Below are positions 1-64,000 of a stretch of 64,000 nt of DNA, in pieces (within the stretch, counting starts at the first letter, position 1; each line of letters begins with the position of its first letter). The stretch is from Chiloscyllium plagiosum (Eukaryota). The DNA is taken from assembly GCF_004010195.1 (NCBI RefSeq), contig NC_057741.1:17773899-17837898 (forward strand), given 5' to 3'. The position numbers and the translations under genes were made by a program. The notes under the pieces are model-generated. The model had not been told where the DNA came from. It did no database searches and saw only the letters and a program-made list of their open reading frames with translations.

Positions 1-725
1 CCTTAATATATTTGTAAAAACCTTTTGGATTCTCCTTAATTCTATTTGCCAAAGCTATCTCATGTCCCCGTTTTACTCTCCTGATTTCCCTCTTAAGTAT
101 ACTCCTACTTGCTTTTTACTCTTCTAAGGATTCACTCGATCTATCCTGTCTATACCTGACATATGCTTCCTTCTTTTTCTTAACTAAACCCTCAATTTCC
201 TTAGTCATCCAGCATTCCCTATACCTACCAGCCTTCCCTTTCACCCTGACAGGAATATACTTTCTCTGGATTCTTGTTATCTCATTTCTGAAGGCTTCCC
301 ATTTTCCAGCCGTCCCTTTACCTGCGAACATCTGCCTCCAATCAGCTTTCGAAAGTTCTTGCCTAATACTGTCACAATTGTCCTTTCTCCAAATTAGAAC
401 TTCAACTTTTAAATCTGGTCTATCCTTTTCCATCACTATTTTAGAACGAATGGAATTATGGTCGCTGGCCCCAAAGTACTCCCCTACTGACACCTCAGTT
501 ACCTGCCCTGCCTTATTTCCCAAGAGTAAGTCAAGTTTTGCACCTTCTCTAGTAGGTACGTCCACATATTGAATCAGAAAATTGTCTTGTACACACTTAA
601 GAGATTCCTCTCCATCTAAACCTTTAACACTATGGCAGTCCCAGTTGATGTTTGGAAAGTTAAAATCCCCTACCATAACTACCCTATTATTCTTACAGAT
701 AGCTGAGATCTCCTTACAAGTTTGT
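1..725 (-). mobile_element. CR1 LINE ORF2 fragment (APE endonuclease C-terminal part and linker), 5'-truncated, continues past window start
   Basis: ORF 116-769 has APE motifs VMVGDFNFPNINW, PTREGAKLDLLL and GASDH, then the CR1 linker W..F..EI..IQRKYIP..PWMT-like; a single stop at 116. Confidence 0.9.
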
Positions 726-739
726 AGTCCTAACTGATC

Positions 740-1935
740 CGGTCTCTCTTTGTATATCAGTTCTGCCATCCCAGGAATCAGTCCGGCAAATTTTCATTGC
801 ACTCCCTCCATGGCCAGAACATCCTTCTTCAGCTGAGGAGACAAAAACCCCACACAATACTCCAGGTGTGGTCTCACGAAGGCCCTGTACAAATGCAGCA
901 GGACATCCCTGCTCCTGTATTCGAGTCCTCTCAATATGTTACACAGAAAGTGCAGGAAAGTGGACATGAGGAAGATCAGATCAGCCATGATCCGACTGAA
1001 TAATGAAGCAGGCTGAAGGGATTGAACAGCCTACTCCTGTTCCCAATTCTTAGGGTCTTTCTTAGGCCAATAGACAATTTGCCTTTTCACCTTCTTGACT
1101 GCTGCACCTGCATGCTTATTGAGTGGAACTTTCAGTGACTGTTCAAAGCTACTCAGGTCTTGTTGCAATCTATCATCATTTTGTTAATAATCTGCATTCC
1201 TGTTTTTGCTACAGAAGTCGATGACCTCACACTTATTCCACATTATACTTAACCTGTCATGAATTTTCCCATTCACTCAACTTATCCAAAACATATTGAA
1301 ATACCTCTGCAATCTCCTCAGTTAACCCTCCAACAGAGCTTTATGTCATCTGTAAACTTGGAGATATTAAATTTAGTCACCCTACCTAAATCAGTAATAT
1401 ATATTGCGAATAACTGGCATCCAAGTCCTGACTCCTGTGGTATACCCCTAGTCAATGCCTGTCACTTGGAAAATTACTTATTTATTCTTTCCCTTGGTTT
1501 CTTGTTTGCCAACTAGTTCTCTGTCCATGTCAATACATTACCCCCAATTCTACACACTTCAATTTTACATGTTAAACTCTCTTTTAGAACTTATCAAAAG
1601 CCTTCTGAACATCCAAGCAAATCACATCCACTGGCTTCTCCTTGTCAACTCTACCAGTTACGTGCCTGAAAAGTTCCAGTAGACTTGTCAAATGTTTCAA
1701 TCCATGCTGATTTTGTCTGATCCTGTCACTGTGTTCCAAGTACTGTGCTATTAAATCTTTCACGATGGACTCCAGTATTTTTCCTATTATTAATGTCAGG
1801 CTAACTGGTCTATATTTCCGTTTTCTCTCCATTTGTTTTTTGTAATAGTTGGGGGTTGCATTAGCTACTCTCCAATCCTTAGGAATTGCTCCAGAGTCAG
1901 TAGAATCTTGAAAGATGACCACCAATGCATCCACA
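740..1935 (-). mobile_element. Older degenerate CR1 ORF2 (RT) fragment, with a short plus-strand CR1 3' tail nested at ~955-1050
   Basis: Peptides FQDSTDSGAIPKDWRVAN, YRPVSLT..IGKILESI, LDVQKAFDK and LYRAFVRPHLEYCV. Confidence 0.8.
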
Positions 1936-2612
1936 TTGCCTACCTAGAAATTCTTATTGAACTGAGGCTGAATGTACTCAAAGCTTCACAAACATTTTCC
2001 TGTGGGATTTGTGGAATAATGATAAAAAGAAAGCTCAGTCAATGGTTTTCCATTATCTAGAGCGGGAATGCTAGTGTTATCTGAATACAAGAACTCGTTA
2101 TCACAGGAAGTGGTTGAAACAAAATAACAAGATGTTATTTTAAATGGCACTCCTCGGGTAATTTTTCTCCCCAAAGTGCTTCACAGGAGCATTACAGAGA
2201 TTGGGATTCGCTAAGCCATGCAGGAGTTCAAAAACAAGGGTGAGAAATTTAAAATCAAGGTGTTGCCAACTGGGACTCAACATGTTCTGGAAACAAGTGT
2301 AATTGCTTCTTGAACTACAATCAGAAATGTTGAGGACGCTAACGGATTCAGTATCTACAGCAGAATGCGAACAATCTAAAGTGGTACAGTTGGCCTTCCG
2401 GGCAGTTCCACCATTTCCTGATATTTCAGTCTCCAGCATTTTGCCTTTGCCTTCTGTAACTCTTTGTAGTTATTTGTTGCAAAAGCCTCAGTCTTTAGGT
2501 GAACAGGTTTGAATGATATCATTATCACATCCTTTTCCCAGTGTAGAAACTTTGCAAAATCAAATTAATGCCATTTAGCACTTAATATACAACAAATTCT
2601 TATGAATTTTAC

Positions 2613-2801
2613 CTGAAAAATTGGAGAAATTCCTAGATGTATTATTCAGTGTCTTTTTGTCCACGGCTATTATTTGCTTTATCTTGTTCAAGACAAGTTT
2701 CAATTCCTCCGAATGTTTCAGACTTTCTTTTTCGGCCATATGCATTCTGTTACTCAGTTCCAAAAGTTCGTGTTGATGCGCAATCATTTCATAATCACCT
2801 T
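2613..2801 (-). CDS. MGAT4: Internal coding exon of an MGAT4-family alpha-1,3-mannosyl-glycoprotein 4-beta-N-acetylglucosaminyltransferase (GnT-IV); MGAT4B-like, possibly the MGAT4D orthologue; coiled-coil stem exon
   Basis: Acceptor ctttcttattttttcAG at 2803-2802 and donor TCAG|GTAAAA at 2612-2611; 189 bp, phase 1-1. Translation (x)GDYEMIAHQHELLELSNRMHMAEKESLKHSEELKLVLNKIKQII aligns by recall to MGAT4B GDVVDVYQREFLALRDRLHAAEQESLKRSKELNLVLDEIKRAV and MGAT4A KLIAYQREFLAL. Paralog assignment uncertain. Confidence 0.85.
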
Positions 2802-3120
2802 CTGAAAAAAATAAGAAAGGCTACTGTAATACCTCTGCATTTCAAATTAATGACTTTATTTTCCATTTATCACATTTCCAGTCTGACTTTTGGAGCGAGA
2901 TGTGTTTTAGTGTGGGTTGGATGGGGCTGTAAAATTTCACAAAATTAGTCTGTACCAATGGGACTCTGCAGGTTTGGTCTTGGCATGAGGGCAAGGTAGC
3001 TGGCAGCAGGTGGTGCTGGGGTAGAGTTACAGGGGAGACCACCAAGCATTTGATAGAAATGGCAGCATACCCAAATCATTTCCCCAGTTCAGCCTCATTT
3101 GAATTTTGATAATATAAAAA

Positions 3121-3232
3121 TAAATGCTTGCATTTAAATAACACCTTTCTTGGCTTCAGGGTGCTTCCAAATGTTTTACAGACTATGAAGTACTTTTAAA
3201 GTGTATTCGCTGTTGTTCCTTAGGAAGCATGG
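3121..3232 (-). mobile_element. DeuSINE (SacSINE1-like) 3' tail fragment
   Basis: Reverse complement resembles the 3' end of the copy at 14910-15331 (acactt..aagtacttca...tat.taaatgcaag). Confidence 0.55.
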
Positions 3233-3318
3233 GTAAAAGTGAATTGGAATAAAAAAGGGTGAAAGTAAAATGGGTGATCTTGAGTTAACAGCCCATTTAA
3301 CACCTGTCCTGGTACCAT

Positions 3319-4297
3319 TGTTATAAAGTCAAAAGAGTGTATGGTCACTTTAAGAGAGAGGTGCCTTTTCTGAGCTGAGAGATTCTGAGAGGAAGTGTCT
3401 GTGATTGGATGACTGGTGGAAAGAGTGCTGAGAATAGATAATAAGTAACAATCAGCTTGGGGTTGTTTTGATGTTAAAGCAACTGGATTTGAATTTAACC
3501 AATTAATTTAAATTATGACGAAGATACCAAAATACAATTGAATTTGAATTTATTGTACAGGTCGCTCTGCTATAACACACGTTTCATTAAAACAAATTGG
3601 CTATAACACAATTGATGAATTGTGGACAGTGTTTGGATAATGCAAACTTTCTACTGAATGGATATAGTGATCTCCTATAGCACGGACTTGCAGAGGAATG
3701 CAACTGCTGCGTTATGGCAGAACAACCTGTATTGACAACATCGAGCCAATGAGAAGGTACAATATTGGGGGTATAAAAAGGCAAGGGCATTTTGAAAATG
3801 AGCTAGAGCTAACTACCCATTGAACGTGAGAGCACATGACAACTGAAAGGGACTCTCAAAAGAAATCTCTCAGAAAGCATAATCTATTAAAGGTACCAAG
3901 ATATTTTATACAAAGCCACTCGCTATAAAAAGTAAGACAACGACCCAGGGAGAAGACAGCAGATTCGGAAGACCAGAAGGAAGACTGCATAAGAGACTGC
4001 ATGGACTTTGAGAGATTAAGTTAATTTAATGTTTAATAATTGTGTTATTGGGGCAGCATTTTTGTAGAATTGGGGTCAGATAGTTATTAGTTAAGAAAAA
4101 AAGGGTGAGGATTTGTTAATAGCTTTTGTTTAATGTTCACTGTTAGAATTAGGAAAATAAATTATTAGCTTTCTTTAAGCAGTGGAAATCAGGGATTTTC
4201 TTTCACTCACACACTTTCAGCAGATTACGAGGAAAGGTGAGCTATTCTGGGGTGTTAGATTTAATTAGCAGAGGTGATTGACCTCCACATTGTAACA
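3319..4297 (+). mobile_element. Solo LTR with 4-bp TSD
   Basis: Starts TGTTATA, ends TGTAACA, flanked by CCAT at 3315-3318 and 4298-4301; TATA-like tataaaa ~3773 and AATAAA ~4156. Confidence 0.7.
3558..3729. mobile_element. Tc1/mariner (Tigger-like) MITE nested in the solo LTR
   Basis: TA|CAGGTCGCTCTGCTATAAC ... GTTATGGCAGAACAACCTG|TA: ~19-bp imperfect TIRs and TA TSD. Confidence 0.75.
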
Positions 4298-4446
4298 CCA
4301 TACTGGAGTGAATTCAGATGAAATGAAAATTGGGAGAGCTGTAAAACTGGTCGTTGATTTGTTGATATCTGTTTTACATGATCTCTCAGTAAGATCTCTT
4401 TCCCATAGACTCTCTTTCCCAGTAAGCAGTGGAAACTGGGTCATTG

Positions 4447-6516
4447 AATATAACCGCTCCAGAAGTGGGGGCAAAGTCACATATGTTCACACTGTATGCG
4501 GATGATGTTCTTGTCCTCTTATCAAACTCAACAATCTCAGTTCCATACCTGATACAATGCATCAATTTCTTTGGTGGCTTCTCGGGTTATAATTTTGCGA
4601 AGTCAGAGGCCGTGCCCATGGGTGGTCTCCTGAGAATGCCTGGTCCTGAGGGTGGATCTCAGTTCCCCTTTAGATGGTCACAGGAGGGCTTTCTCTACTT
4701 AGGGATGTTTATTATTCCCGTTTTTGATCGGCTATTTGAAGCCAATTTTGCCCATTTATTCAACAGTATGAAGCAAGACCTTCGTAGATGGGAGGTACTT
4801 CCGATCTCTTGGTTAGGTCAGATAGCCCTCATTAAAATGAACATTCTGCCCTGCCTGTTGTATCCTATGTAAATACTTCCTCTGCATTTTACCAAGAAAA
4901 TATTTAGAAGACTGAACGGCTGGTTTAGTTCCTTTATCTGGTATCACAAGCAGCCCCTAATTAAACTGACTAAAGTCCAGTTACCTCACAGACAGGGAGG
5001 AGTGGGCCTCCCAGATATCAACAACTATCAGTTAAGCTCGTTGCTATCTTATGTGAATGATTGGGCCCGGGGGAACCCTCATTCACTTTGGTGGGACATC
5101 GAAGCATCTCAGGCAAGAGGCCCCCTTATTAGCCTGATGTTCTTAGTCAAAATGAGAACAGTTAAGGACTATTGCCATAGCCCAACAGTCATCAACACTG
5201 TCAAGGCATGGAGGGCAATGTGTCAGAGTGAAGGCAATAATTGCCAAAACCTCATTTTTGACACCCATAGTTGGTATGCCGGGTTTTCAGCCAGGGATGA
5301 TGGACTCTGGGTTTGAACTATGGGCAGCTAGGGGCGTGTCTTGCCAGGGTGATTTATTCAAAGGGACTTACTGATGTCTTTTGACCAGTTGGCTCGGAAG
5401 TATGAATTGCCCAGTACCTCTTTTCTTTCTTTCAAAATGAGGGACCTCTTTTCTTTCTTTCAAATTAGAACAATTTCATACAAAAAGTGACCACATCTTT
5501 AACTGATCCTTATAGGTCTGACATGGAGAAGAGGCGGTTGACTGCTGAGGGTACATTATCTGTTAGCAACACTTATCATCTATTGGGAGAGGGTCCCTCA
5601 AACGAGATCAAATGACTCTGTAAGGTATGGGAAAGGGAGCCGGATGTTGAGATCTCTTTTGAAAAATGGGAGGATATCTGGGAAAATGCAAGAAGGATCT
5701 CATTTTACAACAGACTCATGCCTTGCAATTCAAGATTCTCCACAGGGTCCATCTGGCCCCAGACCGCTAGATTTAAAGCGGGAGCATCTCCAACGTGTCC
5801 TAAATGTAACGTGGAGCATGGGCACACTCACTCATTGTCTCTGGTCCTGCCAGAGACTGCGGGTATACTGCAGCACTGTGGTAAGCAAAATAGAGAAGGT
5901 CTTGGGGACGGAGGTGGAGATGGACTCGGTATCTCTGCTTCTTGGCTTTGTTAATTCACTTTCATTAGATGCACACAAAAAAAGGCTTTGCCGTATCCTC
6001 ATTTTTTGTGCCAGAAAGAACATTCTGTTAGGGTGTGCTTTGGAAAATCCCCCAGGGCTGGCGGGCTGGCAAACGTTAGTCATGGAGCACATCCCCTTGG
6101 ACTTCCTTACGAGTATGGTGCACCATAAAACTGAGAATTTCTATCAGACATAGTGACCTTTTTTGGACTACCAGGATACAAATTTGTCTGCCATGTTACT
6201 AAGAGCCTTTATATAGCCACGGCAATTCTATGTAATGGATTTGATATCCAGAGGGGAGGAACTATGAACTTATGAATTTGTGTAAACTTATGCGCTTGAT
6301 GATCGAGGGCTATTGCTTTGTTTTGCTGAGCTGTGTTATGGTTATTATCATTATTATTATTGTTAAGATTTTCCTTTTTAGCTTAGTTATTAGCTATTAT
6401 TTATTTATGTAATTAGGGGTTTGTTTTTTAATATAAATTTGAATTGTTTGTATTTGTTGTAATAGTCAAAAAAAAACTTTTCTTTTTTTTAAATCGAAAA
6501 TATATTTTTTTAAAAA
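4447..6516 (+). mobile_element. L1/Tx1-clade LINE, 5'-truncated ORF2 (RT C-terminus, zinc knuckle), 3' UTR and A-rich tail; frameshifted
   Basis: LYADDVLV, FGGFSGY.NFAKSE, RRWEVLPISWLGQIALIKMNILP, GLPDI..Y, CPKCNVEHG/TLTHCLWSC; T-rich UTR with A-runs at 6468-6516. Confidence 0.88.
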
Positions 6517-6966
6517 TTGCTACAAGGGACTCTTCTGTCAAGGGCACAGACAGGACATTCTGTGGCAGTGAGTGTGAATCACGGACACAGTATATTGTTT
6601 TCCTTGTGTCAGGGTTAAAGACGCATCAAACCATTTGAAGCATATCGTCAAAAGGGAGAGTAAGAAGCAGGACGTTCTTGTACACATTGGTAGAAACGAC
6701 ATAGTTAGGATAAGGGTTAAGGCTTTGCAGAGTGAATATGAGAGGTTAGGTCAAAGGTTAAAAGTAGTAATGTCTGGTTTACTCCCAGTGTCAAGTTCTA
6801 ATGAGCAAAGGACTAAAAGGATAGGTCAGATAAATCAATGGCTGGAGAGTTGGTGCAATGTGCAGGGATTCAGAGGAGAAAGTGAGGTCTGCAGATGCTG
6901 GAGATCAAAGTTGAAACTTTATTGCTGGAACAGCACAGCAGGTCAGGCAGCATCCAGGGAACAGGA

Positions 6967-7004
6967 GATTCGACGTTTCGGGCACAGGCCCTTCTTCAGG
7001 AATC
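6967..7004 (-). ncRNA. Minimal type I hammerhead ribozyme (PLE-associated)
   Basis: GAUUC-CUGAAGA-A-GGGC-CUGU-GCCC-GAA-ACGU-C-GAAUC: stem I 5 bp, CUGANGA core, stem II 4 bp, palindromic ACGU in place of stem III, GUC cleavage triplet. Confidence 0.75.
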
Positions 7005-7036
7005 AGGCAGAGAGCTTCTTCAAGGAAGGCATCCTT

Positions 7037-7074
7037 GATTCCTGAGGAAGGGCCTGTGCCCGAAACGTCGAATC
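7037..7074 (+). ncRNA. Minimal type I hammerhead ribozyme (PLE-associated)
   Basis: GAUUC-CUGAGGA-A-GGGC-CUGU-GCCC-GAA-ACGU-C-GAAUC; predicted cleavage after C7069. Confidence 0.75.
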
Positions 7075-8089
7075 TCCTGTTCCCTGGATGCTGCCTGACC
7101 TGCTGTGCTGTTCCAGCAATAAAGTTTCAGCAGGGATTCAGAATCTTGTATCATTGAGATTTTTTCTGGGGTAGAAAAGGTTTGTTCAAAAGGGATGGGT
7201 TTCTCCTGAATGGGAAATATCCTGGTGGGGAGATTTGCTAATTTTATTTCAGGAGCTTGTAAACTATTAGAGAGGGAGTGTGAGGGGTTCCTAAGTTGAA
7301 ATGAAAATAGAAAGACAGATGAGGATGGTTCTGAATCAGAAAAGAGCAAGTTAATTGGAAAAGATGGACAACAGCAAGAGAGAGAACAAGATAACCCTGA
7401 AGAATTAAACTGCATTTATTTCAAGAAAGGGGTCTTACAAGTGAGGCGGATGAACTCAGGGCATGTATTGTAACATGGGACTAGGACATCATAGCTATTA
7501 CAGAAACTTGGCTGAGGGAAGGACAGGACTAGCAGCTCAATGTTCCAGATTTTAGATGCTGTAGGAAGGGAGGCATGAGAGGTGAGGGAGTGGTATTTTT
7601 AATTAAGGAACACATTACTACTGTAATTAGAGAGGACAATTCTGAAGGACCATCCAATGAAAACATATGGGTTGAAATTAGAAATAAGAAAGGGATAATC
7701 ATCTTGTTGCGATTGCACTATAGGCCCCCCCAGTAGTCAGAAGAAAATTGAGGAGCAAATATGTAGATAGATCTCAGATATATGTGAGAATAATACGATT
7801 GTAATAGTAGGGGTTTTAATTTTCCAAATATTGACTGGGACTGCTATGGAGTTAAAGGAGAGTTCTCACCTCTCCTCCCCTGCCCCCCACCCTGCCTTAT
7901 TGCTTTTTTATTGTCCTCTGCTGGTTTTTAAAAGTTTCTGATATAGATCCTGGTTAAATACTGCCACTCACTCTTGAGGCTCGCATAGTCATAATTGTCA
8001 CTGAGGAGCTGACACCTTTTGAACTGTAACTCAATGTGTCAAGGCCTTCACAATAGGCAGGAGAAATCTGGAATGGAACATTTGTTAAA

Positions 8090-8255
8090 TAGAATCATAT
8101 AGTCAAAGAGACATACAGCATGGTCCAATTAGTTCATACCAACCATGTTCCCAAACTAAACTTGTTCTATCTGCTTGCATTTGGCCCATATCCCTCCAAC
8201 CTTTTCCTACTTATGTATTTATCCAAATGTCTTGTAAACATTGGAACTGTACATC
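8090..8255 (-). mobile_element. CR1 3' end fragment
   Basis: Reverse complement matches the CR1 3' UTR seen at 31700-31870. Confidence 0.65.
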
Positions 8256-8259
8256 TCTG

Positions 8260-10530
8260 ATCCCAGCCTACACCACAAGACAAAGATAATTTTACAAACA
8301 TCTCTTGGAATGTTTAAAAAACTCTTATCCCTCTATTTTCCAAATTTAGCAACTGAGTATATCCTCTTGAAATTCTTGTCCATAAAAATGCACCATACAT
8401 GAGGTTGAAAGATCACAAGGTTACTTTTCAATGTTTCAAAAATTCTTAATCATCCAACCAGTGTGTTTTGCAATATGATGATCCTCTGAGCTTACCAATT
8501 GGAGGAAGATACTTCCCAGAAATGCTTGGAGCATGGCTATTGCAGGACTGCAAATCGAACGTGTTTGGTGCTAAGGTTCTAAGGACAAATCAGGTAAAAC
8601 TGTATTGAAAAGAAATCTGTTTTATTTTTGAAATAAAATGGTTTCCTACTTATGTAAGCATTTCATTGTTCATACCGACCACAAAACATTAGAAATTAAT
8701 TATCCAGAACCTTTCTCAAGTGCACTTCCAGACACCAATGACTACTTCAAAGATCCAAGGGTACAATTTAGAAGTTTAACTAGTTTCCAAATTATTACAT
8801 TTAAATTCTGGTCCCCAAAAAACTACTTTTAGGCAACTTCCAAACGCTGCTAAGAACAAAGATATTCCTTTAAACCTACAAACCAATATTATTGAATGTG
8901 ATTTGGAACACAGCTTTAACATTGACCTAATTTGGTCATTTGCAACATTTTGATCATAGCCTGATACAGTAGGTTCAGCAAGCCATTTCAGAGATTACTA
9001 GCTGCAACAGCTCACAATGACCATCATCACTGGGTTGTCTGAATGCACCCAAAAGATCCCTAAGCTAGCACATTCATTCTGGTCATTCGGAGATGATATG
9101 GGACACATTAGGAGTATAATTTCCAAAGGCAAAGAAGTGGTAATTCCACACACTTACATGAAGACATGCTAAGCCATATTTATGTATTAGTCACACCAAA
9201 AAAAAATCAAGAGATTGGTATATGAATCCTTATATTTATGCTGCAATATAAATAAGGACATGTATCAACTAATTAAATTTGTGAGATCTGTCAATGCCAT
9301 TAACTTCAACCATTGAGAGAACCTCCCTTTCCACAAGAAATTTATTCTCACTGTACAAGAATCGCAACTGATCTTTTCCATGTTCAAGGATACAACTATG
9401 TTCTGGTGACCAACTCCTTTGAGTCTGCTGTTGTACAATGAATCAAAGGTATCCCTAGTGTAATGGTCACTGATACTGCTATATTCAATATGTTTAGCAC
9501 TCCTCAATAAATTGCATCTGACAATAGTTCGCTGACAACCTTCAACACATGTCCAGAAATGGAGTGTTCAATATATTATCTCTCTCCTCACTATTCTCAG
9601 TCAAGCAGTCTCACAGGACATTGTTCATACAGTAAAATCCACCATCGTCAAGTGTAAAGCCACTTGACAATATGTTCAGATAGCTATGCTAAATCTCCGT
9701 GATACTCCTCAAGGCAACAGTTTCTCTTCACTGGTACTTCTCATATTTGGAGACAGACCCATATTGTTCTTCCCTCACACATTCTGACCATCTAACCACA
9801 TGTGCATGACATGTTGTTGAGAAGAACAAAGAAAATGGTAGACGAGCATGATCATCAAGCCGGCAGCCTGTCACATTCCAAGAAGGACCATAAGTCCAAA
9901 GTGTTCAACTGCAGGAGCTTTATCAAGGTGCTGCTCATTTAACAGACAGCAAGATTAGATTAAGCTGTTTCCCACTCAAAATGGCTGATTACATCATCAT
10001 GACATCATGTGATCAGACCGTTAAAGTGGCAAAAACCAACTTAAACCAGGACAAAGCATGAGAGTTTGAGATTTTCATACAATCACACGTGTGACCAGAT
10101 GCAATGACATATGTTCAGTCTAGGTCATGTGACATTGTAATGAGCAGGAATGAAGACCTGTGAAGAACCAGGCAACACACCAAAGCTGCACAAAATCAAC
10201 CGCTCATGACCCAGCATGATAACTCCCATACCGATGACAATCAACATCTAATGATACAAATCATCATCAATGAAAGACAGCACACTGCAGATGAAGCTGC
10301 ACAGCAAAAATCAGATAAGTGTAGAATGATTAGATCTGATTTTGTCATACATCCACCAAAAGTTTAACTAAATCCATTATCTAAATGCAGCTATACAAAT
10401 CATTTTCCATCTTATCGGAAAAGGGTTCCTCTTCTTTAAAGGGAAAAGGGGGGATATTGTGAAATAGGTCTGTACCTTTAATGCTGTTAGTTTACATCAC
10501 AATATATGACATACCAGTATAAAGGTGCCT
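8260..10530 (+). mobile_element. Highly degenerate Gypsy LTR retrotransposon internal region (RNase H-integrase), PPT and start of 3' LTR
   Basis: KHFIVHTDHKTLEI (RNase H TDHKPL motif), integrase-like remnants, purine tract AAAGGGAAAAGGGGGGA at 10438-10454 followed by TATTGTG. Confidence 0.55.
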
Positions 10531-10544
10531 ACCTGATCTGCTTT

Positions 10545-11155
10545 ATCATCATTACTGAATCTCCCATTAACAATATCCTATGAGTCACCATTGACAATAA
10601 TCTGAATACTGCAGCTACAGCAGCTGGTCAGAGGTTGGGAATTCTGTAATGAAATAGCTCACATCTAATTCCATAAAGTCTTTCCATCATCTATAAGGCA
10701 CAAGTTAAAAGTATGATAGAATACTGTCCACTTTCTTGTACAAAAGCATCTCTAACAACATTTAAGAAGCTCATCATCATCCAAATCAAATCAGCCTCCT
10801 TTGTTGGTACATCATCATTCTTCACTCCCTCCACCGTCAAACATAGTGGCTGCATCATCTACAAGACACACTGCAGTAACTCACCAAACCTCCTCCAACT
10901 GTACTTCTCAAGCCCATAATTTCTACCAACAAGAAGGATAAAGGAACTCCACCACTACCAAGCTTCCCTCCAAGTTACACACCATCCTAATTTGGAGTTA
11001 TATTACTGTTCCTTCACTGTTGCTGTATCAAAATCCTGCAACTCACTTCCTAAATTCTATAGCATGGTGTCTGCAGTTCACCACCAGCTTCTCAAGAGCC
11101 TTTCAGGGCTGTACAATAAATCCTGGCTTATCTAATGCAGCCAATCTCCATGAAA
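10545..11155 (+). mobile_element. Old CR1-like LINE 3' portion
   Basis: Y KAQVKSMIEYCPLS motif; 3' tail caccagcttctcaag...caataaatcctggc shared with 48595-48885 and 63670-64000. Confidence 0.6.
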
Positions 11156-12729
11156 GAATAAGTTTTTAAAAATGAACGGTGCAGTACATCTCCTTATTGC
11201 TTTGCAACTCAGAGTCTCCTGGATTCAACTGATAGCTCCAAGTAACATTGGGAAATCTGAATCCCTGGAAAAGCGACATGGTCCTTCAATTAGCCGAAAG
11301 TCATCTCCAAGGAGCTGAACAAAAGTTCAGTGGCAAATTTTTGATCTACCTACTCTGCATGCTTCTGGTGCATGCACAGCATACCTGCACTAGTTCCTTT
11401 CCAAAACACTGTATGCTATGCAAGGCATGGCAGAACTGGCTGGGGAGAGGTCATCCACCAATTTTGTGACTCTAGCTTTTGTGACAGATAACAATGATCT
11501 GGATAGAGCCCAATTTTACAGCCATTCTATCTTACTATTCCATAGTATAATCCTTGGCCCATTATGCTGTTTCTGAACAAACAAAATGAGTTTCAGAGAT
11601 CATCTTACGCTGGGTGGCTGAAGTTGAAATGCATCTTCCTCAGAAGACATTCCATGTCATAGTATGCGACATTATTATGGTTTTGGATTTCAGCAGTTCA
11701 GTTAAGGGGTTATTGTTCACAAATATGCTATTAAAGTGTCTTTTCACATCTGAGTCATGGTCCTTCATTCTTAATAAAGCTATCATTGAATGTTTGATAC
11801 AATGACTGATTATGTACGCCAACATTTTGTCAAACATTTGAGTTGAAAAATTAGTAATCTCAATTTGCAGAATCTCGCCAACGCATTTTCATCCATAGCT
11901 ACTGTCCAAATGCAACACAAGGAAATTTATCCTGAAGAAATGGACTCAAGCTGCCTTTTCTGATCTCCAGTTATAGCAGAAGTCCTGATTTTACAAAAAT
12001 CCCCAATGGAGAAACCCGAATTAAATTTTCCATGGTGCTTGTTGGTATTTCATTTTCTCACCTTTTGTTTCTGAAAGAATATTCTATGGAATGCAATTGT
12101 TTCTAGACTGTAGACTTTGTTAACGACTTATAGTAAAATTATAGGCATGGACACACCACACATCAGGAAATGGTGTAAGGAAAAAATATGAGAAATAGCC
12201 ACTGGAAAAAGTTTCAAATAAATTTCGACAATCTAGATGAAAAAACATGCAATTCTGCGCTTTGACGAGTACGGCCATAGCTATGGGTTCAGTTAAATAC
12301 AGAAAACAAAACTTTGACAAGTAACCACTGCTGATCAATTACAGGTGATTTTCATTTATTGTAAGATTGAATCATATACACATGTCAAGCTTGAGAGAAC
12401 TCTAAATTGATATTCTCAATAATTTCAAAACTGAATTAACAGATTTCTGATGGGCAAATTTACTAAGCGGTATGAAACCAAGGAGGGTAAATAGAGTTCT
12501 GATAATAATCAGCCACAATCTATTGAATGGAAAATTTGGTTTAATGCTGTTCCTATGATCTTTTAAATTTGTTCGTGAGGATTTGGGCATCGCTGACTAA
12601 GCTAGCTTTTATTATCCAGACGTAAATACCCATGAGAAGTGGCGGTAAGCCAGAACCCTTAGGGACATTTTGTGAACAAATAAAACAAGTTTGTGGTTTT
12701 TCCAGTTATTAGCAGAAAAGTAATAATTT

Positions 12730-13021
12730 TAGATTAGATTCCTCTACAGTGTGGAAACAGGCCCTTCAGCCTAACAAGTCACACCGACCTTCCAAAGAGC
12801 AAACCACCCTGACCCATTTCCCTCTGACTAATGCACCTAACTCTACAGGCAATTTATCATGGCCAATTCACCTAGACTGCACTTCTTTGGACTGCGGGAG
12901 GAAATCCACGCAGATACATGGAGAATGTACAAACTCCACACAGACAGTTGCCTGAGGCTGGAATCGAACCTGGGTCCCTAGCGCTGTGAGGCAGCAGTGC
13001 TAACCACTGAGCCACCATGCC
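12730..13021 (-). mobile_element. HE1-type V-SINE
   Basis: Minus-strand head GGCATGGTGGCTCAGTGGTTAGCACTGCTGCC, V-domain TGTGTGGAGTTTG, CR1-like tail. Confidence 0.85.
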
Positions 13022-13454
13022 TTTGTCCAATTCTAATATAATAGGACAATAATGCAAAAAGGACCAATCTGGAAATTCACATAAAATGTAGGGCTGTACG
13101 CAATTGTCACAAACTTGTCTTGTGAACATTTTGGCAAGGTTTGTGCATTTCTTTTTAAAACTAATCAATGTATTTTTTTTCTCTGCTGCGTGTAGCCTCA
13201 CCATTTCCCTGTAAGGGCTCCTTTTATTTTGCATGGCCAGGCACACAGTAACTTTAATCAGCCTGCACAGTATTTTTAGGGCTGCTTGGTGGTTGTGCAA
13301 GTAAACAGTTTACTGAGAAAATTGGACGTAATATTAATGGTCAGAATAACAGGCTAATATTCATTACTCATGGCTATATATAGGACATTGCCAATGCAAA
13401 ATGGCTGACACAATAATTTTGCATAACAATACCCAAACATCCCATGCCGGGAAC

Positions 13455-14765
13455 ACAGATAGTGCAGGAAGCCCTGTGGCTGTCTCTAATAGTTACAGCA
13501 TTTTGGATACTATTGGAAGAGATGACTTCTCACTGAATAGTAGTGGTAGTCAGGTCCATGACACCATGGGTAGTTCTGCTGTATGGATGCGGGGGGGGGG
13601 GGGGGGGTGGTGAAAGTGTGAGTGTACAAATGGATCTCAATGTCCTTGTATCCCAGTCAAATAAACAGGAAGATGCAATAAGTAATTAGGGAGTGTTACG
13701 AATTATGCCAGACCACTCAAAACATTCTGAAGCAGGTAGCCGAGACCATAACTTTGCAATTTGGTTTGTTAAGTGTACAGTGAGAATTAGCCATTTGAGT
13801 TAGCTAGGTTGACTACCAGGTTTTAAAACAGACAAAAATTTATTCACAAAATTATGGAATGAAACACAAACACAAAGGACAGAGTAAAGAACACCTCCAG
13901 AACTGAGTCTGTCCAAACTAGACTTAATTATGCTGTTCCAAATATACACAGCAGTCCCAAATAAACAAACCCTTTAAACAGAATAAAAATGAGACAAAAG
14001 CTTACAGGTCAAAGTTAGAGGGGCAGAAGGAGACAGAGTTTAGCAGCCTGTTTCCACACAGCTCCACAGGTGAACTGATCATAACTTAACTTCAGTTTCC
14101 AGGACTGGCCACTCCCCTTTCATTGTACAGGTCACTTCTAAACAATAAAAGCTTTGGCCTAAAGACTCATCTGTTAACGTATAGTCAAAGAGACCTCTTA
14201 ATACCCTTTTACCTCTGACCAAACCCAGTCGATTTGGAGCCAGGACTGTTTTACAACCCCTCTGAAAAAAAAATCAAGGACACATTTTCCTTGAGAAAAA
14301 GAACAGCTTTTAGAAAAAAAGATCAGCTTTATGACAGCAGGCAAATGGTATGTTGGCCTTCATTGCAAAAAGATTAGAGTTCAGATGTAATGATGCCTTA
14401 TTGCATGTATAAAAGGCCTTGGTGAGACTGTACCTGGAATACTGTGTGTAGTTTTGATCTCACTACCTAAGAAAGGGTATATTCACCATAGAAGGAGTGC
14501 AGTGAAGCTTCATAGGCTGATACCAGGGAAGGCAGATCTACTGTAGAAGGAGAAGTTGACTAATTTGCCATCACAGAAGCCCAGGTGACTGAATATATTC
14601 GAGAAAGGGACTGATCAGTTTTTCGATACTAAAGGCATCAATGGGTTGGATAGAAAATGGGAATATGGAGTCAAAATAGAAGATCAGCCATAATTGTATG
14701 GAACAGCAGAGCAGGCTGTAATGGTCTATTAAGCTGTTCCGGTTCCTAGTTTCTATGTTTCTATA
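13455..14765 (+). mobile_element. CR1 fragments (ORF1 5' piece and 3' ORF2/UTR), split by a solo LTR
   Basis: gtagtgcaggaagccctgtggc ORF1-type region; gcaaatggtatgttggccttcattgc...ctggaatactgtgtg ORF2 end; 3' UTR to ~14765. Confidence 0.6.
13694..14336 (-). mobile_element. Solo LTR inserted in CR1
   Basis: TGTTACG...TTATGACA termini; GGAG/GCAG near-TSD; CR1 sequence rejoins across it (gtaattagggag|gcaaatgg); minus-strand AATAAA ~13840. Confidence 0.6.
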
Positions 14766-14909
14766 TCAAAAGGAACGCATTGTTTGTGAAGTGTTATGAG
14801 ATGTTAGGCGAGATATTGACTACAGTGGTAATAAAAACTGAGAGAGATGTAAAGAAAACTGCTGACTCATTATCATTTGCATCACCCTATTAAACATGAA
14901 TCACGAATC

Positions 14910-15331
14910 ATGGCTCAATTGGTAGCATTCTTGCCTCTGAGACCGAGTTCCAGGCTGAAATCCAACTCCACCCAAAATAAAGGCTGACAACCTAGACAGA
15001 CAGTGCAAAAGGAGTCTGTACAGTTGAATGCACTTTCTTTCAGATAAAATGTTGAACCCAGGCCACCAACTGCCTTCTCAGGTGCATGCAAAATATTACA
15101 AAGCACAACTTTGAACAAAGCAAGAGAGTTCTCCTTGATTTCTGCCAATATTCATCCTTCGATTGACACCACAAAAATTTACCCATTGTTACTGTTTGTA
15201 AAAGCTGTTGTGCATACATTGGTTGCCATTATTCCTACTTTACAACAGTAACTACACTTTAAATGTATTTTGCTATTGGTTCGCACTTTGACATGCCTGG
15301 TCATTGTGAAAAATGCTATATAAATGCAAAG
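14910..15331 (+). mobile_element. Near full-length DeuSINE (SacSINE1/AmnSINE1-related)
   Basis: tRNA-like head TGGCTCAATTGGTAGCA.TCTTGCCTCTGAG; Deu-domain-like gagagttctcc..gccaatattcatcc; tail tacaacagtaactacactt...gctatataaatgcaa. Confidence 0.75.
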
Positions 15332-15396
15332 TGATATAAAAAGTAGTCATGGTGCAATTTAATGAAAATGGTTAAGGTATATGTACACTCTGGATA

Positions 15397-15562
15397 GAAG
15401 TTTGCTCACTGAGCTGGAAGGTTCGTTTTCAGACGTATTATCACCATACTAGGTAACACCATCAGTGAACCTCCGGTGAAGCACTGGCATTAATGATCCA
15501 CTTTCTATTTATGTGTTTATGTTTCCTTGGGTTGGTGACGTCATTTCCTGTGGTGATGTCAC
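15397..15562 (-). mobile_element. Penelope 3' terminal fragment with degenerate hammerhead
   Basis: Reverse complement homologous to 45010-45165; UUCA-CUGAUGG-U-GUUACC-loop-GGUGAU-AAU-ACGU-C-UGAA (core mutated). Confidence 0.75.
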
Positions 15563-15587
15563 ATGTATATGTACATATTTGTGTCTT

Positions 15588-16042
15588 CTGGAGTACAATG
15601 TGCAGTTCTGGTTGCGCTGTTATAGGAAAGATACTATTAAACTGGAGAGGGTTCAGAAAAGATTTGTCAGGATATTGCCTGCAATTGAGAGTTTGAGCTA
15701 TAAAAATAGGCTTATACTTTTTGACATGTGACCTTAGGGAAGTTTATAAAATCACCAAGTGGGGCTGTTCAAAGCTAGGGGCATATTATTATGGTGACAG
15801 GAGAAAGATTTAACAAGGACATGAAGGACAATTTTTTTTTACACAGTGTGATTATTGTGCGGAATGAACTGTCAGAGGACATGGTGGGTGCACATACAGT
15901 TATGATGTTTCAAAGACATTTAGATAAGTACATGAATAGGAAAGATTTGAATGGAGCAGGCAGGTGGGACTAGTTTAGTTTGGGAACATGGTCGACGTGG
16001 ACCAGTTGAACCCAAGGGTCTGACCCATGCTATATGACTCTA
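15588..16042 (+). mobile_element. CR1 3' fragment
   Basis: LEYNVQFW..YRKDTIKLERVQKRFVRILP; CR1 3' UTR. Confidence 0.75.
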
Positions 16043-16712
16043 GGATATTGAAATTATCCCATGGCGAAAATCTTTAATAAAGAATATATTTGCTTTACCT
16101 ATGGATAAAGGATTGGAGCTGCACCAATAAAAGTTCAGGATATTCAATAATATCAACTATCTATTCTGGGCATGTACCAATGTGAAAGATTACGTCAGTG
16201 AAATGTTCCCACTATTTAATATTCTTGGGGGTTACTTCCATTAATATATCTAAAAATAAACTTTGTTGAAATTTTGCAAGAGAAAGCCCAGTTTAACAAA
16301 ATTCATCCTTGTGGTGTAAGATCTTGCCATCCTACTGACAGCTGATTATTTCCAAGATGTCATTTTGGCACCAGATACAATAGTGTTCCACCTGTCCAGT
16401 TTGTAAACCCCCTACCCAGAGCACCAGGTACGCGGAACCTTACGGTATAGTTTTCATTTTATTCATCACTTTTCAAGCTTCAGTGCTGCAATAATTTTTG
16501 CACTGAAACTAATGTTTTCTTGATCCACTATTCCCATCTTTAAAGAAAAATAAAGGAAAATTCTTTTCTCAATGCTCTATGTGAATGCAAAATGCCTAGA
16601 ATAAGAAACAATGTACTAGCCCCATGTGCACATGGTTTTCAAACACATAGATTTCAGTCTGAAATCTATTGCATACATAAGTGAATCTTGCTGCTTCACA
16701 GCACCAGATAAA

Positions 16713-16844
16713 TACAGTGTGGAAACAGGCCCTTCGGCCCAACAAGTCCACACCGACCCTCTAAAGAGCAACCCACCCCCAGACCCATTTCCCTACATTT
16801 ACCCCTTCACCTAACACTACGGGCAATTTAGCATGGCCAATTCA
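16713..16844 (-). mobile_element. HE1-type SINE, 3' half
   Basis: acagtgtggaaacaggcccttcggccc...gggcaatttagcatggccaattca. Confidence 0.8.
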
Positions 16845-17150
16845 TGGTGGCACAGTGGTTAGCTCTGCTGTCTCACAGTGCCAGAGACCCGGGTTCAATT
16901 CCCACCTCAGACAACTGTCTGTGTGGAGTTTGCACATTCTCCCCGTATCTGCGTGAGTTTCCTCCGGGACCTCCGGTTTCCTCCCACAGTCCAAAGATGT
17001 GCAGCTTAGGTGAATTGGCCATGCTAAATTGCCCATAGCACTAGATGCATTAGTCAGAGGGAAATGGGTCTGGGTAGGTTACTCTTCGGAGGGTCGGTGT
17101 GGACTGGTTGGGCCGAAGGGCCTGTTTCCACACTGTAGGGAATCTAATCT
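16845..17150 (+). mobile_element. HE1-type SINE, near full length
   Basis: TGGTGGCACAGTGGTTAGC head, GGTTCAATTCC B-box, V domain, tail gggaatctaatct. Confidence 0.88.
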
Positions 17151-19061
17151 TATAAATTCAAGTCACCTTCAGGATTTGAATACATGATCCAGGATATCAT
17201 TACAATATAATATTGAGGGCGATCTGCATAGTTGTAAATACTTTCTTTTGGATGAGAAATGAAACAGAGAGTAGTTCTGCCCTCTCAATCAGATATAACA
17301 TATTCCAGCATGCTTACAGATGAGTGGCTGAGTTAGTCCAAAGGTCTGGTCAACAGTGATTCATCAAAAAAAAATTTGTTTTACTAGAACTTGTATTGCT
17401 TGATGTTGAAATAGACATAGAAAAGTAGAAATATTTTCATTATTCTGAATTAACACCTCTAACCTTGGTAAGTCCCACCCAAAAACAAACACAAAATAAT
17501 TAATTGATGAAACTTGGGAGGAAAATATTATATTTTTCACTGAGGTTTGGATTAATATCAACTGAAATTCATGATGCTATTCAACTAAAATCAAGAAACA
17601 AAGCTGATGGTGCAAATGGAAGAGTTTATTGAGTTCACCAGCTCGACAAATCCCCTTTGGTTACAAGGCAACCCTAAATACACAGCAAACTAATTGCTAA
17701 GGAAATGAAAAGGCAGAAAATAAAAAAGAAGTAACAAATTATACTATCAAAGTTAAGAAACAAAGGCAGCCTTGGATCAAAAGATTGCACTCTTATCTCT
17801 CGGGGAATTTATCCCAGGAGGTAGATTTGGATGTGTGCAGAGAGTAAATCTCCTAAAGTGACTATTGGTCAAGGATCCCACCCTCTTCTGGCTTTTATCC
17901 AGCTGTGCTTGAAGTGGTCAGGGAATGTCTGTACATTTGTCATAAAAGGCATTTAAATATTCTAAGAGACAATAAATTTTGGTTTAATTCATCAGGGTCA
18001 CCAAGGCAAGGGTACAGCAGGGAATATTCCTTTACTGAAACTGGCAAGCATGGAAGCCGTTGGTGAGTGAAAGTGAAGAGCTGTAGCATGGCTACTAGAG
18101 AGGCTACTGTTCACAGCACTTGTCAGTGCTAAACCAGTGGGACTGAATCTTAGCCAAATAAAAGTTAGTGTCAGTTGGGTAGAGCTTTTTGGTGGAATGT
18201 CCATGGCCTCTGGAGAGAAACAATTAGTTCTGCTAGAAGCCACTTCTTGGAGATTGGGGCTGTAGGCTAAAGGAGAGGGTACTGGCCATTTTGAAGGGGG
18301 CAACATTATTTGTAAGGGGGGGGGGTGTATACCATAAAACATGGATGGGAACAGGCGAATGTAGGAGATGGCTTGATCCAAAGTCTGGGGCAACTTGAGC
18401 AAAGTGCATGGCCACACCTGGCAACGTCACCTCATATACCAGGTGTTGGGGCTATGTATAGTGAGCAGCTACAAGCTCATGTGGACGGGAACCTGGGGAG
18501 ATGCCTTTGGGATTACGGGAAGGACGATCAAGAAGGGACGTGCTGAGGCTCATCTGGATGTTTGGAGCCTCACCAACATGTAGAGGTGGAGGTTGGAAGC
18601 CACTGGGTGAAAAGCTTTCACTGTTACCTTCCAACGTGTTAGAAATTGAAGATGCTGTGGCCACACCCAGAGTGGGCAGGATAAGTGTGAGGCATTGATG
18701 TGAGGCATTTCGAATAAAAGCACATTGCAACCAGAACAGTACTGTACAGCACACAGTCCTGCGGGGTGCCTAATCCTTGATGATCTTAACGCTGTGTCTC
18801 CTTTTGTATTGTACAGTTCCCTGTCCCAAACAATGACAAACACCTCATTCACACCAACATTTTTGCACACAGAGGCCAAGGAAAGAGTAGGGGTGTATGA
18901 TCATGAGGGGTAATGGCGTCAGCAAAACTTATTTTGTGAAGGCCATGTTCATCTTGTTTTCACGTGCTGCAGCAAGTTCTCAGTATAACCAGATCCCTGG
19001 TACATTCTACAGAGAGATGAAGTTCAATATCATGTTGGCACAGTTCAGGGCTACACATATA

Positions 19062-19265
19062 CAGGTATTTGTTCTATAACGCAATACTTGCATTCTTGTG
19101 CAACCCCGCATTATAGAAAAATTGCGCTTTAGAAACAGTGCTTGAAGCATTGGTGGTGTAATCACATTACAGCCAACACACATCTTAAAAGTTCGCGCTA
19201 TCGAAACAGTTGCCCCTTATTCATTAATCACATTAACAAAATTTGCATTATAGCAGAATGACCTG
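19062..19265. mobile_element. Tigger-like MITE
   Basis: TA|CAGGTATTTGTTCTATAAC ... TTATAGCAGAATGACCTG|TA; TIRs related to 3558-3729. Confidence 0.7.
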
Positions 19266-22200
19266 TACTCAAACAAATTGGATCAGTACAAAGACAAGTA
19301 AATTTATCCAAAAATGAATAATCCTGCAAATATCCCTCCCACCATGTCCAAGTCTTGTCCCGGGTTCTGCAGTTGGGGTGAATGAAACGTGCACAGCCAA
19401 AGAGTTTATTGGTTCAAGAGATTTATTTGTGTGACCTGGTGACACTTGTGTGTAGATAACCCAGACATTCTGAGGGTCATCTTGCCAGTGATTTGTGGAC
19501 TCTCCTCTGCTTCAATCTGCAAGGCTTGGAGGGGCTAGCCAGAGTGGAGATGGAGGACCCAGTCACCTTTAAAGAGTCATGAGAGAGGACTTCTGAGGGA
19601 CATGTATAGTTCATCCTTCAGCTGAGTACCTCTTGGCACTATCCTGTCATTTTGAGGAAATGTCAAGAGGACCAATAGCTGGGTGATCCAGTGAAACCTG
19701 GTTGATCCTGAGGGTACTGGTTGTAGTTCTCCATGGCAGCTGTCAAATTGTCCATGGAGGAGGCAAGGCAATTCTACACTTGGGGCAACTAGGTCTCCAA
19801 TTGTGTAGCTGCACTGTTGCAGCAATGAGAGCCATTGCCTGCTGTCTGCCACTCCTCTTCCTCTAAAGTGCATTTGTACAAAGTCCCCGAAACCCAACAC
19901 AGCAGGGTTCTCTCCTGAGCAGGTGGCTGGACCTTCGGAGGCCGGTAGCCTGGGGCATTTCGTCCTCAGCCAGTTACTGACCTAGTGAATTGCTTACCAG
20001 CTGGTACTTTCAAATCTTCTAAACATGACATTCCCACTGAGGTGTCAGTGTCTGAGCTGGTGGGGGGGTGTAGGAGGCAACCTTGCTGATGTTCCCCATG
20101 AGGCCTTCATACTCTTATCCTTAGAAGAATATCTGTCCCTGAGAGTAAAGTAGCCTTGCATAGCCTTTCACTAACTGTTGCCAGTACAATGCATGTTCTG
20201 TGCCTCCTGCAAGTGGATCGAAGAGAAGCCAGGAGGATCTGACAGGTTGGAGAATGCCGGATGTCAGTGTCTGTAGATGAGGCCTGTATGATGTGTCCAG
20301 ATTGTGCCCTGAGCAACATGCAGGTTCCTCGCAGACAGCAGCCAACTGAAGTCACCAGGCTCTTATTCCACATTGAGCTTTATTAGTGCCTAGTTTAAGA
20401 TCATTCAGCAAGATTGGATACTGAATATTAATGAGGTGAGTTGCACCATCAATAAGTGTTTAAAGATCAATAATCAACATTAATTGAGAAGACACCACTG
20501 CTCAGTGAGAAACTTGTCTTGCCACTGGGCAGATGAATAAAAGATGCAGAGCAAGTTGCTCCTGACATCAAGATAGGCCGCACTGGATTTCTGCACAATT
20601 CCCTCTACATCCTAGGTCATTCAGACTCCGATAAGATTCCAGTTCTGTTAGATCACTCCACTGGCCTTGTTCTTCATTCACCTGCAGTTACACTTCCTTG
20701 ATGTTAGCCTTCAGCATGGCACAGGAGCAGCTTATAACACTTCATCTCACACCTCTGATAAAAAGCAAGAGGTGCAACACCACTAAAACCAGGAAGAAAA
20801 CAACAGAATTTGCTGCTTTTTCATCAGCTATGGGCCACAGCACAGATGAGAGTGGTGGAATAGAGAGCTCATCCAAGGAGTCAAGGCGCCTATTCAGAAA
20901 CTAAACACAGAAGCAACTCTGTCAATTTGTATGCATACCAGAGCCTCAGGAGGCTCATGTGTGTTTCTGTATGTGCATGTCTAATAAACACTAACAAGAT
21001 TTGAATTGCCTGTCTAGGGCAATGACTATGAACATTTGAATTCTACACTGGATGTTTACAAGCACCTGCATCTCAGCATTCTATACAGGAGAATGCAGTT
21101 AGGTGGTGGAAAATATCCACTGGATGAAAGTCATTGTCACATTCCCGTGCTCCAATTTGTCATACTACTTTTCATTGTAAGCTTGTCAAAGTTGCCAACT
21201 TGCTCAAACTGGAATGCTCTAGATTTCTTGCCTTGTCTCCCTAATGAGAAAACAAGTTATACTGTTATTGGATGTTCTTTATGTTGAAAAATAAGCTGGG
21301 CATTTTATTTTTCTAACCTCATTATGGAAAATGCAAGTTACCCATTATTGTTGTGGATATCACCAGTTATTCTAGAATTTGCATGATTAGAGAAGTTCAG
21401 AGAATATTGTCCAAGCCAGATTGTTCCTGTTGCTATTCATTCTGCAGTGAAATCTACAGGAAGTAATAGAAAACAGGAAGCTAACATTATCGTATTCACC
21501 TTTGACATCTGCTTCAATTATCTATCAAACGTTCAATGAGGGAGATATCATTCCAGCAAACGATTCTTCCAAAACAATTCAATTAAAATGTAGATCTTGG
21601 AAGTACCCTATTGGACAATCCCTTCAATTATGCCTAGATTGTTCCGACTGGGATTCACTGCTGCTAATTCCTGACGGCTTGTAGGATCAGGGTAAGTGCC
21701 TACACTTGCAGATTGATGCAGGAGCCCATGAACAAAACTCAAAACTCTGCCTGTCTTGGAGGTTGCAATTTACAGCATTCTGTTCTGTCTGAGGGTCTGA
21801 GGCACACCACTGTTTCCCATCCTACCTCTGGGAAGAATAGTGACTCATACCTGGAGAAATATATTACATTATTAGATAGTGCATAATAATCCATCACACC
21901 TGGTCCCATCATTGCTACTGATATAACAGAACCCTTTGAAATCAGGATCATTTGCACTCTGCACCCAACCTACTGGTCTCACCTTCTACCATCACCACCA
22001 GAAACCATGTTCACTCCTGGCCTACGGTTACACTCCACTGCAAATTTCTTATTTTGGTCAAATCAGATCATCGGATATTTTACAACCACCTTAAAAAATA
22101 GGCCAAGCCTTGCTTTAACATTACATTCATTCATCGAGTCATCAAGGAACCTGCAATGAAATATGCAGCTGGATGAAAAAGTAACTGAAACACTGTTAAT

Positions 22201-22574
22201 AGAAAAATTCAGTAAGGACTGGTGCCGAAATTCCATGGGGCCTGCACTGATTTCTGCTTTTTCTGGCATTCCTATCTCACCCCTTGCCTTCTCAAAGCCC
22301 AAGTTTTAATTCCCTTAATTTTATTGCATTAAATTGCTGAACAACTAACATTGTGTACTGACCTCCATGCAAGCTAACATTATCAATTTTTCACTTTCCC
22401 CAGAAAGATGGTGACCGTCATCAAAAACCATATCAGTGCTTATAACTGATCACTTTAATTCCTACATCCCTTTCTCTTTCGGATCCTTGCTGTTGTCACC
22501 TCCCAAATTTATCTCATCTTTCCAGCAACATCAGATTTAAATCTCTCCATTACAGTTCATGTTCCTTACACAGC

Positions 22575-25410
22575 AGGAAATCTTACTGGAATTTGCTGGA
22601 AGGTGAGAATAGGCTGCCGGCTCATATTTAGACTGGTGCTGACATAATGTGCTGTAATTTTCCTTGACTCTATAAACTGAGGGGTCTGCCTGCTTGGTTC
22701 CTCTGAAATTTTAATCAATACCTTTGTCTCCAAGGGTGCCTCCATTTTGAGGTACCTTTGATCTGTATCCACAGACCCCACCTCTTCTAGTGGCTGAAGG
22801 TGTTGGCCCTCTGAGTCAGCAACATTGGAAGCTCACTCATTGAGGTGAGAACTGGAATCCGGAAATCATTTCTTTATAAACAACAATCCACGTTAACCCT
22901 GATCTGTTCTGCCCTCACAACAGATGGATGAGCTCTTTACCTTCAGCTAGGTATTTGTACCTGATGAGGTGACACTTACATTGGCTTCCATAACATAAGA
23001 GCAACATAATACTGAAAGATTCAATAGATGTTTATTACAGCTCCTGGTATGAATAGATGTTACAATTGCAGCCACTTTTTTGTCTGGGTTAGTACTGAGT
23101 AAGTCAGTGACCATCTGTAGCATGTCATGCGGCAAGTGGCCCCAGTAAGATGGACACTGAGGTCTTTGTACAATCAGAGTCCTGCTATGATTCAGTGAAG
23201 ATAGCATCAACATGAATCTTAAAGGACTAGTGCATACTAGCTGAGAGACATGATATAACACTCACCATCCACAATAGAATGGAGAGTGTAGAAGCTTGGC
23301 TCCCAGGCTCTAGTCCCAAGCTCAGGGTCTAAAATCCATAGCAAAAATCCTGCCAAAACCCTTGGTGACTGCAGTTAAAATTTACATCCTTATGCTTAGA
23401 ATTTTTTAAAATATCTGATCTTTACCATCTTCAATTCATTCATCTTTCCAGCCCCTTCAACCTCTCCCCCAAAATTTCTACTCCTCTCACTTTTGTACAT
23501 CTCATATTCTCAACTCACAGACACTGGCATCTGATAAATGTCAACCTCAGAGCACATCTCCAATCCACTTACAGGACACTTTTGCATTTCAATGCTGCAT
23601 CACGGGCTGCAATTGCACCTACCACTGTGAATCTGCAGTATTACACTTTGCACTCAGACGCACATACCCAGCTCATGGACTGTGGACCAGCTTATATTTC
23701 CAGTTTCTTCACTCTCTGACATAGTGCTCATTCACTTTGGTCCTACATTGCAGTGCCTTGTCTTGTCTTTTTTGCACTTTGCACTCTCAGCTACAGTTAC
23801 TGTTGTGAAAGAATTATTCAATGTTCTATAAAAAATTACCAGGCAACACAAAAAAATCCTTCACAAAATTAAACTTTAATCTTGCAAAATCCAAGCTGTG
23901 GGAGCCAGCAAAATGTGTTCCCTGACTCCTCCCAAGCTCTTTGTTCTTCTCCAGTTTATACAATTTGTTGGTCCCGCTCTTATCGGATAACATTAGCAGA
24001 GCCAATCATGCTGGCTTGCTTTGCCTTTCTAAATTAATCATTGTCAGTCACACTGGTTCCCTCCATCACACTTAACCTATCACATTACAACACAATCATC
24101 TTCAGCATTAGCTCATCTCCCAGTGATTTAACTAACCTATCACAATGCACTACCATTATCTGTTACTGGCGCCCTGTAACATGATCCCAGGCATACATTG
24201 CAATACTAAGTTAACTACATAATTGCCAGAATAACTTCCATAATACCAGGCTCACAATACTTCTGTCTAGCCTTGCTTTTTTCCCAGAAGTAAAACCAGG
24301 ATGATTGTCACAGTTGTCAGCAGTCTCCAGTCAAGTCAAGGGGATACAGCCTTCACGAAAGGGATCTAGGCACAGTAAGTTGGAGCAGTCTCTTGATACC
24401 AGTTGAGGCTCTGCTTGCAGTGGTCTAAGACAGGATTCTCTCCTCATAAGGAGTGAGAAGCTAATTGATTGGCTGCTACCACTGATCTGACTAGTTTCCT
24501 AGAAAGACAGTGAGGCAGATACTACAGAAATTGAAAGTGGATTGCAGTGCCACTACAAGAAGAAGGTGAGGACTGCAAATGCTGGAGATCAGAGTAGAGA
24601 GTATGATGCTGGAAAAGCACAGCAGGTGAGGCAGCAACTGAGGAGCAGGACAATCAACGTTTCGGGCATAAGGCCCTTCATCAGCCCCTTGCAGCCACTA
24701 CTGCTATGTAGATGTAGAAGTGGCGTGAGCCTGTGAGTTGGCAGCACAGAGTGCATGCAGTGTTGGGGGTTGGAGTGGGTGAGAATATGAAGGAAGATGT
24801 CACAGGCAATAGTGAGAATATCAGAACATGAACCTTGGTAGGAGGTGGGTGCAAGAGCAGAGATAGAGTGAGTGTGAGGTATTGGAGACAAAGTGGTGGC
24901 ACATACCCTGGTGGAGTGGAGAAGGATATTTGCCTACATCCTGCAGTGCTGGTCATCCTTCCAGATCATTGAGAGTGCTTTAATACAAGTAGTAACGAGA
25001 ACAATGCTGGTCCATTGCTTGTCCTGAGGTAGAGTACAATCCCTTGTCAGTACCTCTTCCACCCATACCCCTGCCATACAGTGGGGCACCAATTTCTCTC
25101 TGTCTGCCATGTCCATATTAATGTCAGGAACATTGCAGGGTACCTTCATACTGACAGCACTTGTCCAGGTGCACAATGACCTTTTGCAGATGGTACAGTG
25201 ATGCTGGTGAATTCTGGGTTATCCACTAAGTGGTGACATATTCTAGAATGGTGCTGCTAAGATGAGGCAGAAATCAGACATGAGGGACACCAGGAAACTA
25301 ATGAGGCCAGGTAGGGCGAGAAAACTCACTAGACCTTGTGACAAAGAAAACCCCTCGAAAAACTTCAACACAACTTGGACTTGGCCCAAAAATCTTAAGA
25401 TTCAGCCCAT
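22575..25410 (-). mobile_element. Degenerate PIF/Harbinger-like DNA transposon with Myb/SANT-like gene remnant (~24905-25110)
   Basis: KLVPH..WVEEVLTR...and .RTxQHCR...ANxLLHSTR|gt resemble Harbinger Myb/SANT proteins (KxAPRF..LVEEV..QCRKK.NDL); terminal aagattcagccc at ~25398-25409; boundaries weak. Confidence 0.4.
24560..24684 (-). mobile_element. Short PLE terminal fragment with hammerhead core
   Basis: Minus strand CUGAUGA-A-GGGC-CUUAU-GCCC-GAA-ACGU-U; plus strand gtgaggactgcaaatgctggagatcagag terminus. Confidence 0.75.
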
Positions 25411-26345
25411 CATATTTTGCCTCATTCTCTACAAAGTACTTTCAGAGATTTTGTTTCCATTGCTGGCATTTTTAAAAAACATTTGTATCTATGTATTTTA
25501 TCAAACAAATCTAGATCCAAACATCCTTTAAGTGCATAAATAAAGCCCTTCAATTTTTGTTTTACTTGCATTTAGCATGCTTGCACTCAAGTGCACACAG
25601 GAAAAAAACAATTTGTATAACAGGAAAACAACATGACCTACAGGAAAGTTTTATCTGAGGTAATGGAGTGTTTCATACTCTGTGAATGCTTTTGAAATGT
25701 CAGCATTGAGGAATAATATGTCACTTTGATTGTAGAATAAATAATTTGCATTTATATAGCACCTTATCTTAGATATGTTTCATGTACAATTCATCACTGG
25801 TCTCTTTTTCAGACAAGCTCAGAAGAAAGAACACAAGTCTTGCTCACCTATACTCTCCTTACTGAGTTTATTTAATTTGCACCGAGCCTCCAATTTAAAA
25901 TTCTAACTTTGGCCCATCCCTCCCTCTGAAAATCCTCCCACCTATTGTCTCCCTGCCTCCTACTCAAAGACTCTTCTTCATTCCTTCTGACCTTTTGTGC
26001 ATTCTTTACATTCACCTCTGACTGCTACCATCAACTAGCTCCATGTTTCACCGAAAGCTATGTGGCAAACCTGGAAAAGAAAGTAAGCGCCACTAACCAT
26101 GCTTTACGGTCTTTGTGCCCAGCTTACCATGTGTCAGTGAGACTGGCCTTGCTAGGAAGCTCATAGCAATCATTTAGCAAGGAAGTGATACATTATGTGC
26201 AATTTCATTGTTTCTATTCCTTGTTCAGTCAGTTGTTAAAGGTCCAACCTTAAGATAGGAGATTTTACCTCACCTGCTTTCTAACATCTCTTCCCTTAAC
26301 CAGCATTACCAAATCAGGAAGTTTATTTTTAATGAATCTACATTT

Positions 26346-26460
26346 CTGGCAGCATCTGTGGAGAAAGAAACAGAGTTAACATTTCAAGTCCAGTCTGACT
26401 CTTCTCTGTCCACAGATGCTGCCAGACCTGCTTGGTATCTCCAGCATTTTCTCCATTTGT
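26346..26460. mobile_element. Short palindromic PLE-derived element
   Basis: tctggcagcatctgtgga ... tccacagatgctgccaga inverted arms. Confidence 0.6.
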
Positions 26461-26790
26461 TCTATATATCCGACTGTTGTTTGTAGCATCCCACTATATA
26501 CTATGTTCACTACGTGTGGTAATGCACTACTCACTGCATTGTTGTAATATACCTCCTCAATTTAAATCAGTTTGAATTAAAACACACAGCACCTTGTTCC
26601 CGCTATGTGATCTCGTTTTTATCCTATTATTCTGCCTAACTATAACTTAAGTACAGTGGCTTATTGTAAAATCCTTAAAAGAAAAATTAAACAACAAGGG
26701 GAGGAAATAGCCTCATGATATTATCACTGGACTGTTAATCCAGAGACCAAATTAATGTTCTGGAGGGGGTTCAAATCCGCCACGGCAGAT

Positions 26791-28035
26791 AAGAGTCGTA
26801 ATGTCTTACAATATGGAAACAGACCCTTCAGTCCAACTAGTCCATGCCGACCATGTTCCCAAACTAAACTAGTCCCACTTGCCTTCATTTAGCTCATTTC
26901 ACTTCAAACCTTTCCTAGTCATGTACTTATCCAAATGTCTTTTAAATGTAACTGAACCTGCATGCACCACTTTCTCTGGCAGTTCATTCTACACACTAAC
27001 TACTGTCTGTGTAAAAAGATTGCCCCTTGTGTCCTTTTTAAAACTTTCTCCTCTCACCTTAAAAACATGGCCCCTTGTTTTGAACGCCCCCAGCTTTGGG
27101 AAAAGACCTTGCTGTTCACCTTATCTATGCCCCTTGTGATTTTATAAACCTCTGTATGGTTGTCATCCTGTTCCCCCCTCAGTCAAAACAAAATGCTCAG
27201 AGGCACAGTATAGTTTTACTCCCTTCATCTTTATTCTGGGCCCTGGAGGGAGAGAGAACGATCACCCATGTGCACAGAGACATGAGTTCACGGTCTTCTC
27301 TGGAATAGCAGTTTCTTAATTAATTATATAGTGATTTTACAGGGAGGAGCATCCAGTTAAGTCAACGTACATATTGATTGGGTGACCGTTACAATCAGCG
27401 ATCATCAACATAAAGATTAAGCCATCTGCTGTTACACAATGAACATTCTTAACCTTAACTGGCTTCATATAATGAATATTTTTCACCAATTACATACTGA
27501 ATGCTTCCAATATTGTTAAATGGCTCTGCATAATGAATGCTGTTCCACCTTGTTAACACACTACCCTTGCATCCAGCACCCCATTGTTAACTGCAAGTTT
27601 TTATCTGATGCTCAGCTGAACCACTTGTTTCACAAAACTCAAAACATAACTCTTTCCCTACCTGCTCATAACCGATATACATTCTCACGGTCACCCCTCA
27701 ACCTCCTATGCTCCAGTGAAAAATGTCCCAGCCTATTTTTGTAATTCAATCCCTCCATATCCAGCAACATCCTGGTAAATCTTTTCTGAACCCTCTCCAA
27801 TTTAGTAATATCCTTCCTATAGTCGAGTCGATAAGAACTGCACACAGTATTCCAGAAGAGGCCTCAACAATGTCTACAGAGGTCTGAGCAATAAAGGCAA
27901 GTGTGCTAAATGCCTTCTTCACCACCCTGTCTATCTGTTTCAAAGAATTATATACCCAAACTCCTAGCTCTCTCTGTTCTACAGTAGTTTCCAGAGCCCT
28001 ACCATTAATTATATAAGACTGCCCTTGTTTGTTTT
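26791..28035 (-). mobile_element. CR1 3' fragment, itself split by a solo LTR
   Basis: QIDRVVKKAFSTLAFI and LERVQKR-type remnants; CR1 3' UTR at 26791-27000. Confidence 0.75.
27161..27687 (-). mobile_element. Solo LTR (527 bp)
   Basis: TG...CA termini; TGGT/CGGT TSD (differs by a CpG transition); CR1 rejoins across it; homologous fragment at 53023-53172. Confidence 0.65.
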
Positions 28036-29115
28036 ATGATAGAATCTGAATTCAATTAAAGGAAAATCTGAATGAAGAGTCTAATGATGACCATGAATCT
28101 GTTGTTGATTGTCAGGAAAAATTCATCTCATCCACTAATGTCCTTTATGGAAGGAAATTGCTGTCCCTATCTGGTCTGGCCTACATATGATTCCAGACCC
28201 ACAGCAATGTGGTTGACTCTGAAACTGCCCTCTGCGCAATTAGGATGAGCAATAACTGCTGGTTTAGCCAGTGATGCTGTCATGCTGTGAATATATTTTA
28301 AAAATACAGTACATATTCTGAATACTCTATTCTTTCACTGTTGACAGTTCTTGTAGCATCACCACTGCAATCTAAGTCAAAACAGTATTCCTGAATGTCA
28401 CTTGCTACATTTTTTTGCCTGCAGATTTTTCTTTTGACAAATACACAATTAATGGTGCAGCTCATTGCTTACAAGGCATAACGTGCACTTATTTTGTGCT
28501 GAAAGTGTCACAAATTAATCACACAATCTGAATTGAGTCATTTTAAAATCACGTCCTTATTTACTGAGTAACAATTTCTGCTCAGTCATGATAAAGGCAT
28601 CACTCAAGTTTCTCTCATTCTTCCCAAACTACTCACTGTAAACAAACACCAGTTAGACTAGAAGGCTTCACAAAGGGAAAGTGTGCTACACCTCTTTGAT
28701 TTTGTTTGGAAGAGAAAGATAACCTATAAAAGGAACAAATCAGTACTATCACAAGGTACATTTTAGCACAGATAATTTTGCTGGGTTACATATGTGTGAT
28801 TTATAAATAAATAAAAATGGGTAGCCCATAGATCTCCTTTGTCTTCAACAATTAAGGCTCCATCTAACATTAACAGTAAGAGAATTCTTATGACTGCAAT
28901 GTCACTATCATTCTGCGCACACTTCTGTCTGTCACAATGTGATAGCACATGTCATTAACAGGCTCAAATTATAACATCAACAGATCAGAACTGAGGGGGT
29001 AGGAAATGTGTGAATCAAAAGTGATGAACATGGCGAGAGAATTAAGCAGAGAAACAGCTCAGAGGTAGTTAAAGAAAGCAATAAATACAGTAGAAAGAGG
29101 AAACTTACACCATTG

Positions 29116-29383
29116 CACAATGGCTCAGTGGTTAGCACTGCTGCCTCACAGCACCATGGACCAGGGTTTGATTCCAGCATTGGACAACTGTCCGTGTGAA
29201 GTTTGCACATTCTCGCTGTGTCTGTGTGGGTTTATTGTGGGTGCTCCGGTTTCCTCCCATAATCCAAAGATTTGCAATTTTGGTGAATTGGCCTACGAAA
29301 TTGCCCATAGTGTTCAGGGATGTGTAAGTTACGTGCATTGGTTGGGCCGAAGGGCCTGTTTCCGCGCTGTAAGGAATCTAATC
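29116..29383 (+). mobile_element. HE1-type SINE (internal deletion)
   Basis: GCACAATGGCTCAGTGGTTAGCACTGCTGCCTCACAGC head; ggaatctaatc tail. Confidence 0.85.
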
Positions 29384-29399
29384 AAAGATGAATGGTAAG

Positions 29400-29820
29400 C
29401 TTGTGACAGTTTTAAAAAACAAAAAAGATTACCAAAATAAAATAAAGAGGTAGAAAATAAACTTTGAGAATAAACTCAATAATATTCAAACAGAAAGTAA
29501 GAACTTATCTAAATATCTGAAAAGGTAGGGAGTGGCCAAAGTGAACATAAGCTTCTTCGAGACTGAGGTCAGAGAGATAATAATGGAGAATCAGCAAATT
29601 GCAGAAGAGCTGAATACTTTACTCAGTCATCAGGTAGAGGATATTGGTACCATTCCAAAAATACTGAATAATCAAGGGGCAAAAGTGACAAGTACAATAA
29701 CTATGATTAGGGGGAAGTATTGAGGACGCTCATGGATCTAAGGCCATTATATCCCATGGGCCTAATAGTTTGCATCCTAGCATATCAAAGTAGGTAGCTA
29801 TAGAGATAATGGATACATTG
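29400..29820 (+). mobile_element. CR1 ORF2 mid fragment
   Basis: EIIMENQQIAEELN; ccatgggcctaatagtttgcatcctag (SPGPDGLHPR-like). Confidence 0.55.
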
Positions 29821-31190
29821 CCCATTAACAACTCTATTGGAGCTATCCCTGTATTTTCATGAGGGGTGGTCCTACAATCAAATAGGAACAGGACAATTTG
29901 GTATCTAGTGAAGCTATAGGCTGTTTCCTTAAAGTTTTGACTGCGGGTTCTATCAGACCATTGGATGATGGATGATATAGAGCTGTCCTTATATGTTGCA
30001 TACGTTAGGAAATACTCAAATTCCCTGCTGGTAAACGATGGCCTGTTATCTGTGACCAGCACTTCCAGAGTCTGGGTATTGCAAAAGATGTGTTGACGAA
30101 TGAACTTTAAGCACGTCCAACCATTTTGAGTGGATGTCCACAATGACTAAGCACATTGAGCCTATGAAAGGACATGCATAGTCGACATGTAACTGAGGCC
30201 AGCGTTTACCCAGCCATTCCCACAAATGTAGGGGAGCTGCTGGTGATAATTTTTGTCCTTGTCGGCACTCTGGGCAATGCCCCACCAATGTGGCTATTTC
30301 TGCATCCAATTCTGGCCACCAGACATAACTTCTAGGCAACATCTTCATTTTGGAAACCCCTGGATGACCTTACTGGAGTTCAGTCAGTATCTGGCAGTGA
30401 CTCTTGCTCCCCATAATAATATGCTATTCCCTACGGGTCTAAAAAGGTTTCATTTCTGGTTGTGACGGCCCTTTGATGTCCCCCATCACTCCCACTAGTT
30501 TCAGTTTTGCCAGGACTGGATCTCTCAGCATCCAACATCTGATATTTTCAGCTGTGACTGGAAGTGAGTCCAGAAAAATTAAAACTATTATGGATTCTAT
30601 CAGTGAGAGTATCACTGGTGATGTATCTGCCAGCAGGAGGCAGCTGAGTGTGTCCGCATAGGTTACTTGGCCTCCCGGACAGTGTGGAGAAAGTGAGGTC
30701 TGCAGATGCTGGAGATCAAAGTTGAAACTTTATTGCTGGAACAGCACAGCAGGTCAGGCAGCATCCAGGGAACAGGAGATTCGACGTTTCGGGCACAGGC
30801 CCTTCTCCCGGACAGTGTTTCAACTTGTAATTATACGCATTCCTCTCTATTAGGCCACTTACATACTAACACTATCCCAGTGTGGTGCAGGGAGGCATTA
30901 TATGTCAATCCCAGATCTCGCTTAGGATTATAGTGTGCCAAACTATGGCTTGGTTATGTGACAACTTCCAAGGCTGGCCCTTTTCTAGGAGTTAATGCAA
31001 AGGTATCAGGATGGAGGCCAGGTTATGTATAAATTTTCTGGGAAAATTCACCAGCCCAAGGAAAGACCTAAGCTTCGGTACAGATGTGGGAGCCAGGGCA
31101 CTTTTAATCACCCTCACTTTATCTTCCAATGGTACAATGATCTTGTCAACTCTGTAGCCCAGGTAGATCTGAACAAAGAGACCTTGTACT
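29820..31190 (-). mobile_element. Gypsy pol fragment (RT C-terminus, RNase H, integrase), degenerate
   Basis: YLGYRVD, LRSFLGLVN, RSYVWWPELDAEI..GHCPEC (integrase zinc finger), LHVDYACPF..LVIVDIHSKW, LVTDNRPSFTSREF, TTPH..TGIAPIELLMG. Confidence 0.85.
30686..30804 (-). mobile_element. Young PLE terminal insertion with 14-bp TSD
   Basis: Identical to 6875-6993; TSD CTCCCGGACAGTGT at 30672-30685 and 30805-30818; truncated inside the hammerhead core. Confidence 0.85.
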
Positions 31191-31875
31191 GCAGTTTCAT
31201 AGCTCCTTGAAAGTGCAGTCGCAGGTAGATAGGATAGTGAAGAAGGCATTTGGTATGCTTTCCTTTATTGGTCAGAGTATTGAGTACAGGAGTTGGGAGG
31301 TCATGTTGTGGCTGTACAGGATATTGGTTAGGCCACTTTTGGAATATTGCATGCAATTCTGGTCTCCTTCTTATCAGAAGGATGTTGTGAAACTTGATAG
31401 AGTTCAGAAAAGATTCACAAGGATGTTGCCAGGGTTGCAGGATTTGAGCTATAGGGAAAGGTTGAATCGGCTGGGGCTGTTTTCCCTGAAGCGTCGGAGG
31501 CTAAGGGGTGACCTTATAGAGGTTTATAAAATCATGAGGGGCATGGATAGGATAAATAGACAAAGTCTTTTCCCTGGGGTGAGAGAGTCCAGAACTAGAG
31601 GGCATAGCTTTAGAGTGAGAGGGGAAAGATAAAGAAAAGGCCTAAAGGGCAACTTTTTCACACAGAGGGTGGTACCTGTATGGAATGAGCTGCCAGAGGA
31701 AGTGGTGGAGGCTAGTACAAGTGCAACATTTAAAAGGCACCTGGATGGGTATATGAATAGGCAGGGTTTGGAGGGATATGGGCTGGGTGCTAGCAAGTTG
31801 GACTAGATTAGGTTGGGATACCTGGTTGGCACAGACGAGTTGGACCGAAGGGTCTGTTTCTGTGTACATCTCTCT
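31185..31875 (+). mobile_element. Young CR1 3' fragment (ORF2 C-terminus and 3' UTR)
   Basis: ORF 31207-31632: LYRILVRPLLEYCMQFWSP..LDRVQKRFTRMLPGL..LSYRERLNRLGLFSL.RRRLRGDLIEVYKI..TRGH. Confidence 0.92.
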
Positions 31876-32187
31876 GACCTTCTGCGTATTCTATCAACTG
31901 AATCAATTTAGTTCTCAGATTTACATGAGAATCTTGAGATTCTAAAACTATGTTGAGTGCAAATTCAATGAATGTATTTGGGAACTCCCCCAGTTACTCA
32001 ATGGGTCAATGTGACACAAATTAGAGTTATGAAGAGTTGGGGAGTGTGTTTTGATTCACCCGTCTCTGCTGGAGGACCTTACCTCAGCTCAAGTGGCAAT
32101 GAAAGGACAAGAATTGGCTTTCCCTGAACTTTGGAAGGGAAACATCAGTCTTATGCTGGGTGGCAGCAAAGATATTTGGGTGAGGAT

Positions 32188-32700
32188 GACAACAGCAACG
32201 TGCATTTGTATGGTACCATTAATACTGTAAACAGCCCAAGACATTTCACAAAAATATAATCAGACAGCGAACTGAGCTAAAGGAGGAAATATTTGGACCT
32301 ATAATTCACATTTTGGCATGCAGTAAGTTGTGAAGAACACCTTAATGGAAGAATTGGAGATGGACAGGAGTGAAAGTTTCAAAGGAAGTTCAGATCTTTT
32401 GTCTTACTTGGCTACCCAGGGAGTCTGGAGGGAATACAGGAAGCTCAAAAGACTAAAGAAGAAGAAACAGAGATTTCAGAGAGGATTGTTGAGGTGGGAG
32501 GTGATACGCAGTCATGGAAGGTGAGGCCATTCAAGGATTTGAATCTAAGGACTGGAATTTTAAAATTGAGGTAATAATGGACTGTGAGTCAATATAGATC
32601 AGTAAGCACAGAGGCTATGGATGTTTGGTATGTTGCATATACAGACCACTGTAAAACAACATGAGTATATACTGTTTAGTCTCAAATGTGAAAAATGGAG
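32188..32700 (-). mobile_element. L2-like LINE 3' remnant
   Basis: aacaacagcaacgtgcatttgtatggtacc terminus and gaattttaaaattgagg motif typical of L2 3' regions. Confidence 0.45.
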
Positions 32701-34001
32701 CTGCACAAGATAGGGAAGGCTGTTCATTGCATGCAATTGCCATGAAAAGACCGATATTAAGCAATCAGACTACAGATAGAGATATGACAGTGGTGTCTTG
32801 CATTAAGAATATAGTGGTTAAAAACTAATTTCATTTTTGGAAGAAGCTAAAAATTCTACCACACAGGAAATATGCAAAACCAATCACGGCACATGTGATC
32901 TGTGCAAGTACAAGTATGCATTGACATTGGAGAAATCTAACTGTAAATGTCAAAAGCCTTTGATAATCAACAGAAACATTTAAGTACAAAGCTGTATTTA
33001 ACTTGGGTCACTGAATCCGGCATCCGGGTGTAAAGTTTATATCAATGGAACAAGTGCAAGTCAGAATTTTCCAAACAATGAAACAATCTGTCGAAACTGT
33101 TAAGGAAGTGGGTTGGAAGAACATAAATGGTAAAAAAAAAATGAAATATTTACACCAAAATTTTGCTAGGGCCAAGTTGCACAATACAGCCTGAGACAGT
33201 GCCTGCCCTTTATAGCTTTCCACCTTTTATCTCCTTTTGTGTACTTTTCTTTCCCCTCAAATTCCAAACATTTAATTTTATTTTCACATCCTTACATTCC
33301 GAAGGTAGAGCTGTGCACAACAGGAAAGCATAATGGTCTTGGGTTTGCAACTCCAATTCACAATTCACGCAATTGTTTGCAATGGTGCACAAGCTGTAAG
33401 AAAAATGTTGCAAGCTGCAAATTTGGTTTATCCTTCATGCCCCACATCCCTGATGTACATTCGTAGCATGTAAAACTTTGAATCATAAGTGCCAAACCAT
33501 AAAACCTGCACATGATTAATACCCTGTTTTGTTTTTCAAACACTGCACTGGTGTATAGGTTAATAACAAATTTGTACTACACAGTTCAATCACAAATAAA
33601 GAGGTATTGTTTCAGTGAAAATGATTGATTGTAAATAAGTGGTTGCAAATCAATTTATTTTATCATGGGAAGAGAAACTGTGAAGTTTTGCAAGAGATGC
33701 AACATTTCCCGATAAGTACACATTCCATTATGTGACAAATATATAAACATTTGTGCATCAACTTTGTTTGGCAACTTTAAATGCATCCAAAGAGCCAATT
33801 TGGTCCAGTTGTTATTAAATGAATCATAACATTGTATAAGTTGATTTTTTTTAATGCTCTTCCCTCAAATTCCTTAGCCCTCCTGAACTGAAGATAGCCA
33901 TTAAGGATTGGGATATGGTTTCAAGGTGACACCAAAATTATATATTGGTGAAATAGTCATTTAATATGTATAATATTTATCCAACCAAGCCCAATCTTGC
34001 T

Positions 34002-34071
34002 TTAACTTGGCATCTCCAATTGTACTATTGGTAGCATTAACTTGGCATCTCCAATTGTACTATTGGTAGCA
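34002..34071 (+). repeat. Perfect 35-bp tandem duplication
   Basis: TTAACTTGGCATCTCCAATTGTACTATTGGTAGCA twice (34002-34036, 34037-34071). Confidence 0.95.
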
Positions 34072-34216
34072 GGACTCACTGGTGAACTGCAAACAGGACC
34101 AGGCAAATCATATCGGTTCACTCCTGCAGGAATCCTGGAATCTAATGGAAAATTTGTATTAAAAAAAGGTCTACACATTGCTGGTTTCCCTCAGTCAAAT
34201 GTCAACATAGATTTCG

Positions 34217-34469
34217 TAGAATCCCTACAGTGTGGAAACAGGCCATTTGGCCCAACAAGTCCACACTGACCCTCCAAAGAGTAACCCACCCAGACCTTAT
34301 GACCCTACATTTACCCTTGATTAATGCACCTGACCTACACATTCCTGAACACTATGGTCAATTTTGCATGGCCAATTCACCTAATCTGCACATCTTTGGC
34401 TTGTGGGGGGAAACTGGAGCACCTGGATCCCTGGTGCTGTGACGCAGCAGTACTAACCACTGAGCCACT
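34217..34469 (-). mobile_element. HE1-type SINE
   Basis: agaatccctacagtgtggaaacaggcc...ctaaccactgagccac. Confidence 0.85.
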
Positions 34470-34744
34470 CTCATAGTATTTGGAATAATGGATTGCTTGC
34501 ATGTGTTCTAGTATGCTTTTTCAGTGTAGATTAACTGAATAGCCACTAATTATGAATCATCCTCAAAGGCTTAATGTACAATTGGGTGTAGTGCTGAAAT
34601 CAGGAAGGTTCTAAATTGAATTCTTAGCTAATTACAGCTCACATGTTCACATGATCAATCCAATTTGGCTTGTTCAAAATACACTGAAATTCTTTTTTAC
34701 AACATCGCCACAGTTGTATAATAATTCCAGGGCCCTTTACTATA

Positions 34745-35014
34745 TTAGATTAGACTCGACAGCGTGGAAACAGGCCCCTTGGCCCAACCAGTCTACACCA
34801 ACCCTCCGAAGAGTAACCCACCCAGACCCATTTCCCTCTGACTAATGCACCTAACACTATGGGCAATTTAGCATGGCCAATTCACCTGACCTGCACATCT
34901 TTGGACTGTGGGAGGAAACCCATGCAAACTCCATACAGACAGTTGCCCGATGCTGGAATTGAACCTGGGACCCTGGTGCTGTAAGGCAGCAGTGCTAACC
35001 ACTGAGCCACCGTG
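34745..35014 (-). mobile_element. HE1-type SINE
   Basis: ttagattaga tail ... gctaaccactgagccaccgtg head. Confidence 0.85.
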
Positions 35015-37699
35015 TTGGTGACAGTCCATGACATATATATATCCATGACATTATTTCATTTCACCGCCTCTATTTAAGACTAACATACACAGATGGGCCA
35101 ACAAATGGAATCTGCTAGAAAGAGATAATAAAGGAATTCAAGTTAACTGCTTGAACAATTGTAACGCTAAATGTTTCTCACTGAGACATTATTGTTTCTG
35201 TCCCACAAATATTACAGGAGTCATTGCAGATCAGTGAGCACACTGGACCAGAACTTGATGGAAGTTAGAATATGAGCAACACAGTTTTGAATAAAGTTAG
35301 AGGTGGAAGATGGGAAACTAGTCAGAAGAAATTGCACTAGTCAGTCAAATCAGTTGAAGGTAGCAAAGGAGAAGATTTCAGAATGAAATTAAGTGCAATT
35401 TATATGGATTGGAGAAATTTTACTGAGGTACACATCAGCTTTTATTGTCACAAAGGGATATGGAGCCAGAAGTTAAATTCAGACTCAAATAAGCAGCAAA
35501 GTTGCTTCGTTCAGCATCAATGGTTAGGGAACAGGGTTTGTGGCATATCAAAGACAATGTCTCTCAAACATTTAGTCGGAGGAAATATTGCTCACTTTGG
35601 ACAACTCTGAACAGAATTGGGGAGTGGTGCTGACATGTATAAATGATATTTAGCTTGCTGTGTGAAACTTGATGTCATGTTTTGAGGTGATGTTTCCAAG
35701 GGACAGCAATAAGATGAGAAATGATGGGAAAACCCACCTAGCTGAACAGCAGAGGAGATGTATTGGAGGAAGATGGTGCAGTCAACTGTACATGAGTATG
35801 TATAGAAACAATAAGATGGAATAATACACTATGATCACAATCATGAAGGATGTAGTTAGTCATTTTGAATAGAGTTGCTCCAATACTGTAGTAGGGTTGG
35901 AGACTAGATTGGAAGGCTTGTTGGCAGATTTGAAAGGTTGGGTATACAACCTGAGAATATTACATATTATATTAAGTATGTAAAATGCAAATAAGCATGA
36001 CAACTTAAAGCTAATAGGTATTTTCTAGTGGAAAAAAGTAAAGTTTATGAGAAACAAGTGCATATCATTCAACCCCACGATTCAACCATTCAATTAAACA
36101 AGGGCTGATTTGAAAATTAACTCCATGTCTGTATCCCTTAAAATGTTTGGCTCCCAAAAATTGGGAAATTGCAGTTCTTAAATTTTCATTTGACCTCACC
36201 ACAACCAGTTTTTGAATGAGAGAGTTCCAGTTTTCAACCACCATTTTGCTGAAGCAGGGTTTTTGACATAATCGCTGAACCTGTATTTTTAAGAGTATAG
36301 AAAATTAAACTACTTCAATTTTTTATAAAATCTCTGGTAGGTGGATGACTTAAATATTAACCAAAAGGCCAAAAAAAGCAATATAATCTTTTTGCATGTA
36401 ACACACTTACTGCAGAATCTCAATTGATTATGAGTCAACTGTGAGGGCGTACAGCAACAGATGCCATGGCTGTCCCTGTGATTATCCTATTATCAAGCAG
36501 TAAAACCACAACTGAGGTCACAAGATAAAAAGAAACCTGGTTCCCCATTCTAGTTCTACAGCATCCTCACACACAAAATAACTTATAACATCAGTACAAA
36601 TCAAAAGTTTATTGTTCTTACCACTCTACCATCCCCTATCCCACACAAAAAGTATAAACCAAGACTGTCACTGGTAATTTTGCTTTCTGATGTTTGGCAA
36701 TTCTACATTTTCTGAAAAGGTTGGGGGGGGGAAAATAAAATACCACATTTTAACATAAGTAGAGATTAGCAGGAAAGACATTTGAGCATCGTTGATGATT
36801 TGCTCTTGTTGTACATAAATTCAACTTATCTTTCCACAACAGAATTCACAGTCCTGTGTTGAAAACCTTTCTATTAATGTAACCAATATAATCCTGCTGG
36901 AATATTATTCTGAAGCTTGTGCACACAGGCAGGTTGAATACACTCGGCCTCTACCCATGTAAATGGAGCAAGAAACATGATCATGTTGAATCTGCCCATC
37001 TTTGCAAACTGAAGAACAGTGTATCCACCATTAATGGTGATTCTGCTGTCAGAAATTATTCTTTAACTAATCTACTTTGTGCTAAGAATTACACCAGAAA
37101 CCAATTTAAGATCATCAGTTGAACTTGCACCATGATGCATTTGTATGTGCAGGAAGCTATGCATATTAATACTCAGGGCCCTGTTTTATGTAGGCAAGAG
37201 GAATATCCTATGTCCATTGCATCTTTACCGTGGAAAATTAAACAAAAGTCATGCAAACAGCAAATCTCTGCTGTATTCCCATGGAAAACCCCAATGAAGC
37301 AATTACTTGTCTGAGAACTGAGATTGACAATTAACTGTTCTTGATGCAAATCCATGTCAATGATGGCCCAACCAATCAGTATCCTCTTCCCATTCTATGT
37401 CAATTGTTATCACTTTCTTTCAGATTTGTTTCTTGTCTCCTTGACCAAATGAGGAGTGCAATGAAAACAAATTTTGATTTTTTGACTCTGTTTAACAAAA
37501 TATGTTATGAATATCTGTTGGATTCTTCAATAGCACAGAAATTACACCCAGTTTCTTAAATTAAGGAAATTAAACATGAATTGCCTTATACAAAAACCTG
37601 CATCAAGTAGAACATCCTGTGGGAGGAAAATTCTCACCAGTTGAGTGAAAATTTTGCCATTGGTTAAATACCATTGTATACTTAGTTTATGCATAGCTA

Positions 37700-38365
37700 T
37701 ACAGGTCCACAGATCCCTGTAGGTGGCAACACAGGTGGATAAGGTGTCAAGAAGGCATACAGCACGCTTGTCTTCATTGGCTAGGGCATCAAATATAAAA
37801 GCTGGCACAGGTGTACAAAACTTTAGTTAGGCCACATTTGGAATTTTGCATGCAGTTCTGATCATCACACTACCAGAAGGACATGGATGCTTTGAAGAAG
37901 GTGCAGAGAAGGTTTACCAGGATGTTGCCTGAACTGGAGGGTTTCAGTTTTGAGGAGAGGTTAGGTAAACTCAAATTGTTATCACTGTAAAGATAGAGGC
38001 TGAGGGGCGACCTGATAGAGAGACAAAATTATGAGAGACATAGATAGGGTGGATAGTCAGAGGCTTTTTCCAAGGGTGGAAAGGTCAACTACAAGATAGC
38101 ACAAATTTAAGGGGAGAGGGAGAAAATTTAGGGGAGAAGTGCAGGCAAAAACTTTCACACAGATAGTGGTGAGCACTTGGAATGCAATGCAATGCCAGTG
38201 GAGGTGGGGGGATGTAGGCATATTAGCAATGTTTATGGCATATCTTGAGAGACACATGAACATGAACAGAAAGATAGATACTGAACATCAGCAAGAAGTA
38301 GTCAGTCTAAATAAAAATTGGGAATCAGTGTAGCCTGGGTGGGACGAAGGGCCTGTTCCTGTGCT
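37700..38365 (+). mobile_element. CR1 3' fragment
   Basis: caggtccacagatccctg..caggtggataaggtg..gtgcagagaaggtttaccaggatgttgcc; CR1 3' UTR. Confidence 0.8.
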
Positions 38366-40121
38366 TTATTATATTATATTGTATTAAGGCTAATTCCACC
38401 ATGACTGCCTTGGGTTCCTCCCATCTCACCATCACACTTAACTCAACACTGCTCCCACCTCATTACTATTGCTGTTAAAACAAGCAGCAACACATCCAAT
38501 AGGATCAATAAAATGCACACTCATATTCTGATCCAGAGGTATGTTACTCAAAAGAAATGTTCACATGAAACAGGCATTAAGGCTTTTACAAACACAAACA
38601 AAGAGTTTTACCTCTGTTTGATACTCCTTCTGTGGCCTGTGCATTCAGGTCCACAGAGGTACCTCTGAAAAGGTATCAAATATGGGAACTAGGTTGCCAT
38701 TTTTTCATATACGAAGTTGACTTAGGTGATTGCAGACCAATAATTCCTTCTTTAATCCCATGTTAAGTGATTGGATCTAATATCAGATGTAAAAGACGTC
38801 ATGCACAATAATAACTTTAATAATGGCTATCAATGCAGATTCAGGAAAGACCCTGCCTAGCCAACATCACAACTTTTCAGACGTGCCATTTCAAGCAGTC
38901 ATTGTGTTGTACCCAGACTATCAGATGGTACATTATAATAGTCTTCACAAATGTCTGTAGGCAGATTTTAACCCAGCATTCCAGGCAGGAATAAGCCACA
39001 TAAGAAGTTAAAACCTTTCTACAGGTACCTCTGCGCAAAACTGTCATGAATAGGATACAAATTTGGATCCTGCATAGCTTATAACAACACAAATTGAAAG
39101 TAATTCCCCAGTAAAAAACTAAGCTCAGGGTCATCAAGCTACAATGTTAAATAACGTTTCAGGAACTGCAAGCCTCAAATCAGTGGAGTCTGGGTGTTCT
39201 TGAGAATGTTGGAGAACTGGAGTTGGGTATTAACTTGTCATATTTATTATTGGTTGGTTTTGGGGAGAAAATGTGTTGGTAGTTACTTCAGAGGGGGAGT
39301 TATTGCTAGTGTTATGATTTGCTATGATAGGAACAAAGTACAATCTTCTCATGAGCCACTAAGAGTTGACTTTGTCATTGCTTGTGTACAGTAGTTTTGC
39401 AGTAAGAGGGCAGAATCCATCTCACCCTTTTACCTCTCAAGACAAATTTCCAAGCAAGGTCTTTGAATGGGAAGCATCAGATAATTTGTCAGTAATGTAA
39501 TTAATTATTTTAAAGTTACATTTTTTTCAACAAATATATTTTTCCAGCATTTATGCCAACACATTGCTGGTTCAAACAGCCACCAAAATGAAGGGATTAG
39601 CCAGAGTTTCTAGAAGATTGTAGTCTACATCGGGCATCTGAAGAGCAATATAGTTTGATGTTCAGGCTATTTGTATTGTCTGTTTGCCATTAAGGAGACT
39701 TTGTGCCAAATAGTTTACTGCTTTTACTATTCTATGGTCATTTTGTTTCACAGGGATGCAGAAACAGCATTTCATCATTTGAAGTAATATTTGACTCAAG
39801 TAAAGTAAGCAACAGAGGTCAGCAAGCAGCAGATTGTGTTTGCAGACCTTAGCGTACCATCCTCATCAAGTCAACTGCCTTGGCTTAGTCAGGATTAGCA
39901 GGAACCAGTTGCTATCATCTGAATCATGCATATCTTCTACCAACTTGTGACATAAATATAGCACTGGCATTGTTTGCCAAGGTTACCACTGCCTCTATTT
40001 TTGTTTGCTCTAGCTCGTAACTAACAGCATAATGTGCTGCACACATATGTAACAAACAGGTGATAGATGCAAGTCAATATGGCAAGTAAATTCAATTTAT
40101 TCAGTGTACTATATTGGTTTA

Positions 40122-40860
40122 ATAAAACAAAGAACTGCAGATTCTGGAAATCTGAAACTAAAACAGAATGTGTTAGATAAACTCAGCAGATCTGGTAGCA
40201 TCTGTAGAGAGAAAGCAGAATTAGTATTCCAAGGTAACCCTTCATCAGAATGAAAATGACTGGGAAAGGATGAAATCTTTGCTGATGACATCGGGTGCAG
40301 TTTTATGTGTGAGGTGAGGGATGCAGGAATGAATAGACGACATGGACACCATGTAGAAAGAGAGAGAGAGAGAGAGAGACAGAGCGAGAGAGAGAGAGAG
40401 AAGAAAGAAAAAGGAGAGGCAAATAAAAGGATTGCTGATGATAAAATGAGAGGGAGATAAATGCTAGGGTGTGGTGTTAACATGAAATATGAATGGTTGA
40501 AAACAACTTGGCTGTGCTGAGATTAAACAATGCAGAATGGGACCTGGAGTGGAGGGGGGTAGGGGGAGTGAATTTGGGGAGAGGAGGGGTAATGAAGTTA
40601 AACTCAACTTTGAGTCCTCAATGCTATAGGGTACCTAGGCATATGAGATATTGTTCCTGCAGCCTGAGTTGAGTTTTGCTGGAACACTGCAGCAGGCCTG
40701 AGGCTGAAATGTTTGCATGGGAACATGGTGGTGTATTGAAATGGCAGGCAACAGGAAACTCAATCATCTTTACAGACAGAATGCAGATGTTCTGCAAAGT
40801 GGTCACCCAGCCTGTACTTTGTCTACCCAATATAGAGAAGAAAATATTGTGAACAATGAA
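40122..40860 (-). mobile_element. Old PLE 3' remnant (GIY-YIG C-terminus and terminus) containing a (GA)n microsatellite at ~40358-40400
   Basis: FPVACHFN..CSHANISASGLLQC...RLQEQYLI.LGTL; degenerate CUGAUGA-A-GGG at ~40238-40248. Confidence 0.7.
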
Positions 40861-40861
40861 T

Positions 40862-41830
40862 AGAACATACACATAGAACAGTACAGCACAAGGAATAGGC
40901 CCTTTGGCCTACCATGTCTGTGCTGACCATGGTGCTGTTATAAAATAATCCCATCTGCCTGCATATGGTGTATATCCCTCTATTCCTTGCCTGTTCATGT
41001 GTCTGTCTAAATACCTCTTAAAGTTTGTCAATGCATCTGCTTCTACCACTTTCCCTGACAGTTCATTCAAACCACCTACCAACCTCTGTGAGAAAAACTT
41101 GCCTCACACATCTTCTTGAAACTTTTCCCTCTCACCTTAAACCTACGCCCCCTAGTATTTGACATTTCCACCCTGGGAAAGAGACTCCAACTATCCAACC
41201 TATCCATGCCTCTCGTAATTTTATATACTTTCGCTCCTCAGACACTTGAGCAAAAACAATTCAAATTTGTCCAACGTCTCCTTAAGGCTAATACACTTCA
41301 ATCCAGGCAACATCCTGGTAAACTTATTCTGTACCCTCTCGAAAACCTCCACATCATTTCTGTAGTGCGGCAACCACAACTGTGTATACTATTCTAAATG
41401 TGGCCTGACCAAAGTCCTATATAACTGTAACATGACATACCAATTTTATTCTCAATGTCTTGACTGATGGAGGCAAGCTTGCCTTCTTTACCACGTGCAT
41501 AGCCACTTTCACGGAGCTATGGACTTGGATCCCAAGAACGCTCTGTATATCAATGCTCCTAAGGGTTTGGCCATTTACTGTATATTTTCCTCTTGCATTT
41601 GAGCTCCTAAAATGCTTCACACTTGTGCAGATGGACCTCTATTGCACTTTCTCAATGGCAACTATATTCTTCCTTGGATAAGAATCACCAAACTTTGTAC
41701 ACAGGTGAGATCTCACCAAAAGTCTATACAATTCCCATAAGACATATTTACTTCTGTACTCAGATCCACCTGCAGTGAAGGTGTACATTCCATTTGCTTT
41801 CCTTAGTAACTGTTGCATGTCCAAGTTGGC
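40862..41830 (-). mobile_element. CR1 3' fragments (two pieces)
   Basis: acatagaacagtacagcac 3' tail; QQLLRKANGM, LYRLLVRSHL, IVAIEKVQ. Confidence 0.75.
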
Positions 41831-42084
41831 TGTTCAGCTCTCTTAATCACATTCATGGGAGTATAGATCAATCAACACAAAAATCATTTTTATGTAGGGT
41901 AATGATAATTAGCTCAATTGGCTGGATGGTTGGTTTGCAGTGCAAAGTGATGATAGCAGTGTGGTTTTAATTCTTGTCTCTGCTGAGATTACAATGCATA
42001 TCCCACCTTCTCAACCTTGCCCCTTGCCTAAAGCATGGTGACCACTACCAGTTGTCTCTTACTAGACTCATTCCGAACAGAACA

Positions 42085-42838
42085 AGGCATTTGGCACACT
42101 TGATTTCACTGGGTGATAGCATTGAATATAGCAGTTGGGATGCCATGTTATGGCTATACAAGACATTTGTTAGGCCATTTTTAGAATACTGCGTTCAATT
42201 CTAGTCACACTTCCATTGGAGGATATTGTTAAACTGGAGAGGGCACAGAAAAGATTTACGTGGATGTTGCCTGCACTGGAGGATTAGAGCTATAGGGATA
42301 GGATAGACAGGCTGGGGCTTTTTCCCCTGGAGCATCAGTGGCTGAGAGGTGACCTGATAGAGACATATAAAATCATAAGGGGCATGGATAGGGTGAATAG
42401 CCAATCTTTTTCCTAGGGTGAGTGGGGTCCAAAATTAGAGGTGAGAGGAGAAAGATTTAAAAGATCTAAAAGGTAAATTTAAAACATTTGGAAGAGGAAA
42501 GATTTCTGCTGCACAGAACTCATCTCTTCCTATTTCAACACAGTTTTTTCTCCCCTTGACCAGTTCCTGCCCACTTACATCTGCGGAGTTCTGAGGAAGG
42601 GTCACTGGACCCGAAACATTAACTCTGATTTCTCTCCACAGATGCTGCCAGACCAGCTGAGCTTTTCCGACAATTTCAGTTTTTGTTTAAAAAGGACCGG
42701 AGGGCTAACCTTTTCACATAGAGGGTGATGCATGTGTGGAATGAACTGCCAGAGGTAGGTGGAGATGGATAAAATTACAACATTTACAAGGCACCTGGAA
42801 GGGTCTATGACTGGAAGGGTTTAGAGGGATATTGGACA
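42085..42838 (+). mobile_element. CR1 3' fragment with nested PLE terminus (~42480-42690)
   Basis: IEYSSWDAMLWLYKTFVRPFLEYCVQF; CR1 UTR resumes at ~42690. Confidence 0.75.
42586..42625 (+). ncRNA. Minimal hammerhead ribozyme-like motif (PLE), palindrome decayed
   Basis: GAGUU-CUGAGGA-A-GGGUC-ACUG-GACCC-GAA-ACAU-U-AACUC; stems I and II fully paired; ACGU changed to ACAU by a CpG transition. Confidence 0.6.
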
Positions 42839-43133
42839 GGGAAAGTGGGTCTCTAGTGACTTTACCTTTGACATTTCAGAGAGCACTGTTCTTGAAACCA
42901 CAGGAAATGCAAAAGGAAAACAATGCAAATGTTTCAGAAAAAGACATCCAGGCTTCTTTTGTTTCAATGAGATCCATCTTCTTATTGAAAAATAGTTTGA
43001 AAAATTTGAAAACAAATTTGTAACATTTTATTGATATTATGAAGAAAACCTTTGGGCATCTCCATTATTTCTCATGTGGTAGTAGTGTGGAATTTGAGAA
43101 ATTGCTGTTAATAAAGGTTAAAGTACAATTTAA

Positions 43134-45208
43134 GGTTGTAAGTTTACTCGCTGAGCTGGCATGTTTGTTTTCAAGTGTTTCGTCACTATGCATGGTAAGC
43201 CTCCGATGAAGCACTGGTGTTCTGTCCGGCTTTCTATTTATGTGACTTGGTCTCTTAATGTGAGTGATATCAATTCTGGTTCTTTTTTTCAGAGGTTGGT
43301 AAATGGGGTCCGAATCAATGTGTTTATTGATGGAGTTCTGGTTTGACTGCCAGGCCTCTCAGAATTCGCGTGCATATCTCTGTTTAACCTGTCCTAAGAT
43401 GGATGTGTTGTCCTTCGTCTGTATGTAAGGATATTAATGATAATAGGTCATGTCCTTTGGTGGCTAGACACAGAAAAGGCTGTCCTAGTAAGAGGGATGA
43501 ACTACAACGACAGAGATATGGACAAAAAGGATTTCTTAGCAGTATTAGAATCAACCCTGAAAGACAATGGACTCACAGAAGAAACCCACCAGACCATCAA
43601 ACAAACAGGTGCACAGGAAGGAGGAAGGAGACATCCTCAACACACAGGAAAGGAAAGCCCTAGAAGGACTCAGAAAAGACAGAAACCTCATAATTCTACC
43701 TGCAGAGAAAGGGCGTATGACCGCCATCCAAAACAAAACACAATACATTGAAAAGGTGAACTCACTTCTGCCAGATACTGATACCCACCAACAGGTGATG
43801 ATAGACTCAACTCCACAGCTAGAATTCCTGAATATCAAAGACACCAAGATAGAAAAGGACAAAATAATGATCTCCTTTGACATAAACACCCTATTCTCAT
43901 CAACTAACATCAATCTGGCCAAAGAGGCACTGACCGCACTACGAGATGAACCAAGGACATAAACACCAGACAGCACCAATTCCAACAGCAAGGACAGCAT
44001 CCTCAAGCTAGTAGACCTGTGCCTCACTACCCACTTCACCTTCAATGACAAGACCCACAAATAAATCAATGGAACACCCATGCGATCACCAGTATCAAGC
44101 TTCTTAGCAGAAGCAGTAATGCAGAGACTTGAACAAACAGCCAACCTCACGATTCAATCCAAACTTTGGGTCTACTACGTAGATGAGACCTTTGTCATCA
44201 CAAAATGGAACAAAATAGAGGAAACCTACAACATCCTTATTGGCATAAATTTCATAAAAGAGGAGGAGAACAACAACAGATTCCCCAACCTAGATGTCAC
44301 AGTGGAACAAACAGTTAATGCAGCCCAGCGTCTACAGGAAAGCAATACACACAAACCAAATACTCAACTACAGAAGCAATCATCCCAACACCCACAAATG
44401 GAGCTGCATCAGGACATTATTTAAATGGGCTACAATACCCTGCAGCACCCAGGAACTATAAGCAGAAGAAAAATACCTATACAGCGTATTCAAGAAGAAC
44501 GGGTAGCCCACCAATTCTTAAAAACAACAAACCCAAACAAATAGACACAACATGCCTAGAAACTCTAGCCACACTATCATACATAAAAGACATCTTGGAG
44601 ATGACTACAAGGTTACTCCAACCCCTTGGCATCATGGTAGCCCACAACGCTGCCAACACACTGAAACAGCTACTGACGAACCTAAAGGATCCTATACCAA
44701 CCAGCAAAACGAAAGTCATTTACAAAATACCATGCAAGGACTGTAACAAATACTACATTGGACAGTCAGACAGAAAACTTGCCACCAGGATACACCAACA
44801 CGAACTAGCCACCAAAAGACATGACCCACTATCACTAGTATCCTTAAATACAGATGAAGAAGGACACCACTTCAACTGGGGCACCACATATCCTAGGACA
44901 GGTTAAACGGAGACACACACGGGAATTTCTAGAGGCCTGGTGTTCAAACTGGAACTCCATCAATAAATACAACAACTTGGACCCTATATACCAACCTCTG
45001 AGAAAAAGTACTGGAAATGATATCACCCACCTTAAGAGACCAAGACACATAAATAGAGAGCGGGACAGAATACCAGCGTTTCACCGGAGGCTCACTGATG
45101 ATGTTACCTAGCATGGTGATGAAACACCCGAAAACAAACCTGCCAGCTCAGTGAGCAAACTTACAACCTGAACCTCAATCTGGGCTACAAATCCTCTCAA
45201 AAATTGCT
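43134..45208 (+). mobile_element. Penelope-like retroelement (RT + GIY-YIG, degenerate) with inverted 5' pseudo-LTR and 11-bp TSD
   Basis: IILPAEKGRMT, MISFDINTLF, GTPMRSPVS..LAE..MQRLE, YVDETFVI, VIYKIPCKDCNKYYIGQS.RKLATRI.QH; 43134-43467 is an inverted copy of 44805-45168; TSD GTACAATTTAA at 43123-43133 and 45209-45219; hammerhead remnant at 45092-45132. Confidence 0.92.
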
Positions 45209-45458
45209 GTACAATTTAAAATTAAAAAATCAAACTTATTGGGTCATTAAGTATAGATGATAAAATATTGAACAGAGTAATCTGAAGAAACTTTAAATCA
45301 ACAATCCTTCTAAGAGATGGTTACACTCTTCTTTATCATACTAGGTCATAATTAAAAGAGAATGTTACATCTAAAAGAAGAGACAAAGTAATTGTGAAGT
45401 TGACTGTTCAGCAGAACTAGTTATGGACTCAGGGTACAACAATTGCCAACTTTAAGTA

Positions 45459-45625
45459 CAGTTGGTTCTGGTATAACATGATTTTTCGTTCTCATGCAAT
45501 CTTGCATTATAAGAAAATGCAATAGCCACAATAGGGCTGGAATTGCATTATCACCAATACAGGTAAGGAAGGCTTGCATTCTACAACTAACAGTCTAAAT
45601 TCTTCAATCGCATTAAAGCCAAGTA
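45459..45625. mobile_element. Tigger-like MITE fragment
   Basis: TA|CAGTTGGTTCTGGTATAAC start related to the MITE TIRs at 3558 and 19062. Confidence 0.5.
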
Positions 45626-46935
45626 CTGGATTTAAATACAATGATGAAACACGCTGAAGTCAAGAATGACTTCACAGCAAGTAAAACATTAAAAGTCATT
45701 TCAAGAGATTTTATGTATGCTAAGTGCCCATTCTTAGTTGATCCAACACCTAAATATGAAGTTAGTCAACTTTAGAGTGCTTCACACATCAATTTTCCAG
45801 ACACATGTACTAATATAGCTGGATTCCTAATCTTTTCAGGGTGGAAAAGAGAAATGTTGTTGTTTCATTTCGTGAGCTGAGAAAATAAAGTTGTTAAAAA
45901 ATACTTTCTTTTACTGTGACACTGGCTGCTTTGGAGAAAGTGGATAGGGGATTCGATTTGTGAAACCTATATGGGGTGTACTGAAAGTAGCATGTTTACA
46001 GGCAATTAGGGTGAGCAGCATGTAGGTCATTGGTAGTCATTCGCATCCCGTGAAAGAATAAAAAAAAACAAATACTCATTGAATATTATACAGGCTTGTG
46101 AGATAGTGTACACCTCATACAAAATGTTAGTGAGAAAAAATTGTGGAGCAGCCTTACTGGCTTGAAACAAATGCCAAAGAAAGGAAATCTCACTTAAAGT
46201 CATGTAAGTCATCAACTTTCTGATTACAGTTTGAGATTGCTTATCAAGGGTGAGCAGCACATGTGAACAGGTTTATAGAGGGCATTTTCTTTTTACACAC
46301 AATCTCCAACCATAATACAATTACCTTGTCAGCTGACGAAAGAATGCAATCTTTGCAGATGTATATTCTCAGTTACTGCAAGCTCTGTGCAAATACTGAC
46401 CCTGGCTATCATCATCTTTGGGGAAGATCAGCTACTATGTATTTTGAAAGAGATCCTGGAGTACCACTCAGAACAAACCTCTCTCATACCATAAACTCTG
46501 GTTCATGTCTTTACATTGAGGCTTTCTCTGTTTTAAAATTGTCACTTTTTCTCTCTCGCAGCCTTCAGAATTGCTAACAACAATTTTATCACAAAAGGTG
46601 GCCACACTAAAGATCTGTTAGCATTTCAATCACACCATGTTAAAAAGTAACCACGGTTATTTATTTGGTGATTCTGAATGTGCTGCTTAATTGAAGTAAC
46701 AGAGAACATTGTGAATGTCCAGTTGAGGGGTGGTTGTGTGGAAATGAGCCTAGTTCGGGTGGTTAGATGCATCTAAATGGGAACAGATGAATGAGTATTT
46801 GGGACAAGGAATTTACAAGACATGCACCATTTAATTCAATGATGACTTATCAAACATTTTAAGACATCCAACAAATTGCTTTTTTAAAGTAACTGAAAGT
46901 AATCAAGAATCCCTAAAAACCAAGTGAATTAGACT

Positions 46936-47224
46936 AGATTGGATTAGATTTCCTACAGTATGGAAACGGGCCATTTGACCCAACAAGTCCACACTGACCC
47001 TCCGAAGAGTAACCCACCCTGACCCATTCCCCTACTCTATATTTACCCCGACTAATGCACCCAACACTATGAGCAATTTAGCATGGCCAATTGGATTGTG
47101 GGAGGAAACTGGAACACCCGGAGGAAACCCATGCAGGCACGGAGAGATCGTGGCTCAAGGCAGGAATCGAACCTGGGTCCCTGGCACTGTGCGGCAGCAG
47201 TGTTAACCACTGAGCCACTGTGCC
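46936..47224 (-). mobile_element. HE1-type SINE
   Basis: agattggattagatt tail ... taaccactgagccactgtgcc head. Confidence 0.85.
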
Positions 47225-48594
47225 GACTTACTCAATGATTGAGTATACACAGTTCTCTAGGAAGGTATTCTTTAAGATATACCACAAAAATGAAAGTACT
47301 TATTGCATGCTGCACTGTAACGCATAAATTAATCTCAGCAGTTATGATAAAATTGCCAATAGTAGATCCTCTAGCACCAATCTGCTAGGCTAATTGGAGT
47401 ACCAACAAGCACCCATAACCAATGAAATATATATGATCAATGGACCCAAAAATTCAGCACAAGCCTGCGATTGGAAGGGATCATTGTTGTGGCCTTTACA
47501 TGCAAGATCCTAGTCATTCAATCGTTGCCAAAGCAACATTTTTTTTTCCAATGCAGAGTTGTCTCCCTCTCTGTGGCAGTCACTTGAGACTATGGAGATC
47601 ATTATTCCACCCTGCATATTAGTCTCCAGTCCCAACTCAGGCCTTGATTGATGAGGGGATGACAACTCCAAAACAAATACTGTGGTGTCCCTCACATTAT
47701 TGGCCTTTTGAGGGGTGGGTGGAGGCTTTTGCCTCTTACAAAGCTGACTGGAAATCTCAGAATCACAAATGCATCCTTGCCATTTTCTTATAACCTATGT
47801 TGGATTCTGGCCAGGGATACATAGGAATTCAGTTGAATCAGATAAGGAAATTTGGGGTACAGTTACAATACATTCCATTTTAAGAACATGGGAACAGCAG
47901 TAGGCTATTCAGCCCTTTAAATATGCCTTGCCATTCTAGACTGTGGTTGATCATTTCCTTCATGCCTTTTTCTCACATTACCTCCATATTGCTTAATGTC
48001 ATTCATCTCCAAAAACCTATTGATATCTATCTTTAACTTACTCTATGACTGAGCATACTCAGTTCTCTGGGTAGGTATTCTTAAAGATGAAAGTACTTAT
48101 TGCATACTGCACTGTAACATGTAAAATGAATATAAAAGTTCATCATCATAAACCATTGCCTTTCATTTATATCTCTCAGAGAACTAGAGGTAAAATGGGA
48201 AGAGAGACTTTTAATCTTATGGCAAAGAATGAACAATGGCATCTCATTTTACTTGTTTCTCAATTATTCATAATTATAAGTCTTTAAACTGAAAATTTAA
48301 CAAAAAAGTAAACAAAGAATGCATTTCATAGGAAGGAACTCTTGTGATTCAATGTATTGGATCCTGCCTCTGAGCCATACGCAAGGGTGCAGTCCCACTT
48401 CAGGACTTGATGGCTAAGGAATGTGTGTTAACAATGCAGCCAAACAGATTAAGTATCGACTTGTAAATCCTTCTAACATGTGCAAAGACTGACAGTAAAA
48501 GCAGAAGAGAAATTCCTATACAGACATGTGTTGGAAGGAAATTGGAACTTCTATTAATCATTATCCTGGTCTACAACCTGCATGTAAAATTGCT

Positions 48595-48885
48595 ATTTAG
48601 ACAGCACCTTCTAAACTCACAATCACTACCATCAGGAAGGATAAGGGCAGCAGACACATGGGAACACCAGCACCTGCAAGTTCCCCTCCAAGTCACTCAT
48701 CATTCTCACTTGAAAATATATCGCCTTCCTTCAGTGTCGCTAGGTTAAAATCTTGGAACTCCCTCCCTGAAGGGATTGTGAATGTACCAACACCAAATGG
48801 ACTGCAGCAGTTCAAGAAAATAGCTCATGCCCACATTCTCAAGGGCAACTAGATGTGGGAAATAGGTGCTGGCACAGCCAGTGGG
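48595..48885 (+). mobile_element. CR1-like LINE 3' end
   Basis: KSWNSLPEGIV..PTPNGLQQFKK; tail ttctcaagggcaactagatg. Confidence 0.7.
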
Positions 48886-49925
48886 ATGAATTGAATTGAA
48901 TTGAATTTATTGTCACGTGTACCAAGGCACAGTGAAAAGCTTTATCTTGTGGGCTATACAGGTAGATCACAGAGTTAAGTGCATAGATAGTAAATAATTT
49001 GTAAACAGCGGCATAAACAAGAACACAGGACAGGTGAATGCTAAGAGTTTGAGAGTCCATTCAGTATTCTAACAACAGTAGAGTAGAAACTGTTATGAAA
49101 CTGGCTGGTGCATGTTCAGGCTTCTGTACCTCCTCCCTGATGGTAGAGGTTGTAGAAAAACAATGCCAGGGTTAGATGGATCTTTGAGAATGCTGGCGGC
49201 CTTTCCTTGACAGTGGGCAGGGTAGATGAATTCTATAGATGGGAGGTTGGCCTTTGTGATTGCCTGTGCCGAGTTCACCACTCTTTGTAACCGTCTCTGA
49301 TCTTGAATGATGCAGTTGCCTTACCAAGTAGTGATATGTCCAGGCAGAATGCTCTTGATGGCACACCTACAAAAGTTGGCAAGGGTATTCGCCATCATGC
49401 CAAATTTCCTCAGCTGCTGAGGAAGAAGAGACATTATTGGGCCTTTGTAACCAGTTCGTCCACATGAAAGTCCAAGAAAGCTTGCTATGGATTGCCACTC
49501 CCAGGAGCTTGACACACTCCACTCATTCCATCTCTGTGCTGTTAATGAGTAGGGGGGCATGAGTAACATCCCACCAAAAGTCAATAATGAGTTCCTTGGT
49601 TTTGCCGGCATTGAGAGCTAAGTTGTTCTCAGTGCACCATTTTTCCAGGTCTTCCACCTCCAGTCTGTAGTCTGTTTTGTCGCCATCTGAGATTCGATAG
49701 ACTATGGTGGTATCATCAGCAAACTTGTAAAAGGCATTAGTCAGGTATTTGGCGACACAGTCATAGGTATACAGTGAGTACAGAAGGGGGCTGAGAACAC
49801 ACCCTTGGGGCACTCCAGTGTTGAGTGTTAGTGAAGATGAAATATTGTCCCAAGTCTTCATTGATTGCGGCTTTTAGGTCAGGAAACTGAGGATCCAGTT
49901 GCAGAGAATAAGGCTTAGTCTGAGA
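48886..49925 (-). mobile_element. Rex1/Babar LINE, 5'-truncated RT and 3' end with (ATTCA)n tail
   Basis: LNTGVPQGCVLSPLLYSLYTYDC, YKFADDTTIV, WCTENNLALNAGKTKELIIDF, LPSGRRYRSL; (tgaat)n at 48887-48906. Confidence 0.88.
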
Positions 49926-50634
49926 AGAACTTTAATTACGAGATAAAATAGATTTTATGAAAAACATAGAAGTTACAGCAGTTTAATGAAATAGATAGTG
50001 TTGAATTAACTGAATTCCATTTTATAATTCGAATAAGCATATTTATGTTGTAAAGTTAGAAAGAACATGTACAAATCAGGCTGTGACCACATCCTTTTCT
50101 CACACACAGTGTGAAAACTTGCTCCCATAAACTGTGAACAGAATTAATACATTATGTACAAATTAAAGAATAATGTAGTGTGCTGGAGTGAATAAAATTC
50201 TTATTCTTTTAATGAGTTCCTTCGAAATAGTACAGAATGTCCTTTGGCTCTGCAAGATTTCTTGAATTAAATAGATTAATAGCACTGTGACAAATGATGA
50301 GGTTAAGTCTGATAACCCCAAAAACAGGCATGGGGATCAATATATGTGGTTAATGTGCAACTGTTCATTGCGCTGCAAGTGGGTTTTTATATTTTATTCA
50401 TCTTTGGGATGCTGGCAAGTTCAGTATTTATTGCTCAGGTGATAATTGCCCTCCAGATGGGTGCTGAGCCACCTTTCTAAACCACTGCAGTCCAAATGGC
50501 ATAGACACATAGTTTGATGTAGTTGGATATGGATTAAGCAGGCTGTTTTGGCTTGGACAGTGTAGAGCTACGTCAGTGATGGTGAAGGTACATTCATCTG
50601 GGTATTCCACTTTACACTTGACTTGTGCTTATAG

Positions 50635-50725
50635 ATGAAAGTGAGGACTGCAGATGCTGGAGATCAGAGTCGAGAATGTGGTGCTGGAAAAGCACAGCAG
50701 GTCAGGCGGCATCTGAGGAGCAGGA
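50635..50725 (-). mobile_element. Short PLE terminal fragment
   Basis: aaagtgaggactgcagatgctggagatcagagtcgag...gaggagcagga. Confidence 0.75.
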
Positions 50726-52049
50726 TGTCATCCCTGATTGAATCTGTTGGATCAGGTTGTGGTGGGGTGGGTGGTGGTCCGAAGGTATGCTTTACCTGCG
50801 AATGGAGAAACTCTAGAGATGATGTTAGCTGCTGAAAGTATCTTTGCATTTCTTCTCTCATTCCTTCCTTGCCAAGGTGGGTATCAGTACGAAGACAGTC
50901 ACACATTTAACGACACTAAATTGTATTTGCCTATTTCAACATTTTTTGAATTCTTGAAGTCTGTTACTCTGTTCACTATTTATGATACTATCAAGTTTTA
51001 TACAATCCATAAACTTCTAAATTGTACTGCCTAAACAATTGTACTGCCATAAACAACAATCAATGGTCCTAAAATCAAATCCTCGGGTACCTCATTCAGG
51101 TTGTTCAAAAATTATTTTCCTTTAATAAATTGATATTTGGCTAATGTAAAAGCTGTCAGGGTAAGTATTCCAAAAGTCTGGAACAGCAAGAAAACAATAA
51201 AATGTTTCCTGTGCTTTCGCAATTGAAGAGGCAGTTTCAGTTCAGATTTAAATCTCAAATGTTTGTGGGAAACAAATGTTGAACATTTTAAAATATGTTC
51301 TCCAAATGAAACTTTGTAAATAAAACAGTCGGAATTAGAGTAGCAACTTTGGTAGAGATCAACATTCAATTTGCAATATGAAGGGGGCCAATGAAGTCTT
51401 AACAATAATTAACAGAATTTAAACAGCTCAGCCTCAAGTTCTGATGTTCTCTTGAATCTTAACAAAACATCAAACTCAAAATGCACTCTTTTTGTGAACA
51501 TTCTGCATTAAAAATACAGCAGTAAAGATATTTTAATACAATACTCTCACCTGGCTAAAGCATGACCACTAACCCAACTGTTTTTTGTTTAAAACAGACA
51601 TTGTACAATTTCAAACAAATCAGGGGCTCAAGGCACTCAATCAATTTGTTTTAAGGTTACAAGTTTGATAATTTTAAAAAGGACGTAATGTTGTACAATT
51701 TCAATGTAAAAACAAAATCTGTCCCACTACACAACCCACAAAACACATTGAATTGAGATCCTGATTCAAACAAGGCAAAACAGTTACCTAAAAGGATTTT
51801 CTGAACCAGTATTTTAACAAACCAAAAATTTTAAACATCAAGCACTCTCAGTATGGCACAATTTACATTGAAACTTCCCCACTCGATCCAAGTATTAGTA
51901 CAACCTTAACTTCAGTGTTTGCTCAGTTTCTTTGCACCCTCTCAATGAAATTACACTTATAAAAAGAGAAAATGCAGCAGACCACATGGCACCACAGTCC
52001 AAGCCACTCTTTTCCCCCAGGACAAAGACTCGCAGAGCCTCAACTTTTG

Positions 52050-52790
52050 CCACTAGGGGACTTTAACCCTTTCTTACTTTACTCCTCACAGGGGCTTGAA
52101 CCCCATTTAAACACAAAGAACTTGAACCCCAATTAAACACAGAGAACTCGAACCTCAATTCACAGAATCTCTACAGTGTGGAAACAGGCTCAACAAGTCC
52201 ACACCAACCCTCCAAAGAGAAACCCACCCAGACCCATTCCCCTACTACTCTACATTTTACCCCTGACTAATGCACCTAACCTACATATCCCTGAACACAT
52301 TGGGCAATTTAGCACAGCCAATTCACCTGTCCTACACATCTTTGAATTGTGGGAGGAAGTCAGAGCACCTGGAGGAAACCCACCAGACATGGAGAGAATG
52401 TGCAAACTTCACACAGACAGTCGCCTGAGGCTGGAATCAAATCAGAGTCCCTGTGCTGTGAGGCAGCAGTGCTAGCCACTGAGCCACCATGCTGCCCCAA
52501 ATTAAACACAGAAAACTTGAACCCCAATTAAATGCAGAAAACTCGAGCCTTGCTTAAACACAGAGCCCGAACCATGCTTGAACATAGAAAGCTCGAACCT
52601 CAGCACAGTGCAGAGGACTTGAACCTCAAATCAGCCCACCCGGTAGACTCAAATGCCAGTATTGCACAGAGGGCTTGAACCTCAACCAAACCCACCCCAG
52701 GGGACTCAAATCCTAGTACCGTGCAGAGGACTCAAACCTCAACCACACCCCCCTCCCTCCAATGCAGCACAGAGGACTTGAACCTCTGCC
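52050..52790. repeat. Degenerate ~26-bp tandem repeat (core RRRCTYGAACC), interrupted by an HE1 SINE
   Basis: ~14 cores, e.g. 52092, 52118, 52144, 52513, 52563, 52589, 52615, 52671, 52728, 52774. Confidence 0.75.
52164..52498 (-). mobile_element. HE1-type SINE
   Basis: agaatctctacagtgtggaaacagg ... ccactgagccaccatgctgccc. Confidence 0.85.
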
Positions 52791-52801
52791 TGCCAGCTCA
52801 C

Positions 52802-52980
52802 CTGCGAAACTCTCTCTCGACTGAACTAATTACTGTTTGAGGAATCTACAGAATACAGAGTGATTGAACAATGGGACAGTCAGCGGCACACAGGAATATC
52901 GAGGAGAATTAAGGTTTAAAATCTTAGCTTGTGGGCCCGTTTGTCGAGACACTGATGTTCCAGGCAGCTGCTGAAACCAT
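52802..52980 (-). other. Putative non-coding first exon / promoter-proximal region of the minus-strand gene
   Basis: Strong donor CGCAG|GTGAGC at 52802/52801; locally raised CpG density in unique sequence; no ORF; 5' end not defined. Confidence 0.35.
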
Positions 52981-53022
52981 CCTATCGTAACTATTCGTTT
53001 GGATCCTGCTGACTATGCCAAT

Positions 53023-53172
53023 ATTGTTGTTCTGTTTCCCCCACCCCCACTGTCAAAGCAAAATGCTCAGAAACACAGAGTAGTTTTACCTCCATCGTCT
53101 TTATTCTGGGTCCTGGAGGGAGAGAGAACGATCGCTCATGTGCACAGAGACATGAGTTCATGGTCTTTTCTT
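53023..53172 (-). mobile_element. LTR fragment homologous to 27161-27305
   Basis: Shared caaaatgctcaga...tctttattctggg.cctggagggagagagaacgatc.c.catgtgcacagagacatgagttca. Confidence 0.7.
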
Positions 53173-53194
53173 ATTTTAAAGGCAAATTGGTGCC

Positions 53195-54495
53195 CTTAAT
53201 ATGTGCTCCTTCTTCTCCAACCGTGGCTTCCCACCTACAGTTGTTGACAGGGCTCTCGACAGCATGCGGTCCATCTCCCGCGCCATGACCCTCATCCCCT
53301 CCCTCCCCTCACAGAACAAGGATAGAGTCCCTCTTGTTCTCACCTTTCACCCCACCAGCCTTCACATGCAAAGAATAATCCTCCACCATTTTCGTCAACT
53401 CCCAACACGACGCCACCACTAAACACATCTTCCCTTCCCTCCCCGTCTGCATTCCGCAGAGATCGTTCCCTCCGAGACAACCTAGTCCACTCCTCCATCA
53501 CAACTAGCACCTCTCCCATCACACACGGCACCTTCCCATCACACCTAACTCCTCTCCCATCACACACGGCACCTTCCCATGCAATCGCGGAAGGTGCAAC
53601 ACCTGCCCCTTTACCTCTTCCATGCTCACCATCCAAGGCTCCAAACACTCATTTCAGATTAAGCAGCATTTCACTTGTACTTCTTTCAATTTGGTCTATT
53701 GCATTCGTTGCTCCCNNNNNNNNNNNNNNNNNNNNNNNNNNNNNNNNNNNNNNNNNNNNNNNNNNNNNNNNNNNNNNNNNNNNNNNNNNNNNNNNNNNNN
53801 NNNNNNNNNNNNNNNNNNNNNNNNNNNNNNNNNNNNNNNNNNNNNNNNNNNNNNNNNNNNNNNNNNNNNNNNNNNNNNNNNNNNNNNNNNNNNNNNNNNN
53901 NNNNNNNNNNNNNNNNNNNNNNNNNNNNNNNNNNNNNNNNNNNNNNNNNNNNNNNNNNNNNNNNNNNNNNNNNNNNNNNNNNNNNNNNNNNNNNNNNNNN
54001 NNNNNNNNNNNNNNNNNNNNNNNNNNNNNNNNNNNNNNNNNNNNNNNNNNNNNNNNNNNNNNNNNNNNNNNNNNNNNNNNNNNNNNNNNNNNNNNNNNNN
54101 NNNNNNNNNNNNNNNNNNNNNNNNNNNNNNNNNNNNNNNNNNNNNNNNNNNNNNNNNNNNNNNNNNNNNNNNNNNNNNNNNNNNNNNCCCATCCCCCACA
54201 TATTTTGTCACATAGCACTGGCTTCAGCCTTGGTCATTCACCGCTCCTAATCTCCCTATAATCTCTCTATGCACTGTCATTATCACCTACCTTTGCTTCA
54301 GGAGCCATGACTCACCTTCTCTCAGCCTAGAATAAATACCTCCCTATTTCTCCCTTTTTTTTAGCTTTAACAAAGGGTCAGTTAGACTCAAAACGTCAGC
54401 TCTTTTCTCTCCTTACAGATGCTGCCAGACCTGCTGAGATTTTCCAGCATTTTCTCTTTTGGTTTCAGATTCCAGCATCCGCAGTAATTTGCTTT
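53195..54495 (+). mobile_element. Penelope-like element 3' part (thumb, GIY-YIG start, 3' terminus) spanning the assembly gap
   Basis: FFSNRGFP, VPLVLTFHP, CNR.RCNTCP, HFTCTSFNLVYCIRC; after the gap a PLE terminus with a variant hammerhead at 54363-54401. Confidence 0.8.
53716..54187. other. Assembly gap (472 N)
   Basis: Run of n. Confidence 1.
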
Positions 54496-54499
54496 TAAA

Positions 54500-56145
54500 T
54501 TCAAACAGAGATTCTTACAGGCAGGAGGGAACAGCATCCAAGAGAGAGATTTCAGAAGGAAATTCTTTACTCAACTCAACTTGGAATTCCCCTAGACTCA
54601 CATATCTTGTAACTGCTACAGTTAAAAGCAAAGTAGAAAAACCTGAACTGGGAGAATTGGCCACTGCTCTAAACTAGATTTTTCAGCACCTCTGCCTTTA
54701 GGATCTTTCTTCAAAAAAACCAAGGACATCATCGTCACACCTCCTCCTTAAAAAAAAGAACTTTATTTTAAACCCCTTAGTCTTACTGTTAGTACACTAC
54801 AACATATATATTACATTGCCTCTAGGCATATAAACATTCACTATTACATTCTATTTCAGTCTGTTTACTCCTGCCACCGAATGCCTCCATCCTTCTTCAT
54901 TCCAGTCTTGACTACGCATCGACAATTATATTTTCCTGTCCTACCACGTGTATAATTTTCAAACTTAATGGGTACAATAATAAGCTACATCTAAACAGTC
55001 TGGAATTTTTGTCCTTCAATTTCTCCAAAAACTTTAATGGGTTATGATCAGTATATATAATTGTCTCAGTCACATTACTGGCAATATAAATTTTAAAATG
55101 TTGTAATGCCAACTCCAAGCACAAGGTCTCCTCCTCAATTGTGAAATATTTCTGTTGATGAAATATTCAATAGGTCTTTCTATCTTTCATCATCATCTCG
55201 TAAGAGCACAGCACCAACACCTATATAACTCGTATCAAAGGCCTTGTATCGTATCATAATTGAATGACTTTGCGTAGTTAGGTGTGGCTAATACTGGGGC
55301 AGTGGTTAACACAGCTTTCAGGCTGTCAAATGCCTTCTGACATTCCTCCACCACTGAAATTTTCTGCACTTCTTCAATAAGTCAGTGAGTGGAACAGCCA
55401 CATTGCTAAAATTTGGCATGAATTTCCGATAAAACCCAATGAATCCCAGGAATTGTATTACTGCTCTCTTTGTCAATGGTATGGGTAACTCTCCAATTAC
55501 CTTTGTTTTCACATTCCATGGGTCCACCTGTCCATGTCCGATAAAATGGCCCAGGAACGTAAATTGGGCTTTGGCAAATTCATTCTTAGTCATACTTATC
55601 ACCAAGTCTACCTTGAAAAGTTGATCAAATAATTCCATTAAGTGCTACAAATGATCCTTCCACGTGTGACTAAAACTCACCAAGTCGCCAATGTATACCA
55701 CACAATTGGGTAATCCAGAAATAACTTTGTTGGTTAGTCTTTAAAATGTGGCTGGCACATTTTTCATATCAAATGATATGACTTTAAGTTGATGCAGTCC
55801 ATTTATTGTTATGAAAGCTGAAATTGTCTTTGCTGTTTCAGATAAAGATCAGTATCCTCTGCAAAACTCCAATTTAGGAATATAAGTTACTTATCCCACC
55901 TTCTCAATACAGTCTTCCAAGTGTGGAATTGGATATGAATCAGACTTTGTAATTGCATTGACTTTTCAATAATCTACACACAACCAATGGGTACTATCTG
56001 GTTTTGGCACTATTACTATGGGTGAGCTCCAGTCACTGCAACTCACTTTGATTATGTTGTCTTGGGTCATGCATTCAATTTCATTTTGAACCTATAACAA
56101 CTTTATGGGGTTAGGTCTTTAAGGATGTTGCTTAATTGGAAGCTG
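54500..56145 (-). mobile_element. Gypsy (Gmr1-like) LTR retrotransposon: RT-RNase H, PPT and partial 3' LTR
   Basis: SDWSSPIVIVPKPD, LCVDY.KVNAITKSDSYPIP, FLGHFIG, FLGFIGFYRKF.PNFS..AVPLTDLLKK, IYTDHNPL, GQENIIVDA; PPT AAGGAGGAGG (54749-54740) then TGTGACG at 54739. Confidence 0.85.
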
Positions 56146-56409
56146 GATGCTACTTTTCACACCAGCTTCCAAAGTAACATACAAACCCTTCCTCTCTTCT
56201 ACAACATTGCATCAGGATTGCTGAGGCACTGCCCTGGGACAGTGGCGGTAGCTCCATGAAACAGCCTGTTATTTTCTGTCATGATAGCAGCGTTCCTACT
56301 CTCATCCATGCCACTCTGCCAATGCTTTTGCTGCTGCCTCTCAGCCAAACAGCCCAGATTCCCACCAACTGAGCTGTAGATTGAGGTCATATAGGCTCAA
56401 AGGTAAGAC

Positions 56410-57090
56410 TATAACACCATAAGAAATTGTAAAATAAGTCAGCTATCCAGCCCCTCAAGCCCACTCACCATTCCATAAAATTCTGGCTGATCCAACATTC
56501 CTCATGTCCACTTACCTGCCCTTTCCTCATAACCTTTGATTCACGTATTGATCAAGAATCTATCCATCTCAACCTTAAATAGGCACAGGCCTCTTCCCCC
56601 ACAGCTTTCGGTAGCAAGGAGTGTCAAAGACTCTCAATCCTCTGAGACACAAAATTCTTCCTCATCTCTGTCTTAAATTGGCACCTCCTTATTCTGAGAC
56701 AATGTCCTCTGATCCTAGACTCTTTCCTGAGAAGAAACATCTTTTCAGGATTTACCCTGTCAAGCTCTTCAAGAATTCTACACAATTCAGTGAGATCACC
56801 TCTCATTCTTCTAAACTCCAGTGAGAAAAGTCCAAACCTGCTGAGCCTTTGCTCATAAGACAATCCCTCCATACTGGGATCATCCTAATGAATCTTCTCT
56901 AAGCTGTCTCCAACAAAATAATACCTTTCCTTAAATAAGGGGACCAAAACCACTCAGAGTACTTCAGATGTGGTCTCACCAGTATCTTGTAAAGTTGCAG
57001 TAAGACTTCCCTACTCTATACAGTACTGCACCACCCTTAAAATAAGGACCAAGATTCCATTAGCCCTCCTGATTACCTGCTGAACCTACT
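56410..57090 (-). mobile_element. CR1 3' fragment
   Basis: MEGLSYEQRLSRFGLFSLEFRRMRGDL..ESRIRGH..FKTEMRKNFVSQR. Confidence 0.85.
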
Positions 57091-57619
57091 TGAGAATATC
57101 CACCAAAGTCAGCGATAGTCTCAACTGGAGATCAGCAGTTTTTCACCAGCTTTGCTCCAGTTACTTAAATACTATACTGTTGTTCCTGATCCTTTCAAAT
57201 AGCACCAGGGAGACCTTTCAATCTGTTTAACATCAACTGAGATGGACAGGGTTAAGACAGGGAAATGCGTGTAAAGTTGGAATATGATGTTGACATCACA
57301 TCAGTATCACCACTGTAGTATTACTTTGAATTGGATACTGCCTTGTCACAGATTCAAGATCAAGCCAATCTGATCTTTCACCTTCTCTGCTGGCCTCTCT
57401 CACCAACTGACAGATCAAGTCTGTCAATCAGGAATCATGCTGACTTCTAAACAGGGACCCAGTCATGGATGAAGATCTTGACTTCCAGGGTTCCATGAGC
57501 TATCAGATACCCTGATCCTCCTGTATCAGAATATAAACATTTCTGCCTTTATTTTACATTAGTCAGACAACGGATTAGCTACTGAAGGTAGACGTTAATG
57601 AAAATAGATTGCAGACAGT

Positions 57620-57969
57620 AGAATCATAGAATCCCTACAGTGTAGAAACAGAGTTAAAAATCACACAACACCACGTTATAGTCCAACAGGTTTAATTGGA
57701 AGCACACTAGCTTTCGGAGTGACACTCCTTCATCAGGTGCTACCACTCTACATTTCTCCTGACTAATAACTTTAGCCTACACATCCCTGAACAATATGAA
57801 CAATTTAGCATGGCCAATTCACCTATCCTGCATATCTTTGGACTGTAGAAGGAAACCCACACAGATAAGGGGAGAATGTGCAAACATCACACAGATAGTT
57901 GCCTGAGGCTGGAATTGAACTCTGGTCCCATGAGGCAGCAGTGCTAACCACTGAGCCACCGTGCTGCCC
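57620..57969 (-). mobile_element. HE1-type SINE with nested PLE terminus (57651-57740)
   Basis: agaatccctacagtgtagaaaca|gagttaaaaatcacacaacacc... insertion; head gggcagcacggtggctcagtgg. Confidence 0.85.
57704..57740 (-). ncRNA. Minimal type I hammerhead ribozyme (different PLE subfamily)
   Basis: GCAC-CUGAUGA-A-GGAGU-GUC-ACUCC-GAA-AGCU-A-GUGU; palindrome AGCU, CUA triplet. Confidence 0.65.
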
Positions 57970-58621
57970 AACTTGGAAACTTGGCAGAATTTCAGTGTCA
58001 ACTTGGGAACACTTACCTTTGTGGCAGCAACGTTAAACAGAAGTTATTTATGCTAGTTTTCCAAACTTGAACCTTTAAAATTCCCTTGTGTTTTTTAGGT
58101 CAATCCTGCTCAGTCTCTCGTGGTCTCATTAACACATATGATAATGAAGGCCAAAGGCACTGCAGCTTCAAGCTTCCTGATTTTGCACTTGCAAAGTAGT
58201 CAGGCTATGTGCATTGAGAATTACAAGGCTCAGCCATTGGTAGTTTGTGAGCCTGAAGACTGCATAAAATTTCAAAGGGTATTTTCACAGCTTGAGATAA
58301 TATTGTGCAATTATTTTGTTTTGTTCACATTTGGCTGACAAGTCGCACCTAACTGCTTGTGACGCTGTGCAACTATGCAATTTTCATGCTGGTATTTTCC
58401 CATCATAGTTATCACAAGCAGGTATAACATTTTCAATGATCATATTCTTATGTGCCACTGTCACACAGAAGGAAGAAAAGCAGAATGGGACGGAAGAAAT
58501 GAGAGTCAGGAAGCACTTAAGGAAGATGGCCTTCCATCAGATATTAACATTCCTCTCAAGAACACGCTTTAGGCAAAACATAGCACACCCTCATTCACAC
58601 CCCACCCGCAATTTTGAAATA

Positions 58622-58880
58622 CAATTTAAAGGAACCTGAGGAGCAGCTTGTTCACACAGAGGGTGGTGCATGTATAGAATGAACTGTCAGAAGAAGTGGC
58701 AGATTCAAGTACAATTACAACATTTAAAAGGCATTTGGACAGATACATGGATAGGAAAGGTTTAAAGGGATCTGGACTAAATGCAGGTAAATTAGACAAT
58801 AGGTCAGTTTAGGAAACCTGGGTTGGCATGGACGAGTTGTGTTGAAGGGTCTGTTTCTGTTCTGTATGACTATGAGTCTA
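58622..58880 (+). mobile_element. CR1 3' UTR fragment
   Basis: ttcacacagagggtggtg...catttaaaaggcatttggac...gggtctgtttctg. Confidence 0.75.
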
Positions 58881-59381
58881 TCCTAAGGGGTGTCTGGGAT
58901 ACAGCTGCAATAGCAGATGTGGATCCGATATTCTCTAGCAGAATCAGTACAAGAGCTTGGTGTACATGGATCTGAAAAGGTTAATGGTGAGGAGTGCCAT
59001 AAGCATCACCTCTATGACACTTAACAAAACAGCTTTGAATCTTGAAAGAGTGAGATCAAACATCTTGTTCTCCTCAAAGTCTCTGTAATAATGCAACCTG
59101 AACCACCTGCCAACATGCAAAATAAAATCCTGTTAACTACAGGACACTCTCCTAGTCAGACCAGGAGGTGCTAAATAAGTGTAATTTTCTGCACCTAACG
59201 AGGACATGGCAGGAACCTTCATCATGAGCAGCAGCTCATACAGTCTGGTGTGTTGGCATCCTCATATACAGAGGGCTTCAGCAGACATGAACCTGCGCAA
59301 AAGCTGAAGGATCTACTGTGCCTAAAAGAGAAAATCTGAACCAGTGGATGAAATGAGAATTAGCTGGGATGACAAAACGAA

Positions 59382-59920
59382 AAGGGCCTTGGTGAGGCTA
59401 CGCTTCAAGTATTACCTGCCGCTTTGGTCTTCCTACATAAGAAAGGATATACTTGTCATAGACTGAGTTCACTAGGCCAATGTTGGGGCCTGGGGACTGT
59501 ATGATTGTCCTAGAAGGAAAACTGGTCTAGAAGGGATTGGATTTAGAAGGATGCGAGGGAATATGATTGAACCGTATAAAAGTCTAATCAGGGCTGGACA
59601 GATTAGATGCAGGAAGGATGTTTTTCTGGTTGGGGCATCGAGAATCATGGGTCACAGGATATAGGCGAGTCCATTTAGGACTGAAATGAGGCCACATTTT
59701 CTCTCTCAAAGTTTAGTGAACCTATGGAATTGTCTGCCACAGATGGCTGTGGAAGTCAAGTTGCTAAATATATTCAAGAAAGAGATCAATCATTTTTTAG
59801 ATATTAAAAGGTATCAAACGGTATGGAGAAAACTCAGGGGCATGGCATCAGCATGATCATACTGAATGGTGGAGAAGTCCTGAAGGGCTGAATGGCCTAC
59901 TCATGCTCCTAGTTTCTACA
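59382..59920 (+). mobile_element. Old CR1 3' fragment
   Basis: ggccttggtgag, tttaggactgaaatgagg and gaagggctgaatggcctactc motifs. Confidence 0.65.
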
Positions 59921-60517
59921 CTTCTGTGCTCCAAAAAGGTGGGTGCAATCAACAACAGGGAGAAACAGGAAAAATGAGATCAAAACCAGCTTTTAATTAA
60001 TCCCATCAGTATTACAACATGTCAAAAATTCTTTGTGGTTTGTAAAGTACTTTGGGATGCCTGAGCTCCCAAACATATTTTGATCATTTAAAACATTTAA
60101 ACATTCTGAGGTGAGTCCTGTTATTCTGCACCTAAGAAAACCCAAAATGACTCTGCAGATTCAATTGGACTATCCAATCTGAGGACAAAGTAAAAAGCAA
60201 AAACACAAGAGTTACATTCTTCATCTATTTTTGGACTGTTGGATCCAATGTTAATTGTTATTAACTGGACTGAGTATACAAAGGGGGAACATTCACAAAG
60301 ATCTGCTGCTCCACTTCTCTCATATGTAACAACTAAATATTTTACCTTGAAATTCTGCAAGAATTCTGATGGAGAGTTTTCAGAGCACCCACAGAAATAG
60401 CACAAAGTTAACAGACTTGGGGTTTACCCATTTCTTCTGGCTTTTTGCCAATTTGTTGCTACAGTCATGATCAAGATCAGGCCAGTACAGATTATTTCAA
60501 TATCTATGTAACTGAAG

Positions 60518-60640
60518 AACTCTTGTGGGGCAGTGATAATGTCCCGACTCTGGACCGAGAGACCTGGGTTCAAATCTCATTTGCTCCAGAGATGTCTAAT
60601 AACATCTATGAACAGGATGATTGGGAAAAATAGGTTAAAT
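60518..60640 (+). mobile_element. tRNA-derived SINE head
   Basis: tcttgtggggcagtgataatg A-box-like and gggttcaaatc B-box; related copy at ~48335-48570. Confidence 0.5.
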
Positions 60641-61854
60641 CAGAAAAAAAATTGATGATTTGAAAAATAATAAATCGGAGATGGTGGTGGTTAGTAGTTT
60701 ACAAAAGTAAAGACATGCTGATGTCGGTGATGGGAAAGTCACTCAGCTGTGCGTGATAGTACTTCCGGGTGAAGAATAAGAAGAAATAAATAAAGATCAG
60801 AGTGCCCTCTTTCTCCAGTGTCGTGGTGAACATGTTCATTTTACTTGTGAAAGGTCCCTAATTTGAAACATCAAGAAGAGAACACAAATGTGCTAGAGAA
60901 AGTAAATAGAGAGAAACAGTTTCTGTTCAAAAATGGACCATGAACCAAAGGTTGCAGACTTAAAGTGCTTTGCAAATGTGAGATATGAAAAGCCTTTTCA
61001 CACAGTGAGTAGTTAGGGTTATGAATGTGGCTGAGGGTTCAATTGAGGCATTCAAGAGGGCATTGAATAATTATTGGGATAGAAATACTGGGCAAGCGTA
61101 TGAGGAAAAAGTTGGTATTAATGCTCATTTGAAGAATCAGTGCAGACACTGGGCACAATGGTCTCATTCTGCTCTATTACACTTCTGTAATCCTGTAAAC
61201 CGCTTCAAGACCTATCACTAAATGCTCCTCTATCCATCATCATAGACGCAAAAAAACACTCAAAGTGACAGTGAAAGATTTGGCACATTTCACCCCAATG
61301 AGTCAAGTAATGATCAAGCTGCTAAGTGACTGTCCTTTTAAATTGTGTGTCGAATTCACAAAGGGCTTTAGTGATAACTCTCCCACCTGGAATATGGAGA
61401 ATCCTGCCAACCGAATACTGTCAATTTGTGACATTCTTGGTAGTCATAAATTAATTACAACCTGGATGTAATGGATTAGATTCAATGAAGTTAAGCTTAA
61501 GTAAACTTAGTTAATGAATACCCAATAAGAGGCTGATGAACCCACTATGGAGGTATCGTGATCTAAATAGATCCTCATTCAAGAGTTTTGTCAGGAAAGT
61601 TACAGAGAAGCAGCATTTACAAAAGTGGAAGGATATCTATCGTCCCTTCAGCATCAAGTGAATATATTTTGGGGTAAATCTTCACTTTATGTAATAATAA
61701 ACTCAGGAGAGCAAATTAACTGGAATGGAAATAAAATGCTGGAGAGATTGAAACTTGCTATTGCCAGTTTTACACAGTTTCAGAAAACCAAGGTCGACTA
61801 CCTTGTGGTTAAACTGTACAGTAGAAATCTACTCAGATGTAGCTATTCAATGAG

Positions 61855-61970
61855 GTAAAAAGAATGAATGACTGCAGATGCTGGAAACCAGATTCTAGAT
61901 CAGTGGTGCTGGAAGAGCACAGCAATTCAGGCAGCATCCGAGGACAGGCAAAATCGACGTTTCGGGCAAA
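61855..61970 (-). mobile_element. Short PLE terminal fragment
   Basis: gactgcagatgctggaaaccag...aatcgacgtttcgggc (3' half of the hammerhead on the minus strand). Confidence 0.7.
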
Positions 61971-62669
61971 ATGTCTAATGTAGAACAAAAATGATGGTAT
62001 TTAGATACCCTTCAAAGCAGAACTAAAATCAAGAGAACCAGGAACAAAACCAAAAATAAATTGTGAAAACATTCAACATATCAAGCAGCGACAGAAGTGA
62101 TGAGGCAGGTTAGCGAGAAGGGCATTTAATTGGCAGGTTGATAGCATAATTTAACCCTGCCACCTTCCAGCCTCGAAAAGAATTAAAGTCTGGACGGGAA
62201 GGTTCTATGGTCAACATCCCCAACTTGCTGCCAGTGGAGGCCCCAGCCTTAAAGAACACTGTGAATAAAACAGGTGCAAGCTCACCTGCAGATATATGGC
62301 CTTATGCTGGCTCCTGTTTACTTAAAGGATCAGGAGTTGGCAGAAGGACCCTTGATACCTGATCAAGGTGTGGATACAGGCCAGGGCTGTTGCAATCCTC
62401 ATGTCTGGAACTCCGTAGCAATTCCAGGCTGCAGTTCCAGCTGAAGCTATGATTTCCTGTGAGGTACTGCAGAGGTTGAAGCTGACAGCCTCTGATTAAT
62501 CAGAAGCTCCTGGGAAGCAGAATCTCTGCCCCTAGGGCTTAATTCCAGGGTACAACCCGCTGGTGCCCAAAAACTATTCAAGTGGCAAAAGATCTGATAA
62601 GATTACTTCAGGAGATGCAACACAGGTCTCTTGTTGGCTTTAATTTCTCAGGTTGATGACCTTTCATCA

Positions 62670-62951
62670 CCCAACCACCTCGTAGCCCAACACTTTAACT
62701 CCCCCTCCCACTCCACCAAGGACATGCAGGTCCTTGGACTCCTCCATCGCCAGACCATGGCAACACGACGGTTGGAGGAAGAGCGCCTCATCTTCTGCCT
62801 GGGAACCCTCCAACCACAAGTCCTGAAGAAGGACTTATGACCGAAACGTCGATTCTCCTGTTCCTTGGATGCTGCCTGACTTGCTGCGCTTTTCCAGCAA
62901 CACATTTTCAGCTCTGATCTCCAGCATCTGCAGCCCTCACTTTATTTCAAA
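62670..62951 (+). mobile_element. Internally deleted PLE 3' fragment (GIY-YIG C-terminus fused to hammerhead terminus) with 12-bp TSD
   Basis: VAQHFNSPSHSTKDMQVLGLLH..RRLEEERLIFCLGTLQP then CUGAAGA..GAAACGUC; TSD GACCTTTCATCA at 62658-62669 and 62952-62963. Confidence 0.85.
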
Positions 62952-63669
62952 GACCTTTCATCAGAATCATTCTTCTTTTTTACCCTCATTGGACATTTTG
63001 GAGACTTTTCCTGACAAGGAAATCTATACAAACATGTGCTTAATATTTATCTCATTACTGAAACAAGAAGACAGCATTGTTCTGCATATCTTAAAGGTAA
63101 CTCATGCAATCATGGGCCAAAATTCTGGGCGTGTTACTCTATAGAGATGAGGAACCTTCTTAATGAGTAAAAAGACTGCATCATTTATAGAATCCTTTTG
63201 CCATTTTTTTTTCTATCTTGTGACCCAACATTGAAATGTTATTCTTGGTTTAGTTGTGATTTCTGCTTTGGAAAAGGAGCAGGGGCCAAACTAAACCACT
63301 AGGGCAATAGAAAATGTTTGGGTCTATTTTTTCTACCTATTTTTCCTTCACAGTTTGCATTTATTTTACACTTCTCGTTGTCCTGCCAGATTATCACCTA
63401 CATGGAATTGAGAAAAATCTATGTAATACATCTTTTTTTTTTGGAAGGAGGGGGCTATTTTGCAGATAAGTGCAGGTCACCTGCATTTAAGCAAAGCTGT
63501 ATGCACAAGATTCTGAGTAATATTTGTCCATCTTGATACTTAGATATTTAATAGCAATATCACTTTGGTGCATTATATAGCCAATCAATCCCTTTGAATA
63601 GCAGGGTGAAGTTTTCTACTGTGGGAATATGTAACAAAATAGTAAATACACATTTGCAATTTTTAAAAA

Positions 63670-64000
63670 TTCATTTGTGTGACATGGGGCATCACTGGCT
63701 GGCCAGCATTTATTGGCCATTACTATTTGCTGCCTCCTTGAACCGCTGCAGTCCATATACTGTAGACTGACCCACAATGGCATGAGAGAGGAAATATAGG
63801 ATTTTGACCCAGTGACAATGAAGAAATGGCGATATATTTCCAAATCAGGATGGTGAGTGTCTTGATGGGGAACTTACAGGTGGTGGTGTTCTCATTTATT
63901 TGCTGCCTTTCTCCTTCTAAACGGAAGTGATTGTGGGTTTGGAAGGCACTATCTAATGATCTTTGGTGAAGTTCTATAGTGCATCTTGTAGATAGTGCAC
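63670..64000 (-). mobile_element. CR1-like LINE 3' end
   Basis: ctggctggccagcatttattg tail; homologous to 48595-48885 in reverse. Confidence 0.7.

What the first reader, a model, noticed from the sequence alone, without database searches (positions are those of the whole stretch)
6875..7129. Young fold-back retro-insertion with a complete hammerhead ribozyme on each strand
Seen: two 94-bp inverted arms with one mismatch and a perfect 13-bp TSD. Each strand encodes GAUUC-CUGANGA-A-GGGC-CUGU-GCCC-GAA-ACGU-C-GAAUC. The only arm difference falls on N7, the one variable core position (A on minus, G on plus). Known: PLE pseudo-LTRs carry minimal type I hammerheads lacking helix III with a palindromic tetranucleotide, proposed to cleave as dimers. 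Inference: the minus-strand copy would be transcribed in the MGAT4 intron, where the opposite arm could sequester it in a long hairpin. That would make it a self-masking ribozyme cassette, or a retrozyme/MITE-like non-autonomous unit.
Basis: partly seen in the sequence, partly recalled or inferred. Interest (0 to 1): 0.7.

Follow-up and report, generated by a model that had tools for sequence, protein, structure and literature searches.

The report
Ordinary Penelope retrotransposon fold-back stub
This 255-base mirror-image insertion is real but ordinary: it is a short stub of a very abundant Penelope-type jumping gene, with a central join found nowhere else in the genome, likely made when both cut DNA strands at the landing site were copied from the element's RNA, and its two stripped-down ribozyme motifs are predicted to be locked shut in one long hairpin.

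Summary
The anatomy is real: 94-nt arms with one mismatch, a 13-bp TSD confirmed by empty sites in paralogues of the host repeat, and a hammerhead motif on each strand. The hammerheads are minimal (no helix III), not complete. The arms are the pLTR of a young Penelope-like element; the same pLTR follows RT + GIY-YIG ORFs at 95-99% identity. The unmirrored 37 nt is the known PLE tail. The 'spacer' is element sequence lying downstream of the tail. Fold-backs are a routine product: 28 of 72 positionally sampled loci, 27 of 28 with the tail on one arm only. This copy's two central joints occur at 2 and 1 places genome-wide, so it is not a multicopy MITE or retrozyme. N7=G is a 3% family variant, and one arm mismatch is average. 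Masking is predicted but looks like a by-product. Inverted pLTR + tail + TSD + minimal hammerhead is published, and this scan reported the same architecture at least eight times on other DNA. Residual interest: arm 5' ends pile up just upstream of the hammerhead (58 of 101), not at its cut site (6 of 101), which may mark the RNA start.

The parts
6862..6874 (.). left copy of 13-bp target-site duplication; its last 2 nt also match element positions +98/+99 (microhomology at the tail-end junction)
   Evidence: empty-site paralogues; downstream element sequence
6875..6911 (-). 37-nt PLE tail (+61 to +97; +1 = first base after the predicted ribozyme cut), present on this arm only
   Evidence: tail described in PMC3846280, PMC8557442, PMC11167929
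6912..7003 (-). pLTR arm A (-31 to +60), sense on the minus strand
6967..7004 (-). minimal type I hammerhead motif, N7 = A at 6995, predicted cut between 6972 and 6971; no helix III
7005..7037 (-). the 'spacer': element sequence +130 to +162, downstream of the tail (contains the likely ORF start; that label is inferred), joined to arm A at -31 through one extra G; likely a template jump
   Evidence: joint unique in genome
7038..7129 (+). pLTR arm B (-31 to +60), sense on the plus strand, no tail; inversion joint at 7037/7038
   Evidence: joint at 2 places genome-wide
7037..7074 (+). minimal type I hammerhead motif, N7 = G at 7046, predicted cut after C7069; no helix III
7130..7142 (.). right copy of the 13-bp target-site duplication
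6560..7570 (+). old host repeat that was interrupted (paralogues 74-81% identical); SGNH/GDSL-like frame, probably a CR1-type LINE ORF1 remnant (CR1 label recalled)
   Evidence: Pfam Lipase_GDSL_2 E 5.5e-5, below cut-off, on paralogue L197; no Pfam hit on the window fragment itself

Best explanation
This is a short head-to-head stub of an abundant, young Penelope-like retroelement (PLE), likely made in one integration event in which both strands of a staggered cut primed reverse transcription on the element's RNA and the two short copies were joined. Shown: arms are pLTR sequence of an RT + GIY-YIG element; one end stops at +60, the other at +97 (tail); both arms begin at -31; 33 nt of downstream element sequence sit between; a 13-bp TSD frames it. 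Inferred: the two ends are the two internal RT start sites known from the anole PLE; -31 is the RNA's 5' end, where RT ran off; on arm A it then jumped back to about +162, copied to +130, and was joined to arm B through a G microhomology. The hammerheads came along as part of the pLTR. In a host intron transcript the antisense arm is made first and would pair with the sense hammerhead, so the copy is predicted to be inert and unselected.
For: pLTR at 95-99% identity directly behind long RT + GIY-YIG frames in L212, L214, L216, L217, L220 (Pfam RVT_1 over cut-off and GIY-YIG just under on the 2 tested; GIY-YIG over cut-off on L046). 12,396 exact hammerhead cores and 22,843 exact 26-mers from the arm. 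Of 72 loci made from the first 100 hits, 28 are head-to-head fold-backs, 27 of 28 with one short end (+55..+75) and one tail end (+90 or more). Exact TSD of 9 nt or more in 23 of 28, median 15 including end microhomology, against 0 of 756 cross-locus controls. 58 of 101 arm 5' ends at -33..-22; 12 solo copies run from -31 flush against their TSD. Centres differ among short fold-backs: 26 centres, one repeated four times, one (333 nt) twice. This copy's joints occur at 2 and 1 places. Tandem arrays show a different jump-back point in each unit (L028, L103). Published: inverted 5'-truncated copy, one-sided 30-40 bp tail, TSD (PMC8557442, PMC3846280); both strands cut and extended, two RT start sites bounding the tail, hammerhead cleavage not needed for insertion (PMC11167929).
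Against: PMC3846280 explains head-to-head junctions instead by self-priming on an antisense template, which I cannot exclude. The 5'-end count is limited to arms that hold the anchor 26-mer and to the first 14 Mb of one contig; joints inside the self-complementary stretch shift some ends to -22. A cap-derived extra G is weak: 2 of 14 TSD-bearing solo copies. Some longer fold-backs are re-copied with their flank (L041, L062, L105), so not every fold-back is made anew. The Neptune clade label rests on a CxxxxCxxC linker seen by eye, not on a tree.
Confidence: 0.8

Rival explanations
1. Same PLE origin, but the mirror image comes from one cDNA folding back on itself (self-priming, or a switch onto its own nascent strand or an antisense RNA), not from two primed target strands.
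For: Proposed for head-to-head PLE junctions in PMC3846280 (passage). Arms are nearly always from the same source variant: 10 G/G against 3 G/A among informative G-bearing fold-backs, where G is 3% of cores. Many joints are palindromic or use microhomology.
Against: Both outer ends fall on the two fixed 3' end sites that solo copies also use, one of each in 27 of 28 fold-backs. Here arm A has extra element sequence between the arms that a simple fold-back would not insert. The anole protein extends both strands (PMC11167929).
Confidence: 0.13
2. The 255-bp fold-back is itself a non-autonomous mobile unit (MITE- or retrozyme-like) copied whole by PLE proteins.
For: Look-alikes of 218-279 bp with the same outer ends exist. 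L002 shares the inversion joint. Re-copying of longer fold-backs with flank is seen (L041/L062/L105; shared inner joint in L046/L089). One 108-nt centre occurs 4 times in 26.
Against: The jump joint is unique in the genome and L002 has a different one; best other hit is 95% with a different centre (only 40 of 1995 candidates were scored). No terminal inverted repeats at both ends, no head-to-tail units in this copy.
Confidence: 0.04
3. It is a selected self-masking ribozyme cassette that controls cleavage of the host MGAT4-family intron.
For: It probably lies in an intron of a minus-strand MGAT4-family gene. Masking is predicted. The one arm difference sits at the tolerant N7.
Against: Young, one-off, inside a decayed repeat; about 39% of sampled family loci have the same shape. 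No competing fold leaves the ribozyme free, and a minimal hammerhead needs a partner or protein (PMC4209133, PMC11167929). Arm-to-arm mismatch averages 21 of 2183 sites, about 0.9 per 94 nt. G/A arms recur (3 of 13), and L062 is G/A while its sibling L041 with the same joint and flank is A/A.
Confidence: 0.03

Closest known systems
Endonuclease-positive PLE insertion with inverted 5'-truncated pLTR, one-sided tail and TSD (Adineta Pen2a_Av, PMC3846280; Fig. 2 legend of PMC8557442; D. virilis Penelope, PMC2377424)
   Same: Head-to-head inverted pLTR, 37-nt tail on one end only, TSD, hammerhead in the pLTR, RT + C-terminal GIY-YIG parent.
   Different: No ORF body at all: both arms stop at -31; TSD 13 bp against 8-10 bp in the rotifer examples; 33 nt of downstream element sequence at the centre.
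Minimal hammerheads of metazoan PLEs (PMC4209133)
   Same: Core boxes, extra base between 9 and 10.1, G10.1-C11.1 pair, palindromic 15.2-16.2, no helix III; that paper also reports pairs 100-700 bp apart on opposite strands and mostly solo motifs.
   Different: Helix II is 4 bp (7-8 bp in its Schistosoma families); the part I read lists no shark family.
PAc Poseidon element of Anolis (PMC11167929)
   Same: Two fixed 3' end sites bounding the tail; copies that keep the hammerhead uncut.
   Different: PAc RT starts lie 111-118 nt inside the ORF and its hammerhead overlaps the start codon; here both end sites lie upstream of the likely start codon, and the parent has a Cys-rich linker (Neptune-like, by eye).
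Non-LTR retrozymes (PMC7229834; bioRxiv 10.64898/2026.07.22.740005)
   Same: Protein-free, pLTR-derived, hammerhead-bearing; related ~195-bp head-to-tail arrays exist in this genome (L022-L030).
   Different: This copy is head-to-head, not tandem; its hammerhead is minimal; units of the related arrays differ in their inner joint, unlike a fixed monomer.

Membership tests
EN+ Penelope-like element insertion | pLTR attached to a single ORF with RT and C-terminal GIY-YIG endonuclease | tested here: met
   In relatives, not in this stub: L212, L214, L216, L217, L220; L046 GIY-YIG over cut-off
EN+ Penelope-like element insertion | inverted 5'-truncated copy adjacent head-to-head | tested here: met
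EN+ Penelope-like element insertion | 30-40 bp tail at one end only | tested here: met
   37 nt at 6875-6911; 27 of 28 fold-backs one-sided
EN+ Penelope-like element insertion | target-site duplication | tested here: met
Neptune clade of PLEs | Zn-finger-like linker between RT and EN, and RT phylogeny | tested here: inconclusive
   Cys-rich linker visible; no tree built
Minimal PLE hammerhead (PMC4209133) | core boxes, extra base at 9/10.1, G10.1-C11.1, palindromic 15.2-16.2, no helix III | tested here: met
   features
Minimal PLE hammerhead (PMC4209133) | self-cleavage as dimer or with protein help | not testable with these tools
   No pile-up of insertion ends at the cut site (6 of 101); cofolding two copies did not give the active dimer as the lowest-energy state, which is weak evidence
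Complete (canonical) type I hammerhead | three helices, including a base-paired helix III | tested here: not met
   no Rfam match at gathering score
Non-LTR retrozyme | head-to-tail units each holding a hammerhead | tested here: not met
   this copy is head-to-head
Non-LTR retrozyme | abundant circular RNA of unit length | not testable with these tools
   only poly(A) single-cell reads were on hand
MITE | terminal inverted repeats at both ends | tested here: not met
   left 37 nt have no mirror; definition recalled
MITE | many copies of uniform length and interior | tested here: not met

The most novel reading that the evidence does not exclude
The thousands of stubs of this family record the unsolved PLE integration pathway: a dimeric RT-endonuclease primes both target strands at two fixed internal sites, runs off the RNA's 5' end at an initiator-like site just upstream of the uncut hammerhead, and then either stops (solo stub), joins the other strand's copy (fold-back) or jumps back into the leader (heterogeneous ~195-bp arrays that look like retrozymes). 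This locus shows run-off, jump-back and head-to-head joining in one 255-bp event.
Probability: 0.5. Interest if true: 0.45.

Novelty: new member of a known kind. Interest (0 to 1): 0.2.

Why it matters
The locus itself does not matter: it is one of an estimated several thousand fold-back stubs (about 6,400 if 28 per 100 hits holds for all 22,843; extrapolated). The family as a whole is a large natural data set on how PLEs make tandem and inverted insertions, which PMC8557442 names as an open mechanistic question. The end statistics give testable predictions (RNA start at -31, two-strand priming, no need for ribozyme cleavage), but this scan has already reported them from other DNA.

Tried and rejected
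Rfam scan of the window: 0 matches at gathering score. Run search: no RNA holder listed. Presence/absence among individuals: contigs of 4 runs break at the repeat, none spans the site, so no test. Expression, RNA start and cut site: one run laid 1113 reads on both strands with no begin/end pile-up, the other laid none; uninformative, since embedded copies give the same edges. Cap-derived G: 45 of the first 100 copies starting at -31 without C have G (hand count), but 17 of 28 G cases examined are fold-back joints where the other arm can supply it, and only 2 of 14 TSD-bearing solo copies have a spare G; left as a weak hint. Two-template origin of the N7 difference: 3 G/A of 13 fits point change at the measured 0.96% arm mismatch rate; not separable. 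Monomer fold z-scores are unremarkable (-0.53, -1.21). No MGAT4 exon was found inside the window by motif scans. One search (host frame against the endonuclease) showed no similarity. Permissive TSD lengths were replaced by exact ones. The upstream extent of L046 is an artefact of using it as its own reference. No full-length copy with both ends was recovered among 10 long-frame loci. The Lunse 2017 paper was not held. Literature searches gave no paper on this family or on a 5'-end pile-up upstream of the hammerhead; subscription papers and supplements (for example Fig. S2 of PMC11167929) were not seen and may hold it.

Full report
Observation. The window holds 94-nt inverted arms at 6912-7005 and 7036-7129 and an exact 13-nt direct repeat at 6862-6874 and 7130-7142. 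The only arm difference is 6995/7046, the hammerhead N7. Each strand has the core boxes, a 4-bp helix II and helix I, but no helix III and one extra A before G10.1. No Rfam family reaches its threshold in the window. So the motifs are minimal, not complete. The site lies in an old repeat whose paralogues are 74-81% identical. In 4 of 7 fetched paralogues the two flanks join with a 12-13 nt overlap, so the TSD and the 255-bp insertion are real. A paralogue frame has a sub-threshold GDSL/SGNH match; calling it CR1 ORF1 is recalled.

What it is. I number from the predicted cut (+1 = window 7070). The genome holds 12,396 exact copies of the 33-nt core and 22,843 of a 26-mer from the arm; reversed-pattern controls gave 0. 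The same pLTR follows long RT + GIY-YIG frames at 95-99% identity in 5 of 10 long-frame loci fetched (Pfam on 2 of them; L046). It is therefore the pLTR of a young endonuclease-positive Penelope-like element. The unmirrored 6875-6911 is +61..+97. The 'spacer' read on the minus strand is +130..+162 of the element, as seen in copies that continue past the tail.

How common the shape is. The first 100 hits make 72 loci, all fetched. 28 of 72 are head-to-head fold-backs; the rest are solo, tandem, or have a second arm too short or changed to be detected. 27 of 28 pair a short end (+55..+75) with a tail end (+90 or more). 3' ends of all 101 arms peak at +60..+63 (35) and +97..+99 (43). 5' ends: 58 at -33..-22, 6 at -3..+3, 14 upstream of -40. 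Exact TSDs of 9 nt or more frame 23 of 28, against 0 of 756 cross-locus controls. Solo copies running from -31 to one of the two end sites with their own TSD also exist.

Is this copy a family? No. Its inversion joint occurs at 2 places (here and L002, whose other joint differs) and its jump joint at 1. Among 26 short fold-backs the centres differ, except one 108-nt centre seen 4 times, which lies in a self-complementary stretch, and one 333-nt centre seen twice. Against a blanket 'always made anew': L041, L062 and L105 share a flank and have new outer neighbours, and L046 and L089 share an inner joint, so some longer fold-backs are re-copied.

The N7 difference. G at N7 is in 372 of 12,396 cores. 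Of the first 57 G hits, 16 form 8 G/G pairs in the listing; the other 41 were examined: 27 without an opposite arm within 420 nt, 10 fold-backs without an N7 call (one, L175, is G/G by eye), 3 G/A, 1 G/G. So 10 G/G to 3 G/A: arms usually come from one source variant. Arm-to-arm mismatch is 21 of 2183 sites, so one per 94 nt is average, and L062 (G/A) has an A/A sibling. No selection is needed.

Host gene and masking. MGAT4-family exons lie on the minus strand 62-152 kb to the left. A probable first coding exon with a signal-anchor-like stretch and a GT donor lies about 8.4 kb beyond the window's right end (family label from a recalled motif). The element is thus probably intronic. The whole element folds at -204 to -218 kcal/mol, and the minus-strand hammerhead helices drop to pairing probability 0.0. 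This is true of every such fold-back and shows no function.

Mechanism. Shown: two fixed 3' ends, one per arm; 5' ends just upstream of the hammerhead; variable joints; TSDs. Inferred: a staggered cut, both strands priming at the two internal RT start sites, run-off at the RNA 5' end near -31 (initiator-like context, consensus recalled), jump-back into downstream leader on arm A, and joining by microhomology. Arrays such as L028 and L103, whose units each jump from a different point, fit repeated jump-back. RNA data could not test the start site.

What is known. PMC4209133 (parts 1-2 of 4 read: results, discussion): minimal PLE hammerheads, dimer model, low activity, opposite-strand pairs 100-700 bp apart. 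PMC11167929 (parts 1-2 of 4: main text): both strands cut and extended, two RT start sites bound the tail, cleavage is protein-assisted and not needed for insertion. PMC8557442, PMC3846280, PMC2377424, PMC7229834, PMC6765202 (passages only): inverted copy, one-sided tail, TSD, internal promoter in the pLTR, self-priming proposal, retrozymes. bioRxiv 10.64898/2026.07.22.740005 (parts 1-3 of 5): vertebrate retrozymes derive from pLTRs; 1 of 9 tested dimers cleaved. Lunse 2017: reference entry only. No supplements were read. Earlier notes of this scan (288 findings hold the words, 8 shown; none near this place) describe the same architecture and call the organisms sharks; my reading was written before I saw them.

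Verdict. Real, ordinary, a new member of a known kind. Interest 0.2.

Noticed in passing
L041:593-3601, L062:536-1116, L105: A longer fold-back re-copied with its genomic flank; in L041 about 2.4 kb of captured DNA lies between the fold-back and a third pLTR, apparently inside one TSD: PLE-mediated transduction from one source locus.
   Followed up: partly
L046:458-2373 and L089: Two 1.5-1.8 kb fold-backs carrying GIY-YIG on both arms share the same inner inversion joint at different loci.
   Followed up: partly
L022-L030, L103: Head-to-tail arrays of about 195 bp (pLTR, tail, leader) whose units each have a different jump-back joint; they would pass a retrozyme screen but are not one fixed monomer.
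   Followed up: partly
window 62600-62943 (+): Older-subfamily PLE 3' end: endonuclease C-terminal remnant running into a hammerhead pLTR with tail.
   Followed up: partly
window 30686-30812 (-), 24561-24684 (-), 50637-50725, 61872-61968, 42591-42674: Further pLTR stubs; 30686-30812 is 98% identical to the finding's arm A and tail.
   Followed up: no
window 43561-44903 (+) and 53326-53720 (+): Decayed PLE-like RT/endonuclease frames of apparently two different clades (by eye); the second runs into an N gap.
   Followed up: no
window 7038-7070: Counting from -31 as RNA start, the hammerhead's palindromic tetranucleotide falls at +28 to +31, the position of a downstream promoter element; the Penelope element reported in PMC2377424 has the same four-base core. 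Speculative.
   Followed up: no
L212, L213, L221: Short internal tandem repeats inside PLE ORFs that keep the frame open; may be assembly or template-slippage products.
   Followed up: no
L106:9186-9275 (-): Probable first coding exon of the MGAT4-family host gene, 8.4 kb right of the window.
   Followed up: partly
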